DNA of 64,000 bases from Calcarisporiella thermophila CBS 279.70 (lineage: Eukaryota > Fungi > Calcarisporiellomycota). The position numbers were made by a program, and so were the translations under genes. The notes beneath the pieces are model-generated. The model saw only the letters and a program-made list of their open reading frames with translations, was not told where the DNA came from and ran no database searches. Positions 1-64,000 of the stretch are shown piece after piece (position 1 is the first letter of the stretch; every line of letters begins with the position of its first letter). The stretch covers positions 1,437,443 to 1,501,442 of the forward strand of contig NW_027192191.1 in assembly GCF_041956535.1 (NCBI RefSeq), read 5' to 3'.

Positions 1-1
1 A

Positions 2-145
2 AACTCCTCTTCGGTTGTGAGCATCAAGAATCAGGCGAGCACGAAAAAGCGGAAGCCAACAGAGACAGCGGCCGAGATAGCAGCAAAAATGAAAAAGGCG
101 AAGACGGGCAAATCAAAGATGAGCAAAAAGACGCGTCGGTCATAA
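2..145 (+). CDS. 3' end of a gene entering from the left; Lys-rich C-terminus resembling Kre33/NAT10 RNA acetyltransferase
   Basis: Frame 2 reads NSSSVVSIKNQASTKKRKPTETAAEIAAKMKKAKTGKSKMSKKTRRS* (TAA 143-145), followed by an AT-rich 3' region. The VVSxK..KKR...AxxI pattern recalls the Kre33 tail, but only 47 codons are visible. Confidence 0.4.
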   Translation, partial: NSSSVVSIKNQASTKKRKPTETAAEIAAKMKKAKTGKSKMSKKTRRS

Positions 146-638
146 AAAATGCATTCACATGTTTTAGACAATAAATTTAAATTATTAGAAAATATAAAGC
201 GTAAAAGTAGCTGTTATAGGAAGGTGGCAGTGCTCTCGCGTTGTTACAAAAGCATAAACTTATAAAGCACCCCATTGCATTTCCCCGTGCAGCTTACACT
301 TACTAATTAAAAATGTACACGCTCGTCGTCTTTTTTGTTATTCAAACATCAGCCGAGATGTACTCCGGTATTTCTTTTCCAATTATTTAAGGGAAAAGAC
401 AATGGGCTAATTGTCATTGTATCTTTGCGAATGGAAATTTATGGCTGTGGCAATGCGCCAATTGTAACACGAGAAGTTTAATTCGTGCCAGTCTACCGCT
501 CTAAGTTTATGAATACTACCAAAAGTAAAACTATTATCACCAACTAAATACTTTATTACAATTGTTGAATAAATTAACTATCAGCTCAAGACCAAGTTTG
601 AATTAAGAAAAATGATAGCAGTAATCGGGAGAGGTGGC

Positions 639-1503
639 CTAGTTGGCCGAATACGTCACAGTAGGGATAAGCATCGTTGAAGTCGGGCCAGTTAGCGGTG
701 GAAGGGTGACGTTGACAGGCAAATTCTTGCACTTGAGATTCCATTGCGAAAATGCACTTTCCGATTTTTCAGCGAGACTCCGGTACTCAGCATGTTCAAC
801 TCGTCCATATGTTATCGTATAAGCCGCAACCTTCTGCATACAAGTGTTACAAAGCACTGACTCGGGCATATAGATGAGCATATCTTCCATCCTATATGGC
901 GAGAGGATGCCATCATCGCTGGGGCGTAGTTCTGAAACGGTGACAAAAGTGCCGCGAGTGTATTGAGTTATATTAAGGTAAAGCCGCAGAGTGAAAATGG
1001 GACAGTAGGTGCCATCCTCCGATTTTCCACAAGCTAACGATAGAGGAAAATGAGTCCAGCGTAGCAGGAGAGAATCATAGAGAATGGGATAAAGTAAGGA
1101 AAGAGAGCCTACCAAAGTCCCTGAAAGTAGGCAGCTCTAGATAGCGATTTAGGGCGTAAGTAACGGTCTGGGATTTTGCCGCAATTTCCGCTGCACACGC
1201 CTTTTGTACAGCTTCTACTGCACTCTTCACCTCATCCATTGGGCAATACTCGAAACTCGCACAGTATGCATCATAAGCTGCCTTTGCAGTGGCCGGGTTT
1301 GCAGAGAGCGTATCTGCAACTTTTGGTAAATTGCGAGGGAAGCAGTTGCCTCGAAAACGTTCGTTGTTTCTCAAACTGTTTAAACTGTTGTCGCATTCGA
1401 CGGACAAAATTGCCACCTGGCGTTTGCTAGGTGCAGCGCCAGCATCAAGAACACACACCGCTGCGAGGACAAGAGTTAACAAAAGAAGCGCATCGAACTT
1501 CAT
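639..1503 (-). CDS. Secreted Cys-rich fungal protein (2 exons)
   Basis: ATG at 1503; signal peptide MKFDALLLLTLVLAAVCVLDAGA then a KR Kex2-like site; multiple spaced Cys. GT-AG intron ~1034-1112 joins ORFs 1075..1569 and 639..1115. Pro/Thr-rich tail. Confidence 0.75.
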
Positions 1504-2051
1504 AGCGGCTGAGGACTTAATAAATAATACGGGGAACAAGAAGTAAAGGCGGTGGAGAGATGCCCGCACATCAGCACGTTTTATGTGGCCCGTTAGTGGC
1601 AGTGACTCCCTTTTAAGCTGAATAATTTAACTCTACAGCCACCAAACTTCCAACCATTGGGGGTTGGTGAAATTCTAACTGCAACGATAAACGGATTGAA
1701 AACCATCCGACGTCTGAACCATTTTGAAGGATTGGATGATTCGGGAGGCTATGCTTACCGGATTCAATATTGAAAAAGACCATGATCTCTGTGAAATACT
1801 TTAGTGCAACAATAGTGCGTAAAACATTGAAAATATTGTGTAAAAGAGCTACGAGGCACATAAAGTGCTTTGGGGAACAAAATAAGGAGACAAGCCTAAG
1901 TCCGAGGGGTTGCATGCAAAAGTAAATTTAAATAGAGAGTTCAAAATTTGAACTTTCTTGATTTATTCAAGAGTAAGGCTTTAAATATTCGACGTCACAA
2001 AATCTCGAACTTACTCTTCTCGTGCTCTATCGGTTCTTCACCCAGGATGGC

Positions 2052-3479
2052 ATGGGGGAGTTCACCTTTTGCCACCTCTGTAAATGCAATCACCAGGACG
2101 GGCGCCGCCATCTCTACTCAAAATCACACCAGTCGCGTCTAAGTGCAGTGATTGATAAATATAAGACTGGTTTGCAACGTTACCGTGTGCACCTCTCAGA
2201 TCCACTCCCACTCGAAAGTGTGTTGCAGCAACCGACTTTCTGGTGCCGATTCTGTGAAAAAGAAGTGAAGCCGTGTTACTCCTCAGAAGATAGACAATAT
2301 TTTGCGTAGGATAATTTGATTTTTTCCGTCTGGATCTATGCCTATTTTTCTAATTTATCTGTTGGCCGAGCTAGATCTCATATTTTTCAGCACATCGCAG
2401 ACCCCCAGCACTCCGAATGTGTCGAGAACTTTTTTCGCACAAACAAGGGTGACATCAAGCTTAAGTCTCAGCTGATTCTTTCTTCCAAGGATTTGAAAAA
2501 AGTAATGATCAAATTTATGCTCCCCTTTGTTTCTATGTGCGTTTTTACCTATTTTGTTGAGGTTTTAGTATGAGCGGAAAGTGCGATTAAAGAATAAACA
2601 GTTTGACGATGCAGAGCAAAAGCAGCAGAATGATGGAGAAAAGCAGAAAAATGAGCAGTATCAATATGAACTTCAGCTCGCGGAAATCCCCCCAGAAACT
2701 ACAGTTCAAAGCAGTGTCCTACCAGGTGAGCTGTTATGCAGTATATACTTGTCTTCAATCATGTCTCTTATTTCCTTTACTTATAGATCGATATTTGGGA
2801 ACTACCGCACCTCAATTGTATTCAAAACGCGTAAATGAGGGAGTGATGGCAAGGAAGGACGAAGAAGAAGGGGAAGAGGAGGATATAGATTTATTTAATG
2901 GTAATGGGACAACTTGCCATTTTATTCTCCATTTATGAACTGGACCAAGTTTTATCAATTAGCATCTCATCTGACGAGAGTCAAAATCCCACAAGTCCAA
3001 GGTGTAGGAAATGTATTTACGCCAGGCAGCAGTAAGTTTAAAATCTTTGTATCCAATCGTCAACCAGTCCCTCACTTGCACATGTATTATCCCGGTACAC
3101 AGTACCTCCTTGGTTACAAGATGATGATTCCGGGACAAGCGTCAGTTCCAGTCGCGAGATTGGTCCGCCAGTAGAAGCATTTTTGCGAGCTAAGAAGATG
3201 GAAATGAAGCGCAAATTGAACCCGAAGCGGGTTGGAGCAACTATTGATCGAGGTAGTGCTTCTCAATGAGGATTATTGCAGGGAAATGGACTAATTTTCT
3301 CACCCCCTCCCCCCCATACTTTATCCCATGTAGAGTTGCCGGTTGGCAAAAATTGGCTTCCAAATTTCGGGCGGGTGTGGAATGCTGGCTCGAGACGTGT
3401 CACTAGGTTGGAGTTTTTAGAGGAGCAGCAGCAGAAAGAGGAGCGGAACCCGGGGAAAGGAAAAGAGAGAAAGTTGTGA
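2052..3479 (+). CDS. CENATAC: CCDC84/CENATAC (TITAN-like) minor-spliceosome zinc-finger protein, 7 exons
   Basis: N-terminal FCHLCKCNHQDGRRHLYSKSH and FWCRFC...HIADPQH zinc fingers. Spliced C-terminal motifs GNVFTPGSIPPWL, IGPP, KLNPKRVGA and WLPNFGRVWNAGSR match the CCDC84 family signature. Six GT-AG introns keep the frame. Confidence 0.9.
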
Positions 3480-3887
3480 TATGGCGGATACCCTTTGCGG
3501 GACATACTCTTTTTGGGGACTGAGAATCGTGGCCCGTTTTCTAATTTATTGGTGATACCGAGGGTAGTTGAAAGACGGCAGATTTATTGTTCTGTTTATA
3601 AAACACTGAACAACTGTGTGGAGAGACATTTCTAATCAAATGTTGTATGAAATCGGATAAAGAAATAGTGTTGAATAAAAATAGAGATTGATGCATATCC
3701 TATATACATAATCCAATCAAAAGAGGCAAACAAAATCACAAAAAAAAACTCAACTTTATGAGTTGATGATAGATAGAAATATATATTTATATACCAAGAA
3801 ATAGAGCAAACAAAATTGGATTTACGCAGAGAGCAAAAACGTCCATTACTGGCTTACTTCGTGGGAAAGAGTGCGGAAGAATGTAAT

Positions 3888-4604
3888 TTACACGATGCCG
3901 CCCATAGATATTGCGATGAGTATCTGTGCGGCCTCCATGACCTTCTGGCCCGTGAAGCAGTGCTCGCGGTGTGATTCGACCTCGCCCTTTCTGACGACTA
4001 CACCACACTCAACGCATGCCTCTCCTCTAGGGAACACTTCACCCATCGCCGGCGTAGCTGGCTTATAATCGATTGGAGAAAAGCCGACTGTATTGGAGTG
4101 TGACGAAGCGGGAGAAGGTTGAACGGTATTGGCAGTGGAAGAGGCGGAGGAGGAGGACGCCGACGACGAGGAGCGCTTACCCCTCCCTCCTTTGCGCTTA
4201 GGCTCCTCGCCAGGAGCACGCTTGATACGTTTTGCCACCCGCCCATCCTCTACGCCGATGTTGTTCGACGGCGACGACGACAACGGCTGGATCCTAAATA
4301 TATTGGTGAGTCCCCGCAATCCAGTTGAAACAGGTTGCCGGGCATGCTGAGAGCTTATCGGTGGGGATGAATGGAGGGCGGGCTGCTGGGGCTGCTGTTT
4401 TTGCTCGTGCGGGAGGGGAAGCGGAGACGGGTAATGTGATGATGGAGGCGCAAATAGCGGAGGGGGCGGGAGCACGATTAGCGGCTTTGGGGTGCTCTCT
4501 GGGGCAGGCTGCTGGTGGAATATGGGTCGGAGGGTTTGAGGAGGCGACAGGGGGCGAAGGTATGGGTCATGCATCTGATGGAGGGCGAGATTGGTGTTGG
4601 TCAT
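3888..4604 (-). CDS. Pro/Ser-rich nuclear protein with C-terminal C2HC (TRAF/UBZ-like) zinc finger
   Basis: ORF 3888..4832, likely ATG at 4604 (MTNTNL). Basic NLS KRIKR..KRKGGRGKR, finger CVECGVVVRKGEVESHREHC, terminal amphipathic EAAQILIAIS motif. Confidence 0.6.
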   Translation of the reverse strand: MTNTNLALHQMHDPYLRPLSPPQTLRPIFHQQPAPESTPKPLIVLPPPPLFAPPSSHYPSPLPLPHEQKQQPQQPALHSSPPISSQHARQPVSTGLRGLTNIFRIQPLSSSPSNNIGVEDGRVAKRIKRAPGEEPKRKGGRGKRSSSSASSSSASSTANTVQPSPASSHSNTVGFSPIDYKPATPAMGEVFPRGEACVECGVVVRKGEVESHREHCFTGQKVMEAAQILIAISMGGIV

Positions 4605-5010
4605 ATCCGAGGGAAGGTTGTGAGGGAATAATCTGGCGAGCGATGGGATGATTATGGGAGATGAGCGGTTGGAATTGAATGGTAATTTTCTCCTTTGCTG
4701 ACTGGAATAGGCAAAAATAACAAGCGCTGACAATGACAAGTAGAGTTCAGGAGAAAAAGGAAAAATATGGATGTTCGGACTTCCGTTACGAAACCAAGCA
4801 ATTTTATTGGCACTCCCTCCGCTAGGTGACACAAAATAATAACAATAAAAATAATAATATCAAAAACTGAAAGATAAAGAGGCGTGTAAGAAAGAAAGAA
4901 AAGGCTCGTTTTTGACGACGACATTAAAAAAACGTTAAAAAAGAAAAAAAAAGAAAAAAAAGAAAAAAAATGGAATCCACAGACTCCCGGTGCTGGCCAG
5001 CACGGAGAGT

Positions 5011-8000
5011 CTACTGGAAAGCGTCCTCTCGGTCGGCCTCGTTCACGTCCTCGCCAATATCCACAAAGTTGAGGAAGTGGGAAGGCCGGTGGACCTCGTG
5101 GTAGAACTCCTTCGGCAAATCGATGACAAGCCCGTAGCGCATGTCTGCGCGATGGGATGGCCCCATGAACGAGTAATTCCATATGCCAGTGTCCGGGACG
5201 AGGTAGGCGCCCATGAAGCGATCGGACAGCAGCAGCTGAACGCGCTCGTACATCGAGGGAGAGTAGCCCGCAGGATTGGCCCCCGTGTCTTTATTCTTTC
5301 GGCCCCATTCAAACCCAGCAGGGGTCAACTTGTATGCCGTGAGCGAACACGATCCGGGCGTGAAGGCACATGTAATCACCACCGTCTTCTCCCCGTCCCA
5401 CGATTTATTCTCCGCCATGATCTTTGCGTGCGTGGTCACATCGATCGGGGAGAGCTGCGGCAGCTCGTTGGGCTGGGTGTGGACCCAGCCAAGCGGCTCC
5501 ATGTCCTTGAGGTAGTCATGGTCGGGCAGAAGGTCGGGCAGATGCACCTGCTGGTGCGTGCCCCACTGTGGAACCATCACGATGGCGCGGATCTCCTTCA
5601 CCTGCGCATTGTCGGGGGGCGAGACGCCGTAGAGATATCCTGCGATCTGGGTCCGAAGATCGGCGATGGTGATGAACCGCTTGAGAATGTTCTTGGGCAA
5701 CACGTAGGTGTAGCCGGTCTCTCGGATGTCATCCGCGTTCACGTAGATATGGTTGGTGCGCAGGTGAAGATTGGTCGAGGAGATGGCACGCACACGCCAT
5801 TCCGTCTTGGACGAGAACGTTTGGGTCTCGTAGTTGCTGGTCGTGGTGACAATGATCTCGTCGCCGTGCACGTTGTGCGTCTTGGTGGTGACGGCCGTGA
5901 GCTGGGACTGCTCGCGCGTCTGCTTCTCGATCTCGGCGATCTGCTGGCGCTGTAGCGACGGCGCCGAGATCTCCATACCCAAGATAATGTCACGGATCTC
6001 GGACTGGGTGAGCGAGGCGGTGTTGACGTTGTTTTTCTTGCCGTAGTCGCCGAGGATCAAATCCTTCAACGACACCTCGACCTTGATCCATTCCTCGTCC
6101 GTCAGCGTCGGCCAGATGTGGTGCGGCTCCGTGATGGTGCTACGGTCGGGGCGCAGGATCATCTTCGCCTTGTCGTTGTTGACGTGCAACGCCCTGAGGA
6201 TGAGGATCAGACGCGAGAACGCGGTGAAGGACGAGATCGTCTTAAGCCAGTCGTCGTACAGATTGTACAGGACCATCTGGGGCTCAGTCGCCTTCAGGAT
6301 CTGATCACCAAGCTTCTCGACCTTGAGACAGGCTTGGAACGGAAGCTGGAGCTCGGAGCCCTTGATCACAATGTTGGGGAAGTCCAAGCAGTGGACCTCC
6401 AGCGGGTCAAGCATACCCTTGCGCGTCACAATAAGTTGCTTGGGCTGCTCTTCGACCGGGAGCGACCGAATCAGCGCCGCCACTTCTTCCGCCGTCTTCC
6501 ACTTGGCGAGCTGCCCGAGACGCTTCTGACCGGCCCACACGGACGTGTGGATAATCTTGAGGAAGAGCTGGCCCGTGCGAGGGTTGAAGACGAAGATAGC
6601 ACCGTTGATAGGCTTGGTGGTCAAATTGCCCTCGAAGGTCTTGTGGATGGTGACACGGTACACGTTAGTGTCATCGATGAACCAAATGACCTGGTTGCTG
6701 AAGAGCTCGTTGTAGTTGGTCGAGTTCAGGTAGGGCTCGGTGGGCTCGGAGGAGTACAGCTGCAAGGCCTTGCGAATACGCTCACGCAACACATAGAGGG
6801 CAGGGTCCGACTTCATGATCTTAGCCATGGCTTGTTGCACCAGTGGCTTCATGCCCGGGACCCAGTTGCCGTACGAAGACCATAGGTTGTACGCGAGATC
6901 GATGCCGATCATGAGACCGGTGGGGGACGGGTAGATGGACATGTTGTCGGTGGTGTAGTCGAGGAATTTGGCACGGGTGTAGCGCTCGATATCGTGGGAG
7001 TCGTAGTCACCCCAACGAAGCTGAACATCCACCCAAAGCTTATTGGCGCTATTTCCAGGCTCAAACTGGTCACGCGTATCGCTCACAAGCGAGGGCCGCG
7101 ACACGGGCCACTTATACGCTGCGAAGAGCACGATGTCAGCGCACGAGCTGTTCATCTTATAGGACTTACGCGGGTGGATGGCCTCCTTCTGCACCGTCTC
7201 GATCTGCAACGCCTCCAGCTCCTGGTCGAACACTTGGCACAAATCCATCACGACGGATTCGTGGATCTTTTGCCACAAATGGGCACGGAAGATCTGGATG
7301 AGCGAGATCTTCAGGGTGGGGATTTTGCCGTGCATGAAGATACCGGTCAAGTCGAGCTGGACCTGGAAACCGACATAGACGTTGGCACGGTTAATCGTGG
7401 GCGACCACCAAAGGGTGAAGCGACGGTTTGGAATTTGGTTAAGACCGCTGCGCTGCGCATTGGTCAACTTCTTGTACTTCATCGACTCCTCGAAACCGGA
7501 CGACTTCTCCCAGAACAAACCCTCCCAAGTGGAGTGATAGGTGCCCTTGAAGAGGGTGTGCTCCAAGATACCCTCTACACCCCCAAGGGCCTGGATCATG
7601 TCGGTGCGATAATTGTTCAGGGACCAAAGCTTACCATCATGGCGCTGCGACGTCCACCAGAACGGATTGTTCTTGAGGATCTGATACTGTTTGAACTCGG
7701 TTCGCACACGCCATCCCTTATCGTAGGCAAGGGTATGCCGGTCCTTGACAAAGAGGGTGTTGATACGTGGAATACCACGGTCCCACGAATCCTCCAGATC
7801 CTCCAATGTCAGACGGCGATTCTGAGCGTTGGCCTCCTGCCTCTTGAGGGCGTACTCGGCCCACACTCGTTGCGAGTCGATGAATTCCGATTCCCACGGC
7901 TGGATATAGCGGAATAAGTTCGGGATCACTTGGTCCTCCTCATGACTCATACCGGACCGGAAGTGGGTGATGCCAACATCTGTTTGCTTCGACCAGCGCA

Positions 8001-11000
8001 GATCCGACTGGGGAATAAGGATGTGGCCCATCGAGAGCATGCCAAGACCGCCCAGCTCTTTGGGCGAGTAGAACACGACCGGAGGGAAACGCGACGGCAT
8101 CTTCGAGTTGAGCCCGATCTTGATACGGGTCTGAATCTTGTTTTCACACTTGACGAGCAGGTCGAGGAGTTCCCGCGTGTGTACCACAGCCTCACGGAAG
8201 TAGGTCATAAGGCCGATGAGCGCATTGTTCCACTTGGACGCAACCTTGGTAAAGGTCGTGGAGCCGGACGACATGAGAATCTGCCGAATGCGATTGTGGA
8301 ACCGCTGCATCGACTCTTCGTCAACGCGGAGGAATGCTTGCGCGGTGCGCTCCTTAGTCTGCTCGTTGATCAGGGACCAGACACTATCACGCAGCGTGAA
8401 CTGCTGGTTGAGTGTACGGATCTTTGGCAGAATGCGCACTTCGAATCCGGCCATGGAAAAGAGCAAGTTTGGATTATCTTTGCTATATACGCTCACAAAG
8501 CTTTCCTCCCACTCGATGGTAGTGAGGGACCGCGGGAGGCGGTTCTTGATCTCCCAGAAGGTTGCTCTGCCCAAGTTCACATCGCGCTTGAATAACCGCA
8601 TGCGACAGTCTCGCGGCCAACAACGCTTGTTCGGATAGCCGACGATATTCTCGAAGTTGGGGTCGGGATTCTCAGTAAGGAAGCGTTGGATAAGGTCCCG
8701 AGCCTCATCAGCATTGAAGCGGAAGAAGATGTATATCTTGTCGATGTAGCGCATGTAGAGTCGGATTGGGTGACCGACTTCCGTGACCACATTGCGATAC
8801 TGCAAGAAGTCGTTGGGCATGTTGGGAGGACCGGCCATTTCACTTGCGCGCTTCAGACCAAGCACAAGCAGGTCGAGCACTAGACCGTAATATTGCACGA
8901 TAAAGCTCGCGAATTGCAACCCGCGGATCAATCCGTAGGCATTGGTGTGGTTGCAGTCTTTGTAGGTGAGAACTACGTTGTTTTTCGCGGTCATGTAGTC
9001 GGCGATGTTGTGGTCGACGATCAATCGCAAAAGGCGATTGAGCAGCGTCAGGTCAATCTTTTCGTAGAGGTGGCTGAACGTGCTCTGCAGCATGACATTG
9101 CACTGATCCTCGGAAATTTCCCACACGTCTGTGAGGTTGTTGATTCCTTGGCACCACTTATACACGAGCAATGGCGGTGGCTCCGAATCGCTGGGTTTAA
9201 TCCATGCGGGCCAAAGGTGGCGCTTGTCGGCTTCATACCACAGGTATTGATCGAGGTATGCGTCCGTGATTTTTTCCAGAGGCTCGATGTCGTAGACCGG
9301 AATAAGATGGCTGTACAGGTCCATAAATTCGATGCCGACCTCCTTGAAGGCGCGACTCGTTAAGAGGAGACGCTTAATTCGTGACAAACACTCGTGTGGA
9401 CTGTCGTAGGCCTGTTCGATCAAGCCCAGCTCTTCACGCTGACTTTGGTTGAGACGCCCCTTGACGCTATACGCTTCACGCAGTCTCTCCAAGGCCAGGA
9501 TCAACAGCTTCGTGTCATGCTTGTAGTTGAGGGGAGGGAACTGGATTGGAGAGAACTTTCGGCTCTCGAGCCAGTGCACGGTGGTGGTGTAAATAGCCAC
9601 CGCCTCCTCTGTGGTGATGTAGGGACCGTCCTTGAGGTAGTTGTGCTGGCGTTCCTGTTCCGCCTTGAGCCACAAACGAGTCAGTCGTCCCAAATTCTTC
9701 TTCGCGACCGTCTTATCCACGGTGGCGCCGCGACGAATACGCTCCCGATTGTAGTGGGCAACGCTGGTCCACCAGTCCGCCTTTGACTTGACGTAGCGCA
9801 GGATCAAATTTTCAATTGGGGCCGGCATTCCGGGCACTCTCCACGGGATATTGGCCTTCCAGCATCGCCATGCTTCCGACAAGTGCTGCAGAATAGTCTT
9901 GCTCTTGTTCTGCTTGACTCCGGGCGGCATCATGTCCAAGATGTCGTGCATCACGGCGGCACGCAACTCTAGATCGTAGTGGGACTCCACACGTTGCTTG
10001 GTGACGGTCTTCGCAATCCCCTTAGAATTACGGCCCTCGAAGTGCCGAGCAAGCAGGTTGCCAAGCCATCGCTCAAGCAATGGCACAATACCTCGCATGA
10101 AGAAAAGCCAAACACGCCAGCCAGGGGCCCAGAACCCAACACCAGGGCCTTTGCCGACGGGGCCGGTATTGAAGCGGTAGTAGATCAAATGCTTCAAATC
10201 TTTGGTCATGCGAATTTGTTTCATCAGCTTGTACTTGTACCGGTACATCCCAGTCAGCTGACCCACGTGAGCAAAGATGTATTGTAGACCGTCCGCCAGC
10301 TGGAACGCGTCCACATTTCCCAAACGATACTGTACATGCGAGTCCACAATCAACTTGGTGAGACGCAAGATTTCACGGCACAGATGCATACTGTTTCCGA
10401 ATCGCGACTTCTTACGCTCTTTTGTCGTCAGTGTTTTGACCGGTTTCAAGTTGAAGTTGTAGTCGAGATGAAGGTAGTTGAGGTTCTTGCGGTGAATCAG
10501 CAAATTAAGCATATTGTATCCCTGCCGACACACCTGTAGACCGGCCTCAACCCAATCTAACTGGGTGGTTTGGAAGAATTTTGTCGCTTTAAGTTGGCGG
10601 AAAAGATATTTTTTGTTGAGTGCGCGCGGCGGCCTGTGCTTAAGCGCGTTGTGTACGTAATTTTTGAGTAACTACATCACAATAAGAGGGCTGTCAGTGA
10701 GCAGGACTCTTGCAGAATATATTTTTCTATCAAATGTAAATTACCTTTTGGTAGGAGACTCGCACTTTTACCGGTTGTCCCGGAGGACAATGTTCCAAGT
10801 ACCAGTTTTTCACCAGCGGTACATCTTGTGCACGGCGGGTGCGGCCGCTACGCTTGTTGAATGGATGAGGGGCCCAGTAGATTGCAATTGCATTGGCGGT
10901 GTTTTCGGTTGAAAGGGGAGTCTCCTCCAGGAAAGGAGCTACCTCCTCGGGCAATTTGAACTCCTCGTCCTCCATCTCGTCGCCGAAAATCTCTTGCAGG

Positions 11001-12263
11001 TGTGCATCCGAGGCCTCATGGGACTCGATACCCCGTAGTGAAACCGGGTTAATGATTGGATCATAATAGAATGCAGGCAAGTCCGGGTCTTCCGCACGCA
11101 CATATACTACAGTTGGATAATGATACCACGACAAGTGTACTGATCGCGGCAATGAATTGTACAAAAATGGGAATGCAATACGGTATTCAGTGCGAATCGG
11201 CTGGCGAACAATGATCCGTCGGATATCATTGAACTCGTTCCAGTCTTCATCGGCCTGGTCAAGATCACGATAAAGGGGTTCAAACTTGGGACCACCAGGG
11301 ATAGCCATGTTCAACGCCTTGGCCGTAAAGAAGGACGGCAAGTCGAACAGGTAGAAATAGTTGCGGTCGGTTAAATCCGAGAGCAACTGGTGTGCCAGCC
11401 GATAAAGAGTGGACATGATAGGAAGATCCAGTTTCCACTTTCGATAGCTAGGCCCATTGACAAATTTTGTGTCGATCAACGGCTTATGCTCATAGAACCA
11501 TTCGTACACCGCCTTATCTTCTTCTTCATCAAGGTCAAGTTGGATGGGCTCGAGAGGTTCCACGCCAAGGATGTTGTCACCATAATCGAGTGGAGGCTCT
11601 TCGTCATCGAATGGTGGGAAGCGCATGCGCTTGAAATGGCGACGATCACGCTTTTCTCGGCGCATCATGATCCACATAGTACCCCATTGAGCAATGTATA
11701 TTGGCTCGATTACCCATGGAATCTCATTTACAAATGTAATAGCACCGGTAATGTGGTAAAGGATGGGGACATAACGGATCTAGAAATGATTCTAAATGAG
11801 TACGCAGTTTAATATGAAACATCGCGAAAAATTTTGAAAGTACCTGTTCCCAAGGCATAGGCATATTCTCCAACAGCTTTAATACGGCATGAGGCACGTA
11901 TTTTAGCGCACCCAAGTAGATTCGCTTGTCCTGGCGGAACTTGCGACTGGACATATCACCATGATCTTTGATGATCTTGCGAACATGTTCAGGAGGCATA
12001 TCTACTTTCTCGTGCTCCATAACACCTATAAAGGAGAGATCAGTCGATTAGCCATTGATCATGTTTAAAAAGGGTGGGATGAAATTGAGATAAAATAAAA
12101 ATCATGAAATGGATATATTACCGAATCGCTTTTTCATCCCATAACGTTTTGATTGCATTTGCTGCCATTTTTTTGCTTTTTCCTGAAGCTGCTCTTTTGA
12201 TAGCTCATAATCATGTAACGCATAACCCCCCTCCTGATATTGGGGATCCTGCGACTGATCCAT
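5011..12263 (-). CDS. PRP8: Pre-mRNA splicing factor Prp8 (U5 snRNP), 4 exons, intein-free
   Basis: Unmistakable motifs [74 protein letters not shown] and the C-terminal MPN domain GWVHTQPNE. Three short introns near the 5' end and a ~5.7 kb last exon. Confidence 0.99.
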
Positions 12264-12486
12264 CGTGGTTTGTTTGTCGAAGAAAACAAGCAAACTGATT
12301 TCTTCAGCGAGGTGTAGAAGCAGAAATTGAATGCGTCGTTTTTTATTTGCGATGAGGCGCAGCCATTTGCAACCTTGTTCTAATTCAAACGTCTTTAAGG
12401 ACAATCCACACATTTAATCCTCTTAAGTGTATTTTCAAACAACAACTCTGTCAAAAATATGAAAATAAAATCAACGAAAAATTACA

Positions 12487-13889
12487 TTATCTCTCCAAAG
12501 AAGAGCGAGTGATGATGGTTGGAGCCGGGGGCGGAGGGTACTATTAAAATGGCAAGATATCAATGGAGCAGACTAGTTAGTAGGATATGGAGAAATAAAC
12601 CCACCTTACGACCAGGTTGGTTGAAATGAACAGCTGACCACGGAGGAAAATCTCGTTCAAGTTGTATTATCTTGTCTTCCAATGCTTTAATTCTCTCAGG
12701 GATAGTGAAGTGCTGTCCCCTTGCTAAAATTCGCCCAAAACATATGTATCAATTAATAATTAGAGAAAAGCACGCGCTCAAGGCAGTTGAAAGTTACCAA
12801 ATCGTATGTTTAAGTGCTCCTCAATATTTCGAAGTCGCTCGTCAACCCCAGATTTGCTCTCTCCTACAGAGCTTGCTTGAGTGCCTACATACTGGTCCGA
12901 CGAGACATGGGACCTCGCTAAGGGACCATCTTCGTTGTGCACGACGTCCAATTTCATTTGAATATTACGGTTGATTTCCTGAGCATCGGTTCGAGCACAT
13001 GTTACAGTTTCTATTTTAAAAATAAATCACCACTTGTGAAAAAAAAAACACTAAAGCGCGAAATACCGTTTGCTGTGGCAGAAGAACGACGTAAGAACTC
13101 GGTACGATTGCTTTCGTTAATCCTTTCGCGCTTCTTCTGAATATAGGATTCTATGTGCTTATATATCTGTATTCGGTGATTAGAATGATGAACAAAAATA
13201 CTCATCAGATCAGTATACCTCTGAATTTGTTGCTCGGACTTGTACTTGTTCAGGATCTAATTGAAGCACCTTTTTTTTGGCCTCCAGAGCATCGTCATCT
13301 TCCATATTAATTATGAATAAGAACAAAGGCTGAAGTGAGTAATACATTCAACATCCACCTACCTTGAAGATTTGCGAAGCTTCGCTTGCGTGGCTCACTC
13401 CCACTATTTTCAATTGCTTCACTCGTTTCTATACGATGCCAATTCTGAAATATTAATATTACAAATTCCATCGTTATTAGGAATTCAGATTAATGAAACC
13501 GAATTAATTGCACAAACTATGAGATTCTCGGCCAGTTCTAGCACAAACTCAGGCGCCTTCTTGCGTTGTTGTCTCGAGAACAAAAGCATTTCTATCTGTA
13601 GACACCGACTGGTCTCCTGCAATTTCATCTAAAGAACAGAAATGGAATAATTTTAACGGAAACATTGAATTATCATATTAAGCCAGCAAGATAATACTTT
13701 TCCAAGAAACTCCAGCAAAGCCTTGCTCCAATCCATCACGGGTTCTGTAGTGTCTTTTCGATCATCATTGGGCCGTAAAGTATTATTGGATTCGTGCTCA
13801 TCGGTGGCATTCTCTGTAGGGGTTGTCTCGGATAAAGCTTGTGGTAGAGGATTTTCTTCAAGCTGGCTCTTTGGACTCTCCCCTGTCAT
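12487..13889 (-). CDS. MBIP: MAP3K12-binding inhibitory protein 1 homolog, multi-exon
   Basis: Spliced exons read QVQVRATNSEIYKHIESYIQKKRERINESNRTEF...TCARTDA...GVDERLRNIEEHLN...ERIKALEDKIIQLERDFPPW. This matches the MBIP blocks I..FI..K..EIN.NN..EF, CARTDA, EERL.NIE.HL and RIK.LEDKI..LE. Confidence 0.82.
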
Positions 13890-14052
13890 GTTTTATGAGC
13901 TATGGAAATACAACGTTTGTAATTTAAATGAAATTCTACCCTTTTGCCACAATAAGTAAATTATGCTGCGCACAACAAGTCATAAATATTTGTTTTTATA
14001 ATTTATTAGGCTTGCTTTTCATATTCTTAATATTCGCTATTAAAATTCACCC

Positions 14053-15113
14053 ATGCCACTGATAAAATCCACCGAGCACAAACCTGTGCATACCGATTCT
14101 GAAGAATCTTTCCACTCTGCCCAGAGTGCCACCTATGGGTCCACTCCAGATATATCTGATATTGAAGAGGACAAAAAAAACATCAGGCCGGAGGAGGACA
14201 GCGAGACAGAGGAGAGACACGAGGAAGATGCAGACTCAGAGGATGACGAGGATGCTGAAGATCTATTAAAGAAAGCGGAAGAAGCGCTGGCCAAACGACA
14301 AGAAGAAATGATGCGACTTGAGGATGAAACAGAAGAGCAAGATCGGTATGCACAAACATTATTATGTTGCTAAAGATTTTAACTAGTTACCAATATTGTG
14401 ATTCTTTTAGACAAATTCCGAAACTTGAATCCGGAATTGACCTCAATACCAATCTTTACATTAAGCGTGGCGGTAAAGTCGGCGTTGCTAGGCTTGAGAC
14501 AGGAATCATGATCAAAGAAAAGGCTGAGGGTAGTATCGCTTCAATGAATACTCTTAAAAGGCTTGAGAAATCCAATGGCGAGCAACGGCCCTCAAATAAG
14601 GATATGAAAGAGGTGCGTAGGCACATTGATGCTGGGTGGACATTGGAGTTTAACTTGCTTGATAAAATAGGAACGTGGGAAGACATCAGGCTCCAGCTGG
14701 TTCGACATGCCCAAACCAGACCTCACTCCAGAATTGAAACGAGATCTCCAGGTTCTTAAACTAAGAAACGTCATCGATCCGAAACGACATTATAAAAAAG
14801 AAGATACCAAGACAATCCCCAAATACTTCCAGGTAAACCTCTGGCCTCCACCCTCTGAGACCACTCATTTTCTCAATCCTTGTTTCTCTAGGTTGGGACC
14901 ATTGTTGAAGGGCCGACGGAGTTTTATTCATCGCGTATGACACGCAAGGAACGTAAGCGCACCATTGTTGATGAAGTAATGGGTGATGGTGAGATGCGAA
15001 AATATTACAAACGCAAGTTCCTGGAAGTGCAAGAGACCAAGCAATCAGGGGGGAAAAAGGACAAGAGAAAAGCGGAGAAGCAAAAGAAAGCAGCCTGGAA
15101 GACGGCATACTGA
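14053..15113 (+). CDS. FCF2: Fcf2/DNTTIP2 pre-rRNA processing protein
   Basis: WFDMPKPDLTPELKRDLQVLKLRNVIDPKRHYKK...PKYFQ|VGTIVEGPTEFYSSRMTRKERKRTIVDEVM is the Fcf2 domain. Acidic N-terminus, 3 introns, TGA at 15111-15113. Confidence 0.92.
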
Positions 15114-15402
15114 ATCTCTTACTTCATTGTGTTTAATACTGACTACACACCCTTTGTACAGCCTATTTACCAGTTTCTTATATCATGTATTGTTCTTTTT
15201 ATGATAATAGAATAAGCTTATATAAAAATTTAAATATCTTGGTGCAAATAATAAGCCAATCAGCAGGAGCAGAATATAAAAAATACATTATTAAACAAGA
15301 AGACGTGCAATGGGTCAGATACGCCAAGTTCAAAAAATATACAAGAAGCAGACTGCACCCAGTAAAAGAGAAATGAGAGGAGGGTATCATCAACCGAGCA
15401 TT

Positions 15403-17501
15403 TCAACACAAATCCAGTCGTACTCGCACATTTTTTGCCAGTCGTGCTAGTCGAAGAGCTGCCTCACCCATCACCGGGTTTCCTCGGAGAGTCAAAAACC
15501 GTACCCCTGCAAGCGACGAGTTCATAGCTCTCACCAGCGACTCTGCACCATCGGGACCAATCTGATTCCTATCCAAATCGAGGGTGGAGAGGGAGTGATT
15601 TTTCATCAGGCCTACCGCCAAAAACTCGGCCCCAGCATTCTCAATATAATTTTCGGCAAGAACCAGTGTGCGCAGGGTGGTGTTGGCCTCAAGAGCGCGT
15701 GCAAGATATTCGCAACCTTTGGATCCAATCTTGTTATATCCTAAATGCAGCGTACAGAGAACGCTGTTGATCCGGAGGCTATGAGCTAGTTGCTCGCACC
15801 CTTTGGAGCCAATTTCATTAGCACGCAGATCGAGGAAACGGATGCGACGGTTCAACGAAAGGGCACGACCGAGCGCTTCGGCGCCACGATTACGAGTATT
15901 GTTCCAGGAGAGATCGATATGCTCGAGGGCCACGTTGGGATGCTCCAATGTCCGGGCGAAGACCTCAATGCCTAGCAAGAATAAAGTTAGAGCTCATTCG
16001 ATGATGAAGAAGGGGGGAGGGGAGGAGAGAAGGATAATAACGATAGAAATACCTTTGTCTCCGATCTCATTTCCACTCAAATCAATAAAAGTCAGCGTCT
16101 GATTTACATCCAATGCTTTCGCAATATGCTCCAAGCCTTGATCCGACACACAATTGTCTGTCAGATCCAGGCTTCGCAGCCTGTGATTCACCCGAATAGC
16201 CTTGGCAAGCAACACGGCGCCCAGATTCTCGATCTCGCTTCCCTTGAGGTTCACCTTCACAAGGGTGTCGTTTTCCATGAGCGTTTCCGCGAACAATTGC
16301 CAGCTGGGGCCAGGCTGAAAGTCCAGCGCATGCAGCGAGCGTATTGCGGGGTTGTACTTGAGAATACTTTTGAGCTGGTCGGCAGTACTCACGTCTGCCG
16401 CGTGCAACCGTAGTGTGGTGAGTTGGTCAAGATCCTTGATGGTCTCTTGCTGTAGCTGATCTATCCGCTTTTCAAGCGCGAGAGTTTGGAGGCGGATGGC
16501 GGTAAACGCCTCCTTGAGAGGCTCATATTTGCAATGGCTAAGATGATGGCCGATTTTCTCGCGCTCAACCATCTCAGTGCAACCGCCCATGTGCCCGAGA
16601 ATGTTGCGGTGTGGACAAGGGATCACGCGTTTAGGGCATACCTCGTCATGCTCGTATTGGTCACAAAGTCTAAACACTGCATGACACATTTTACAGGGCA
16701 CCTCTCTATTAATGCAGTCATTCGATACGTGTTCCTTGAGAAAATGGAATGAATGATAGCGAGTGAGTGAAGATATTCATGAAGGCCGACAGAGGATGAC
16801 CATCTACCTTGAGCTCCTCTTCCTTATAGAATTTCTTGGAACATCCAAGAGAACAAGAAATCATTTTAAAGGCGCAACTTTTACGATGTTCATCGATTAG
16901 TTTACGAGGCAATATGGCTTTGCAATCTATGGACACCAGGTTAGTAACCACCAGAACAAAAATAATGGAACTTAGAGAGACGGCCTCACCTGGATATTCT
17001 TCATGAACGTTACAATAGACCAGCATTTCCTGGCACTCCGTCTACAGAAATAGAATAGAGTTAATATTTCGGGGAGATAGGAAACCAAGCACCGCCAGTG
17101 AACATCACCTTTAAGTGGTGCACTAATTCGTCGCGTCGGCCCACCCATGCACAGCTCTCCCAGAAACACCGTACCTCTAGCTGATTCACTATGCGCTCGA
17201 TTCGAACCGACCGTTTTAATTCCATCTCGTTCAAAGGGGCTCTGCAAAGAGCACATGTTTTGCTGCGCGCAATTGCACTCAAAATACAAGAACGGCAAAA
17301 GTGATGTCGGCAACGACGTGCTTGCGCGACATCCACAAATACATCATGACAAATACTGCAGATGAGATCGGGGTCTATACCCTCGGGATCGACATAACGG
17401 CATTCTTGCTGTGCTTTCTGCAGAATTTGCTCAGGGGTGTTAGAGAGTGGTGGGGCTGAAGAGGAGAGCGGTGGGGCTGAGGAAGACGGCGGAGGGTTCA
17501 T
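15403..17501 (-). CDS. RING (C3HC4) + TRAF-type zinc fingers + coiled coil + RI-like leucine-rich repeats; putative E3 ligase
   Basis: RING CSICHDVF...CRHHFCRSCI...CALCR; TRAF/SIAH fingers (LEVRC..C.W.G....HHLKEC, HRKSCAFKMISCSLGC, HDEVCPKRVIPC); coiled coil LQTLALEKRIDQLQQE; about 10 LxxLxLxxNxIxxxGxxxLAxAL repeats; 4 introns. Confidence 0.85.
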
Positions 17502-18190
17502 TCCTCGAAGTTCAGGGGGTTAACCGTGGATGGGACAGCCTCGCCTATATGGGAATCAAGGAAGAGTGAAATGGCTCTAAGCAGAAGAGGGACAAGCTAA
17601 GTTGTGGAGGTGGGATTAGTCAATGTACAATTAGTAATGCTACTCTCGCTTCCCTCGTACTACTTTTCCGAGAAAATTCCCCTGTTCCAACTCATTTTGA
17701 GAGGGGCTTTTCCATTTTTATCGCCCAATTTCGAGTTTTGCAGGGTCTTCGGTCATTGAGCAGCTCAATCAGGTACCCTTCTCTCTCACTTGAAGATGCT
17801 GGGGAAAAATTCCCCGCCTGTTTCCACTGGATCCCATCTATGGCTGTTCTCCTTCGTAACAGAGAGGGTATCCCAAGGGGTCATTTTGGACTGCCGAGGA
17901 TTCTGGGATATTTCGTTAAGAGCCTGACATATGCATTTCACTCTTAATAAATACGTCAAACACAGCTTGCTAAAAAAGACCCATCTAACTAGGATGCGGG
18001 TTCCTTTATTTTATTGACAGTTTTTGTAACAACAAAACGATACCTCAAGAGAAGGTAAACAAAAGGGGTTCTATCCTCACTTAAAACAAAGATAAAAATA
18101 TGTGTGGAAAAGAATGCAAACCAATGATTCAGTGAAAGTCACAAAGGACGGGGCATAACCAAAAGAAAAGACAACAAAGATGGGAGAAAG

Positions 18191-19285
18191 TTACTTGTTT
18201 GAACGAAGACCCATAATAACAACAGAGATTGCAACAGTAGCAGCACACGCGTTTATCCACATAAAGGCAAAGACGAAACTAGTACAAAAGCAACCACGGT
18301 CACAATCGATCACCACCATGCGAACGTTTGGATATGCTTACCTTAAAGTGTGATTCTGCATAATATAAAGACGGAAGAAAGTCATGGAAAGAGTGGTAAT
18401 AAGCACAACAGGAAGTAGAACTACAATCAGCACCACCACCCCACGGATTTTGTTGTAGCTCCGTTTAATCTCGCAGAGCCGCTTAGCGAACACGTTGGTC
18501 TTCAGTCCATGGGATAAGGACTCCACTGAGGAGTCGTGCCGCGCGTTTACCTCAAACACTTCGATATTTCTTGCAAGGATTAAGATCAACTGTCTTCCAA
18601 AGAAGATGTAGAACGAAAACATCACCACGATAAATATGCCCCACATCAGATAGAGACCGGTCACGAGCTGGCCATAGCCTTTCAGATTCCCACCATCGTA
18701 CACAACACCCGCCGCCGTGGCGAGCCCCTGGTTGAGGGCCATGGGCAGAAGCACCAAGGTAAACATGATCGAGGTGAGCTGGAAAGGCGAAGGAAGGAGG
18801 GTGCGCCCTGAGTTGGTCAAGCCTATATCGCTATAGCTATGGGGCGTGGCGAAGATCAGCCCGCTAAGATAGAATACAATGGCCGCGGCGGCAAACGGCC
18901 ACGCGGCATTGCCCCAGTTCTCACGAGCAAGCATTGACATGGGCACATTGTTAAATATCAGGGCGGCGAACACGGCGCGGAGGATAAAGAAGAGCATAGC
19001 GAAGAGGACAAACATCTCCGTCGGCTTTGGGTAGAAGGCCAGCTCCCGCTGCGACCATTCGAACAGGCGCTGGCGCCGCCGAATGGTACGGTCGAACAAG
19101 ATATAGCCACATAAAAGCACGAAAAGGGCGCTGAAGATGAAGTGGGCAAGATAGACCGCCGCGACAAACTGTCCCCCGAAACAATTCTCAATAGTGACGC
19201 GCCAATCACAAAAGGGGGTATCGTCGCTAACGTTGTCGTTGAACAGTAGGGAGCGTTGCAAAAGGAGCCTGCTTACAACCGCCAT
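18191..19285 (-). CDS. Seven-transmembrane (GPCR-like) membrane protein
   Basis: ORF 18338..19285 has six hydrophobic helices and an N-terminal CDWRxxxxxC motif. A GTAAGC intron adds a seventh helix (SFVFAFMWINACAATVAISVVIMGL), stop at 18191. Confidence 0.7.
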
Positions 19286-20260
19286 AGACGTGACAAAGCG
19301 TGTGGGGTAAAGGTGCTAAGGAAGGAGAAGAACAGGGAAAAATCCGGGGACAAGGATGTGCCAAGGACCCCTATAAGGCGGGGGGCCCTTGTATCGGATG
19401 TGAGTGAGGAGTGTTTTCGGCTTTGTCACTTGATGTTGCATTCTCTATTCCGTTTTCTCTCTGAACCGCTGTTTGTTTGTTTTTGCTTGACGATGTCAAC
19501 AGATCGCTATATTGCGTGTTTAGAATGATTGAACAAATGGGAAGGCTTCCCATCGCGCTATCATCTCCTTGCATGCGAATGTAGCACAGCAGCTATCGAA
19601 TCGATGGGGGAGCCCTCGGTGGAAAATCCCTCCACCTTTCTCCTCGCACATTGTGAATGAGATCAACAAAATTGCAACGGCTTCCTTCTACTAATCTGCT
19701 GTATCCCTTGATCTCTTCACCGGCGCCAGAACCTCTGTGTTCCCTTCCAAGCCGCCTTTTGACTACTTTTTCCTTCTCTATTCCGGATATAACCCATCAA
19801 CTTACAGTCGTAGACATTGGTTGAAATTGAACGGGAGCCGCATGTCTGGCAGCTGCTTAATCCTCCAGGGAAAGCTTCCAAGGTCATCGGCAGCGCCAGC
19901 TCGGGTGGTGCGTGCTGTTTTTCAAGCCCGCGGTCGCTCGTCTAACGAACGGAGAGGATACAGGATGCCTGGCACTCATTGCCGATTCCACCGCAATATC
20001 GGTGGAGGCGTTCTTGTATGGTGACGATCATCCGGTGCTCTATGGTGTTGTAATATTGCTGGCTTCTGCAGTTCCGAAAAGGTTGGTGTTCGGTGGTGGA
20101 GGCGGAGCATAATCGATTTTCCCAATCTTTTGACAAGCCCCGATTGGAACATCGATTGCGGGAGTCTAAGGTCGCGTCAATTTCCTGATTTGTTTTTTTT
20201 TATTTACACATTCGCCAACCATATTGCCTTCTTTCCCCTATTCAAGTGTCCCCTCTTGCA

Positions 20261-22122
20261 ATGTTGCCGACGGAAGTATACAACGCCTGCGTCTATGTTC
20301 CCCTTGCTCTATTCTTTGCATTGGGATGCTATACCGGCCTGAGGTTCCGTGAGGAGAATAAAAAGCTCGAGGATTTCCTTGGAGCCGTGCGTTCTCAGTC
20401 AGCCCTCACCCTGGGAATCAACTTTTTTGCCGCATGTAACTAACAGCTGTTGTTTTTGCAAATGATTTGCTCCGCTTTTGCTTATCGCTTGTTTTGTTTT
20501 TTCTTGCTCATGTTCATTTTATAGCCGTTGGAACATGGATTCTCACCACACTACCAGATGTCGCCACCATTGCAGGACTCCAGGGGCTTATCGTCTATGT
20601 TATCGCTTGTGTCGCGCCTATCCTCTTGCTCTCCGTTCTTGGTCCCATCATTCGCCGCAAGAACCCCGATGGCTTCACGCTTAACCAATTCATTTACAAG
20701 CGATTCGGGCGGGTCGAGCACCTTTTTGTCAGTATCATCACGATTATTTACATGGCGGCCTTGTTAATCGGAGAGCTTAGCGCAGCATATCAAGTGTTCG
20801 ACATGCTGACCGGGATTAATCCGTTGCCCGTGGTGATAGTTGTAGTGATTCTTACCTCAATTTATATTGGTAATTCACCATTTTCCGATGGTCGTATGTC
20901 TCAGGACTAACAAGCCATCGTATCCATAGCGGTGGGCGGTTTCCGTGCCTCTTTGATGACAGACTCGTTCCAAGGCTGGATCATCCTGGCTTTGGTTATC
21001 ATCGGGGCGATCACGGCGGGGACCAGTGTCAAGGTCACCCACGAAAACATCGTCGCAAACCCATGGGTCACCCAACAAACGAAGATAGGGTGGGAACTGC
21101 TCTATATTCTGCCAGCCGCCGTGACAGGAGCCAACCTCTTCCACCAGGTAACCCGGCTATTGACCTCTGGTTGACCGAGTTTCTCTCTAACCGGATCTTG
21201 CTCTCCCAAGGGCTTCTGGCAACGCACCTTTGCATCGCGCACCGATCGCGATCTCCTCTATGCCGTCGTTATTGGGGTTACTCTGATGCTCCCCGTCCTC
21301 TTCCTCGTTGGATTTACCGGCATCCTTGCTGCTTGGGCCGGGGTCTTCCCTGGGCCTGATCCAGAGAACCCCGTTCCCGGCTACCTCACCTTCTTTGCCT
21401 TGTTCAAGCTGCTACCGGACTGGGTCGTCGCGATGATTGTGGTGCTCGCTGCAAGTCTGATGTGCTGCTCCGTGGACACCCTACAGTCAGCCCTTATTTC
21501 CACGCTGTCGAGCGACCTCTTTTCCAACCGTGTGCCGCTGCTGGGAGTGCGGGTGATCTGTGTCGTGATCAACGTCCCCATCGTCATTCTGGCCCTCAAG
21601 AACGTGGACCTGCTACAAGTGTTCCTTGTGGCTGATCTGCTTGCCTGCGCCACCATCCCTCCCGTGATGCTGGGGCTGAGCGACAGACTCTTCTTCCTCA
21701 ACGGAGAGGATGCCCTCATCGGCGGCCTAGGCGGTCTCTTCAGCGTGTTTATCTTCGGATGGGCGTATCTTGGTGACGCTCTCAGTGGAATCAGGCTTTT
21801 GATTCTACCCAACGGCCTCTATGCCGATAACGAAGAGGTCTTGGGGGCTTTCCTTGCTGCTCCCGTGGGCGCCATTGTCTTTTGCTTTATCAGCTTTGGC
21901 GTAAGGCAGGCGGTTCGGGTGCTGTGGTCGCGTGTTCAGGGCAAACCTTACGAGTTCCCGAAAAATCCCGCACACCTGAGCATGACTCTCCCACGGTCCG
22001 ACGTCGGTGCGGATCCATTGTCGACGCATGAGGGCCACTATGGGGCGTGTGCCGACGAGGAGCGAGCAATGAATTCAAAACTGGCCGCCGAGGAGGGGAA
22101 AAAGGACGTCCTTCCCAACTAA
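20261..22122 (+). CDS. DUR31: Sodium:solute symporter (SSS/DUR3 family), DUR31/NCU01977-like; probable thiamine or thiamine-precursor transporter
   Basis: 4 exons. Motifs INFFAASVGTWIL, GFTLNQFIYKRFG, GGFRASLMTDSFQG, LFHQGFWQRTFAS and SVDTLQSA; more than 12 TM helices; TPP aptamer in the 3' region. Confidence 0.88.
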
Positions 22123-22153
22123 TATCCGTGTGCTTCATAATATCTTTTTCGCC

Positions 22154-22882
22154 GTAAGTATTTAATTTCTCTTCGCCTCACCCCCTTCTCTCCTCTATAT
22201 ACTATTCCCCTATTTTTTTATTATATATATATACACATATCTTAATTTATGAAGTCGGTTCACTTCCCCCTTATCCCTCTATAGATTTAGATTTTTAGAT
22301 TTTATTTATTCGCTTATTTATATATACATATATACATGGTGGAGGGGGGTTTTACTTTGGTTGTGGGGCTGGAATAAAATGGATGGGGTGGGATGAACCT
22401 CCTCCATTTTCTTTTCCAATCCCATTTTGCTCTCTCCATTATGGAGAGGGAAGGGGAGGGGAGGAATGGAGAATGGGGGAGGTTTGTTCGTATTTCATTT
22501 TTTTTTATTTTGAAAAATGGGCTACGGGTGGTTGATCTGCTCCATGTGAAGCAGCTCAGCCTGAGATATTACCGTCTGAACTTGACCATGGTTAATACCT
22601 GCGGAAGGAATGCCTATTTTTCATTCTACGGTTATTTTTCCCTTTTCACCCCCTTTGCCTTGCTCTGCTGGTTTGGCTCGGTGATGGTTCCACGTGTGCT
22701 TGAGACCGTTCCCATAGCGATTGGGGCGTAAGTAGAAACAAGGTTGCAGGAGAGGGGTGGGACGAACCAGGAGGGAAGGCGGGGAGGGAAAGAAATGGGG
22801 AGATATCATATTAGGTTAGGTTGTGTGCTTGTGCTTTATCACAGGCCACCCTGAACCTAATCTAGTTTCCTATGCGCCTCAG
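22154..22882 (+). other. Predicted 3'-UTR intron(s) carrying the riboswitch (22154-22717 and 22728-22882, with a 10-nt exon between)
   Basis: Consensus donor GTAAGT at 22154; acceptor CCCATAG ending 22717; second donor GTAAGT at 22728; branch point CCTAAT 22856-61 and acceptor CCTCAG ending 22882. Confidence 0.65.
22511..22623 (+). promoter_or_regulatory. TPP (THI-box) riboswitch aptamer in the 3' UTR of the SSS transporter
   Basis: P1 TGAAAAATGGGC (22511-22) pairs with GCCTATTTTTCA (22612-23), 12 bp. P2 ACGG/CCGT. P3 GGTTGA-CTGCT/AGCAG-TCAGCC. Invariant TGAGA (22562-66), GAA-CTTGA, P5 CATGG/CCTG with loop TTAATA, then CG-GAAGGA. All conserved TPP aptamer elements are present and in order. 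Confidence 0.95.
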
Positions 22883-23233
22883 GGAGGAGGAGCAAATGAG
22901 AAGGGATCAATCCAAATTAAAGTCGATAGCACAAAAGTGGTGAATGCGAAAAATTTTCAACAGAGTGCCACGAGACACGTAGCAGGGCTAGTGACGATAG
23001 TAACAAAAGGGATGGGGGGGGGGGGGCACAGCTGTAGTAGGAGGACTGGTCGCGGTCAAGGAAGTGGGGGTAGCAGTAGAGGTAAACGTGTATTAACAAA
23101 AGCACACACAAATAAGAAGGAACGGAATGGAATATACAAATAGATACAGTATTAGACAATATTCGCATTTCTACATCACATACACAGACCGCCATCCATT
23201 AAATAATGACCTTGCTGATCACAGATCAGCAGG

Positions 23234-24219
23234 CTATGCGTAGAGGCTATGCCTTTCCACCCTTTGTCTCTTCCACCCGGTCCCCACTGAGACGCCGTCC
23301 CACGCGCCGTCCCACGCGCCATCCCATTCTCCGGCCCCTGCGCTGCTGGGTGCGGACGTCTCCCGCCCGAGCACCCGCTCCTTCAGCATCCCCAGCTCCG
23401 CCTGCATTCCCCTGACCATCTCGACCAGCCCGCGGTTCTCGCGGTGCAGAGACTCGATGGCCAGGCGCAGTGAATCCATCTCCCGGGCCTTTTGCTCCAG
23501 ATCCTTGATGTATCTATCCTTGCGCTGCCGGAAGGCGCGCTGGGCGGCGCGATTCTGGGCGGCCCGGCGGGCATTGGCGGGCTTCTTCGATGGGTGTTGC
23601 GCAGACTGTTCAGGCGTCTGCGGCGAATCAAGGAGCTTGTTGGGGGTGGAGGGGGAGGGCGTGGTTGGCGAGGGCAATGGATCTGCTGTAGGCGGGGTGT
23701 AATCTAGAGTCATGTGCCAGAAGGGGGAGGAAGAAGGAGAGGGAGAGCGGTCAATAAATGAATGTGTCAAAGAGAGAACAGGTTCAAATAAAGAAACGTT
23801 TACAAAGAGACAAAAGAGGAGGAGAAAGCAGAAAAGGAATGGATCAACTATGACCAAGACTCACCAAGAGATATTCTCGGCTCAAATAGTGAGGACCACG
23901 GCGCTTCTCCGTATGAAAACTGGCCTTGAGGTGCGGGGGGTTGGCCCTCCAGGATTCCGTCGAAAGAAGCGCTGACCGGCGTTGGCAACGGGGACTGCCC
24001 CATATACATGTCTGGGAGGTGCATTGGTGTGAGCGGGGTCGCCAACGCCGACGACCAAGGCTGATTTGAGGACCATAGCGGGCAAGGGGAGCTGGAGCTG
24101 GAGCTGGAGCTGGGGGTGGCCGTGGTGGTGTGATTAGGATTAGAACTATTGTTCATCCTGAGAAGCTGCTTCGAAGCTTCGCTGTCTCCTGACGATAGAA
24201 CTGATATTTGGAGAGTCAT
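23234..24219 (-). CDS. Yap/AP-1-like bZIP transcription factor (2 exons)
   Basis: Basic region RRAAQNRAAQRAFRQRKDRYIKDLE plus leucine zipper; GTGAGT...AG intron ~23747-23864 joins ORFs 23848..24219 and 23234..23857. Confidence 0.9.
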
Positions 24220-26447
24220 TTTAAAAATGGAAAAGAGGGAAAAAAAACTATATTTTTAAAGCTAGAGAATATTAGTCTTCCGTAAAGAACAAAAAGAAGA
24301 AAACAGAAAGAGGAAAAAAAAAATCAAACAAAAGCTATAGCAGTTTAGGTACTAGCGCGAAGAAGCGTGTGAAGGAGGAGAGCAAGGTGGGTGAAGGAGA
24401 GGAAAGAGTTAAAGGAGGGCAGCACAAGAAAAAGAAAGTTAATAAAAGGGGGAAAAGGGGGGGAGAGAAAAGAAGAAAAACCGTATTTAAATGATATGTG
24501 TCAACAGCGGAGAAGCCGTGAGCCTGCGAAACACAATCGTGCCCATCGGACTGCACAAGAAACTCTTTCTCTCCAACCGATGGGAAAATATAAATAGAAA
24601 ATAAGATACAATGCGGCCTCACTCATGATAAAGTTAATTTCTGCGGATATTCCGAACCTCCCCCCCCCCCCCTCCTCTCTCCCCTCCCTCTCTCCTGCTC
24701 CACTCTTTGTCCATTTGCCTTGACGTCAGCCGGACTCCCTGTGATTTTGTTCTAGGGTTGTGGATTGTACAGCTGCAAATAGGGGAAAATGCCACCTGCC
24801 TAGTGATCCGAGAAGGCCGGCTTCCGTGAGAACGTAAATGCAAAAAAAAAAAGAATTCTCCCCCATTCTTCCCAGCCAGAGTTGATGGGGAGGAGGAAGC
24901 GACAGGAGTCAGAAGAGTGCAACGTGCAACGTAGTTTTAATTTTCTTCCTTTCCTTTCCTTGGTTTGACTTGGCTTTGCCTTGTCCTCCTGCCGCCTCCC
25001 TCACCCTCTCTCTCTAACCCCTCCCTCCCTCTCTCCTTCCCTCCCCGGGTCCGTGACCATCTTTTGTTGGGTCTTCCCCAAGCACGCATTAACCCATGCT
25101 CTCGATCGGCTGCAGTAGCTTTATTAAACCGTTGGCGAACATGTCGCATTGTTTCTCGCACAGCGCTCTTTTTCCTTATTCTGCTGTATTCTAGTTTATT
25201 TGATCCCTGATCTACAGCCCCCCTCAGCAGCGATCCAGACGGCAGAGGGGGGGGGCGGCATGGCGCGAAAGGGCATAAGCATTGCACCGCTTGTAAGAGC
25301 GCAATAAACCAGTAGTCCAATGGGTGCTCCCAAGAGAGGAAGGTGGCTGTATCCAAAGAGTTTGTGACCCCGTGTAAGCAAACCTTAGAGAGAAAAGGGA
25401 AAGATCAGCCGCTACACATGAGGTTGAGTTGAATGTGTTCAGGGCTCTCATTCTCTCCCCTCCTCCCCTTCCCCCCCCTTCCTTCCCTCTCTTAGGATCG
25501 ACAATTCAATCTTCTTTGGTGCCCTCCCCCAACCTAGGCCCTCCATTGGTGCCTCCTCATCTCCCACGTGAGTTCGTGGAATGGGCCGTGCTACAGCCGC
25601 GGGGTCTGGGCGCTACGAGCACAGGTGCAGCCCGCCTCAGCCTAGCGGTGCACCTGCGATACGGCCGGGAAAAGGCCCCTCTGCCTGAACCTTAGAGTTA
25701 CCGTGCGGATGCTTTTCCGTAGCATTTCTAATCAAGTGTCAGTGTCGTTTCTTGCGTGGAAGCATCGGCGCGCGGAGTCCAGAGGGGGGAACTGAATTCT
25801 TGGAGGAAAAGACGAGGGATCGAGATCCGTTCTCGACCAACTCTGACTGGATCGGCCGTTCCTCTCCTGTCGACCGCCATGGGTGGGTTTCGCTGGTCTC
25901 CCTGCGTTCCCAATTATTAATTTTGTCCAACCTTGTAATTCTACCGCCGTACATTTATTAATCTCGGCTGCTTTTTTTTTAACCCATTCGTCTTGCACTA
26001 CCCGGTTTCCCTGGATTCTAGTTCCTCTTCAGCTCCAGCCTCAACTCTAACCAGCAACCAAAAACTATGAGATCACAAATCAAGGTTCAATAGTGTGGTC
26101 CATGTTTTTTTTTTCCTCTGAGAAATGAGGCGCTCTTCCCCTCACTCCTCCCCCCCCCCAACCTCATCTTTTCCTCAATCCCCTCCCCCCTCCATCCTAT
26201 CAGAAAACCGAACTCCAAGATGCAAGTCACAATTGCGTGACTGTTCAGAGGCTTATCCGTGACTGTCGATTATTTGCGTCATCATACGATCTTTGAGCGA
26301 GGAAGAGTTCGTAAGTGTTCTTTTCGATAGCCTGGGAACTTTCTATAGCGAATTTTGCCGAGCATAATCTCGTATCCCAGTCCATCCGTAGCAAATTTAA
26401 CACAGGCCCGCAGGTGGTATATAAATGGTGCTATGGCAGTCAATTCC

Positions 26448-29400
26448 ATGCTCTCCTCGGCTTGTGTCTTCTTAGTTCCCAAGCGGACCATTCCCATTCC
26501 AAGTCAATCGTCGATCCGAATCGCTCGTTTACCACAAACACAGCTCCGATCCCCGGCGAACTATGGCTGGCTTCGATGCTCGAGCATCAGTGCACGTTAT
26601 TACACATCACCGGGGCGTGCGCCGATTCATCGGGATCGGAGATGGCTCTCAACGAGAAACTCGAATGAGCTCGGCCCACACGAAAAGGGGCACAATTCGA
26701 TAGAAGCCCTCGGAAGGAGACGGTCTCCATCGAATGGAGCACCCGCAAGCAGCGGGGCGAATAATTCAGGGGAGGGGGAAGGGACCGGCGGCGATGATCA
26801 TGGTCATGGACGCGATCCCAAGGACGGAAGCGAAGGAGGAAGTGGCAGCAACGGGGAAGGAGGGGCTCAGAGCGGAAGCGGCGGATCAGGTGGTGGCGAG
26901 AGCGGTAGCGGGGGAGGAGGTTCACCATTCGACGGAATGCCCCGCACTTTGAACGTGTTAGAGAACTCCCTCCAAAAGCCCTCTATACCCGACAATTACC
27001 CCCAAGTCCTAGCCCTCCCTATCACACGTCGCCCCCTCTTCCCAGGCTTTTACAAGGCTGTTGTTGTGAAGAACCCACAGGTCACCGCTGCCATTAAGGA
27101 GCTGGTAAAGCGGGGACAGCCGTATGTGGGAGCTTTCTTGTTGAAGGACGAGGAACAAGACGTCGATATTGTGAGCGCTGAGGACCAAGTGTATAAGGTG
27201 GGCGTCTTTGCGCAGATCACAAACGTGTTCCCGGCAGGGAACGCAGACGACCAGTCTTTGACCGCTGTATTATATCCACATCGCCGGATCCGGATGTCCG
27301 AGCTTATCACTCCAGGGGCGAGCGAGGATGGCGCGCCCAAGCCAGCTCAGGCCAAGATAGAAGAGCTGCCAGAGGAACCTGCAGTGGCTGGTGGTGAAGG
27401 TGAGTCCGCCTATCCATACCCGTCAACTTAAAAGTATGTTTTTTTTTTCCCTCCCTTAATTAATAACTCTATATAGAAACAGCTATCGAAAAATCGCAAG
27501 AGCAATCACCCCAGCAGCAACAGCAGCAGCAGGCTCAATATGCTACCACATTCCTCCGTAACTATGCGGTATCGCTTGCAAACGTGGAGAATCTTGCGGA
27601 TGAGCCTCACAGCAAACGCAACCGGCTTGTACGCGCCGTCACCTCGGAAATTGTGGCCGTCTTCAAGGACATTGCCGCACTGAACCCGCTCTTCCGGGAC
27701 CAGATTGCGAACTTTTCGATGTCGCACGCTGCAAGCAACATCTTCGAGGAGCCGGCTAAGCTCGCCGATTTTGCTGCCGCCGTTTCCGCGGGCGAGCCAC
27801 GCGAGCTGCAAGAGGTGCTTGAGAGTCTGGTGATTGAGGAGCGGTTGCAGAAGGCGCTTCTGGTGCTGAAGAAAGAGCTGCTCAATGCTCAACTACAGAA
27901 CAAGATTAGCAAGGATGTGGAGAGTAAAATTGCCAAGCGGCAGCGAGAGTACTATCTAATGGAGCAGCTGAAGGGGATCAAGCGTGAGCTGGGGATCGAG
28001 ACGGACGGGAAGGAGAAGCTGGTCGAAAGCTTCAAGGAGAAGGCGGAGAAGCTTGCTATGCCCGAGCAAGTGAAGAAGGTGTTCGAGGAGGAGGTCAACA
28101 AGCTCGCGCACCTGGAGCCCGTTGCTTCGGAGTTCAATGTCACGCGTAATTACCTGGACTGGTTGACCCAGATCCCGTGGGGTCGGCGCTCGATGGAGAA
28201 CTACAATATCCAGCATGCCGTTTCGGTGCTGAACGAAGACCACCACGGTCTACAAGACGTGAAGGATCGGATATTGGAATTCATTGCCGTAGGGAAGCTG
28301 CGAGGAACGGTGGAGGGGAAGATTTTGTGCTTGGTTGGGCCTCCTGGTGTCGGAAAGGTAAATTAGGAGAAGAGAATTTTAGGCGAGAATATGTCTTACT
28401 AAATCAACCATTATTGCGTTTCCTTCCCCCTCCCTCTCCCTCCCCCCCCTTTTTTTTGGGCATAGACTTCTATTGGCAAATCTATTGCTCGTGCCCTCAA
28501 CCGTGAATTCTATCGCTTTAGTGTTGGCGGTCTTACAGATGTGGCTGAAATTAAGGGCCACCGTCGCACCTACGTCGGTGCAATGCCTGGGAAGGTGATC
28601 CAGGCGTTGAAGAAGGTGCAAACGGAGAATCCACTGGTGCTTATTGACGAAGGTACATTCCTCTATCTGCGGTATTGTTTTTTTTTTCATACTCACCTCC
28701 CTCTGGCTTTCTCCCTCTTGCTTAGTTGACAAAATCGGTCGTGGCCACCAAGGTGATCCCTCGTCTGCTTTGCTAGAGTTGTTGGACCCCGAGCAGAATT
28801 CCTCGTTCCTTGACCATTACATGGATGTTCCCGTTGATCTTTCCAAGGTGCTCTTCGTTTGCACTGCAAATGTCCTCGACACAATACCGGGCCCATTGCT
28901 CGACCGTATGGAAGTCATCCAACTCTCTGGATACGTTGCTGAGGAGAAACTTGCCATCGCGTCGCAGTATCTCGCGCCCCAGGCCAAGGCGGCGGCCGGA
29001 TTGGAGCACGCCCACGTGGAGCTACATTCGGATGCCATGGAGGCTCTCATCAAGAACTACTGCCGAGAGAGCGGGGTCAGAAACCTGAAGAAGCACATCG
29101 ATAAGGTTTATCGGAAGGCCGCCTTGAAAATCGTGCGGGACATTGCGGGGGAGGAACGGCTTCCGTCCCAAGAGCTGGATAGTCCTGAGGTGAAGGACCG
29201 GAGTCGCGTTCACGACCCTGTCTCCGCCCAGCATGACCGAGAAAAGGTGAGCATAGGGGATTCGGCCGGTGAATCCGCCAAGAGCGAAGAGAAGAAAATC
29301 ACCATGAGCGAACGCAGCCCTCTAGCCGTTCCGCCCGATGTGCAAGTCGATATCACGGCGCAGAACCTGCAGGAGTACGTGGGGGCGCCCATCTTCCACT

Positions 29401-30083
29401 CCGACCGCCTCTACGATCGCACTCCCCCGGGGGTTGTGATGGGGCTGGCCTGGACTTCGATGGGAGGCTCGTCGCTCTACGTGGAGTCGGTGCTGGAGGC
29501 CGCGCTCCGCTCGCAAAACTCTCACCCGATGATTTCCAAAACGGGCCAGATGGGCGACGTGATGAAGGAATCTACCAGCATCGCGTACACCTTTGCCAAG
29601 GCATTTGTTGCGCGGCGGTGGCCCTCGAACCGATTCTTTGAGCACGCCTCCATCCACCTGCATGTCCCCGAGGGGGCAACGCCCAAGGACGGGCCGTCGG
29701 CCGGCATTACCATGGCCACCTCGCTGCTCTCGCTCGCGCTGGACCGCCCCGTGAACCCAGACGTGGCGATGACGGGCGAGCTGACGTTGACGGGCAAGGT
29801 GTTGAGGATCGGGGGGCTTCGCGAGAAGGTGGTGGCGGCGAAACGGTCCGGGGTGAAGAAGGTCATCTTCCCCAAGGCCAACATCTCGGACTGGGAGGAG
29901 CTGCCCGACTACGTGAAAGAGGGGGTGGAGGGGGTTCCGGTGGAGTGGTATAACGAGGTGTTTGGGGAGTGTTTTGGCGAGGTGGACGGGGATGCTGTGG
30001 GCAAGGAGGTGTGGGGCCCGTATTTCGACCGAGTTTTAGACAAGAAGGCGGACGTTGACCAGGACGAGGGCATTGTGGCGTGA
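26448..30083 (+). CDS. PIM1: Mitochondrial Lon protease
   Basis: Arg/Ser-rich presequence, Lon N domain ([10 protein letters not shown]), Walker A GPPGVGKT, Walker B VLIDEVDK, catalytic PKDGPSAG Ser and GGLREK Lys; 3 introns. Start may be 26433 or 26448. Confidence 0.97.
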
Positions 30084-31084
30084 TAAACCTTTTAGAGCTC
30101 TTTTTATTTTTTTATTCTCTATTTCATCCTATTTTATCGTTGGCCATCTTTGGTTTCCTAGAGGGTGGAGAGGGAGGGGAAGAGAATAAAAGCAACCATC
30201 TGTATCTTCCATGCTCCATTCGGGCTGAGTGTGTAAATAAAGCATCTTGTTTGCTACGGCCCATGCAACTGCAAATGCCAAACACGTATTCACGCAAGGA
30301 GAGGTGCGTCAAGCATGGGGGGAGGATGCCGATAGAGCCGCGTGCGCCGTGCACCACGGGCTGAGGGGGACGCGCGGCGCTATTTCAAGCAGCTTAATTG
30401 ACGGCCGGCGGGACAAGGGCACAGGGGGGAGGATACATCGGTGTGCGAAAGCCAATTAAGTTTGTTGCACCGAAGGTTTCTTTAGGTCAATGCGGGACAA
30501 GAACAAGTTTAATTAATGTTTTGCTTTCTAAGTAAGGTTGCCGTTAATTCGCTCACTGCACACGCGTTTTCAGGGCCAGTTTTTTTTTGTTGTTGTTGGT
30601 GTTGTAACCACCTCTTTCTGCTCTGGTTCATTTCGCTTTCTTCGCCTCCATTCCTTTAGCTCCATTCCTCGGTTCCTGGCTGCTCCCGCCCCTCATCCGC
30701 TATCTGAAAAGGAGCCGGGTTTAAAGCTTTCTTCAAGCTAGACCGTTAAGGATCGGGTCTCCTGTTAAAAGCTGAATCATAACATTACCTTTTATTTTTT
30801 ACCATTAATCCAACTTCTCGAAAAATTTTTTTCTCCCTGTTCCTTCTTGTTCTCTCCACTGACCGACTGCACCCATTCACTTCTCTCATTCACTTCTCTC
30901 CTGCTTACTGCTAGAATCATTTCTGATTGATTTAGGCTCGTCCTGTTTTAATTCCATTTCATTAGTTTGCCACCGCATTCATATTCCCTTCAATTCAACA
31001 CTAGTTAGGATTTTGATTTTGATTTCCTTTATTGTAATCTACACCCATCCCACCATTCTTGTTTGCTTCCTGCGAATTAACACA

Positions 31085-32439
31085 ATGACGAAGCGAACAC
31101 ACCTGCCCGTAACTCCAATTGTCCAGGCGGTAATCATAGTTTTGGCCGAGGCCGGAGAACCGCTCCCGCTCTCCTTCATTGTCGGTAAGTCTATTGACCA
31201 CTCCCATTGCTTCGCCTGTGTCTTTTCTAAACCGCATATCTGTGTGTTCTTCTATATTGAAAGACAAGATCAAGACAAAAGCTCTCCATGATTTAAAGTA
31301 AGTCAAGAATTCATTCCCTAAATTACCCAATCATGCATATTGGAATGAACTCATCCTGAATGATTTCTCCATTTTCTAGAGGACAAACCCCCAAGAACAC
31401 TGTGAGCGGCGAGATTAGCAAATACCTTGCCAGTTTCAAAAATAGGAATGCCGCGCCCCTCATTCGGTATGGCCAAGGGCGGAACACACGTTTCGGACTG
31501 CGCACAAAAGTTGCCGCCGCCTTGTTAAAGAACATGCAGGATAGGCAAGCGTCACTTAAGCGAGCCGCTCGAAGATGTCCTCAAGATAGGCAAGACATCG
31601 AGCCAGTGCCTTGCGTGGAAAATCAACAGGAAATAGAAGCTGAAATAGAATCGAGCAGGGATGGTGGCAAATGGACGAGGGACGACTCCAGCTCGCCCGC
31701 CTCTTCGCCCCCGCGGACGTCTGACTTTGAGGAGGCGGTTTACAACAGCACTGTCACCACTTCCAGCCCTCCGGCTCGGACCCCCTCACCTTGCAGCCAG
31801 CTGTCCTCAGACCGCTCCTCGTATTCCCCTGGTTGTTCCTCTCCAGGCCCGGAGCACTTCTCCGCTATTTCCTCGTCATGCGAGGAGAGCGAGGGAGAAG
31901 AGGAGGCTGAGTACAGCACGAAGCAAGGCGAGATCGCCTTATCCAGCGAAGATAGATTGATCGAGTACGGAAACGCCCTGATGCGAACAAACCCCCTCTG
32001 CGCTCTTCTCTTGGCCGCGGAGTCATCGGCCTGCCCCTTTCTCAGCTATGCTAAGCTCGAGCAACACCACGCATCATTATTGCTCACCGACTCCCTCTTT
32101 ACTCCTGTACTCCCCTTTGCCCACCGTGACTCCTCATATTCTTCAGAAGCGCTACCTCCACTCTCATACCCGTCGGCTGCATCGTATCCCATGGATTGGG
32201 ATGCGAGTGGAGACCACCTTTATTCCAGGGGAGCCACCAGCCGCAGTTTGTCATGTGATGCTTCTGCTGGGGTGCGTCCCCCACTTTCCCAGCCGATGGC
32301 TGCGACGCTCTCCTCCCCCCCAAGCCATGTTCGAAGCAGTTTGCACCTGCATCAGCATCAAGCGCCCACACAAGTTGACACTCTGCGGTCCAAGAGAGCC
32401 GTGTCCCTTGCCAGTGCAACCGCGTTCACAACCGACTGA
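31085..32439 (+). CDS. HARE-HTH (ASXL/Gds1-like winged helix) protein with Ser-rich disordered tail
   Basis: Splicing two short introns gives IVQAVIIVLAEAGEPLPLSFIVDKIKTKALHDLKGQTPKNTVSGEISKYL, matching the HARE-HTH pattern A..VL...G.PL....I...I....L....G.TP..T. Confidence 0.72.
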
Positions 32440-33318
32440 GGGGCCATCGACATATCCGCGTCTATTTTGTTTTAACTCATAATTTGGTATATATATGTGT
32501 GTTTTTTTAATCAGTAGTGTCTCCTTTATACTCTTGATTAGCTATTATCTCTCTTTTTTAATTAATTCTATGTTTTGCTTTGACCACCCTTCCTCCCTTC
32601 CCTCTCCTCCCCCACACTGTTATATGGATGAGTTTTTTGATGCGCGCTAGATGAGATTAGATGACGGAAGAGAGCGGAAGTGTGTGGGGGGATTCCAAGC
32701 ATGTACTATAATGGCATTTTCATCCTCCATCATTTTTCTCCCATTTATCTTCACTTTCTCTTGGCCAGCCCGTTATAGTAATAAATAAATGACTCCCACC
32801 CACCCGGCCTGCTACTTTCTTCTACGAGACCAACATGACTGCTCACTTTTTAAAACCCGGTAGGTCACAAAAAGGCACCCGCATCGTTTGATTTGTGATG
32901 TGTCTGGGAAAATACGCATTGGTAGAGCATCCACCGCACATTGATTGCCACCACCCTGCGGCGCAGCATGTTTGTGCTGTTTATGTTGGCTCAGCTTCGT
33001 TCGGGCCGTCTTCTGCTCCATTGAGGCCATCATTTATTTACATTCATTTCTGCGCTCGCCGCATCCCCTCTCCTCTCCACCAGAGACATCTATTTCAATT
33101 CCGAGCTCGGTTTGCTCTTCCAAACTTTCTCTGGCTCTGGTGCCTCAAGCTTAGACTTGCTTTATTTATTTTCACCCGCACTTTTCAACCCTCTACTTAG
33201 TTGCCACCGCTTGCCAATCCGCTTGGATAGCCCCCACCCAAGTCATCATTTCTAGCTTGTTTCCTCCAATTGACGCTCACCCTGCAAGCAAAGCCCGACG
33301 AACAACATCAGCATAAGG

Positions 33319-33999
33319 ATGATGATGTTCCTTACCACCTCCACCTGGAACCGCCAACATCGTCTTTCCGCGGTAAGGGAAGACCGCGACCCGCAGTCTC
33401 GCCATCGTTCCTTGGATGAGGAGGCCCATTCTGCCGCAGCTGTGATGGCCCGCTGGGCGAGCTTATACCATCGCCGCCCCCCACGTCCGCGTCCTCGGTT
33501 GCCTGCAACCCCGGAGAGTACCAATGATGTGAAGGAAAATGATGAAAAGGAAGAGGAAGAGGAAGAAGAGGAGGAGGAGAAGTTCAGAGAGTGGACTCCT
33601 CTCAGCTTTGCATCTGAATGGAGTGATGACCCCACCGCCCGCATCTCTCCGCCATATACACCCTCCCAATCCTCGGCCTCATCCAACTCCTACGGTTTCC
33701 CATCCTCTCCCTCTGCAGCTGCCGCCGCTGGTTCGGCATCTTCCTCCTCCTCCGCCTCTTCCTCTTCCTCCTCCTCCTCCTCCTCCTCTACCCCAACGAC
33801 CGGCCAAAGACGGAGGCGCGGTACCCGTGTCATGCCCGTCTGCAAAGTATGTGGTGCCACCTTCAACAGAGTTTATGATTTGCATAGACATATGCGACGG
33901 CATATGGGCGATGGCGGCGTGCGGTGTGAGGTATGTGGGAAGCAATTTACGAGACGGGATGCACTGTTACGGCACTTGCGTAGAAAACTTCACGGTTAG
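33319..33999 (+). CDS. C2H2 zinc-finger transcription factor (two C-terminal fingers)
   Basis: CKVCGATFNRVYDLHRHMRRH and CEVCGKQFTRRDALLRHLRRKLH; poly-E and poly-S tracts. Confidence 0.85.
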   Translation: MMMFLTTSTWNRQHRLSAVREDRDPQSRHRSLDEEAHSAAAVMARWASLYHRRPPRPRPRLPATPESTNDVKENDEKEEEEEEEEEEKFREWTPLSFASEWSDDPTARISPPYTPSQSSASSNSYGFPSSPSAAAAAGSASSSSSASSSSSSSSSSSTPTTGQRRRRGTRVMPVCKVCGATFNRVYDLHRHMRRHMGDGGVRCEVCGKQFTRRDALLRHLRRKLHG

Positions 34000-34302
34000 A
34001 ATAGAAAGATAGAGCTATTTATTTTTTTTTTAATTGTCTTGCTGTATTCGGCCTCTTAGTTACGGTACCATCTAAAAATTTTTGTGTGTATTTCTCACTT
34101 TTATTTTTATTCTTATTTTTGTTGTTTCTTTCTTTTTTTTTTTCCTTATCTATTGTACATACTAAAACAATGGGGGGCGACTCTTCTTATAGATCCATAA
34201 TATACAGGAAATTTATGGTTTACTTCCCTGATTATTTTAAACAAATAGTACACAACACATAGATAATACAAGGAAATTCACGGGGAAAAATTAGGCCCTG
34301 TT

Positions 34303-35032
34303 TTATCGTGCCTCTTCTAGTTTCTGGACTTCCTCTAGCTCGTTTGTCAGCGCTTTTACCTGATCAACGACAAAGGCGAAGCTGTCACTCAATGGGGTCA
34401 CTACAGCAAAAGCGAAAAAAGGGTTGTAGGCCGGGTTATTGAACTACTAAAGTAGAGGCGAGAGAGAGCCAGACTACCCTACCATTGTGTTCGTTAGCGA
34501 TAGTCTCTAGATACCCCAATCGCTCTTTTAGTTTTTTCATCCTCTCATGCTGCTTGCAGGTTTTCCGCATCTCCATTTTGAGTCTATAGTTAAAGGCCTT
34601 GGCGGCAATAATACGCCGGCGATAAAGATCAAGCTCCTCGTCGAGTGCATTTTCTTCTTCTTCCCGCACCTGATAGTCAAGGCCCTAATAATGAAGAGAC
34701 GCGAGGTGGATGAGGAACTATTATGAAGAGCATGTAAATAATCCAAATCGCACCTGCTGGTGCTTTAAAAGCGTCCCCTCTGGCACGGAGAAAACATTTT
34801 TCAGCACATATAATTCAAATAGATCGAAATTCTTATCCACGTTGGCCTCGAGGAGCGTTTCTGCCAGGTGCATTCCGGCATCATCTGGCTTGCCTGTCAT
34901 GTTTTCAACGAACTCAGCCAAATTCTCCGTGGCCTTGTAGACGATGCTGTTGACAGCATTGATAACTTCATCTACGAATGTGAGCGGGAGAAAATTAAGG
35001 TGTTCGGTGATAAGCTCATTGGTGTCTGTCAT
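34303..35032 (-). CDS. MIS12: Kinetochore protein Mis12/Mtw1 (3 exons)
   Basis: LITEHLNFLPLTFVDEVINAVN...ETLLEANVDKNFDLFELYVLKNVF is the Mis12 domain; coiled-coil C-terminus; TAA at 34303. Confidence 0.92.
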
Positions 35033-35051
35033 GGGATTCTGATTTATTGTG

Positions 35052-35076
35052 TTAAACGCGGTATTAATTAAACGCG
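35052..35076. promoter_or_regulatory. Paired MCB-like (ACGCG) cell-cycle elements in the MIS12/ATXN10 divergent promoter
   Basis: TTAAACGCG repeated at 35052-60 and 35068-76, immediately upstream of the MIS12 ATG. Confidence 0.45.
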
Positions 35077-35176
35077 ACCAGCATTAGAAGATGGTTGCTG
35101 CGGACTGGCAGTCACATTTTACATAAATCTATTTTGCGCTACCTTAATAAAATGAAAAGAGGGGACCTCTTCGACC

Positions 35177-37279
35177 ATGCTACTGGAACCAGGACATGAC
35201 CTCCACCACAGGCTTCTCTTCGGGTTACGTCAAGTACTCCACCCAGAATGTTCTCCAGAATGTGCCAAGACTCTCGAATCGGTAGCAAAAGCACTCGCCA
35301 CCTCGCGCCCCCAGGAAGGATGGTAAATTCCAGAATTCAGAGAGCGTTTATTTAGTTGGTAATAAACTAGATATTAACATTAATCAGGGAGGTACGAGAC
35401 ACGGAGGTGTGGATTGCTTTTTCTGATGCATACGGCAATCTATCGAAACTGTTTGAGGAGGATTCTGGGCTGAAAATGAATGACATTGAGGAAGTTATGC
35501 TCGGAATTTTGAAGGTGACCCGGAATCTAGCAGCCGGAGTGCCGAAAAACCAGAGAGAAATATTGTAGGAGCGTTTGAACCGACTTAATTTTGGGTTTTG
35601 AACTAATCTTTTCTTATTCTTTCATCCAGCGAAAGAGGCTCATTTGAGATCATAGTGGGATGGGTTAAGAAGTTAAACGCAGAGACGTTGGAGACAAGTA
35701 ATGACAAACGTATCTATCTAAAAATGAATACCGCTTCCTTTCTTCCTCACATTGTCTTCTAACGTCCTGTGTCCGATACTAGGCAAACTATTACTTCGCA
35801 TTGCCCTCCAAACTCTTTCAAATACCGTTACCGCTAATGAAGAATTGATTAAACGCGCGTGGAACCTCTGGATTTGTGACGATGTTATTGGGTATTAAAA
35901 GTTTTTTTGACTCCACTGGCGGTTATTGCTCATGCTTATTTTGATGATAGTGGGCTATTAAGAAGAGAAGATAATGACCTCTTCGAGGTGTCCATGATAT
36001 GTCTAAACAATAACCTAGCAGGAAGCAAAGAACAAAGGTTGGGAGACCTATATCGTTTCATAAAGATGTCCTCCGCCTGCTCACTGTTCTTTTTTTTTGG
36101 AGGCAGTATGCTGTTCGTGAGCTCAGATTTTGGTCGTCAAACGCTTGAACTCTGCTTGTTAAAATCAGAGCACCTTCTTCATGATGAATCGCAAAATTTT
36201 GAGAGAGTGTAGGTGGATGCTTATAGTCCTCTTGTCGTTGATGCTAACCCTAACGTTTCCAATGTAGACACGATACCGTATCTATTTTAGTCCGCCATAA
36301 TCTGGCCTCCAAAATTTGGTCTCTCCTCCGCTCTCCAAATAAGTAAGCCAAACCAAAGTATTTGCATAACTCTACTCTATCTAACAACATAGCGCTTTAT
36401 AGCCAAACCCCTCTTTCGCCGGCGCAGATACCGTTCCTAAAATTCTACGCAGAGCACACACAAATACCATCCGAACTAGAGACCGAATGGTTCTGTCGTG
36501 AATTCTTAAAGATATCAGATCATTTTTCAGTGCTACTAGACCAGATAACCAATAGCAAGAGCAATCTTAAAGAAGCGGATGGAGATGGCCGTTCGAGTGA
36601 TAATACTAGTGGTTCAACATTGGATGTCGAGAGCATGAGCCAGCTGCATGCTGGGCTTGTGCTCATGCTTCAAGTCCTTGCTCGCACTGCAGAGCAAGTG
36701 GGCGACATTATGCTGAGAGAGGGCATTGTGGACCGCTGTGTCACCCTCTTAGGACAATGCGAGAAATCTCTTCCGCGAGCATCCAAACCGGCCAACGTCA
36801 CTCTGACCCATGAGGAAGAGGAGAGCGCGGCAAAAGGATTTATGTACATTCGACGGGATCTTGTCAGGGTCATCGGTAACATGGCCCATGGACGCCGGGC
36901 AGTGCAGGATAAAGTGCGGGAGCTAGGTGGCGTTCCACTTATCCTCAACCAGGCGAATATTGACGACTACAATCCATGTGAGTTCAAATCGTTTTGCTTG
37001 TCACTCCCCTTTCCCCTTCCTTAATATCACATTTCATGATCTTTCAAAAGGACTGGCCCTTTATTTTTGCTAATTCCTCTCTGTTTTCATAAAGATATCC
37101 GCGAATACACAATACTGGCGATCCGCAACCTCATGGCTGACAACGCAGAGAATCAGCAATTCCTCAAGGATCTCAGACCGATCGGGGCTGCTCAACACCC
37201 CGTTCTTCAGGAGGTGGGGTATCGAACCGAATTGGCCCCCGATGGGACAGTGCGGGTTGTGAGGGCCAAGAGGGATTAG
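35177..37279 (+). CDS. ATXN10: Ataxin-10/Ctr86 ARM-repeat protein, multi-exon
   Basis: RNLAAGVPKNQ; C-terminal RRDLVRVIGNMAHGRRAVQDKVRELGGVPLILNQANIDDYNP|YIREYTILAIRNLMADNAENQQF is the Atx10homo_assoc domain. Confidence 0.9.
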
Positions 37280-37572
37280 GGGGTGCACAAAAGGCTATTT
37301 ATTTGTATGCATTTACCTGGCGTGTAGCAGAAATGTGTTCATTAAGAAGGGGCTTTTTTGTTTTGTGTGTTTAATAAATCGACAAGCAAAGGCAAAAAGA
37401 TATAGACAGGAAATATAATTGAAAGGCGGCAACTACTATGACAAATATTAAATTTGCTTTAAAAGAGAATTATTCCAAATTATTGTGTTGATATAGTGAC
37501 AAATATGTTATTGATTAAAAAAAAAAAATGAAATGCCCATTACTAGAAACATTGCTCGGCGTTGGTCATCAG

Positions 37573-38919
37573 TTACTGGGCGATTTTTATGTCCAGTACA
37601 ATAGGCGAGGCTTCTTTCGACTTGTAGCCAGCTTTCTCAAAAAGCATATCTCCAGACGTTGAGCGCTGCTCTTTTCGCTCCTTCAGTTCAATATTTCTAT
37701 AGTCCCCGCCCCAACAAATGAAATGCAGGAGAATTGACATTAGCAATATTATTGGCGAAATAGGATCGAGCAGTCTACTTACGTATACCACGCCCCACCT
37801 ATTAACGTGAGCAAGATCCCCACTCCATTCATCCCTGATATCCGCAAATTAAAAATCAGTACCGAAAGCACAATGGTCAGGACTTGTTTGACGTTCGCCG
37901 CCACTGTCATAGTTAGTGCGCTAGTCCGCTTGTTCGCCGTAAAGCTCACAATATTTAAGAAAAACGCAATGAAACCATTGGCCAGGAGGACACCCACGAG
38001 TAAATAGGCCGAATGGAAATCCAACTCTCGGAAGAACGTGAATAAATCTGCGAGCTCGCCCGTGAGCTGAGCATATACCATGGTCTGGAGAAAAGCCAGG
38101 GGAGACATACGCAGGAGAAGATCAAGAGGATGTAGCTTGAAACGCCCCACCTGGAGGAGGGCGATGAAAGATAAGAATGGCTGAAAACCAAGTTCCAAGG
38201 GCTGGCTTTTTACCTGGACTCGATTCGCAATCACGGTCTTTAGTGCCGCAAGGATGGTGCCGAGAACGGTGAGAAAAAACCCCATAGGGGTGAAGTTGTA
38301 ATCACCAAAGGTTGCAAACGCAACCCCAAGAACAACGGGAATAAGAGAGATATAGATCACTACCGAGTAGCTTTTCTTCAGAAAAACTATCGATAGGAGA
38401 ATGGTAAAGAGGGGGGTTATGGCCCTCACGACTTGATGGAACTAGTGGAGGGTACAGCCCCTACAGTCAATACTCCCATTCGCATCCTAACATATCAATA
38501 CAGAATGATTTACCGGAACAGTGACCAGATTTCTAAAACCACGTAGAAAGCAGGATTAGCACAGCGAAAGGCGAAGGAACAGCCGCCCTGTCAAGATAAT
38601 ATCATACTTACAGAGACACGTTACTAATAGCTATGTTTATCGTGTATAGGACCGAGAACACGAGCATAATCAGGCTTTCTCGATCTCCCAGCTTGGTTGG
38701 CCTGAAGTATCCCAGTTTTAAGCATGCGACCGCGCCGAATGTTCCAAATAGCGTGTGGATACCCGTCAGAGTCCATGGGAAGCCGAAATCGAACAGCTGC
38801 ATAACAATCTTATTATAAATGGTGAGAAAGAGGTTAAGGACGAAGTAGAGGACGAGCCAATTATAGGAAGGGTCAAATGGAGGCAAGCGGATGGAAGAGC
38901 ACAGGTGGAGAACCGGCAT
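37573..38919 (-). CDS. Triose-phosphate/nucleotide-sugar transporter family (SLC35E-like, DMT superfamily)
   Basis: WLVLYFVLNLFLTIYNK..FGFPWTLTGIH; NIAISNVSL-NLVTVP-FHQVVRAITP (includes a 19-nt microexon at 38514-38532); LHPLDLLLRMSPLA; TSALTMTVAANVKQ. Confidence 0.92.
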
Positions 38920-39401
38920 TATGATAGAGGGATGCGGGCAGGGTATATAGGAGAGGAGATGGCAAAAAGCGCGAAGTAATGGGGTGTTGAATAGGGAGGA
39001 AGCACGCTGCTCTCAAATGAGACGTGTCTACGGTGCTTTTCTCTTTACTACTACTTGGGAAAATAAAATTTGTAGACACGGCAAAAGATGAGAGCAGGAG
39101 GAAGCAGGCGGCGTCTCGATATCGACATAAAGTAGTATGAGGGACAGGGTGGCAAGAAAAATACCAGAGGTGCAGCTGATAATTGGGAGTTTAAGTGAAC
39201 GCAACCGCAACTACGCGTCAAAGAAGAAAGAACACAGTGCACCAACGAGAAAGGAGTGAAGAGTCTCGTCAGAAAATATGCAGATATGAGGGTATTGCAG
39301 GTTGCAGATTTGATCTTGCTCCAGAGCCTTTTTCCGAAGTAAAGGGTGGCTTTTCCCCCCTCCCCTCTATCCATTCCTTCCCTCTCTCCTCCCCTACACT
39401 A

Positions 39402-40595
39402 ATGAAAGCATTGCTTCTATCAGGTCTGCTACTGCTGCTGTGCATCGGTGCATTCGTTTTGCAAACGGAGCTGACGCAGTGGGTGCAGAGAGGAGGAGAC
39501 TATGCAAAACCTTATTTCATGCTGTAAGTTAGCATTGTGCAAAGCATTTTACGAAGAAACTCTATTAACCAGACATCAATTAGATGGATATCGCACAGCT
39601 GCTACATCTTGCTCTTCCCTCTCCAACTTCTTTGGGAATATTTCTACCCTAATCCTAACCGGGTTAAGCTGTCAGCCCTCCAGCGGTATAGGCTGAAATT
39701 CCTTCGCTCTCTCAAGGAGCTCTCCCCACAATCTGAACATACTCCTCTTTCCACCTCCGAAAATGACTACGCATATGCACAAATTCCTTTCACCAAGGGA
39801 CATCTCGCGTACATTTTTAAAACTGTACTCTCTCTTTCCTTCCTGATCGCTCTGCCTTCTTTCCTTTGGTATACAGCGGTGGGCTTGACATCCACATCCA
39901 ATCTCACCGCCATCTACAACACAGCATGCTTCTGGGCATACTTGTTTTCCGTATGGATGTTGAGTGAACAAGTGCGCTGGGAGAAAAACATATCCGTGGT
40001 GTGCTGCATCTTGGGAGTTGGACTGATTGCCCTACTTGATCCTAAGCGTGACTTTGACACGCCGCCCCAGCAGCGCAGCGGAGAATTCCTTGGTAATCTT
40101 ATTGCGGTTGTATGTGCAGCCACTTACGGCTTCTACGAAGTGTACTACAAGCTTTGGGCCTCCCCGCCTCTTCGTCCCTCCGTCCTATTTGCCAATACAA
40201 TCACTGCGCTGATTGGCCTCGCTACGTTGCTTGTTCTTTGGATTCCCATCCCTTTGCTCCACTTCACAGGATGGGAGCCCTTCCAGCTCCCGTCGCTGCA
40301 AACGTTCGGATACCTCTTTCTGGTTGCTTTGTCCGGAATCATGTTTAACGCAGCATTTATGTGTGTCATTGCAATGACAAGCCCTGTGTATGCTGCTGTT
40401 GGGCAGATGCTTACCATTCCTGCGGTCGCGGTTGTGGATGCCATTGTGAAGGGACGGTCGCCCGAAATCGGCACCGTTCTGGGGAGCGTAGCGATCATGT
40501 TGGGCTTTTGCGTGCTAACCTACGGAGTAAATAAGGAGGTGAAGGCGGTAGAAGAAATAGAGGACGAACAGGAGGAGGATGCATCAAGCCCATAA
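39402..40595 (+). CDS. EamA/DMT transporter (SLC35F/THI74-like)
   Basis: FVLQTELTQWVQ..YAKPYFML|WISHS, LWYTAVGLTS.SNLTAIYNTACFWAYLFS, YGFYEVYYK and SPVYAAVGQMLTIP; about 10 TM helices. Confidence 0.88.
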
Positions 40596-40844
40596 ATTTC
40601 CTTTATTTTTGTATATTATTAAGATGATCTATCTTCTTTGTGTACTATCTTTTTTATCCTATAGATCAGGACCTTTTTTATGTATATTCTTTATAAATAC
40701 TGCGTATTTGAACTTTGTGATATTTGATTCTGTCTGCCTTCCCCTTATTACACATGCATTCGTGACTACTCTCGTGGCCAATTTAATAAACAACCTCTAT
40801 TTGCCACTCGATTTTCTTTGCTTGACAAAGGAACTTTAGATAGC

Positions 40845-43800
40845 ATGTCGCATAATGATTTCCCAAGCTATGTCTGGCCTGAGCTGGATATTGGGGCTGG
40901 GAGTCTTGGGATGGCGACGCTAGAGTATGCCGGAGGGAGCCATGAATTCAGATTTTTAAATGACGAGAAAAGTGAGTGCAGTGCGTTGTGAAGCTCGAAA
41001 ACGATGTATAATGTGGATATATCATTCTGATGCTTGCAGACTGCTGGCCTGTGCATCCCCGGTCGAGCATGAAAAGACTATTTCCAAGGAGCAGGGCTTA
41101 CCCACCTTCGTCAATGCCTTACCCAACATTCCGTACCACTCCCAAGAAAGCAGTACGTACACTTATGGTTCATCCTTTTCATTAATGATACGATCCATTG
41201 ACATTGCATACAAGACACAAAAATTTAAATCCAGTCATCCGGATCTAGGCATTCCCGAAGGCCTCTTGACGGAATATTTAAAGGAGGGGTTGGAGACACA
41301 ACAGTTGGAGGAGCGTAGCCCTTTTAACGGAAATTTACTTGCAATTGGAGGATTTGGAGATGCCAGTGTGGGGTTTGCAGCTTTTCCAATGGGAGAAGCA
41401 AATTTGTCACTAAGTAATTATAAATACAGATTAAATATCCCTAGTAGCATGATTTTATATATTCATTATTTCGACAGATGTTTCGCGTCTCGTGTTGGAT
41501 GAGGAATGTGCCGATAAACGAACCTTTTACTTTCACCCAACCCCGCATTCTACTCACCACTTCCGTACTCCCATCAGGCAAATTGCTTCCCTAGCAGAGG
41601 AACGTACTGACCGGTCAGCGGGGCCATGGCCACTATTGGTGCGAACAATGGGGGCAGTGAATTTTTTCAAGGTTGAGGACGACCGATATATAGACGGATT
41701 CAATGTTAAACTAGTAGAGAGTATGGGTAGAGAAGATTTCGCTGGTGAGAGTTGGCCTGTGCATGTGGCGCTGTCCCCCTATGGAGGATGGGGTGCAGCA
41801 GATGCCGCAATAATGGCAAGAGATGGGCATCTATACTTCTGGAGGAATGAGTTTAAGGGTGATAGGTAAACTTTCAAATACTTTTGGGCTATGTCACCGT
41901 TCATATCATGATATCTTTTAGATTTGAGCTGGTTCGCCCTCCAGATGCAATAGCACCCTTCGATGATGCCATTGACACGTGGGACGATGCTAGGTCCTGG
42001 ATGACATGCGAGTTTGGGCGCCACCCACTGTGCCTATATCGTGCGCATCAAAAAGGAGTTGACCTTATTGACCTGCGAGTACGTACTCATCTGGTGGTTC
42101 CAAATCCTCATTTACCTGAATAATAACTCCTGTTTTAGACACGAGATGTAGCAACCTTAATGAAGTTGGATACCGATCCCTTGTGTGCATTACGTCGCAT
42201 CCCTGTTCCGTACTCAAATCAATTTGTGGTTGCGACGGAAAAGCGGCTTTCTATCTATGACCAGCGCTATAATGCCCGGCCGTTATTGAGCTGGTCACAT
42301 TTCAATGCGTTTACTCGTGGTGGGCTGGAGCTGGTTGCGTATGAGAACGAGCAAGAAACACAAGGTAAATGCACATATAAGTCGGGACTATACGATATAC
42401 TTTGGCGCTGAACGATATTATTCCATTTTACCCTGCTGACTCTAGTCACGATTCTCGGCTGGTCCAAGGAGGTCCCTCTAATAACGGCCCACCAGTACCT
42501 CCATTCCGCTAATCCCGACTCAGCCAACATACTGCATCCACCCTTCTCTTGTGGGGACCGCATTGCCTTGCCCTTCTTCCGCGAACACCCTTACTTTGCC
42601 TCTTGTCCCAATCCAATGGAATATATACCACCCGGGATGCATGTTCGGCAGTATTCATACAACCCGTTGCCACCACTTGGAGGAATCGCTTCGATAAAAG
42701 GGAGATTGGCAGTCGCGAGAGAAAGAAAGAGAAGTGTTGGTGAAGGATTAATGGAGATTGATGAGGAAAAAAGCGAGTCGCAATTTACACTGATGCAGCT
42801 TGCTGAGGACGGCAGCGTGTATGCTCAAACGTTTGGATTTGGTGTGCAAAACGAGCCGAGCGATGGAACCGGCACACTGCGAGCCGACGAAGATTTTATG
42901 ATGCCAGAGGAACTTCAAGCTATCGAGGCGAAAGTCACCCAAGAGACTTGGAGAGTCGCAAATGAGATGGAAGTAAAGCAGAATCGGATCATTGATTTTC
43001 GGCCCGGATTATCAAGTAAGTGCAGCACGAATTCGTTTAAGAAATATGGCATAGAGCTTAAACTACTTTTCACCCATTAAGTTATAAGCCAATATCTTCG
43101 CAGAGGCAATCACCCAAACTTTTCTCCTGACTGGGAGCACGTCTCTCCTCAAGAGAAAGATGCACTTGTGGCGGATGCTACCCATAAGGTCGCCCTTCGC
43201 GCGGTTGCATTTCTTCGAGCCCACGGCACGCCATTGAGCCTGCATGACCTTGCAACCCCCAACATCGCCCCGGAGTCAACGCCCGATCTCGACTCATGTC
43301 CCTCTGATTTAACAGCAACCATGGAAGGGACGCTCACTACCGCATTTCGGCCCAAAATTAATCTTTCATTGTTGGACGAGGAGAGCCCATTTTACAAAGA
43401 AGTTGAAATGTGTGATTGGACCCTTCTACGGGAGCTATTGCGGGAAATCTCAGAGGAGGAGAGCGAAGAGTTTGTGTTTGAGGCCCTGGAAATACCAGTA
43501 TTTGGAGTCTTTTGGGGACTACCTCGCCCACCGCCTGAAGAAATGGAGGGTCTGGGGGGCGACCAAGGGATTAAGAAAATACTACGCGCGTTAGAGAGGA
43601 TTTATCCGCCCCCAAACGAAGAGGTATTGGAAGAAATTAATGAAGAATTTCAGCATAGAGATATTGCGATGGGAGGTGAAGAGAGCGCCACATGGGAAGG
43701 TGAGAGTGACAAAGACAGCGACCAAGGCTCCATCGAGCTTGGCATCGCCCCCGACCTCGATAAGGAACGCCGCCATCGTCTTTTGTTCTCTAACGAAGAT

Positions 43801-44823
43801 CGAGTCATTAGAGCACGTCGTGTCGCACTACACACGCTCGCGCGTGATATCTTTCTCTCCTCGCGAATCCTATTCCGTCGTCGCAAGACCCGCGCCGAAC
43901 GAGATGGGTTTGTTCCAGCCTCGCAAATCAGTCCCGAAGAAACTTGGCAGCTGGAGGCTAATGAGGAACTCTTTACTCATCTGGCACCAGGCGGCGAAAT
44001 GAATATAGAAGAAGAGCTAATCAGGCACTTTAAGATTGATCTGGGCGAAGATGGAGAGGAAGAAAATGAAGAAGCGCTGTTTGTAAGAAGGAGAGCGCCT
44101 CGCAGTGAAGAAGAAGACAGCGAGCCATCCTCCCCAGAATTACTAGGACTGACAGCATCGGATTCGCCCACATTAACCCCTCGATATTTATCTCCTTCGC
44201 CCCCCCCTCCCTCCGATCCTTCCCTAGCATTTCTGACCCCCAATATCATCCAAGATGAAGGCAACGTGTCCCAGAGCTCAAGAGAGAAGCCTTCCGCTGC
44301 ACCTGATCCAACCACCCTTCAACTTGCACGTGCCTGGAAAATTGGCGAGGATCCGGATCCCAGTGTATTTGATGTATTTTTCGAGCAAATAGCGAAGCTG
44401 TCGGGCAATGAACACTATGTAAGAAGGAGTCGTGGTATCAAGGAAGAGGATACTATCATTTATGAAGAGGATATGGAGGATGAGCCCGAGGCAGCACTCC
44501 CAGAGGTCATGAGTTCCCAAGTTATTCCGGCGTCGCAGCCCCTAAATGAGGGTAGATATGGTGGAGCAAAATCACCCGCAAGCTCAAGGAAAAAGAAAGA
44601 AAAGGCAGTATCCTTCCTGATAGATGAGGAGACGTATCCTTCATCTCCCATGTTTTTGACCCAGCAGCCCATCCCTCGGGAGGAGATCTGGAAAGATACG
44701 ATGGAAATACCTGAGGGCGATTGGGGATCGACGCAAGTGTCGGCCAGTCAACCTCTACCCTCTACATCAGCAGCAACGCCAAAGAAGAAGAAGAAGAAAC
44801 GCCAGTCGGTACAAGGGTTTTAA
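40845..44823 (+). CDS. RRN6: RNA polymerase I core factor subunit Rrn6/TAF1C-like
   Basis: Beta-propeller-type blocks HVALSPY, WMTCEFGRHPLCL...LIDLR and IYDQRYNARPLLSWSH; SQ-rich tail ending KKKKKKRQSVQGF, as typical of Rrn6/TAF1C; about 6 introns. Confidence 0.72.
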
Positions 44824-45030
44824 CTTTTTTTTTCAAAACTCCTCTATAGATTGAAATCCGCGCCGAGCTTACCTCTTGTATTTATATTTCCTTTTTTTTT
44901 TCATTGCAATTTCGAACCCTTTGGAGTTATTTACACGTCACATTCAATTTTTCTCCCGTTTTATCCTTTCATCTTTTGATCGCCAGGAAATCATCGGTCA
45001 TTTCCTCTATACCATAATAAGAATATAGGG

Positions 45031-46372
45031 ATGATTTGTCTACATCGTCATAAGGCCATTGCGTTGGCGTGTATATTGCTCTTTTCACATATTACGCTCT
45101 CTGATGCCGACTCAAGATACCCTCCCCTTCAAAGAGTCAATCATGCATCTCAAAGGAGCCTCGATGCATTAGACGAGCGAATAGAACCGCTATTGAGGCG
45201 TGAGGGGTTGAATACCAACGCGCTGGTAAGTTTTTCGATTCATTTTATATATTTTGTTTGATTGGCCCGATGCTCAAACACTCGAATCGTATTTTACAAT
45301 TACTCAATCTAGCCATTACGAATCCGTACAAGACGACAAGAAGCTAACGCAGTTAAAGAGGCCGAAGTCCAAAACTCATCTACTGAATCGTCAAACGATA
45401 TAAAAGAACAGTCTCTCCAAGGAGCGGACCAGAAAGTTGATGGCACACACCAGAATACAAAGGCAGACGGATCGGCTCCAGGTGCTGTTCCCCCGCAACG
45501 TATGCCTGAGGCCAAACCAGATGGTGCTAATAACCCTTCTCCTCAGGAGAAGCAGAATGGAGATACACAGGGTAATTCCAGTGAACAAAACACTGATCTG
45601 CAAAAGGAGCCTAACGGCGCTAAAAACGAACAAAAGCCTGGTGACTCGGAAGAAAACCATCAATCTGCCGACGACAGCGAGGAAGACAATGCAAATGGCG
45701 AAGAGCAGCAACAAAAACAAGACACAGATACATCCCCCGGTGAAAGTGAAGATGGCGAGGAGCCCTCCAGCGAGGACGAAAGCCAAACGCTTCCTGGAGA
45801 TGATACCGTGGAGCCGCCGTCGTCGCCATCGATCTTGGGAGGATATGAGAAATTGGGAGGGGAATTTAACTTCGTGCTATTTATTCTCTTTGTTGTCGTC
45901 GTTGTCTTATTTACCTACAAGCCTAGCCGGAGAGCGATTTTCAACGTAAATATCACGTCCTCAATTTCCTGTCCCCTACCTTTGCTGGCCCCTCCCATCT
46001 AACCCTACTTTCCATCCTATATAGAAAATATTCTCTCTCTTTAGCCGCGCGAAAAAAGGATATCAACACGTGGCTCGTAGTGAAGATGAATACGCACTCC
46101 CAACTGTACATCGGTCTTCCACCCCTACCACCACCATGAATGGATCACAGGATGCCTCGTGGGCAATTGACATGTCGGATCAGTTCGAGAGTGGGGGCGG
46201 AACGACAGTCACGGCCACCGGAGTGATAAAAAACAAACAGCTAAACGGGGCAAGAACCCACCGTGCAAACAGCACCAGTGCAAAAAATGCAGCAGCCGAG
46301 GGGGGGAAGGCCAACTCAAAGGCAGACGCAGTAGAGTGGGACGACTGGGGAAAGGATGACGATGAGTGGTGA
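45031..46372 (+). CDS. Type I membrane protein with acidic luminal region (TGN38-like)
   Basis: Signal peptide, Q/E/D-rich low-complexity region, one TM helix (FNFVLFILFVVVVVLF), cytosolic YxxPhi motifs (YQHV, YALP) and terminal WDDWGKDDDEW; 2 introns. Confidence 0.7.
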
Positions 46373-46901
46373 GGGAAACCCAACATGGATTTCATAGTGT
46401 TGTAGTATTTTATTTTCATATTAGAACTGATTTTTAACACTCTCCATCCAACTATTATTATTATATTCTCTCTTAATCAATAATTCATTGACTCTGTACT
46501 CTCCCAAGACCCCCCCCCCCCCTATTTTCTCCACCTTTCTAGATGGTGCTTTGTAGGTGAAGATATGGGCTACTCTTGAACCCCTGCTTGGTCACGGCTT
46601 GGATATAAAATAATACTTATTTATTCGGTTTTCATGTTAGAAGAGACGAGACACTTTTCTATATATATATTTAAGAGAGAGAAAAAAAGCTTATGCCACC
46701 TAATTCTACAGCCAACTTTCTCGGAAACTCGACGTTATTTACAGTTGCATTGAATACCAACCGATAAATGAAAACAACAAAGCCAATGGTTTGCGGAATC
46801 CCTTCAATGCTCCACCTCAACATATACTTAGCGGTTATCATCAGGGTCGAGTCATTTATACCGGATATCTACAGAGCAAAATACAGGGTAAAATCTCCAC
46901 C

Positions 46902-47564
46902 TCAATCGTCGCGCCCCTGCTCTTTCCCCTCTAGGTATCCTCCCGGGATACGTCTCCGGAATACGAAGCGCTCCATGCTGACGACGATCATGGTAACAAT
47001 ATAGACAAGAAACACCACGCCAATGCCCAAACTCAGCACAAAGCTGAAGGCAGCCATCGATAGCCATGCAGTAGTGGACCGCTGTTTTCTCTCGTGTCCT
47101 GGACGAGCCATGGTGGGGGTCAGAGACTGCTGCAAGCGCTGCTCGATCCTGGCAGCACGAAGAGAGGCCCACGCGGGGCGATGCGTTTTGGTAGCATTGT
47201 GGTGAGTATGGTTTCCTTTGTGGGTCGAGTTGAACAGCGGAGTATTGATACTGGCTGTGGGGATTGTCTTAATAGTAGTGACGGGATCGCCGTCCTCGTC
47301 CACGATCACTATCTTGTCTTTCGAGGGCTCGTCCTTGCTGCCTTGGCTATGTGGGTCCTGAAAGATAACCATGTGGTGTGAGCTGTCCACTTCGGATTCG
47401 GAGTCCTCGCTCTGGTCGTCTGTCTCCTCATCTCTCGCAACCAGGGCTCTCGTAGGTTTCGTGGCGACGGTACAGTCGGTGCAGGAGGAAGTCAGCCCGC
47501 TGACTACTTGGTGGTGGAAGAGCAGCGAGAGCATAAATACAAGAAGAACCACCGATTTTATCAT
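46902..47564 (-). CDS. Hypothetical single-pass membrane protein
   Basis: Signal peptide MIKSVVLLVFMLSLL, acidic/His-rich middle, hydrophobic segment near the C-terminus; single-exon ORF of 220 aa. Confidence 0.7.
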   Translation of the reverse strand: MIKSVVLLVFMLSLLFHHQVVSGLTSSCTDCTVATKPTRALVARDEETDDQSEDSESEVDSSHHMVIFQDPHSQGSKDEPSKDKIVIVDEDGDPVTTIKTIPTASINTPLFNSTHKGNHTHHNATKTHRPAWASLRAARIEQRLQQSLTPTMARPGHERKQRSTTAWLSMAAFSFVLSLGIGVVFLVYIVTMIVVSMERFVFRRRIPGGYLEGKEQGRDD

Positions 47565-48118
47565 TATAGAGCTTGTGTGAGAGGAAGGCCAGGAGTATGG
47601 AGGGCGAAAAACAAAATTAATTGTTCCTTAAACGCGAATACAATTTAATTATAGATCCAAATCGAAGTGAAAACGGGGCATTTTATTTCAACTCAGAATA
47701 AAAACAAATTTTCCTCCGATTGACAAAAGGCTGAAAGGACGGAGAAATTACCAGATCCGAATCCCCCTATTGACTTATTCTGTTTATTATTACAGCTTAG
47801 CAGAGGGCTAAAACAAAATTCCAGTACGCGCAATCTTATTTTTTTTTCAGTATATGCCTCGGTCGCATTATTTACTGCCTCCGTAGGATATTGGGCATGC
47901 GCAGCATAGCGTTCGCGATATTAGAATGAATAATCTTTTTCCCCTAAAGTTTATTATTTTCACGGAAACCTTCCCGAAGGAGGAAGGCTAAGCCACTATT
48001 TTGTTGATTTTTCGAAGCTTTTTTATTTTAGCTTATCCAAATTTTCTTTGAATGTGCTGGGAATCTCGCACGAATCGATTTGTTATTTCTAATCCCTCTC
48101 TAACGCATAGACACCTTA

Positions 48119-49252
48119 ATGACCATCATTTCCTCGCCCTCTCCTAAGGCTGCCCCCTATTCGGCCCTCTCTTCTGTGAGTGAGCCCCCACTCCTGGACG
48201 TGACTGGCCGTCCCTCTTTAGAGGAAGAGCGCCCCATGCTTGAGACATTCGACCCTTCTGCATCTTCGGCCTCCGCCTCGGCTCCCAATGGGAAGCCTTC
48301 CCCCGCCTCTGACGAAGAAGTGTGTCCCACCTGTGCCACTATTTTGCCTGCGGGAACTCTCCCAGCGGATCTGACGACCGATGACGAATCGATTTTTTCT
48401 CCGTCCACCCGAAGTGACGCCCTGGTATACCCGAATGTTGGAAATTTATTGTGGGAGGCTGGATATACTCTTTCCGATGTGCGGCTCACTTTCGATGATG
48501 GAGGACGCATGGCAGAGCGATCCGGCATACCTCCCCAGCTCTGGCTTCATTCACTGATTCTCTGCCAGTCTGAGTTTTTCCGCAAGCAACTGACTAGCCG
48601 TACAAGGCCCCTCCCCGCGAGACCGCGACATATTGTAGTGAAGGTTCCGCCAGGGGTAACCAAAGAGGATATGCTGCACTTCTACGTGGCCCTGAAGCTG
48701 ATTTACACCAAAGCGTGGGCAGCCGAGTTGAAGGACGACCTTAGAATGGGGTGTGGGGTGCTTTCCGTATGCTACGAGATTGGGTTTGCAGAGGGAATGG
48801 AGGAGGTATTGTGTTTGACTTTTGAGATCATTCGCGTGTCTCCATCCCAGACTAACGATGACCTCTGTATCCTTGCACCGTAGGTTTGGCGCTGGGTGAT
48901 GCTAAAATGTCACCGGGAAAGGAACCGCGAGATGATGCAAAGACTCATCGAGGCTTACCCCTCTCTCTACAAGAAATTCGCGGCACCCCCCTCCCTGTAC
49001 AATGCGCCTGCTCGCACAGGAGCAACCGTTGGCCTCACAAGACGGACCAGCTCAACAAGACGAAGAGCGCGGGTACAACGGCATCGGAGGAGTTTGCAGA
49101 GGGCCAGAGGCTCTGTGGAGTTGAACGCCGAGGAAATAGAAGGGATCATGGAGGAGACTGAGGAGGGGCCGAGAAGCCCCGGGGTGGCAAGAGGGGTTGA
49201 GAGATTGCCTTCCACAGCGCCGCATCCGTTCGAGCGGTATCGCAGGGCATAG
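48119..49252 (+). CDS. BTB/POZ-domain protein (2 exons)
   Basis: SDVRLTF...LHSLILCQSEFFRKQL...FYVALKLIY is a BTB fold pattern; intron ~48806-48883. Confidence 0.72.
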
Positions 49253-49725
49253 AACTCTATTTTGGTACGCCAGGAGAAGGTCTTCGCAAGCATTCTTATT
49301 TTTTTTTACTTCCGACGGCGTAACCACGTTGTCGGTCGACTCCGCACATTCATATCTCTAGTTAAGTTTCAATCGGCATTTAGCACTCCGGGATACTCTG
49401 CGTTCCAGCTGAAAGAGTCATCTCGACTGGTGATGCAAACCCAACATGGCTTTTCATATCCTGTTTCTCTCTGGATGTTCATTGCGCTCTTCAATCAATT
49501 CCGATTTCCCTATCACGTTTTCAAGAGGCGCAGCACTGTTGAGTCGTTGTGTACCCTCTAAAGATAACGAAATTTTGACAAAATATTTATCAACTTTTTC
49601 TGTAGTCCATCCTTTTCTTTCTACGATTTTAATTTAAATAGACAAGCATTTCTCCGATATACCTGGCCAGAAGGCTATAGCCTCTTTTGCTTGCATTACG
49701 CTTAGCTTGAAGGAGGAAAATAAGA

Positions 49726-50665
49726 ATGCCCGAGCCTATCTTTGAGCCCATCCAAGTCAACCTCTCTCGGCCCATCTCGAAGCTTTACACGAAATCGCAG
49801 AATGGCTCAAACACCCACAGCTCCTCTTCCTCGGCCCCAAACCATTCCAGCCTTTCCTCTGACAATTCCGCATTCGGTCCCCCATGCCCCCTTCCTATCA
49901 CCCCCTCTGTACCCTCCTCTCGCAAATCTCGACAGCCTCAACCTCCCCTTCGCCCACCCACGCTGACTCGATTTCGCCCCGCTCTCAGAACCTCATTTTT
50001 GCTCGAGTACTCGATCCACTCGTGCCCAAGGCGACTTGTTTCCGAGATAAAATATGTGTTTCCGAATATAGAGCTGGAGCAGCTGCTTATTGTCCCGACC
50101 TTCCAGAGGACAAGATACGACTTGGTGGAGTGGGGTGAGCCGGTGGCCAAGGAAAAAGACGAGAAACTGGAAAATGTGAGCGCTTGAACTTGATTGTAGA
50201 GGTTTGATAAGCCTAACCTTAGAACCGATGTATAGTTTGTAGCTTGGGGCTCCGCGGTGGTGGAGTATATGCGTGCTCAGGGATTTTGGGCTGACATCAC
50301 AGACCCGTGCTCTGGCTTTCCGGTGCGTTTTATCCTGTTCTTCCCTTTCTTATCTTCGATTCAATTCTAAACGCCTCCTGCGATTTTTTTTTCTCGATCA
50401 CTAGATGTTCACCGAGCATGGCCCTTCGCCCTATCCCGATGTCTCTGGCATTGAGCAACTTTTGCGCTATGATACACTGAACACCGGTTGCTGTAAAGTA
50501 GTCTTACACCCACGCTGGGGCAGCCGAATGTATCCGGCTACATTGTTCACAACGGCGCCACTCGAGGCTCTGACGGAAGCGATTGACGCCGTTGGATGCA
50601 CACGCGGACTGGGGGGTGGGGAGGACGAGGAGGAGACGGACGAGCACGAGGGCGAGGAGAAGTGA
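49726..50665 (+). CDS. MMADHC: Cobalamin trafficking protein CblD (3 exons)
   Basis: LEYSIHSCPRRL...VFP, FQRTRYDL, EKDEKLENFVAWG, GFWADITDPCSGFP and GCCKVVLHPRWGSRMYPATLFTTAP form the MMADHC signature. Confidence 0.93.
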
Positions 50666-51582
50666 CACGCCGTGTAGAATAGGGTTGAACAGCTGTGTTA
50701 TATTAGCGATGTTTTGGACGCTTTCACTTTATAATCTTCTAGAAATATTAGACTACACTCTTTAGTTCCTCATTTAATAACCACCTTTTCTGTCTTATAT
50801 CCCCACTTTTTTGTTTAAAAGTGGTTGATGGTTTCTCGGTTGTTTTTTTCTGATTTCATGCTAATGGCCCGCCACGACTATGCTAATCACGAAGGAAAAT
50901 AGCGATGGAGAAACATAATGGCGATGGCTGTCATTCCACTCAATGCTGAAACCTTCTCACACCGCCCGAGCAGAACAAGTACCCTGAAATGATCAGCAAT
51001 GAGCTAAAAAGTCCGCACAAAATTGGTTCTTGTCCCACCATCACCGCTTTTCAGCTTTCCCATTTTTTTTTGTTGTTTTCTCTTCTACAAGCATTAGAAA
51101 CCTTTTTTTTTTCTTCCAAGGAAAACTTCTTATCTCTCTCAACTCCATTCCCGCCGCCGGCCTGGAAACGCATTTCTTTTTTTTTTTTCCCCAAAGTAAA
51201 AAGGAATTAGTCTGGGATTCAAGAGAGGTTTGTATTCTCTGCTGGCAGTTATTCGAACCCTGACCAAGAATTCGAAATGTATTCTAATACTTCTGTTGCC
51301 TTCTCGTGATCTTTAGGAAGGCGCTTCTTTTTCTTTTCATTCCACTCTCTCTTTTTCATTTCCTTCTCATTTTCCCCTTCCCCTTTTCTCAATCTGGCTG
51401 CTTTCATACAATTGGCTTGTTTTGGCATCACACTCCTATTTTTTTTGGGCCTAGCATTCTAATTATTCATATCACCACTTCCTAACCCTCTCCCTTTGGT
51501 ATTCAATCTGGCTTAATTTATCTCTCCTTTTTTGTTGATTATAATTCCTTCTAATTTTATTCTATCCTGATTCTGACTCAGC

Positions 51583-52848
51583 ATGGAAACCAGAGATCAA
51601 AACAGCTTCTTCTCCATCGTTGATCGGTCACCCGCCGAGCGCACGGACATTCCCCCTCTTGCATTCGACAACCTCTCGGGCCGTAGCACTCCCTCCGAGC
51701 ATTCTCAATTCGGTGGCTCACCCTCAAGTCCCACGCCACCCACCACCGCCATGAGCAGCGCAACCTGGCTGTGCAGTACCGCGGCAGCCACTGCCCCCCC
51801 TTCATCCAGTACCAAAAGTGCTGCGGCTGTGTTTGAGGCACAACTACGGGGGACTCAATGGGGATGGGATAATCCGAGTCCTGTCCCGGATTATCAGCGG
51901 AGATCAAGTGCGGCATGGCTGCACCTGAATGGGCACACGCCCCAAAACGGCGGAGGCACCGGGAGAAGGGGGAGCGATTCGTCGGAAAACTCCTCCAGAT
52001 TGAGCAGTGGAGCTGAAGACGAGAAGCAACAAGGCACGAGGAAGGTTCGAGGCGAGCTCTGGCGGACAGAGATGTGTAGGACGATGCTGGAGAAGGGCCA
52101 CTGCCCGTAAGTAGTGCTCCAACATGTCTATTGCCAGAGGATACACCCCCGACTAACCTGATGCTTCCACTTCAGATATAGCAACAAATGCGAGTACGCC
52201 CATTCAAAAGCCGAGCTACGCCCCATATACCGCCCGTGGAATTACAAGACAAAGCTCTGCCGCACCTTCCACGAAAAGGGCCACTGCCCTTACGGTAAAC
52301 GCTGCCACTATCTCCACACGGGGAGTCCCGATGAAATCCCATCCAACGTCATTATCTGGCCACGGCAGCCTTCCGCCAGTAACGGCCAAGCCAACCATTC
52401 CAATCGGCCTCCGCAAGCGGACGAGCAGATGGGGCGCAGGTTCTCGATGCCCGCTATCCAGCCCCGGCCCATCTCGCCCATGGGCGCCGATCTCGTGGGC
52501 CGGCGCCCCCTTCCAATCCATCGGCCCATCTCTCCCATCTCGCCCCCCGTGTCTAAGGACATGCTTCCACTCGATCAGATGCTTTTGCGACGAGGGAGTG
52601 ACAACACCTCCCTCTCGCGCATGCACATTCGCCCCTTTGCCCGCGAGGATGAATCCCTCTTTTCCCACCACCCCGTGCGTAGCCACTCTGAAAATGGCAA
52701 TATGCATCTGTTTTCGGACGCCTCGGAGCATTCGCTCCCCCCACCGGCAACTCGCATTCTTCCGCGGGACCTCATGGAGGAACTGATCCCTTCACATCCA
52801 ACGCGCCCGTCGCAACTGCGATCCTGCGTGTTCCCTTTCAATGAATAG
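51583..52848 (+). CDS. ZFP36: Tandem CCCH zinc-finger ARE-binding protein (TIS11/ZFP36/Cth family)
   Basis: WRTEMCRTMLEKGHCP|YSNKCEYAH and YKTKLCRTFHEKGHCPYGKRCHYLH with an 18-aa linker; intron 52107-52175. Confidence 0.9.
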
Positions 52849-52919
52849 GCTGCTGTAAACCATGGAGTTGCCTGGGGCAACCAGACTCTTTTCTTTCTTG
52901 CCTGAAACTTTTTATTTTA

Positions 52920-52928
52920 TTATTTATT
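52920..52928 (+). promoter_or_regulatory. AU-rich element nonamer in the 3' UTR of the TIS11-family gene
   Basis: TTATTTATT about 70 nt after the stop; further ATTTA cores near 53060 and 53116. Confidence 0.4.
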
Positions 52929-54150
52929 GCGTGATATTCTATAGTTAATATCCTTTTTTTTTTCTTGCTTGTTTTTTTTTATTCAATTTTGAGCACCTTT
53001 CAATTTTTTTTTACTTTTTTATCTATTTCAATTCTAAATATTCAACTACTATTTTATTAATTTATTGTGTTTTTCTCCCTTTCCTTCAGAGTGTGATCTC
53101 CATTCATTGCTTCTAATTTATTATTGATATGATTGTGTGTGCGTTTGGGATCTCTTGTGTGATCATTATTTCCAGTAGTATTCTCATGATATGTTATATT
53201 CTCGATCTATCTATTCTTTCTATTTTAATATATGCAACACAACTCACCCTTATCAAGGAGATTAGGTCATAGCGCCTTTGGAGGAAGGAACCCTTGCGCT
53301 TGGGACCGCTCAGCGCTTGGTGTACTTTCGAATTGGGTATAATGATTTTGAAAAGGTGTCTCTCCCTGTGCATCCGAGGAGCAAGAGGGGCGGGCATCTC
53401 CGAAAGCCTGCCTTGCAAGCGGATGGGGTGGGTGTCACTTTGATTGACGAGGTGGCAACACGGCATTAATTAGGTTAGGTGTACATATTGGAGGCGCAAC
53501 CTCCATGTTTCTCAAAATGCAAGTGGGCATGGACGATAATGGTGCAAACACGGAGCAATCTATCTAAGGGTGTAACCGCTTGGCACGGCAGTATCTTAAG
53601 GGAGTGTGGGATACGCGGCAGGGGGACAGGAGCGACCTGGCATTCGCTCCATATCGACTAGACAGGAGCGGCTCCTTTCTTAATATTGTCAGCATTCATA
53701 AGCTTGCTTCAATACCACCAAGAACCTTCCGTCAATACCAGTGTCGCATTGAATTTCCTCGCCGCCCCTAAGGGTCCACAAGCTGAGCCGTCGTAAGCAT
53801 TGTCGCGGCGGTATAAGCTCGATATCCGTTGGTAATATGTCTCCCTTTGCAATGCCGTGGGGCTGCAGCGGCTTGGATCACGTGATCGATTCAATGAAGC
53901 TTCACTCCGCCTATAGTGGGTGATGGAGTTTTATGTGTTATTGGGTTCTATTCTGTTCAATCTGATCTTTCCGATTCATATTTAATTCATAGCACCTCTC
54001 ATTTGCGCCCTATGATTCGATTCCATTGAAAAGTAGCCCTTTCCTGTTTTCCATTCTTCAACCTTTTCCCCTGTTTTTCGCAATCTCTAGATCTCAATCT
54101 CATCTATTTATTTTCATATAATCATTCTCATTAATTCGCAGCCAAAAAAC

Positions 54151-56393
54151 ATGCCCAACTCACCAAACTGGAGCGAAGACATACCCATGGTACCAACCAG
54201 TACCTCGTATTCCCATACATCTTCACCACAATCTAATGCCCTTTCAGATGAGCTTGCCTCGCCTTCTCCTGATCCCCGCCAACCTGTAACAACGGTGCAT
54301 ATCTGCTCCGTTTGCCAACAGCCTGCCACTTTCATGTGCTCTGCATGCGGAAGAGAAGGCCCGAGATATTGCTCGACGGAATGCCAAACAAACGATTGGG
54401 ATCGGCATCAAACTGAGTGCCGCGGTAGTGGTGCAGCTAGGGAAAATGATGCCGGGATCAGAGTGGATGATAGTGCTGAGAGTTCCGCGGTCAGACGGCC
54501 AGCTGGGAGAGGCAATGTCGCACAAATTATCAACACGAGAAGTAGATGTCGCATTCTAGTCCCTTCTTTTTTAGAACGATTTAGCGATAACTTATCTTTT
54601 TATTTTTTACTATTATTATTAGAGCGGCGGAAGATGTACGCACATGAAGGCCATTCACCTCAGACCGGTGGGCAACACCATTCTGAAAACGGCGTCGACC
54701 CCTCAGCATATGATCCGGATATGATTGAGGAGTTCAAATTTTACATGGAACAGATCTATCTCATCATCCGCCCGGTCGTAGTTTGCATTGTTCTAAGTAT
54801 CCTTTGGGTGAAAATTGCCAATAGCGGGAAAAGCAGCTATCGGTAGCTTATTGGTAGATGGATTTATTAACATATTTATTCTAATACTTTTTCATAAACT
54901 GATTAGGCCTGTGGCTGCATACCAGGTGTTCACCGAGACCTCCTCTACGACCACGTCTGAACAGTTCCTCGGGTCGCTGGCGAACGCTGGGATTATTATC
55001 GGACAGATCATTCTAGTGACCATTATCATCGTCTGTCTATTCAAGCACGGCTTTATAAAGGTAACTCAGACTGCTGAATAGCCGATGAAGATGTGCAGTG
55101 GCTGACATTTTTACGCTAGATATTGGTGGGATTTTTTATGATCGTTGTGCTGATGCTTTTGGGGTTCATGACCTACCTCCTGATTCTGTGAGTATCTGTA
55201 TTCCCGGAGTCTGCGAGAAGTCAGCGTGCTTACCTCTGTTTTGGATAGAAACCTTATACAAGTCTTTGCCATCCCCCTCGATTATCCGACGCTTATTTTC
55301 TGCCTGTGGAACTTTGCCGTAGTAGGCCTCATCAGTGTGTTTTACAAAGCACCCCTATGGCTGCAGCAGATCTATCTGACCATCTTATCCTCCCTGATGG
55401 TAAGTGGAGTGGTATTGGAGGAAGGGATGTCTGCGACACGACTGATGAGTTTGGTTGCATTATTATTAGGCATTTGCTCTCACGGCATTGTACGAATGGA
55501 CAACGTGGATCTTGCTTGCTTTGTTAGCCATATGGGGTAGGCCCAACATTTGTTTTCAATGCTCCTGTGTTTGTTTAACGATTAAAACACGTTCATTTCG
55601 CTAGATCTGATTGCCGTGTTGTGTCCCTTCGGTCCCCTCCGCATTCTTGTCGAAAGTTCCCGTCAACAGCAACGTGACGTCCCCGCCCTCCTTTACTCAG
55701 TGAATGCTGTGTGGTTGATGGCTACGCCCGCACACCACCCCTCCTCCCAGCTCGATTCTCTCGCGGAAAACAGCACGCCATTGGTGGATGAGGGCCGCGT
55801 GGTGGTGAACCAGCGGAGATCCGACGGCTTTGCACCGCTTCGTGACGGGAATGCTTCGGGACCCGACCTGACGGGGCGTCCAGAGCAAAACGAAGAGAGA
55901 AGGCAAGAGGAGGGCGAGGGGAGGAATCGAGAGGCGGAAGAGGAGGAAGAGGAGGATGAAGGTATGTGTACTGGTTAGCTTCATGCCGACGTGAGTTTTC
56001 GCTCAAGGTTCCATCCCTGTCCTGTGGGATTTTTTAGAACGAAACGGTTTAAAGTTGGGCCTCGGCGATTTTGTCTTCTACAGCGTGTTGATTGCCCGTG
56101 CAGGTAGGCTGAGCCAAGAGATAGAAGGATGTTGAATCCAGTCGCTGTATTAATCATGCGTGTACCTACTTCCCTCCACCACAGCTCTCTATGACTGGAT
56201 CACGACGGTTTGCTGCTCGGTTGCGGTTCTAACTGGTTTAGCAGCCACCATTTTCCTCCTAGCCATGTACCAAAAAGCACTCCCCGCCCTCCCCATCTCT
56301 ATCGCTCTCGGGATGCTCTTCTACTTCATTTCCCGCTATGTTTTGGTGCCGTTTGTAGGGAATGTAGCCAGCTTGGGAATGGTGATTGTTTAG
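54151..56393 (+). CDS. PSEN: Presenilin (gamma-secretase catalytic subunit) with N-terminal MYND zinc finger
   Basis: TM6 LLAIW|DLIAVLCPFGPLRILVE, PALLYS, TM7 GLKLGLGDFVFYSVL and C-terminal ALPALPISI; N-terminal CSVC-x7-CSAC-x6-YCSTECQTNDWDRHQTEC. Confidence 0.95.
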
Positions 56394-57333
56394 TTTTATT
56401 TTTTTTTTGCTGTTTTATATACATACAAATATATATTTTATATACACGTTTTGTTTTTCATGCGAGCCCGCTGTAGTTTCACTATTTACCTGGCTTTTCC
56501 ACCATAACTCTATTCTCAGCTATTAATATCGGGGGGAGGGGGGTTATATTTGTTTTGTTTTCCCTTCCTGTCTCGGTCCCTTTCTTCCTTTCCTCCTTTA
56601 CCTTTTGTGTACTATTCGCTTTTCCTATCCCGCCTTTCTATTTGTGCACCATGCAATATCACCTTTATTGCAGGTTTATTATAAGGTCTTAATTTTGTAA
56701 ATTTCATCCGGAGACATGGGTGTAGGCGAGCTTTTTTATTGCGTGGAAGCAATATTAGTCGTGTGCAACTAGATGTCAACAGGGGCAGAGAACCTGTGTT
56801 GGACAAGTTTTATGAGACGACTGAGCTGGAAGCGATATTGGATTAGAACTCATTAGAATTGATTAGTCGTGATTTGGTTTGAGGCGGAGAACACAAGGTT
56901 TCCACCTTTCCCCTTTTGCACAATCAAATCATCGCGATTGCCAAAAGCGGCATGGGAGATAATGGCGAGATAGGGGGTGGGCTGATTCGCATAGCGGGAG
57001 GAATGCATACGTGGAAGCTTTGGAAGGGCTCCCGCATAGATCTCCCGTGCGTTTCGGCCAACTGGTGCCCCCCCGCTTAATGAGCGAGTTCGAGGTGCGG
57101 TTTCTCGAAAATAATGATAATAATTATATCCCCCAATTAAACTCCCGCCAAACCATCCTAGGTTCTCTCGGTTTCTAAACAGGCGTCCACCGTTCGACCG
57201 TGTATATAAGCGTATAAGCTTCCCACATTACGCAAAACTCCTCCAGTTTTCCGCCTTTTTTTTCCTCCCTCATTTTTTCTTTCTTCTTCATCTTCTTCTT
57301 CATTCCTCCATTCAGAGCCAAAAATCACTAAAC

Positions 57334-58146
57334 ATGTACTCAAAGGCCACTCTTTTCTGCCTCCTCGCTCTTTTGGGCATTGCATTCGCACAGCAGCAAA
57401 TCTTCATCACCAACCCCACCCAGGGAACCGTCTGGGAGGCGGGTAAGAAAGCCACCATTGTCTGGTGAGTCTGTCCATCATCCCTCGCCATTTTCGGCAA
57501 TTCATTAACCCACTCTTTGGCATCCTTTTAGGACCGGTGGTTCTGGTCAGGTTCCTATCAAGCTCATGACGGTATGTATTTATCCCTGCCATTCCAGCAT
57601 TTCATTCCATGTATGTAATGCATTTTATTTTTGTTCTGCTAGGGTAACCCCAATGCTCTCCAACAAGTCGCCGTCATTGGTACCGTTGAGGCTTCCACTG
57701 GCACCTTTACTTATGATGTCCCTGCCAACCTCCCCGCTGGCAACCAGTACGCTATTGCCATTGGCAACCCCCCCCCCGCCTACTCTCCCCAATTCACCAT
57801 CCAGGGTGGCGACCCGAACAAGCAGGCCCCTGCCTCCTCTGCCTCCGCCCCCGCCTCCGCTCCTGCTTCTGCTGCTCCTAGCGCTTCCTCCGCCCCCGCT
57901 CCTTCTGCCCCTGCTTCTGGCTCGGCTTCCGCTTCGGCTCCCGCTTCGTCGGCCGCTCCCTCGGCCCCCGCCTCCAGCGCTGTCCCCGCCCAGCCTTCCT
58001 CCAATGCCAAGCCCGCTGCCTCCAACGCTCCCGCCGCCTCAACCACCCCCTCGACCTCGGCTCCTGCCCCTAAGAGCGGCGCTGGACAAATTGCTCCCCT
58101 CGCTCTCGGCGTGTTGGCTCCTTTGGCGGCCGCTTTGGTCTTCTAA
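57334..58146 (+). CDS. GPI-anchored cell-wall protein with Kre9/Knh1-like N-terminal domain and Ser/Ala/Pro-rich stalk
   Basis: MYSKATLFCLLALLGIAFA signal; ITNPTQGTVWEAGKKATIVW|TGGSGQVPIKLMT|GNPNALQ...YSPQFTI; ASAP repeats; hydrophobic tail SGAGQIAPLALGVLAPLAAALVF*. TATATAA at ~57203. Confidence 0.9.
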
Positions 58147-58609
58147 AGTGATGGTATCTATCTAGAGTCCGTTTTTTTTTTATTTTCTACCTTTTGTTTC
58201 CACTTTTACACAACACTGGAGAAAAAAAAAGATATGGATTTGAGAAACTTCGTAGTGAATGCTTTTCTTTTCTATTAACAAGTTATGTTTCCCCCTCTTC
58301 TTTTGATACGATACTGTCGACTAATGAATATATATCACTTTATTTGCTGTTCTTATATAATTTCTACGCTTTTTTTATAATACACACTATTTATCATCGG
58401 ACAAGCGACAGCAGTAGAAGATGAGCTTCCGAATCACTCATAGAAGTAGTTAAAATGGGATCAGGGGAAGAGGATGACCATCCCGTAGGACCAGCATCAA
58501 CAAAAAAATAGAAAGATTCATTAGTGGTTAAATAAACGTCTAGTACAGTAATACAGAAATTAGTGCAAAGGGACCGAGGTCACACGTGGGAGCGGAGCCG
58601 CAAAGGGAA

Positions 58610-60231
58610 TTACACAAGTTCTACGTAGGCTGGGGTCGGCCACAAGAAGGATTTGATCCAGGGGAAGACCTCCCAGCTGAGCAGCAGGGGAGAGTATGCC
58701 AGCAAGACGAGGGCGAACACCGCCATCTCCCACCAAAACCCATAGGTGTCGATCAGGAACCCGGCGAGAATGGGACCGATCGCCATCCCAAGCGAATAGG
58801 CCATGTTATAGAGTCCATACACCCGCCCGTTAGCGCCGCTTCCCATCGCGTGGACGCGGCTCCCGATTTCCGGGAGCAGCGGGGTGGTCATAAGGCAGCT
58901 GGCTGCACCACAAAGCAACAGGGGAATCAGCGACAAGTAGACGCTCCGGTCCGGGGGGATGGGGACAAAAAAGAGCGTGACCGCGAAGCAGAGCGCGCCA
59001 ATGCCGCTTACGAGCAGGCGGCCGCAGCGGTCCGCGAGATAGCCCACCAGGGGGGAGAGGAAGGTGGGCACGATCATGGCGATGAACAGGAAGCCGATGG
59101 TGGTTTCGTCCGCGTGGAAGGTTTGGCGCAAGTAGATCGGCAGGGTGGGCTCGATTCCGCAGAAGATGCTGCTTGCGACGATGGTGGCACAGAGGACGCA
59201 GAAGACCACGGGGTCGCACAGAAGGGTGAACATCGTGGGGGAATAGGAGGGCGCTGGTCCTTCCGGCGGAGCGTCCACGGGAGACACCAGGCGGGAGGAC
59301 TCGTTCGCGTCCGAAGAGAGCGAGGCCGAGGTTGACAAGGTGGAGGCATCCGACAACTTTCTTTTGCTCTCGGATGGCGACGAGGCCGCCGTGGTCGGGC
59401 CCAAGCCCAGCTCATTTCTCAGCTGGATCGGCTCCACCATCCACACCACCGCCATCAAATTAACCACGGCAAGCGCTGCGCAGAGCGCAAATGGCGCCTT
59501 ATACCCCCAGTACTGGAACATGAATCCTCCCAGTGGAGGCCCGGTCACGAGCCCCAACATGTTGATGGCCATGGCTGTTCCCATGACGACCCCGAGATTC
59601 TCGGGCGGGAAGACATCGGCCAGCATGCCGAGGCCAATGGTCCACGAAGTGCCTCCAGAAAAGCCCTGCATCGTGCGGGCGAAAACAAGCTGCCAATAGG
59701 TGTGCGCAGTACCAAAGCAGAAGGTGGAGATGCAGAGACCGAGCATGCCGATAATCATTGGATACTTTTGGGGGGAGCGTGGAAAAAAAAAAGGGGGGGG
59801 GGGGGGAAGAGCTGTTAAACACGGAACTGAAGCGCGCTTTCGAGTTGCAAAAACCAACTTACTCTTCTATTTTCATATCTGTCACTCAACACGGCAAAGA
59901 TTGGTGTGGAAATCAGAAGCCCTATGGCATAGCAAGCGAACAGGTAGCCCACTGCCTTCGAATCGCCGCCCAATTGGTCCTTCACAACCGTTGGCAGAAT
60001 CTTTATCCGGAAGCAAGGAATTAATGAATAAGAATTAGAGGCAGAATGCTCTTCAAACCGGCTTTGATCATGATGGAATCACGCCAATCCACTTACAGGA
60101 ACGACAACGCCATAAACGAGCATGTCGATGAACAATGCTAATGAGGAGACGCATAAAACAGCGTTGCTGGACCGCCGGAACCGCTCCATTTTAGAAGTGG
60201 ATGGTCTGGACATGAGACCTTCTATCATCAT
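58610..60231 (-). CDS. MFS transporter, SLC18/VMAT-like (DHA1-related)
   Basis: ALFIDMLVYGVVVP, motif-A-like GYLADRCGR, ARTMQGFSGG..W..GLGMLAD and YGLYNMAYSLGMAIGP; 12 TM helices; 2 introns. Confidence 0.92.
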
Positions 60232-60428
60232 GGCAAGGGCGACTTGCAATGGGGCCGGTATCTTAGGGGAGGAAGGATATATATGTACCGGTTGATCTTC
60301 CGATAGCTGAACTTGGGAAGAAAACCTAAAACGGAAGCCGTTGGGATATGCTGCAAAAGGAGAAAGTCAAAAATAAATACAAATACAAATTGTTTTCAAA
60401 CAAGGAAAATTGACCCAAGAGATCATCT

Positions 60429-60447
60429 TGAGTCAGTGGCTTACTAA
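60429..60447. promoter_or_regulatory. AP-1 (TGAGTCA) plus Yap response element (TTACTAA) upstream of the MFS transporter
   Basis: Exact consensus sites at 60429-35 and 60441-47, about 200 bp upstream of the ATG at 60231. Confidence 0.4.
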
Positions 60448-61279
60448 GGGGGAAATCTTTTCATCTGTATATATTTACATTAGTGAAATCCCTACCTAGT
60501 GCTGTTAGCAATCAAATGGGGAATAGTGTCTGCATAGGGCAGCACTCCTTAAATCTGTTCTCGTCAAAAAAAATGTCAGTTTCCCATCGCATGCTTGCAA
60601 GTGAAGAGATGAAGAAGTATTCGAATAGGGAGAAAATGGACCCCTATTTGGAGAGACGAGTCTAAAACCTCCTCTCACCTTAAATTGGGCATCGCCATTT
60701 GGGAGCATCTATATTGAAATTGCTTCGAAATGTAAGTAGCCCTGTGCATAAAGAAAGAATGGCAGCGCGAGGGATTGGGTTCTGGGAGTAGTAGAAAAAT
60801 GAAATGACTTTGGGATTGAATCTCCTACCCCGAGATGGCCCAGGGCTCAGTATACATTCGAATCGATACTGCTCGCTTTTCTCGCCATCCTTCCAATAAA
60901 CAGTGCTAGAGGCTCTAGGTAGCTCGCTCATTTTGAGCCGAATACCAGGACTCTACCACGCAGGGTGGCTAGAAACGATCTAAAGTCGGTCACCCTCTCC
61001 TTGACCAAACCCAGAGAAAACCATTCTAAAATGTGGGCCTACATGAATATCGAATATGAAATTATTGGTGGTCGTGGTTTCGAGAAGCAAGAATAAGGAA
61101 AGTAGGATCTTGGAGTTCAAGAAGTTTAAGGGGAGCCACCCTGCGCCAGTGAACGACAGCCTGCTCTGTGGAAGAACTCAGTATTATGATCAAATCATCC
61201 ATTATTGAAGAATAATTAAGAGTTATGAGGTGAACGCATATGAGACAAAAATAATAATAAAAAGAAGCCAGAATTCCTC

Positions 61280-64000
61280 TTAAGCCCCGACCAGTCGGTT
61301 TGTGTAATGCATGTATGGAAGCGTCGCGTTCTGCATGCGAATGCTCTTTCGGGAGTTTTGAGGGTTGGCGGTGTGATTTGCCTTGGTCTCCGAGACCTAA
61401 AAGTACCAGAAAGTGAGAGAGAGATGAGTGGAAGATCAAACATGGGGGCTGCCCTCTCATAAATAGTTACCGCACTCTTCTTTCTCATCCCGCGCAAGAT
61501 GTCTTCGTAGTGCTTTGAAAGGGCGCTCCGTAACACACGCTCACGGAGGCCATCAGGGTTCAGCCACTTGAGCAAATTGTCCAGCTCCTCTCGTTTCTGG
61601 AAGTAAGCCCACCCTGTAAACGCCTCGTCTTCCTCTGCATACCCGTCCCTCCTCATTCGTTCCTGTATCCTGTCGAGGCCGCGCTCCTCTAGTAGTGCCA
61701 CCTCCTGCTTGCTTGGTGGCTCAATATAGACCCGGCCTGTTGGCGGGAGCAGCGCTGACCCAAGTCCGTCCAAGTAGTAGTATCTAAAAAAGTAGCGATC
61801 CCGCCCCAGAGGTTTGATCCGTGCTATGCTCAACCGTCGGATGTCGAGCTCGAGCTGTGACTCCCGCTTCTCCAGGCTGGCCACGTCTTCTAGAATTTTG
61901 GCCCGTTTCTTGGCATGCTCTCGCCGCCTTGCATTTCGCGCTCGCCTTAGCATTTGCTGATGCTCCAGCTCCTCTTGCCGGCGTTTCTTTTCGGCCTCTC
62001 TCTCTGCCCGTTTGAGCTTGAGAGCTTGCTGCCGCTTCCGCAAATTGGCACGGGCACTTGTATCAGTGGAAAATAAGTGTGGAGTTGGATGGAAGGATAT
62101 GGCTATCTTTTCACAAAAGATACTCACCTTTCCTCTTCGCTCTCTGGGGCGTCTCTCGATCTGCTATTATCGCCGGAGGCGCTTCCTTTATTCTCCTTCC
62201 CGTCAAGCTCCCGTGAAGGCTCCTCCTGCGACTCTTCGTCGTCAGAGTCTTCACTTTCATATTCCTGATCCAACTCTCGCAGAAGTGCTTGTCTGGACAA
62301 GGAAAAAAAAAATACCCCCATTGTTAAATGAAGACCGCTACTTCGAATTCAGGCCTACTTACATTCGTTTTTTCTCACGGGGAATCTCATTCAGTTCTTT
62401 TAGCTTGGTATTCAGCTTTTCGTTGCATTCGTCGATATAACCCCTACGGAAGAAAAAGTTCACTAATCAGCGGATCCAACTCTGGGAGCAACGGTCATAA
62501 CTCACTTAATAGCTGATGTGCCATTTACTAAATCAATTAAGAACTCCAATATCTGTAACTTGTGCTGCACTTGCAATGTGGGGTAATGTTCTACGATATC
62601 CTTTGGTCCAGCCTCAGGGGGTACCATATGATCAAGAATGTGGTCAAGATTAGGAAATTGGTCTCTGTTGGCAAGCTATTGGGGGAGGGGGATGACGGGT
62701 GAATATGCCAAATGCATGAATGGGGGGAGCAGGGGCAAAGAACATACTTCATATAGACAGCCAACTAACACGATCTCCCAGCCCTTTCGCTCCGCGCGTA
62801 TTGGCTGTCGATCCCAGCCTTTGCTAAATCGCTTAACATCTTCCTCGTTCTCCAACCATTCTTCCTCTGAATCCCCAGCACTCGATGTCTCATCCTCCGG
62901 ATAACCCGATCTCTTCTTACTCCGAGTGCGCTCTGCAATAGAACTAGAAGTGCTGTCTTTGGCGTCCGTATTCTTTTCTTCAGAAGGGGAGCGCTCGGCC
63001 AATCGACCTAGGGCAGAAGATAACACAGGCGCTATTGAGCACACCGACTCGCCCCGTAATCGCTCCTTTATAATGATGTTGAGGAGCGCCGAGTGGTACT
63101 CTGCAACCATTTGGCATTTGGGCATATGGGTATCGTGCAAGAGGGATGCCTCGAAGTCCTCTAGAGGAAAGGGCGAGAGGTTGAGGGGTTTTCTGTAGTC
63201 AAGGTCGATGTATAAATCAGAGTTAGAGCCAGTTCATCAGATAGGATCATCAAGACTGTGCGGACCCAAAGAATACAAGAAAGCTCCACACAAGAAGGGC
63301 AGAGTCAAAATAATCTGCGGGCACGGAGAATTCGCGTGAAGGCCTCGGACGAACAGGGGTATCCAGTTTGCTTGAAAGATCCAAGTCGTCCGTAGGTTGT
63401 GCATGCTCTACATAGACAGAGATGTGAGTACGCTTGGGAGATAAAGGGGGAGGAGACGAACCAAGCACACCAACCTTTTCCACTCGATTTTACTCTTTTC
63501 TGTGAATTTTGAGTGTTGTGAGGATTCTCTTCTCCGTCTTTTCGTCTCTTGCGAATATTTACACTAGCATCTCCGTTGGCTCGCTCATGGCTTGAAGGAA
63601 GCCACGTATCTATACAGTATCTTTTGGCCAGGAAAGGCTAAATATTCCCACCAGATACAATGAGGAAACAAAGTTAGTTTGATAATCTGGATACGACCGA
63701 CTTTGGCGAGGAATATTCACCTTGACCATCCATGGGGCGTGGGGATAGTTCTCTTTATATGCTGTTGCACGCACAAAGTATTTCAGGAGATTTTTGGAGA
63801 ATACCATTGTGTCACGACTGAAGAAGAGGCGATGAAAAAAAACAGATATGTTCAGAAAAGGAGGCTTGGGCGATGAGAATAAAAATGCAATTACCAGATC
63901 TCCCTTACAGTCGCGATTTTGGTGTAATTTTCTAGCAGCTGGCCCCTAGGGTCCACCAGGTATATTCGGTATTTGGTGGAGAGAGGGGCGAAATTCTCAC
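61280..64000 (-). CDS. ITC1: ISWI-complex subunit Itc1/Acf1-like (DDT and WHIM/WSD domains), 5' end beyond the window
   Basis: FSKNLLKYFVR...APWMVK, PTDDLDL..RPRP, DDT ALLVWSFLVFFGKPLNLSPFPLEDFEASL, WHIM PLGRDRYFFRYYYLDG and WAYFQKREELDNLLKWLNPDGLRE; ends YMHYTNRLVGA*. Confidence 0.88.

Follow-up and report, generated by a model that had tools for sequence, protein, structure and literature searches.

Downstream of a transporter gene of the fungus Calcarisporiella thermophila CBS 279.70 lies a putative TPP aptamer, and the locus raises the questions of whether this element is genuine, to which transcript it belongs and how it could act from beyond a stop codon. The preliminary description of the 64,000-nt stretch of DNA analysed here (the window) proposed plant-style control of a DUR31-like transporter through its 3' UTR. 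The features of the locus are given below, with their coordinates in the window and strand.

20261..20435 (+): exon 1 of the DUR31/NCU01977-type SSS transporter gene, ATG at 20261; matches the deposited 549-aa model (P0419)
20436..20524 (+): intron 1, 89 nt, no aptamer
20525..20869 (+): exon 2, with the PF00474 match
20930..21147 (+): exon 3, as in the deposited model
21211..22122 (+): exon 4, stop codon TAA at 22120-22122, as in the deposited model
22154..22159 (+): candidate consensus 5' splice site GTAAGT, about 32 nt past the stop
22282..22284 (+): candidate proximal acceptor; the resulting 131-nt intron would keep the AATAAA and the aptamer
22371..22511 (+): long hairpin, 140 nt; its 3' arm, which base-pairs with the AATAAA, ends at the first P1 base
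22373..22378 (+): AATAAA, candidate proximal poly(A) signal, predicted to be paired at the hairpin base
22511..22623 (+): TPP aptamer, P1 to P5 without P3a, from the RF00059 match and the fold
22552..22559 (+): two candidate CAG acceptors within P3 (22554 and 22559), preceded by a branch-like TTGAT
22613..22717 (+): pyrimidine-rich stretch that contains no AG for about 90 nt, up to and including the candidate acceptor TAG at 22715-22717
22728..22882 (+): second GTAAGT donor at 22728, branch CTAAT at 22857-22861 and acceptor CAG at 22880-22882
23234..23707 (-): convergent bZIP gene, PF00170 above cut-off

The CDS at 20261-22122 (+) agreed exon by exon with the deposited 549-aa model VTP21DRAFT_624, and the deposited protein was used for whole-protein comparisons. 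It contained the PF00474 SSF domain (61.2 bits, E 1e-16) and was 40% identical to Podospora anserina PODANS_1_20420 (XP_001902998), which, judging from the accession numbers, is probably the product of the type II 'urea transporter' riboswitch gene XM_001902963 of PMC5882874. When the Dimargaris ortholog was used as a query, the window transporter was the only C. thermophila locus matched, indicating a single-copy DUR31/NCU01977 ortholog. In a DUR31 tree of 22 taxa, rooted on chytrids and leaving out the Neurospora and Candida proteins themselves, a 96/99 clade joined the window protein with Glomeromycota and Dikarya; the window protein grouped with Jimgerdemannia (92/87), as sister to the clade of Glomeromycota and Dikarya (100/99). 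Domain content, tree placement and the Podospora match upheld the initial identification of a DUR31-like SSS transporter. Since thiamine transport has been demonstrated for Candida Dur31 (PMC5997356), thiamine import is, by analogy, the likely function of the window protein.

The aptamer parts named in the preliminary description (22511-22623, a 12-bp P1 and TGAGA) were all found in place: P1 is formed by 22511-22522 pairing with 22612-22623, and CTGAGA lies at 22561-22566. The RF00059 search that it had proposed gave a split outcome. When matches were ranked by E-value, a full-length match was obtained at 22514-22627 (+), with 48.8 bits, E 1e-7 and all 105 model positions aligned, but this is below the gathering score of 54.3 bits, and the Rfam scan at that threshold returned nothing in the window. 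The gathering threshold is only a curated cut-off, and several fungal intron copies also score below it. The segment folded with a z score of -3.05. In an alignment of the nine fungal aptamers gathered here, 98.9% of the P2, P4 and P5 cells were paired and two-sided changes occurred in six of 11 pairs, a number reached by no shuffle; because these pairs came from the Rfam consensus, the covariation indicates a fit to the known fold and not a new fold. Two of the two-sided changes are carried by the window copy (C-G for G-C in P2, and U-A for C-G in P4). The CUGAGA pyrimidine pocket, the GCG pyrophosphate segment and the UAAU of loop 5, all invariant columns of the alignment, are present as well. 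Judged by sequence and fold, the window element is a real TPP aptamer, and it would be expected to bind TPP.

Neither the 5' region nor any of introns 1-3 of the window transporter gene yielded an aptamer in RF00059 and fungal-model searches. Two convincing aptamers were found in the C. thermophila genome, both 3' of thiamine genes: the window copy on DUR31, and a copy located 160 nt past the stop of NMT1/THI5 (62.2 bits). The NMT1 gene found here showed 100% identity to a C. thermophila protein. A third match in this genome (L003, 20.8 bits) was not recovered by the fungal TPP model and was set aside, and no aptamer was found in the 3.6-kb locus around THI4. Eleven non-Dikarya loci were fetched from other species, and five of them had 3' aptamers, namely Jimgerdemannia DUR31, with two in tandem (63 and 42.6 bits), Polychytrium DUR31 (52.3 bits), Polychytrium NMT1 (62.6 bits), Rhizoclosmatium NMT1 (62.3 bits) and Basidiobolus NMT1 (59.6 bits). 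Including C. thermophila, the 3' cases amount to eight aptamers on seven genes from five species. No aptamer was found within 2.5-3 kb of DUR31 in Dimargaris cristalligena, Coemansia and Zopfochytrium, or of NMT1 in Neoconidiobolus and Catenaria. The mapping of aptamer position in non-Dikarya orthologs that had been suggested for this locus thus gave a 3' position at five of 11 loci, an intron 1 position in Geosiphon DUR31 and no aptamer at five. On these comparisons, the position of the window aptamer is conserved across early-diverging fungi.

Past the window stop codon the order of elements is donor 22154, an AT-rich stretch, AATAAA, hairpin, aptamer, pyrimidine tract, acceptor 22717, donor 22728 and acceptor 22882; the donor GTAAGT at 22154 and the acceptors at 22717 and 22882 that had been pointed out before are therefore present by sequence. 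The preliminary description had left out the AATAAA, the hairpin, the second GTAAGT with its branch site and the candidate acceptors at 22284, 22554 and 22559. The segment 22728..22882 may be either a well-formed 155-nt intron or the place of a distal acceptor (22882) for donor 22154. GTAAGT occurs in the window at a density of 0.18 per kb per strand. For comparison, 57 putative gene ends, defined by long open frames and not by annotated genes, were taken from 264 kb of the C. thermophila genome. None of these 57 controls carried GTAAGT past the stop, which makes the window donor unusual. In two of the 57 a GTAAGT spanned the stop, as ordinary coding introns would produce, so the stop-overlapping donors of C. 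thermophila NMT1 and Jimgerdemannia DUR31 are weaker evidence. An AATAAA within 390 nt of the stop is ordinary, as it was seen at 21 of the 57 control ends.

Two layouts can be distinguished among the 3' cases, donor-AATAAA-aptamer and aptamer-AATAAA without an intron, in addition to the one tandem case. Both C. thermophila genes have stop/donor, AATAAA, aptamer, pyrimidine tract and acceptor in this order, and Jimgerdemannia DUR31 has donor, AATAAA and aptamer, with a weaker donor (GTAATA) over the stop. In Rhizoclosmatium and Basidiobolus only 43 and 25 nt, respectively, separate stop and aptamer, and an AATAAA lies at the 3' edge of the aptamer; an intron would not fit ahead of the aptamer in these two genes, which means that splicing cannot be a mechanism shared by all the loci. 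Neither layout was clear at the Polychytrium loci. Splicing at the stop-overlapping NMT1 donor would add a hydrophobic C-terminal extension (12-105 aa, depending on the acceptor); this candidate was rejected, as frames of this kind arise by chance from pyrimidine tracts.

The closest described scheme is the 3'-UTR TPP riboswitch of land-plant THIC (Wachter 2007 and Bocobza 2007, as described in the accessible text of PMC10226581 and PMC3597705). At low TPP a short 3' end is produced, and at high TPP the processing site is spliced out, so that the mRNA is long and unstable (PMC10226581); the AG in P2 serves as the acceptor (10.1101/2022.01.04.474978). The window gene resembles plant THIC in having the aptamer past the stop, preceded by a donor and then a candidate processing signal, and in a predicted splice that leaves the protein unchanged. 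It differs from plant THIC in that the gene encodes a transporter, the aptamer lacks the P2 AG, aptamer-donor pairing is not significant and a 140-nt hairpin covers the AATAAA.

The reading that we favour, tentatively and with a probability of about 0.43, is an OFF riboswitch that would control how the 3' end of the thiamine-importer pre-mRNA is formed, in the plant THIC layout. At low TPP, the transcript would be cleaved and polyadenylated past the stop but ahead of the aptamer, and the resulting mRNA would be short and stable. At high TPP the nascent aptamer would fold, and splicing from donor 22154 to an acceptor at 22554/22559, 22717 or 22882 would delete the proximal 3'-end signals, so that a long, poorly expressed mRNA would extend toward the convergent bZIP gene; the same protein would be made from both forms. 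We infer the use of the candidate sites, the direction of control and the instability of the long form. Counted in favour of splicing were the perfect donor past the stop, the aptamer with covarying stems, the element order shared by both C. thermophila genes and by Jimgerdemannia DUR31, the P2 AG retained in C. thermophila NMT1 and Jimgerdemannia DUR31, and the fact that characterised plant and fungal TPP switches work via splicing (PMC3597705, PMC10226581, PMC5997356). Counted against it were the candidate acceptor at 22284, which permits an ordinary 131-nt intron, the Phaeodactylum 3' aptamers, which are unresponsive to thiamine (10.1101/2022.01.04.474978), and the absence from the window aptamer of the AG acceptor that is the plant hallmark. 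The window P2 starts with ACGG. Pairing of the aptamer P4-P1' strand with the donor region was no better than in random genome windows for the three genes (P 0.12-0.95), and for the window gene alone the predicted aptamer-donor duplex gave P 0.29-0.81 against the genomic null. The predicted openness of the donor was 0.62 without the aptamer fold and 0.24 with it, opposite to the plant polarity. A short pyrimidine element beside each donor was considered as part of an aptamer-donor masking helix and dropped, since it was not above the genomic null. The window switch should not be filed under the plant THIC mechanistic type, because two of its defining features were tested for and not found.

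Several other explanations bear on this reading. That the aptamer is part of another transcript, as the leader of the downstream gene or as a separate small RNA, is very improbable. Nothing direct speaks for it beyond the nearly exclusive 5' or intronic location of published fungal aptamers in the accessible survey text. The aptamer lies on the same strand as the transporter and about 390 nt past its stop at 22122, a placement in which the preliminary description was borne out by the coordinates; the bZIP gene is convergent, so the aptamer is not its leader. The next called gene is likewise convergent at all five external 3' loci, which excludes a leader function there too, and a thiamine gene always lies on the upstream side. 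Co-transcription with the transporter would thus be expected. It is unlikely that the poly(A) signal is occluded without any splicing: TPP-bound P1 would stack on the hairpin hiding AATAAA 22373 and cause read-through, and without TPP the 5' strand of P1/P2 would pair with 22487-22501 and free the signal. The hairpin (22371-22511, -71.8 kcal/mol, z -7.9, 0/200 shuffles) abuts P1 and holds the AATAAA paired at its base, with a predicted unpaired probability of 0.01 that was matched by only one of 150 other AATAAA sites. In Jimgerdemannia the AATAAA lies in a smaller hairpin 10 nt before the aptamer (z -3.2), and that of C. thermophila NMT1 is likewise predicted to be paired, although its hairpin alone is not significant (z 0.5). 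When the longest span was folded, the predicted openness of the signal was 0.23 in the absence of the aptamer fold against 0.01 in its presence, and the helix between the P1/P2 5' strand and 22487-22501 appeared in the ligand-free ensemble, but in shorter spans the aptamer fold made no difference and the signal stayed paired (0.02 vs 0.02), so the predicted switching is not robust to the length folded. This model also leaves the donor unexplained, and the counts of AATAAA after stops (21 sense vs 48 antisense) give no support to the use of this signal by C. thermophila. Matches of miRNA families to the hairpin scored far below their cut-offs and were put down to generic hairpin similarity.

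Two explanations remain. It is rather unlikely, though a close analogy exists, that the aptamer binds TPP and is conserved while exerting no thiamine-responsive control under ordinary conditions, as for diatom THIC and SSSP. A direct precedent comes from the diatoms, where a homologous transporter gene carries a 3' aptamer (10.1101/2022.01.04.474978), the window copy shares the lack of a P2 AG with the diatom copies, an aptamer is missing altogether at five of the 11 other non-Dikarya loci, and no significant switching helix was found. Against this, the aptamer has been kept with compensatory changes on two different thiamine genes in three phylum-level lineages, the donor-AATAAA-aptamer order recurs in three genes, and Jimgerdemannia has a tandem pair. 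Quite unlikely, finally, is an aptamer that stays in the mature 3' UTR and acts on mRNA stability or translation, with the AATAAA constitutively hidden and the 3'-UTR introns constitutive or unused. The Rhizoclosmatium and Basidiobolus aptamers, with an AATAAA at their 3' edge, must have such a location, the window AATAAA is predicted to be hidden in both states, and intron-less 3' switches were found in thiamine-responsive algal genes (PMC4260697). However, there is no AATAAA within 300 nt downstream of the window aptamer. We also counted against it that, to our knowledge, no eukaryotic riboswitch has been demonstrated to act post-processing from a mature 3' UTR.

The preliminary description had attributed the 3' design to land-plant THIC. 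It is indeed known there, but it is not unique to plants, as 3'-UTR TPP aptamers occur on SSSP, THIC and SSUA/THI5-like genes of diatoms and prasinophytes (PMC4260697; 10.1101/2022.01.04.474978), SSS transporters included, and diatom SSSP has been shown to transport thiamine (10.1101/2022.01.04.474978). The fungal cases resemble these algal systems in having 3' aptamers on an SSS-family thiamine transporter and an NMT1-domain gene, with no P2 AG in the window copy, and the Rhizoclosmatium and Basidiobolus layout, in which the poly(A) signal lies at P1, is similar to that of diatom THIC. They differ in the fungal host and in the 3'-UTR donor, none having been described in these algae; in addition, the diatom copies were tested and gave no regulation.

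Among fungal switches, those of Neurospora NCU01977 and Candida parapsilosis DUR31 (PMC3597705, PMC5997356) are on the orthologous transporter and have the same aptamer class, whereas the 89-nt intron 1 of the window gene is empty and its aptamer is 3' of the stop. Fungal TPP switches have been sorted into types I-IV, all in 5' UTRs or internal introns according to the accessible text of PMC5882874 (192 fungal genomes) and PMC11683625 (156 fungi). The window switch shares with these types the genes (NMT1 and the 'urea transporter') and the aptamer, and differs from them in lying neither in the 5' UTR nor in a coding-region intron. The accessible parts of both surveys contain no 3' aptamers on DUR31 or NMT1, and the only 3' fungal entry found in them is an unvalidated aptamer beside Postia eIF5B. 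A full-text literature search for the TPP riboswitch together with chytrid and fungi found no paper. Fungal 3' TPP aptamers on DUR31 and NMT1 therefore appear to be unreported, as far as the available survey text goes, and the eight aptamers on seven genes of five non-Dikarya species would form a fifth positional class; the 3'-UTR design has so far been treated as a plant and algal feature. Control by a 3' aptamer, a question that remained after the negative diatom result, becomes testable in culturable fungi. Such 3' aptamers are missed or run through when the Rfam default cut-off and automated gene models are relied upon.

Aptamer position varies across the fungal DUR31 genes. The Geosiphon aptamer lies in intron 1, and in two Glomerales-like soil contigs and several Basidiomycota-like contigs the aptamer is in the 5' part of the gene; in the one such contig read at the sequence level it occupies the same intron as in Geosiphon. 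Intron 1 of the window transporter corresponds in protein position to the intron that carries the aptamer in the Geosiphon and Basidiomycota-like orthologs, and the matching intron in Calcarisporiella and Jimgerdemannia is shorter than 90 nt and empty. Since the outgroup and the sister of the intron-1 clade are both 3', a single move from the 3' end to intron 1 is the simplest reading, and the intron-1 aptamer of Glomeromycota and Dikarya looks like the derived state, judged on a gene tree, which may differ from the species tree, with few taxa, many losses and an assumed root. For NMT1, four 3' copies were found here, versus the 5' or intronic positions of the published Mucorales and Dikarya copies. 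These distributions suggest that the aptamer moved along the gene in fungal evolution and that the 3' position may be the original fungal arrangement. The preliminary description had left convergence with plants and an ancestral mode side by side; the 3' aptamers of chytrids, Basidiobolus, Endogonales and Calcarisporiella now make the balance lean to the ancestral mode, within fungi.

A wider scenario, speculative and as a whole rather doubtful, would make the 3'-end TPP riboswitch the ancestral fungal design, which chytrids, Basidiobolus, Endogonales and Calcarisporiella would have retained on DUR31 and NMT1. The 5' and intron switches of Dikarya, Glomeromycota and Mucorales would have arisen by later relocation, and Calcarisporiella and Jimgerdemannia would hide the poly(A) signal in a P1-stacked hairpin, with or without splicing. 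We know of no natural eukaryotic riboswitch for which such hiding of a poly(A) signal has been described. Some of the metagenome loci came from human-associated samples; none was regarded as human DNA, and those examined encode fungal transporters.

No thiamine gene cluster was found among the neighbours of the DUR31 gene in the 64-kb window, which included the following genes:

5011-11677, PRP8
15994-17501, RING/TRAF/LRR gene
18338-19285, membrane ORF, no match in the Pfam scan
26355-30083, putative Lon protease gene, by reading of the sequence
39537-40595, EamA transporter
58610-59857, MFS transporter

In the DUR31 orthologs of Glomeromycota (Geosiphon, L019:3170-3833, and two further loci, L022 and L024), a TPP aptamer lies within the gene's 5' portion; in Geosiphon it sits inside intron 1, an intron with two donors. 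These fungi are not known to synthesise thiamine, so DUR31 is a candidate for a riboswitch-controlled thiamine importer in arbuscular mycorrhizal fungi.

The Jimgerdemannia flammicorona DUR31 gene (RUP49885.1) has a tandem arrangement:

L018:4984-5836, region with two tandem TPP aptamers downstream of the likely true stop

The likely true stop is a TAA near L018:4986-4988; the 708-aa GenBank model extends through both aptamers and is probably a mis-annotation. Elsewhere among eukaryotes, aptamers in tandem are reported from Saprolegnia NMT1, at a 5' position (PMC5882874).

The sole published fungal 3' case found, listed in the PMC5882874 supplement, is an unvalidated Postia placenta aptamer beside eIF5B, a non-thiamine gene; speculatively, this aptamer might belong to the leader of a downstream gene missing from the annotation. 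Two NMT1 genes showed a diatom-like order of stop, aptamer and AATAAA:

L101:3066-3200, Rhizoclosmatium, aptamer directly 3' of the stop with AATAAA at its 3' edge
L103:3214-3380, Basidiobolus, same arrangement

Both are suitable controls for a mechanism without splicing.

In C. thermophila NMT1/THI5, a donor overlaps the stop codon:

L001:1338-1800 (G000:C1), 3' region with stop-overlapping donor GTAAGT

Candidate splicing from this donor would remove the stop, adding 12-105 residues depending on acceptor choice; the deposited model is the 309-aa unspliced form. No TPP aptamer was found in the 3.6-kb locus surrounding C. thermophila THI4 (L011, G000:C11:537056-540658), in contrast to the Mucorales THI4 genes. 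The C. thermophila NMT1 protein (P0121) contains the motif GKIILDEL, of the GK-I/V-I-I type shared with Neoconidiobolus, Catenaria and chytrids, while Mucor, Mortierellaceae and Basidiobolus have GKIQLDEL instead.
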